Source of the DNA: Oopsacas minuta
Taxonomy: Eukaryota > Animalia > Porifera
DNA: 11,934 bases
Assembly (NCBI GenBank): GCA_024704765.1
Contig: JAKMXF010000157.1
Span: forward strand, 1 to 11,934
Direction of reading: 5' to 3'
Shown piece by piece: positions 1 through 11,934 of the stretch. Position 1 is the stretch's first letter. The number at the start of each line of letters is the position of its first letter. The notes under the pieces were generated by a model, which saw only the letters and a list, made by a program, of their open reading frames with translations, searched no databases and had not been told where the DNA came from. The translations under genes were made by a program, and so were the position numbers.

Positions 1-1110
1 TGAATGGTAACTTTCGGAACCGTTGTTGGTTGTGATATTTATGTCATTAATGGAGAGTTCCTCCGGGGAAATTTGATTTATCCACCTCCTCTTGAAGTAA
101 TTCTTCAGCTTTTCGAGTTTTATTCCCTCAGAGTTTTCTGGCACTTGATAAAATTAAAAGTGAGAATGATTAACGTGGCTGGCAAAAATGGGATAGACAT
201 CAGCTGTTTAATATATTTTCAATTTCTTGCTTGTTACGGTATCCTTCTACAAGTCCAAGCTTTTGGGTTTTTTTCCCAGATACCCTGGGTGAAATGAACC
301 AGCATCCATAAATCTTTACCTGGGGATAAGTTTCTCGAAACGCATTTCGAGAGGCGTGTTCCCAATCTGAAATTGAGGCCAGAGGTCGAAAGTGAGGAAT
401 ATTTCGCGAGATGCTTTCCAGTATAGCTTGATACAGCTGTTGGTTTTTCCCGATCAATAAGCAGTGTATCACAGGTAGAGTGTGCATTCCCACTGAAATG
501 AACATGGTCCACAACTGATAAAATAGAATGGGTACAGTAAAGAATATCCCATCGTATTGTATGTTGGTAATTTGTGATTAAAAATCTTTCATCGGCTGTG
601 AAAAGAATACCACACCAAGTTCATTGCCAACAGAGACGCTAAATTTGTAATACTTCCCGAAGTTTGTAGTTGTTATCATGTCACTAAATTCCAATCTGTC
701 TGAGGGATCTTAGGTTCTAGAGCTTTTCTCGCCCGAAACATGGTGGATTCGCATTCTGAAAAAGATATTTCACATGCCCGTGGATCATCTCTTTGTCACA
801 TCATCGAAAACCTTCCGGAGATTAATTTGCGAGTTTCTTGTAACAGTCTTACATTTTGTTTTGAGAGCGAATAATTCAGTTTTATACGCCTCACGGTCAT
901 GATTATGCGAATTTAAGGGAGTAATCAGATCTCTTTCACGATTGAGTTACATGTTCCTTTGCAACCACCTCTGAATGAAGCACACCTTAGATAAACAAAA
1001 TTGACATTTAATTCAGAAAGAATGTATTTGTTTCCATCTGACGTAGTGAAAATCTTTCCGACAGTACGTTTAATTCCTCCAATGTATATTCCATCAAAAT
1101 AATTAGTTGT
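1..1110 (-). pseudogene. MULE (Mutator-like) transposase pseudogene, frameshifted, continues past position 1
   Basis: Joining minus-strand frames gives YLRCASFRGGCKGTC...PLNSHNH (FLYWCH/WRKY-like Zn finger, ~895-995), ISFSECESTMFRARKALEPKIP, QYDGIFFTVPILFYQLWT (first catalytic D, 542-553), LPVIHCLLIGK, SDWEHASRNAF...YPQVKIYGCWF/HFTQGIW (second D 359-367, CxxH motif), LKNYFKRRW and TTNNGSESYHS (catalytic E, ~1-33). Several frameshifts and stops are present. ORFs 200-514 and 234-512 are fragments of it. Confidence 0.93.
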
Positions 1111-1269
1111 AAATATATACCAGAGACAAAAATGTTATTAAATACGATTGAGGTGGGGAACTTGTTTGGTTCCTCCAGAGAGATCAAATTCAGTGGCAAA
1201 CAACAATATTTTTGGCTGATATGATAAAGGCATTGGAGTAGTGCATTCAACACTACATCATGAATGAAC

Positions 1270-1363
1270 CATTCTAACAAATGCAAACATATGAAAACTC
1301 ATTCTAACAAGTGCAAACTGTAGAAAATCTAACAAATGACAACTTCAAAATTATAACAAATGC
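1270..1363 (+). repeat. Degenerate tandem repeat, ~23-30 bp unit, 4 copies, core (TC)TAACAA(A/G)TG
   Basis: CATTCTAACAAATGCAAAC at 1270, CATTCTAACAAGTGCAAAC at 1300, TCTAACAAATG at 1328, TAACAAATGC at 1354. Confidence 0.8.
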
Positions 1364-1445
1364 TGCGTCTCCCAAATTATCTTGTATTAGATGGTATTCA
1401 TCCAAATCGTGAACTTAGAAATTGTTCTAGTACGATTTTAAGTGC

Positions 1446-3423
1446 CATGGATGTAGTTGAAATCCGTTGACTTAAATTAAAGATGACCGAATTTACACAG
1501 TCTAAGAAGCAAAGTACATTGGTTTAATACAAAATATCATAAAATAAGTGACACATTAAATATGAATTGGGTTTAGAAATTTAAAATAGGAACAATTTGG
1601 GTTTCAACTTCTTCAATTTTCTAGTGTTTTCTACATTAGACTTCAAGGGTAGCAGGCATTCATATTTTTAAATTTATTGGATAAGATACAGTATTAAGTA
1701 GAGGTCAATACTTTGGCTAATATATCCCACATTAGTGCACCACAACTGTTGCACATATCTCTCCATAAGTGTATGAGAATTTTCTAGATGAATCGGTAAC
1801 AAAACTACCCAGTAAGCCTGGTTGATTCTCAATAGCAGAGAACAATTTCTACAATGTAATAATTGCGTCGATCACACAACTACTTGGCCATTTAAGAGCC
1901 GCGGTCGATCTGAATTAACGATTTCAACCTTCTTTCTGTTTCAAGTATCTGGCAGTAGCTAATGTGGTATTGTGGTCCTGACATCATTCGGTATAATCCA
2001 AAGTGATGCTCAAGGGGATCATTTTGCAGAAATGAAGACAGTACATACAAATATCCACAATTTTCAGTGAGATGGTTAACAATAGACGGAAGTGCAGGCA
2101 AGAGTGACGAAAACTGGAAAAAGTTTGAGGACTTAATTACCATTTTGTCAGGCATGGCGCGCCAACAATTTGCCAAATCAACTACACGTTGGAGAAAACT
2201 AAATCTAGGATCATTGTCGGTTAGTGGAATGGAAAATTCATCTTTTAGAAGGATACCCTTATTAGGAATATTGTTAGTGAAGATCTTCCATACCGTGCAC
2301 GTTATGCTAATTAAGTCGGAAGTCTGTGAATTTGTAGGAAGGTGGTATCGCAATTGGGAGTTGACATTCAATGCAGCGGCTGTTGATTTATCAAATATCC
2401 TTAATTCTAAACTAACATTCTGTCTTTCAAATGTGGAAGGCCAACAAACTTTAGAAGTTAACCTTGGAGCTAACTTACCAATTGGGTGTTGATCACTTTT
2501 GTACAATTATCGTATCTCTTCAAAACTGCAGTGTTTGAAACGTGTTACGTTCATAACGTTCATAAGATTATTATCTGGACATAAAACTTGAACAAAGAGA
2601 CCTCATGCTCCTACATTTTGAATAACTGCTTTGATTATAGGAAATATTTCAACAGCAGATTAATTAGCACAAGGAAGTGACGAACAATACTTTACCATTT
2701 CTTCGACAAACTGGATACCATGAATGCGAAAACAGTTTTAGCAAGATCAGAAAGATCCAGAGAAGATCCTATAATCTTCCCTCCCTTGTATGTAAAGTTG
2801 ATTTTGCATGAATTTCGTCCATCTGAATTACAACATTACACTCCCATCTGTTAAACTGGTGGCTGATTGCTTAAGATAGTTTATAAACTCAGAATCCAAA
2901 CCAAAATTTGAATACAACCGCTTAAGTGTAGAAAGATTTGGTAAGGATAAGCTATCTAAGGATTGTAGATATACATAACAAACTGGCGATATAAGCTGAC
3001 ATTTGAGAGAGAGTACAAGAGTTTCAAAGTTGTATCGCTTTATATTTTTCGATTTCAAAACGTTCTCTAGTTGACATAGTATGATCTTAAGACAACAAAA
3101 TACAGGCTGGCCCCCAGAGTTTTCTCCAATTGAAGGAAAGAGTAGGTCAATGAACACCTGCAGTTGCTTCTCTGACATGCTGTTGAAATATCTCAACAGA
3201 ATTAACATTGGTGGTAGCTGGATGCTGGTTATCAACTTCCTTTAGTAATAGATTAACTCCATGAGTATCATGTATCTGAGACAGGAATAGAGAAAGTCGT
3301 ACACCTTCATAGTAACCAAGAGTATGTAGTGATTCTGTAATGGTTAACGAACAACAAATCGAAATCAAACCAGTAACTGTTTTAAAAGGTTTGATCAAAT
3401 TCAGGGCTTAACCGACATCCATG
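1446..3423 (-). mobile_element. Internally deleted P-element superfamily transposon
   Basis: Inverted termini CATGGATGTAGTTGAAATCC (1446-1465) and the reverse complement of 3404-3423 (CATGGATGTCGGTTAAGCCC) match 15/20 with the first 9 identical. The CA...TG ends bracket the P transposase remnant. No 7-8 bp TSD is recognisable. Confidence 0.72.
1581..3400 (-). pseudogene. P-element/THAP9-type transposase pseudogene
   Basis: Motifs in order: CYVYLQSLDSLSLPNLSTLKRLY (HTH region), QMDEIH (first catalytic D, 2808-2822), KTVFAFMVSSLSKKW, GLFVQVLCPDNN (second D, ~2570), LYKSDQHPIGKLAPRLT, FERQNVSLELRIF, YVLSSFLQNDPLEHHFGLYRMMSG (catalytic E, 1998-2026), DRG/LKWPS, and terminal RKLKKLKP with stop at 1581-1583. 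Multiple stops and frameshifts. It covers ORFs 1892-2506, 2828-3235 and 3147-3398. Confidence 0.95.
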
Positions 3424-3523
3424 GTCCAAATTTTCACTCCAGTGAACAGGCCTTATTATAACGTAGGTCAAGGTTCAGATTTAAACTATGAATAGTAAAC
3501 TTTCCTAGTGACCCTCGTATATA

Positions 3524-3855
3524 CAGTGGACCCTCATGATATCATATCTCTCGGGCATGAGTGTTTTATGACATTAACTGAGGTATTCTATAGTCCGAGA
3601 AGTAAGTTTCCCGCTTAATGTCATACTTCTTGTCCGAATGTGACATTATCCGGGATATTATGGGAATCCAATTCATATTCGTTGTATAAATGTGCATGTT
3701 CAGTACTAAATGGCAATAGATGTAGACATAACTGTATGCAAACGAGTTTGTTCACACTGTATGTTATTTTCTGGGAAGGATACAAATCTGACCACATTTT
3801 TATTACAATATCGGGATGTGACATAACGCGATATGACAATAACAAAGTTTCTTAG
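3524..3855. mobile_element. Degenerate Tc1/pogo(Tigger)-like MITE
   Basis: Starts TA|CAGTGGACCCTC and ends ...GACAATAACAAAGTTTCTTAG|TA. Internal motif TGACAT(A/T)A / TAATGTCA recurs in both orientations. The two ends match only about half, so the right boundary is uncertain. Confidence 0.45.
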
Positions 3856-4140
3856 TACAAGAAGTAACGAAAATGTTTTGTATTTAACTTTTTATTATAA
3901 TAAGTGGGTTCTTCTATTAAGTGGTATAATAATAAACGGGATTCACTGTTTATAATACATACTAGCGCGCTTCGCTTGCTAGGTCGCTCCGCGATAGGCG
4001 GCCTTATTCTTTCCACTTCCTTCCTCGAATTTAGCTTAAGTACACATTGACTAACTTTCTTAGTGCTTTTGGTCGCTAGGCTGCTGGATATACTCAGCAC
4101 TACATGACTCGGAAAATAGAGGAATAAATGGGATAAAAAT

Positions 4141-4174
4141 AGGAACAATTTTACGAAGTGGTAAAATTGTTCCT
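4141..4174. repeat. Perfect 14 bp inverted repeat (hairpin)
   Basis: AGGAACAATTTTAC-gaagtg-GTAAAATTGTTCCT, followed by GTTACG-aa-CGTAAC at 4179-4192. Confidence 0.9.
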
Positions 4175-4503
4175 TTTTGTTACGAACGTAACACTTAGGC
4201 AGTATTAGGTTATAGTAGAGCAATTTTAAGATTGCTGTGTCAGGAGCCGATTCTCCTGAAATCATTATTTTCGCCAAATAGAACTCATGGAATTATTACG
4301 TCATCGTGTCTGTACAAAAATTGAAATCTCCAAATTTCGAAAAATTTTAGAATTTCTCACTGTACAAGGCACAAAGTGTGGAGATTACTAACCTAAAACC
4401 ACGTAGGAGCTCCAGTGTCACAACCAAAGCCCATTAAATGTAATTTCGAAGGCCCATGAAGATCAAATCTTAAAATTTCCGATGTTGTATATTCTAGCAC
4501 GAA

Positions 4504-4621
4504 GTGCTGAGTATACCCCGTCGCGTAGCGACCTAAATCACTAAGAATTTCTGTTTCATCCTTAAGCTCACTCCGAGGCACTAAGCTGTCTCACAGCGAC
4601 CTAGCAAGCAAAGCGTGCTAG
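4504..4621 (+). mobile_element. Second Helitron-like 3' end, opposite orientation
   Basis: 4595-4622 matches the reverse complement of 3961-3988 at 26/28. Patchy homology extends back to GTGCTGAGTATA (4504-4515 vs 4089-4100). Ends CTAG|T. Confidence 0.6.
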
Positions 4622-5040
4622 TATTTCATTCTTTCGGGTGCGATATACAAATTCAAAACATCATATCATTTAGGCATAATTATCCTTTCCTTAACAACGG
4701 ACAAACAAACTGACACTAAGATTGCCGTGGAAATGGAGATTCAATCCACATTCTCATATTAACAACCATTGTGATTACATAATATTCATTCGAAACATCC
4801 TGATCAGATTGTCAACTTAGTTTAATGTGAAAAACCAAAAAGTGAGATTGGCTCATACCTGCGAGAGCGAGAATTATGACGGGTACTGCTGTCCCCGTTA
4901 TCCGTTACCTGTACTGTATTACTGAATACTGAGTAACTGAGCACAACACGGATTGGTAGTTTTGTATCCGTATAAATGATGCGTATTTGATACCTGTTTG
5001 ATTACATTCTTTGTCGATTACCTCGATGTTTTTTATTCAG

Positions 5041-5097
5041 AAGACCATCTACTACAAGGAGAAAAAGCTTAATATTGGGCCCGCAATTCGCAAGCAG
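5041..5097 (+). CDS. boule: Boule/DAZ-family RNA-binding protein, exon encoding the end of the RRM (KTIYYKEKKLNIGPAIRKQ)
   Basis: Acceptor TTTTTTATTCAG| and donor |GTAAGC, 57 nt, phase 0/0. YKEKKLNIGPAIRKQ matches human BOLL YKDKKLNIGPAIRKQ at 14/15 as I recall that sequence, and DAZL has KKLKLGPAIRKQ. Confidence 0.9.
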
Positions 5098-5112
5098 GTA
5101 AGCCAATAAGTA

Positions 5113-5225
5113 CAGGGTGGCGGAATGTGCTAAATAGCGGTCAGGCCGGTCATACAATACTACAAGCCATGACAGAAAAGTAGTCAGACCATAGCCTGAC
5201 TAGCCAGACCGTTGCGCCGCCCCTG
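5113..5225. mobile_element. 113 bp MITE with CAGGG termini inside a small intron
   Basis: Left end CAGGGTGGCGGAATG vs right end reverse complement CAGGGGCGGCGCAACG (12/16). Flanked exactly by AAGTA (5108-5112, 5226-5230). Internal hairpin TAGTCAG...CTGACTA. Confidence 0.7.
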
Positions 5226-5284
5226 AAGTACATGTGGTATTTATTTATATTATTAATGTTGAGATTATTCTTTATTTATTATAG

Positions 5285-5312
5285 GGTGGGCAATTTCCGA
5301 AAGCTAACCAAG
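5285..5312 (+). CDS. boule: boule-like exon (GGQFPKANQ), 28 nt, phase 0/1
   Basis: Acceptor TTTATTTATTATAG| and donor |GTATGT. In frame with both neighbours. Confidence 0.78.
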
Positions 5313-5374
5313 GTATGTATCTAAGCTATACATACGAGATATGATACGTAATTTTATTTAAATGTTTCTATTAG

Positions 5375-5454
5375 AATTTTTAACAGGACAGATTAAGATT
5401 TTTATAAACTCCAGTCACTCACCTGTGTATACTCCTAGCAGCAGTGATAAAATT
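5375..5454 (+). CDS. boule: boule-like exon ((E)FLTGQIKIFINSSHSPVYTPSSSDKI), 80 nt, phase 1/0
   Basis: Acceptor GTTTCTATTAG| after a 62 nt intron, donor |GTGAGT. A second in-frame acceptor (TTTAACAG|, exon start 5387) is also possible. Confidence 0.72.
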
Positions 5455-5522
5455 GTGAGTTATCTTCTCTTGCATATTTCGTATTCTACTAATATCTACG
5501 TGTTTTTCATACAATATTTTAG

Positions 5523-5585
5523 AGTCCGATGATATACTCTCTCTCTCCATCACATTATATGCAATCTATCCCATATTGCCACCAC
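5523..5585 (+). CDS. boule: boule-like exon (SPMIYSLSPSHYMQSIPYCHH), 63 nt, phase 0/0
   Basis: 68 nt intron with branch-like TACTAAT (5487-5493), acceptor ATTTTTAG|, donor |GTGAGT, open frame. Confidence 0.8.
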
Positions 5586-5710
5586 GTGAGTGTATTTATA
5601 CTATTTTAATTTAATTTATCATTTCAATATGTCCTGCCTCTTTGCTTGCTGCATCAGCAAACATCTCGTTAATTGTTATATGATCCATCTGATCTATTAG
5701 TTATCTCTAG

Positions 5711-5782
5711 AATGATTCTCCTACTCCGTATTTTCCAGACCCCACACCTGCCCAAACTCCTTCTCCACTTCACTCCCTACAA
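5711..5782 (+). CDS. boule: boule-like exon (NDSPTPYFPDPTPAQTPSPLHSLQ), 72 nt, phase 0/0
   Basis: Acceptor TTATCTCTAG|, donor |GTAAGT, open frame, C-rich coding-like composition against AT-rich flanks. Confidence 0.82.
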
Positions 5783-5884
5783 GTAAGTATAATCAATATC
5801 ACGGACTTTCAACTTCGTTTTACGGTTAATTCCGAAAACAGTATTATGTACTTCTTATTATTTCGTATTCCGATAATGCAAGAC

Positions 5885-6226
5885 CAGGGATCGGTAAACT
5901 TTTGGGGTTGAGGGCCACATTCACCATTTTAAGACTTTCAGCTGGCAAATAAATTTCAAATGCTATCCTATCCTTAGCAAAGAGAATTTAATGCAAAATA
6001 GAATACAATTTTCACACTTTCTATTAATCATATCTAAATTATTTGTTTATTTATGGATATATAGAGTAAACAAATTTCCTAAATCTCAAAATAAGTGTTT
6101 AAATAAGAATATTTTGGTTGCAAACAAGGATATAGAATTAGTTATTGAAGCTAGGATGGCTGGTTTATGTGAGCTGTATCTGAAGCATGTCCTGGCTGCA
6201 TACTGCCCCCATTTTGCCAATCCCTG
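5885..6226. mobile_element. hAT (Charlie/Buster-like) MITE, 342 bp
   Basis: TIRs CAGGGATCGGTAAA / CAGGGATTGGCAAA (12/14). 8 bp TSD TGCAAGAC / TGCCAGAC (7/8). Subterminal GAGGGCCACAT is typical of this group. Confidence 0.9.
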
Positions 6227-6642
6227 TGCCAGACACAGGAAATGTAATATTGTCGTATAATAACTGAGAAATCATATTTTGGGAATCCAACGATCACATT
6301 GGTTTCTCGGAAATATTGGTGTAATTTATGTTGTGTGATATTCACACCTTTCCATACTTTGCAATATCCTTAAAATCTCGAAAGATGTAAGCTTGGACAA
6401 ATGAATCGTATTAATTTTACTTCGGGTGGAATAACTTATTACATCACTGTATAAATGATGGTGTCAATCCAAAATGCAATTCTTTCGAAATGTGCCAATT
6501 TATTTGATTTGTAAGCATTAATTTTTATCCGAATAACTTACTCTAAATTGATCTATCTTTGATGCCATTAGAGCATAAGTGTTGATCTTTGAATAAAATG
6601 TTGAAATACTGTACTAAATGACCTAAAACGTTTCTACACAAA

Positions 6643-7075
6643 ATATGAAAATTTTGTCATGATGAAGTAGGCACATTTCTGAGTTACATTTGAGACCATG
6701 GATGGCACATGTTTTGTCGATATTTACTTATTCTTCGATAATCGTTGATATTATTGTCAAGTCAGGATTACCATTTTATGGTATACACCCAACTCCCATG
6801 CCCTTGCCATGTTTTGATATGATCTCTCCAAAGATTATTCGCAATCTTGTTAATGGCTATATATGGGTATATTCATGATTACCTCATATTGGAAAGAGAT
6901 ATCTTATCAAAATGTATTATAAGGATATGCAAATTCGGGTATACTGTCTATCCTGACTTCACCATATTTGTAACGATTATAGAGTTGTAAGAGGATATTG
7001 ACAAAACACGCGTAATCCATGGTCTCAGCGATAACTCAGAAATGTGTAACTTTATCATAACAAATTCTTTGATAT
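6643..7075. repeat. Long imperfect inverted repeat (foldback element), arms ~200 bp, spacer ~30 bp
   Basis: About 72/94 identity between ~6653-6745 and the reverse complement of ~6970-7064. Exact blocks CACATTTCTGAGTTA (6672-6686 / 7032-7046) and TGAGACCATGGAT (6691-6703 / 7015-7027). Further blocks AAGTCAGGAT, GTATAC and TTTTGATA continue to the centre. Confidence 0.9.
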
Positions 7076-7622
7076 AATTGAATTTTAATACATAAGATAA
7101 GGAAAAACTTGAATTACCAAATTCCGATTGTCCATCGTCGCATAATTCTACCCCATTTTTTGTTCAAAATCCTAATGTTACTGTCAGACTATATGTAAAC
7201 TGTAGGTTATTGTTGCTTAACCTGGCCAGATATGACCTAAAACCATATTCACACTCTTTATACCTTCACCTCAGTGGCTCAAGTTTTAACAGCATTCGAG
7301 TGCTCACTGTAGTAGTACCGTTGTTCAGGGAATCAAAATTTTCTCCACAACAATGTTATACCGCAGGTTTGTACCTCGAAGCGACTGCTAATGCACCAAA
7401 TTATCATCAGATAAATATCCAATGCGATCTTATACCAGTGCGTTATTTATTACTACTTTTTATATACTTGTGTGGTGGCGTGTAACGTATAGTACGTATT
7501 TGACGTAAACTACATGCTTTATCTCTACGTATTATATAGCATAGGTACAACTATGGCCATTTTGGGTGGACAGACGTCACCTTTGCCACCTTGACTCATG
7601 AGCTTTGTTCCGCCAATGTATA

Positions 7623-7720
7623 CAGCATACTCTCGTTATATCCAACTGCTTGGGACCTCGATTTCATTTTGTTATAAGCAAACTTCGTTGTAGTCGGAGT
7701 TTCGGAATTCAGCTTAATGG
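7623..7720. mobile_element. Truncated Tigger/pogo-like MITE end
   Basis: TA|CAGCATACTCTCGTTATATCCAACTGCTTGGGACC with repeated (C/T)GTTATA / TTCGTTGTA motifs. It stops at the next element and no partner end was found. Confidence 0.5.
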
Positions 7721-8314
7721 CAGGGGCGTACAGAGATTGCAATAAGTGGTAGGGCCAAGGTAGGGCCAGTGGATCGCCTATAGAGCCAACTTTGGAGTTT
7801 CAGAATGAGGTTTTGGGTGAACTGGAGGCAATTTTAAATAGATTTGTAAACAAATATTCAGGTTGAAATTTCTAAAGTGGGGTGGGTGAGGGGTTGTAAT
7901 TGGCAAATACACAGCAAATTGAGCTTTCCAAATGAGTTAATCGTCAGAAAATAGATTTGGGTGCTTCGCAGGCAATTTTGAATGAATTTGTAAACTAAAA
8001 TTAATATACAATTTACCTTAAGTTGGGAATCATACTTTTTATTTTGTAAGAAGCGCTCTATTGGTCATGATTTTAACATTATGTCTTAGGACAAAACTCA
8101 TTTGATTAACGAAAAAAAGTTGAAATATGAAGGTCAGAAGTGTTATATTTCTCAAAGTGGGGTGTTGAGTCTAGTTAATGATTCTCAGACACCCACTTCG
8201 GGAGATTCTTCTAAAGTAGTCTATGACAATATGTAAATATATGCTGGGGTAAAGAGATGCGAAATTGTGGTAGGGCCATGGTCCTACCTGGCCCCCCCCT
8301 TGGGTACGCCTCTG
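7721..8314. mobile_element. hAT-like MITE, 594 bp
   Basis: TIRs CAGGGGCGTAC / CAGAGGCGTAC (10/11). Degenerate 8 bp flanks CTTAATGG / TCTAATAG (5/8). GTGGTAGGGCCA occurs near both ends, with an internal ~30 bp direct repeat (AGGCAATTTT.AAT..ATTTGTAAAC) and a hairpin at 8151-8204. Confidence 0.75.
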
Positions 8315-8472
8315 TCTAATAGAACATTCGTCACTAAATTTATATATATAGTTCGTATGTGTAATCCCTCTTTATTACATAACCTATTAAACATTACATA
8401 GTTTATCAATGCGTATATTTAATTTCTTGGATTTAACTTATATTTTATTGAATCTATATTTTTGTTACCTAG

Positions 8473-8629
8473 ACATTCCACTTTCCTCACTATCCCATTC
8501 TCCTACCACCCGAGGGATTTTTCTCTTCTCATGACCATTCAGAGTCTCCCACATCTACCTGGTACAAAATGGCAAAGCAATTTCCGGAGGATAGGAGATT
8601 GTCTGAGAAACACCATTTTACTCAAATAG
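8473..8629 (+). CDS. boule: boule-like exon (TFHFPHYPILLPPEGFF...EKHHFTQI), 157 nt, phase 0/1
   Basis: Acceptor TTTTTGTTACCTAG|, donor |GTAAGT, 52 open codons in frame with the 5711-5782 exon. Linkage across the 2690 nt intron is inferred. Confidence 0.72.
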
Positions 8630-8678
8630 GTAAGTAAAATGCAAGTTTCTATATTATTAATTGTTAATTTGCAATCAG

Positions 8679-8692
8679 GTTGTACCGTGTAG
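8679..8692 (+). CDS. Candidate terminal coding exon of the boule-like gene ((G)CTV*)
   Basis: Acceptor TTAATTTGCAATCAG| after a 49 nt intron, in-frame stop at 8690-8692, ATTAAA at 8745-8750. Alternatives exist (see findings). Confidence 0.4.
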
Positions 8693-8774
8693 GTTTGGAC
8701 TGGGGTATGAATTTATAATTTATCTAAAGAGAATATTTCGCACCATTAAAGTAAAATCAAAATATTGTTAGATG

Positions 8775-8950
8775 CAGTAGACTCCGCTTAATACCGCCAG
8801 TTAATACCGCCAGTTAATCGGGTCCTTGGTCAGAAACAACCATATAAATTGCGTTAAATTACTCCGGTTAATCGGACCAACACCTTTATTGCCCTTAATC
8901 GGGTCATAATGGCCTGGTCCCGATGTGACCCTATTAAGCGGAGTCTACTG
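8775..8950. mobile_element. Tc1/pogo-like MITE, 176 bp
   Basis: Perfect 19 bp TIR CAGTAGACTCCGCTTAATA (8775-8793 / 8932-8950), flanked by TG and TA. Internal 13 bp tandem duplication TTAATACCGCCAG and three TTAATCGG motifs. Confidence 0.92.
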
Positions 8951-8976
8951 TACTTTGTATCAACGTCTTCACACTC

Positions 8977-9391
8977 GAGAGTTGTCAATCCAATCGAAGT
9001 TTACACAATCGATAATCCTCTCTGGCAATCCAGCCCGTAAATCAACTCGACAATTCAAATTTAGTATCGATTTTCTTCGACTGGTAAAATTATTGTATTC
9101 CCTTTTCGTTACAAACGTAACACTTCGGCCGTAATTAGTTAAAGCAGGTTTGCCAACCCTTTCGAATTGAACTGAAATACAATTCAATCGATTCATATTT
9201 TGGAATCATAATACAAGTATAAATATTGACAACCCATAACCCGATACCGCCTATTCAATCGAAGAATTTAAAATAATCCAATCGAAATCCAGTTCAATAG
9301 AATCTAAGCAATCCAATCGAGAATCCAACCGAAAGAAAATTTAGCAATCGACAATCTAAAACTGTTCGATTGGATTGGATTGGCAACCCTG
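8977..9391. mobile_element. hAT-like MITE(s) rich in CAATC/CAATCGA subterminal repeats
   Basis: Right TIR TTGGCAACCCTG (ends 9391). It pairs 11/12 with CAGGTTTGCCAA at 9145 (AGTTAA near both flanks, one base out of register for an 8 bp TSD), and also resembles GAGAGTTGTCAATCCAATCGAA at 8977. Probably a complete 9145-9391 copy next to an older partial copy. Confidence 0.65.
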
Positions 9392-9414
9392 CAGTTAACT
9401 TCGTATCATGACTA

Positions 9415-9515
9415 CCTGCAGCTCTCACCTTCGCGGTTTCGACTATTCGCGGATAATGTTTTGTCCCTTGTTTTGTTGTTCGCGACTCATCCCCTAGAGT
9501 TATCGCAGTTTTCGT
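9415..9515. mobile_element. Possible Tigger-like MITE fragment
   Basis: TA followed by ...CCTTCGCGGTTTCGACTATTCGCGGA with repeated TTCGCG motifs. No partner end. Confidence 0.35.
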
Positions 9516-9771
9516 TATACACATTAATAGTTTTGATATAAAATTAGACAAATGTATTTGGAGAAGGCACTGGTCTATCAAATTTTCAAGCCGCCATGAG
9601 GCCTTACTCCAGGTCCGTGTATCTGGAAAATCGGATCGTGATCTGACACAAACTCCCATTATTTGAGGCTTAGATAGCTGGGAATCGAAGCTCATGATAC
9701 AATTTCGATTGAGTATGGTGAAAGTTAGGTATCATCAGAGCATTTAGCGGTCCCACCCTGAAAAAGGAAAA

Positions 9772-9930
9772 ATTGGAGCGTGCTCCAATCGCGCTCCTTT
9801 TTCATTCTTTCAGATTTACATTAGACGAGCCTTTGGCTCGTTGCTTCGCGATTAACTCGGCGCATTGCGCCTCGAGGTATTTAACGGACAAACAAATAGA
9901 CAAACAACAATTGAGGTTTAATAATATTGA
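9772..9930 (-). mobile_element. Helitron-like fragment with GC-rich hairpins
   Basis: Minus-strand start A|TCAATATTATTAAACCTCAATTGTTGTTTGTC. ACGGACAAAC...ACAACAATTGAG.TTTAATA is shared with 10208-10240. Three hairpins lie at 9772-9875. Confidence 0.5.
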
Positions 9931-10164
9931 TGTTATTTATAATATTCAGACTCAGTATACTCGATTACCCCAGTATAGTCGTTGAAAGTATGATTCTACC
10001 TCAATTTTGAAATTTGTTTACTTTATATTCATAAAAACAACAATAAATTTACATATGATTAATCCGAAAGTGTGAAATTCGGATTCAGCATATTTGATAT
10101 ATTTTAGTGCAGTTTTATTGAATCTATTTACTTCCTTGATAAACACGATAAATACATAGTTTTG

Positions 10165-10245
10165 CGACAATTTCAAAATTACATACCATAAATCCTTTCC
10201 TTGACAACGGACAAACAGACAACAATTGAGATTTAATATTATAGA
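10165..10245 (-). mobile_element. Helitron-like 5' end
   Basis: Minus strand A|TCTATAATATTAAATCTCAATTGTTGTCTGTTTGTCCG has the A|TC start typical of Helitron 5' ends. Homologous to 4650-4710 and 9884-9925. Confidence 0.6.
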
Positions 10246-10652
10246 TTTGTATAAATAATTAGATTTAATTTAACCATTATACATTCGGGAAATTGCTAAA
10301 TGTGCAAAATCAAGCAATTTCAAGAAATGATTATTTAAATGTGAATTATGAAAAAGTGTCCCAGGATCCACTCTTCTAGTAAGAATACTGAATTTATGCA
10401 GAATAAGTATGAAATTTGTAAATAGTTTGCAATTTCTAGGAGCGGGCTCTAATGTGTATGCTCCTCCAAAATTGAGTGTTGCTCCACCTTCCGCTCCTGA
10501 ATCATAATGGAGAGCTCTCCTTTAATGTTCTGGGTATAATAGAACAAAATACATACCTTGGAGGTTTACGAAACTTATGCTCTTAGAATTTGATAAGCGG
10601 GTAACATAAGCACAGTTGAATCCAGCAACATCTAATGTAGTGGTGTTTTAGA

Positions 10653-11005
10653 CAGGGTTGGAGTTTAACCCGGGTTCAATAGGTTTAGCCCGGCCCAGTG
10701 TGTAAAACCCAGGTTTAATCAAACTATAGAAGTCTATTTCCCCTTTTTTGGAAACTCAATTTTAATTTATTTAATACATATATTTATTTGGAATATATGC
10801 TAAAATTCTTACTAAATAACGTCTGGTTTTAAGTCAATTGAACGATTACAGATCTTTATTTTTGAAGACTTTGAATATTTACTGTGTTTACAATTTAATC
10901 AAATTATAGTCTGGAAATCCTAATTAGAGTCTCAAACACAGTTTAGATAGTTTAACCAACTAAATGGGGTTTAAACCGGGGGATGGGTTAAACCAGCCAA
11001 CCCTG
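10653..11005. mobile_element. hAT MITE, 353 bp, perfect TSD
   Basis: TIR CAGGGTTGG at both ends. Perfect 8 bp TSD GTTTTAGA (10645-10652, 11006-11013). Subterminal GTTTAA(A)CC / AAACCC repeats at both ends. Confidence 0.96.
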
Positions 11006-11332
11006 GTTTTAGAGGGGAGGTCTAAGAAATTGTGTAACTTGATGGGTAGCGCCCCCACTTGGGATTATTGTTTATTAAAGCCTCGCGTTGTGAACTTTCC
11101 TCTATAGAATTTCCCAGAGCATTATTCAGGTATTTTCCACCACTCTCTACCATTTTCCTTCATTCAGTAGATTTTTAGAAATTCCACCATTAGGTAGTTT
11201 AATTTTAAATGAACATTTGGTTAGACGAAATTTCAGGAATTCTCCAATTTCCATCGTTTCCGCTATACAATTAGATCATTTTTTCTTTAGTAGATATCTG
11301 CTTAAATGTATCTACAGTATAATTACATCACG

Positions 11333-11768
11333 ATTAGTCTATATGTTCGGGATTGAACTGGAAGACCCTCAGGACTGATTTTTTGCCATACAGGGGTATT
11401 TTTGGTCTGTCTCGGACAAATTTTGAGTTTGGACGAAAATCACACCTGTGAAGACATCATGACAACATTGACACCCTTTTGGATAATCGAAAATCACATT
11501 ATTAACCACTGCTCAGTCAATATATATTATAGAAGTTTGAAATTTGAATCACAGATACCCCTCAATATTTTAAATGTCCTGACGTCATAATTTTGGCGAA
11601 ATCATGACCTGTGTGGGTCACTAAAACTGTCGCATAGCGACCTAGCAAGAGAAGCGCGCATGTATGTTAGTATTTCGAGGATTGATTGAAGAAACTTTAA
11701 GACCCCAGTTGCTGATTTTGGGATCTAGGGGTATTTGGCCCTGGCTCGGACAATTTTGAGTCTGGGAC
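11333..11768 (+). mobile_element. Head-to-tail tandem of the Helitron-like family: one ~330 bp unit plus the truncated start of a second
   Basis: 11636-11659 matches the family 3' motif at 23/24. TGACGTCATAATTTTGGCGAAA is shared with the minus-strand 4270-4303 region. ~11346-11437 is repeated at ~11675-11768 (TTCG.GGATTGA, AAGACCC, AGGGGTATTT, CTCGGACAA.TTTTGAGT). Confidence 0.65.
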
Positions 11769-11934
11769 CAGGGGCGTAGCCAGCTCCGTAACCTGACCTA
11801 TGCTACGGTTGCGCCGGTTGCTGGTAGGTCACACCCAGTGGCGTCGTGCTCTATGGGCCCGGGGGGGCCAGGGCCCCCCAAATTTCATGAGCCGCCTCCA
11901 GATAGTTTATTTCTCCGAATCGACTAATGCTTTT
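11769..11934. mobile_element. Two stacked hAT-like MITE left ends running off the window
   Basis: CAGGGGCGTAGCCAG at 11769 (same CAGGGGCGTA start as 7721). CAGTGGCGTCGTGC...GGGGGGGCCAGGGCCCCCCAAATTT at 11836. Partner ends are not in the window. Confidence 0.6.

Follow-up and report, generated by a model that had tools for sequence, protein, structure and literature searches.

The six-exon region that begins at position 5041 of the window is, in our assessment (probability about 0.9), the 3' part of boule, a single-copy gene of the hexactinellid sponge Oopsacas minuta, with two acceptor-dependent forms and with the gene itself broken by the assembly. The window, by which we mean the whole stretch of DNA analyzed, is the entire 11.9-kb scaffold C157. 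Two database proteins bear directly on this reading. One is transcript-derived and deposited as "boule [Oopsacas minuta]" (P0006; UniRef A0A1W5RSD2; Fierro-Constain 2017, PMC5381599). The other is KAI6656088.1 (P0001), the "hypothetical protein LOD99_11327" of the O. minuta genome annotation (PMC10280926), which has the same six-exon chain. A preliminary description of this DNA had proposed six exons with AG/GT borders, intron phases of 0, 1, 0, 0 and 0, and an open frame of 152 codons, all of which we reproduced exactly; it had also called them absent from the open reading frame (ORF) track, and none of the six appears in an ORF listing at a threshold of at least 80 amino acids. The features of the window are as follows.

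1-5040, forward strand: 3' part of a long intron before the last RRM exon, reaching the scaffold start and holding many transposon remnants
203-514, reverse strand: MULE transposase remnant within the long upstream intron
3957-4624: MITE-like element within the long upstream intron
5041-5097, forward strand: exon 1, encoding KTIYYKEKKLNIGPAIRKQ, the last Boule RRM strand and C-terminal extension; phase 0 at both ends
5285-5312, forward strand: exon 2, GGQFPKANQ plus 1 base, exact to P0006 residues 123-131; the next intron is phase 1
5375-5454, forward strand: exon 3, (E)FLTGQIKIF...SSSDKI, 100% identical to P0006 residues 132-158; same border in KAI6656088.1
5523-5585, forward strand: exon 4, SPMIYS...IPYCHH, matching P0006 residues 159-179
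5701-5715, forward strand: start of exon 5 in the mRNA-derived Boule, acceptor AG at 5699-5700, LSLE, TGA stop at 5713-5715, giving 183 amino acids
5711-5782, forward strand: exon 5 of the preliminary description and of the GenBank model (KAI6656088.1), acceptor AG at 5709-5710, a 24-codon Pro/Ser/Thr-rich stretch
5783-8472, forward strand: intron 5, 2,690 nt, with an inverted repeat at 6672-7046 and AATAAA at 5948
8473-8638, forward strand: exon 6, 52 codons up to the GT at 8630, 100% identical to P0001 residues 106-157; ATTAAA at 8745

Each of the six exons is preceded by AG and followed by GT, with pyrimidine-rich acceptors and with donors reading GTAAG, GTGAG or GTATG. Their lengths (57, 28, 80, 63, 72 and 157 nt) add up to 457 nt, or 152 codons and 1 base, with no in-frame stop. 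The exon 3 start at 5375 fits this codon count and is used by both database proteins; an in-frame alternative AG 12 nt downstream (5385-5386) gave no sign of use. At the 3' end, the preliminary model stops at the GT at 8630, whereas KAI6656088.1 ignores this site, and reading on yields GK and a TAA stop at 8636-8638. A phase-1 terminal exon past 8630 had only weak candidates (9814 and 11118), neither of which was adopted. A search of the window against Rfam returned no match.

Taken together, base composition, donor sites, codon usage, a unique peptide and transcript-confirmed junctions place the exon chain beyond chance. GC content is 35 to 50% in the exons, compared to 23 to 30% in the four short introns apart from intron 1 (41%), which holds a repeat. 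The forward strand of the window contains 19 GT[AG]AG sites; the four that fall within 5041-5800 are all used donors. Under a codon model trained on just 13 ORFs, the proposed frame had the highest log-odds in five exons out of six, with a near-tie for exon 4. Exon 5 scored 0.387 per codon and exon 6 scored 0.251 per codon; both values exceed the 99th percentile of length-matched open windows in introns, which for exon 6 is 0.096. The peptide GPAIRKQ is encoded once in the 61-Mb genome, at 5077-5097, and P0006, being transcript-derived, confirms junctions 1/2, 2/3 and 3/4.

The identity of the gene follows from exons 1 to 4, which match P0006 residues 103-179 over 76 of 77 residues (exon 1 equals residues 103-122). 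This bears out the earlier call of Boule, made from the exon 1 segment that ends the RRM. Positions 5062-5097 encode an exact copy of the RRM extension KKL[NK][IL]GPAIRKQ, which follows the last beta strand directly, and KKLNIGPAIRKQ occurs exactly in 66 of the 105 database proteins retrieved, nearly all of them of the Boule/DAZ family. The Boule-type signatures that we tested were RNP2 PNR[IV]FVGG, RNP1 G[IV]SKGYGF[IV]TF and a single N-terminal RRM; the RRM of P0006 (RRM_1, 63.6 bits) carries PNRVFVGG and GISKGYGFITF. The nearest named relatives of P0006 are all "protein boule-like" (Dysidea, Corticium, Oscarella, a crinoid and vertebrates), followed by DAZL, which among the matches came from vertebrates only. 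Its best single-domain PDB match is the DAZL RRM (77.6 bits), through the KKL.LGPAIRKQ segment. Within its own genome, no other RRM exceeds 46% identity to that of P0006, compared to up to 71% for sponge Boule. An RRM phylogeny, a check that the preliminary description had named, grouped the full RRM of P0006 with Boule and not with other RRM families; in this tree P0006 lay among sponge Boule proteins, apart from the nearest other RRMs of its own genome, with weak support for the ingroup split (46/87). The same description had wavered between a divergent orthologue and a paralogue; the gene is the single-copy orthologue and not a paralogue.

The part of the gene that encodes the RRM core of A0A1W5RSD2 has no counterpart in the genome assembly. 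The first coding exon (exon A) lies on scaffold C138 (minus strand, 13309-13211) and encodes P0006 residues 1-33 exactly, but the assembly lacks the three exons that cover RRM residues 34-102. Introns are predicted after residues 33, 54, 86 and 102 of P0006. Genome patterns for RNP2 and for exon C were not found in the 61-Mb assembly. A KGYGFITF pattern was uninformative, as an intron probably interrupts RNP1, which here has the form KGYGFI, and a KGYGFV pattern returned RBM24/38-like and other RRMs, none of them Boule-like. Within C157 we found no RRM_1 match, and positions 1-5040 held neither an RRM N-terminal exon nor an RNP1 or RNP2 motif in six frames.

Two other explanations for a boule-like fragment of this kind were weighed. 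The exons might belong to another RRM family (Musashi, hnRNP A/B, DAZAP1 or RBM24/38), with the likeness to Boule limited to the last strand. The window exons were searched singly, only database proteins being searched whole, and in keeping with such a view none of the six had a Pfam match, while a PDB search with the exon 1 ORF piece reached DAZL RRM chains only, at E 0.35. The grouping of the full P0006 RRM with Boule makes this extremely improbable, as does the fact that the Musashi-like (C363/C115) and RBM24/38-like (C300) genes of this genome lie at loci of their own and differ in sequence. Partial RRM matches on C115 and C363 were set aside as a two-RRM Musashi/hnRNP-like gene; C115 duplicates part of C363 at approximately 90% identity. 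Alternatively, the region could be a truncated, nonfunctional boule remnant whose RRM exons were truly lost, with no assembly gap, for which one could cite the transposon debris that fills the upstream 5 kb and the fact that RRM-core exons B and C are found nowhere in the 61-Mb assembly. We consider this very improbable, since the P0006 transcript joins an intact RRM to exons identical to those of the window and its first 33 residues are encoded exactly on C138, so that the RRM exons must exist in the genome of the animal. Moreover, C138 contains two runs of N (2.3 and 1.8 kb), and both C138 and C157 are short scaffolds.

A further question is where the coding sequence ends. The preliminary description had placed the exon 5 acceptor at 5711, but the only mRNA-derived sequence uses 5701, 10 nt upstream, with a stop at 5713-5715: the C terminus of P0006, LSLE, is the translation from the 5701 acceptor, whereas the window model continues through exons 5 and 6. 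The two acceptor AGs, 10 nt apart, would give rise to at least two mRNA forms. Use of the 5701 acceptor would shift the frame and bring a stop after four codons, yielding the deposited 183-amino-acid protein, whose mRNA could end at the AATAAA at 5948. Use of the 5711 acceptor would keep the frame open through predicted exons 5 and 6 to give about 257 amino acids, near the typical size of Boule. Exons 5 and 6 are predicted; their basis is the KAI6656088.1 model, codon usage and a weak similarity to the tail of a Corticium Boule. It is therefore conceivable that coding sequence comprises exons 1 to 4 and the 5701 acceptor only, exons 5 and 6 being 3' untranslated or intron sequence chained by the predictor. 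P0006 ends exactly as the 5701 acceptor predicts, an AATAAA follows at 5948, exons 5 and 6 occur in no database protein other than KAI6656088.1, and the tail shows mostly insignificant similarity to those of other Boule proteins. Open frames flanked by AG and GT are also common in AT-rich DNA, and a 52-codon window in intron 5 has a ∼6.6% chance of being open. Against this, exons 5 and 6 both have strong splice sites, and their codon usage scores best in the frame proposed, at a level beyond the 99th percentile of open intron windows. Exon 6 is also the window's top match to the Corticium Boule tail, which aligns with the beginning of this exon. In addition, the short form would have a tail of 61 residues, shorter than the 97 to 211 residues of other sponge Boule proteins. 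We judge a 183-amino-acid product as the sole form to be unlikely, though it carries appreciable weight, and retain the two-form reading.

Comparisons of the tail were of uneven strength. The first 26 residues of exon 6 align to the Boule tail of the homoscleromorph Corticium at E 2e-4, where TWYFPD-PLLQPQPGFY faces TFHFPHYPILLPPEGFF in O. minuta. Exons 5 and 6 compared with nine Boule tails gave E 0.021 with one of the nine. A sponge-tail profile ranked exon 6 first in the window, but at E 5, and no candidate short fragments came out of a word search that used exon 6. The BOLL tail motif mentioned in the preliminary description is indeed present in vertebrates. As that description had stated, it lacks a significant counterpart in O. 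minuta: a vertebrate and crinoid GYPYTYHNGVAYF profile reached no significance in any open stretch of the window, with exons 4 and 5 coming closest at E 0.5 to 0.9. For the DAZ motif, there was no Pfam match in any exon or in the tails of P0001 and P0006. This absence does not discriminate, because a vertebrate BOLL (P0021) likewise had none and PMC5381599 found no conservation of the DAZ domain outside vertebrates. A bolder reading, which we regard as doubtful, is that the 10-nt acceptor choice switches between a tail-less 183-amino-acid protein and one of ∼257 amino acids whose extra tail starts with TFHFPxxPILLPPEGFF, a motif that would be shared with homoscleromorph Boule (TWYFPDPLLQPQPGFY) and might possibly share ancestry with the NGVAYF stretch of bilaterians. 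If true, a conserved Boule tail motif would be older than the DAZ motif, against the published view that the tail is not conserved across animals.

Both gene and locus were already known, so that the preliminary find is correct but ordinary. The gene had been called hidden, which does not hold for public annotation, where the locus stands as KAI6656088.1. That model is unnamed, lacks a Pfam domain and takes as its start a false ATG (5026, reading MFFIQ) that lies in the intron/acceptor region; the broken assembly of the gene accounts for the missing domain, the false start and the label "hypothetical". The same description had argued that, were the species an early-branching animal, the gene would bear on the origin of Boule. 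The species is such an animal, but nothing is added on that origin, since boule was reported in 2017 from all four sponge classes, with the O. minuta transcriptome included (PMC5381599). The added value lies in curation: KAI6656088.1, left unnamed, represents the 3' part of boule and has a false start, and an alternative acceptor that shifts the frame sets the deposited cDNA apart from the genome model. With boule split over C138 and C157 and its RRM core unassembled, a genome-based census could miscount it, wrongly calling boule absent or degenerate in a "compact genome lacking core genes."

Three introns that split the Boule RRM are reported to be conserved from sea anemone to human (Shah 2010). 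In O. minuta the phase-0 intron before KTIYY can be seen in the DNA itself, at 5040/5041, and a read-through protein (P0064 versus P0008) suggests the same position in another sponge; read-through ORFs (P0063 and P0101) point to introns after ..PYD and near SKGY. Vertebrate positions were inferred from aberrant protein models and Shah 2010. Conservation of the phase-0 intron before the last RRM segment is consistent with Shah 2010 and with truncated or read-through database proteins.

The exons after exon 1 are of low complexity and rich in Ser, Pro, His and Tyr. Exon 1 provides the last beta strand of a Boule/DAZ-type RRM and the conserved extension KKLNIGPAIRKQ, and the later exons a low-complexity tail. 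By homology, the O. minuta Boule RRM would bind 3' untranslated regions of germ cell mRNAs and promote their translation in gametogenesis, and the tail would serve partner binding or self-association. In the sponge Oscarella lobularis, germline genes including boule are expressed during gametogenesis (PMC5381599).

Among relatives, the O. minuta RRM is 69 to 71% identical to those of Corticium and the JGI protein P0008, and 64% identical to that of Dysidea. KKLNIGPAIRKQ ends the RRM in Corticium, in P0008 and in one of two Oscarella copies, whereas RKK is the ending of the second Oscarella copy and the variant in Dysidea avara Boule is KKLNVSKAIRKQ. A GGQ[FY] stretch comes next in most of the sponge Boule proteins compared (Dysidea avara, Corticium candelabrum, Oscarella lobularis and P0008), and NQE[FY]xxG is found in Dysidea and in P0011 Boule, GGQ[FY]...NQE being common to these and O. 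minuta exon 2. Beyond this, sponge Boule tails are unalignable and of unequal lengths, and the vertebrate BOLL tail motif GYPYTYHNGVAYF is without a significant match in O. minuta. Vertebrate BOLL and DAZL (mouse DAZL structures 2XS2, 2XS5 and 2XSF) likewise have a single RRM followed by the KKL[NK][IL]GPAIRKQ extension.

The preliminary description had proposed a boule/DAZ-family gene built of six short exons, joined at AG/GT sites in phases 0,1,0,0,0. We reproduced these exons, their phases and the open frame from the window sequence.

Exons of the proposed gene (window coordinates, strand, feature)
5041-5097, +, exon 1
5285-5312, +, exon 2
5375-5454, +, exon 3
5523-5585, +, exon 4
5711-5782, +, exon 5, with the originally proposed acceptor
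8473-8629, +, exon 6

All six exons are preceded by a pyrimidine-rich stretch ending in AG and followed by GTAAG, GTGAG or GTATG, and together they comprise 457 nt (152 codons plus one base) without an in-frame stop. A candidate exon-3 acceptor at 5387, 12 nt downstream, would leave 148 codons and was rejected, because the original codon count and both database proteins discussed below fit 5375. The 5375 acceptor is also supported by the conservation of GGQ[FY]...NQE[FY]x[NT]G, which lies right behind the RNA-binding domain (RRM) and is common to Oopsacas minuta, Dysidea and the database protein P0011.

Base composition, donor sites and codon usage show that this chain is more than chance. The window, AT-rich eukaryotic DNA (∼36% GC), makes up the complete scaffold G000:C157:1-11934 in an assembly of 61,460,524 bases in 365 contigs, in line with the 365 scaffolds, ∼61 Mb and 36% GC of the published genome (PMC10280926). 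GC content is 35 to 50% in the exons and 23 to 30% in the short introns; the exception, intron 1 (41%), is explained by an interspersed repeat at 5114-5245. Copies of this short repeat, 75 to 91% identical, lie on at least seven other scaffolds (C177, C111, C25, C55, C210, C295, and C188). GT[AG]AG occurs 19 times on the window's plus strand, and the four occurrences within 5041-5800 are exactly the four donors used. Codon-usage log-odds, trained on 13 long ORFs of the O. minuta genome versus introns of the boule locus, peaked in the proposed frame for all exons but exon 4, which gave a near-tie. Exons 5 and 6 scored 0.387 and 0.251 per codon, against 99th percentiles of 0.359 and 0.096 for equal-length, stop-free intron windows.

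Searching the exons singly, rather than as a joined peptide, we found that exon 6 alone matched residues 106-157 of one entry in a library of 1.84 billion proteins at 100% identity. This entry (KAI6656088.1/A0AAV7K4I0, “hypothetical protein LOD99_11327 [Oopsacas minuta]”) has the same exon chain plus two artifacts: a start ATG at 5026, within the acceptor region (MFFIQ), and a reading that ignores the GT at 8630 and continues to GK and the TAA at 8636-8638. A Pfam search found no domain in it, which accounts for its lack of a name. A word search with this model returned one further protein, the transcript-derived “boule [Oopsacas minuta]” (A0A1W5RSD2; 183 amino acids [aa], RRM_1). Exons 1 to 4 are identical to its residues 103-179 at 76 of 77 positions, the single mismatch being a Q that the false start takes from the intron. 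An mRNA-derived sequence thus confirms junctions 1/2, 2/3, and 3/4, as proposed, together with the phase-0 acceptor of exon 1 at 5041.

We conclude that the window locus is boule, in agreement with the original family assignment. Homologues of A0A1W5RSD2 were headed by “protein boule-like” entries (Dysidea avara, Corticium candelabrum, Oscarella lobularis, a crinoid, a jellyfish, and many vertebrates), with DAZL and nematode DAZ-1 ranking next. In the PDB, the best single-domain match of A0A1W5RSD2 was the mouse DAZL RRM (77.6 bits, residues 39-123), and the exon 1 ORF piece, aligned to KKLKLGPAIRKQ, matched only DAZL chains among 177,635 PDB sequences, weakly (E 0.35). A maximum-likelihood tree of RRMs placed A0A1W5RSD2 with sponge Boule sequences rather than other families; its RRM shares 71% identity with the nearest of these and at most 46% with any other RRM of its own genome. 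Exact KKLNIGPAIRKQ occurred in 66 of the 105 proteins gathered here, nearly all of them Boule/DAZ-family matches. Of the two relationships first considered, divergent orthologue or paralogue, the latter is rejected: exon 1 holds the one GPAIRKQ coding site of the 61-Mb genome, and the gene is therefore the single-copy orthologue.

The gene is split in the assembly. Residues 1-33 of A0A1W5RSD2, which make up the first coding exon, are encoded exactly on the minus strand of another scaffold, C138 (22,082 bases; 13309-13211), followed by GTAAG, and the three RRM-core exons are missing. Residues 34-102 were absent from the whole assembly: a protein search returned only generic RRMs (≤46% identity), back-translated patterns of the RNP2 exon and the middle exon had no match in the genome, and tblastn did not find the core in the readable parts of C138 and the window scaffold. 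C138 contains N runs at 1677-3968 and 5637-7409. It follows that window positions 1-5040 represent the 3′ end of a long intron that is laden with transposons and runs off the scaffold. On their minus strand lie decayed transposase ORFs (203-514, 1892-2506, and 2828-3235); the first has a subthreshold MULE transposase match (E 8e-5), and the other two have no Pfam match. The terminal inverted repeats of a MITE-like element at 3957-4624 are 39 nt long and 85% complementary; the element also contains an inner inverted repeat (4057-4547), and a third copy of its terminal repeat lies near the scaffold end (11627-11667). Intron 5 contains a large inverted repeat (6672-7046), whose 97-nt arms are 76% complementary and separated by 181 nt; it, too, is probably a foldback or MITE element. 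Elsewhere in the assembly, a two-RRM Musashi/hnRNP A/B-like gene in short exons lies on the minus strand of G000:C363:168000-174100; ∼3.3 kb of it recurs at ∼90% identity on a small scaffold (G000:C115:16469-19796), either as a haplotig or as a recent duplication.

The proposed chain did not hold in the deposited cDNA at exon 5. After ...CHH, A0A1W5RSD2 ends in LSLE instead of continuing into that exon, and an AG at 5699-5700, which precedes the proposed acceptor by 10 nt, yields exactly LSLE and a TGA at 5713-5715. The cDNA thus uses 5701, whereas the GenBank model uses the second AG (5709-5710), so that the alternative acceptors give either the frame-shifted 183-aa protein or, from 5711, a frame that stays open across exons 5 and 6 (∼257 aa). 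With intron 5 spliced, the short-form stop would sit 67 nt upstream of the last junction, which would be a typical nonsense-mediated-decay configuration. An AATAAA at 5948 is a possible poly(A) signal for the short form; a candidate ATTAAA lies at 8745, past the TAA at 8636-8638.

We consider it likely that the long isoform, with coding exons 5 and 6, is real. These exons are present in the public gene model and have favorable codon usage and strong splice sites; the ∼257-aa product is close to the typical Boule size of roughly 30 kDa (Shah 2010). An alignment with the Corticium Boule tail covers the initial 26 residues of exon 6 (E 2e-4), and of the 890 open pieces in the window, exon 6 was the top match of that tail (E 0.021). 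A profile of six sponge tails also ranked exon 6 first, at an E value of only 5; the other eight Boule tails tested did not match exons 5 and 6, and protein library and word searches found these exons in no other database protein. No convincing exon was found in the window downstream of the candidate donor GT at 8630. The BOLL motif GYPYTYHNGVAYF occurs in vertebrates, as GFTYTYLNGVAYF in a crinoid, and as NGTW[YF]F in homoscleromorph-like sponges; a profile of this region had no significant match in the window, in keeping with its reported absence from the tail. No DAZ-repeat Pfam match was found here or in a vertebrate BOLL, and the 2017 sponge study did not find conservation of the DAZ domain (PMC5381599).

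Several sponge boule proteins in metagenome/Logan collections (P0063, P0101, P0102, P0064, and P0066) are unspliced read-throughs, whose intron-derived stretches run from V (GT.) to Q (CAG); such proteins reveal intron positions without genome annotation. Using P0063, which comes from a related glass sponge, together with P0101 and P0064 of homoscleromorph-like sponges, we placed one missing intron behind residue 33, a second behind ..PYD (residue 54), a third close to SKGY (residue 86), and the last ahead of KTIYY (residue 102). The last is the position inferred for P0064 against the database protein P0008, and the position after GG-x4 is the divergence point of aberrant vertebrate models. 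According to Shah 2010, the RRM has three internal junctions whose conservation extends from sea anemone to human; with these protein comparisons, the very old phase-0 intron put forward in the preliminary description appears plausible.

Fierro-Constain et al. (2017, PMC5381599) had reported boule from each of the four sponge classes, with the O. minuta transcriptome among their data, and had discussed its origin in Holozoa; the present finding is thus correct but not new. Boule goes unmentioned in the O. minuta genome paper (PMC10280926). The value left lies in annotation repair, namely naming KAI6656088.1 and marking its false start and the missing RRM exons, with the alternative acceptor as a further small observation.

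Boule and DAZL use their single RRM to bind mRNA 3′ untranslated regions (3′UTRs), and they activate the translation of mRNAs of meiosis and gametogenesis. In the O. minuta protein, the last strand and its conserved basic extension come from exon 1, and this extension aligns, as does the rest of the RRM, to solved structures of the DAZL RRM; partner binding would presumably fall to the tail, and the 10-nt acceptor choice would set whether the tail is made. By analogy with the family, O. minuta Boule would likewise bind 3′UTRs and act in the translation of germ cell mRNAs.
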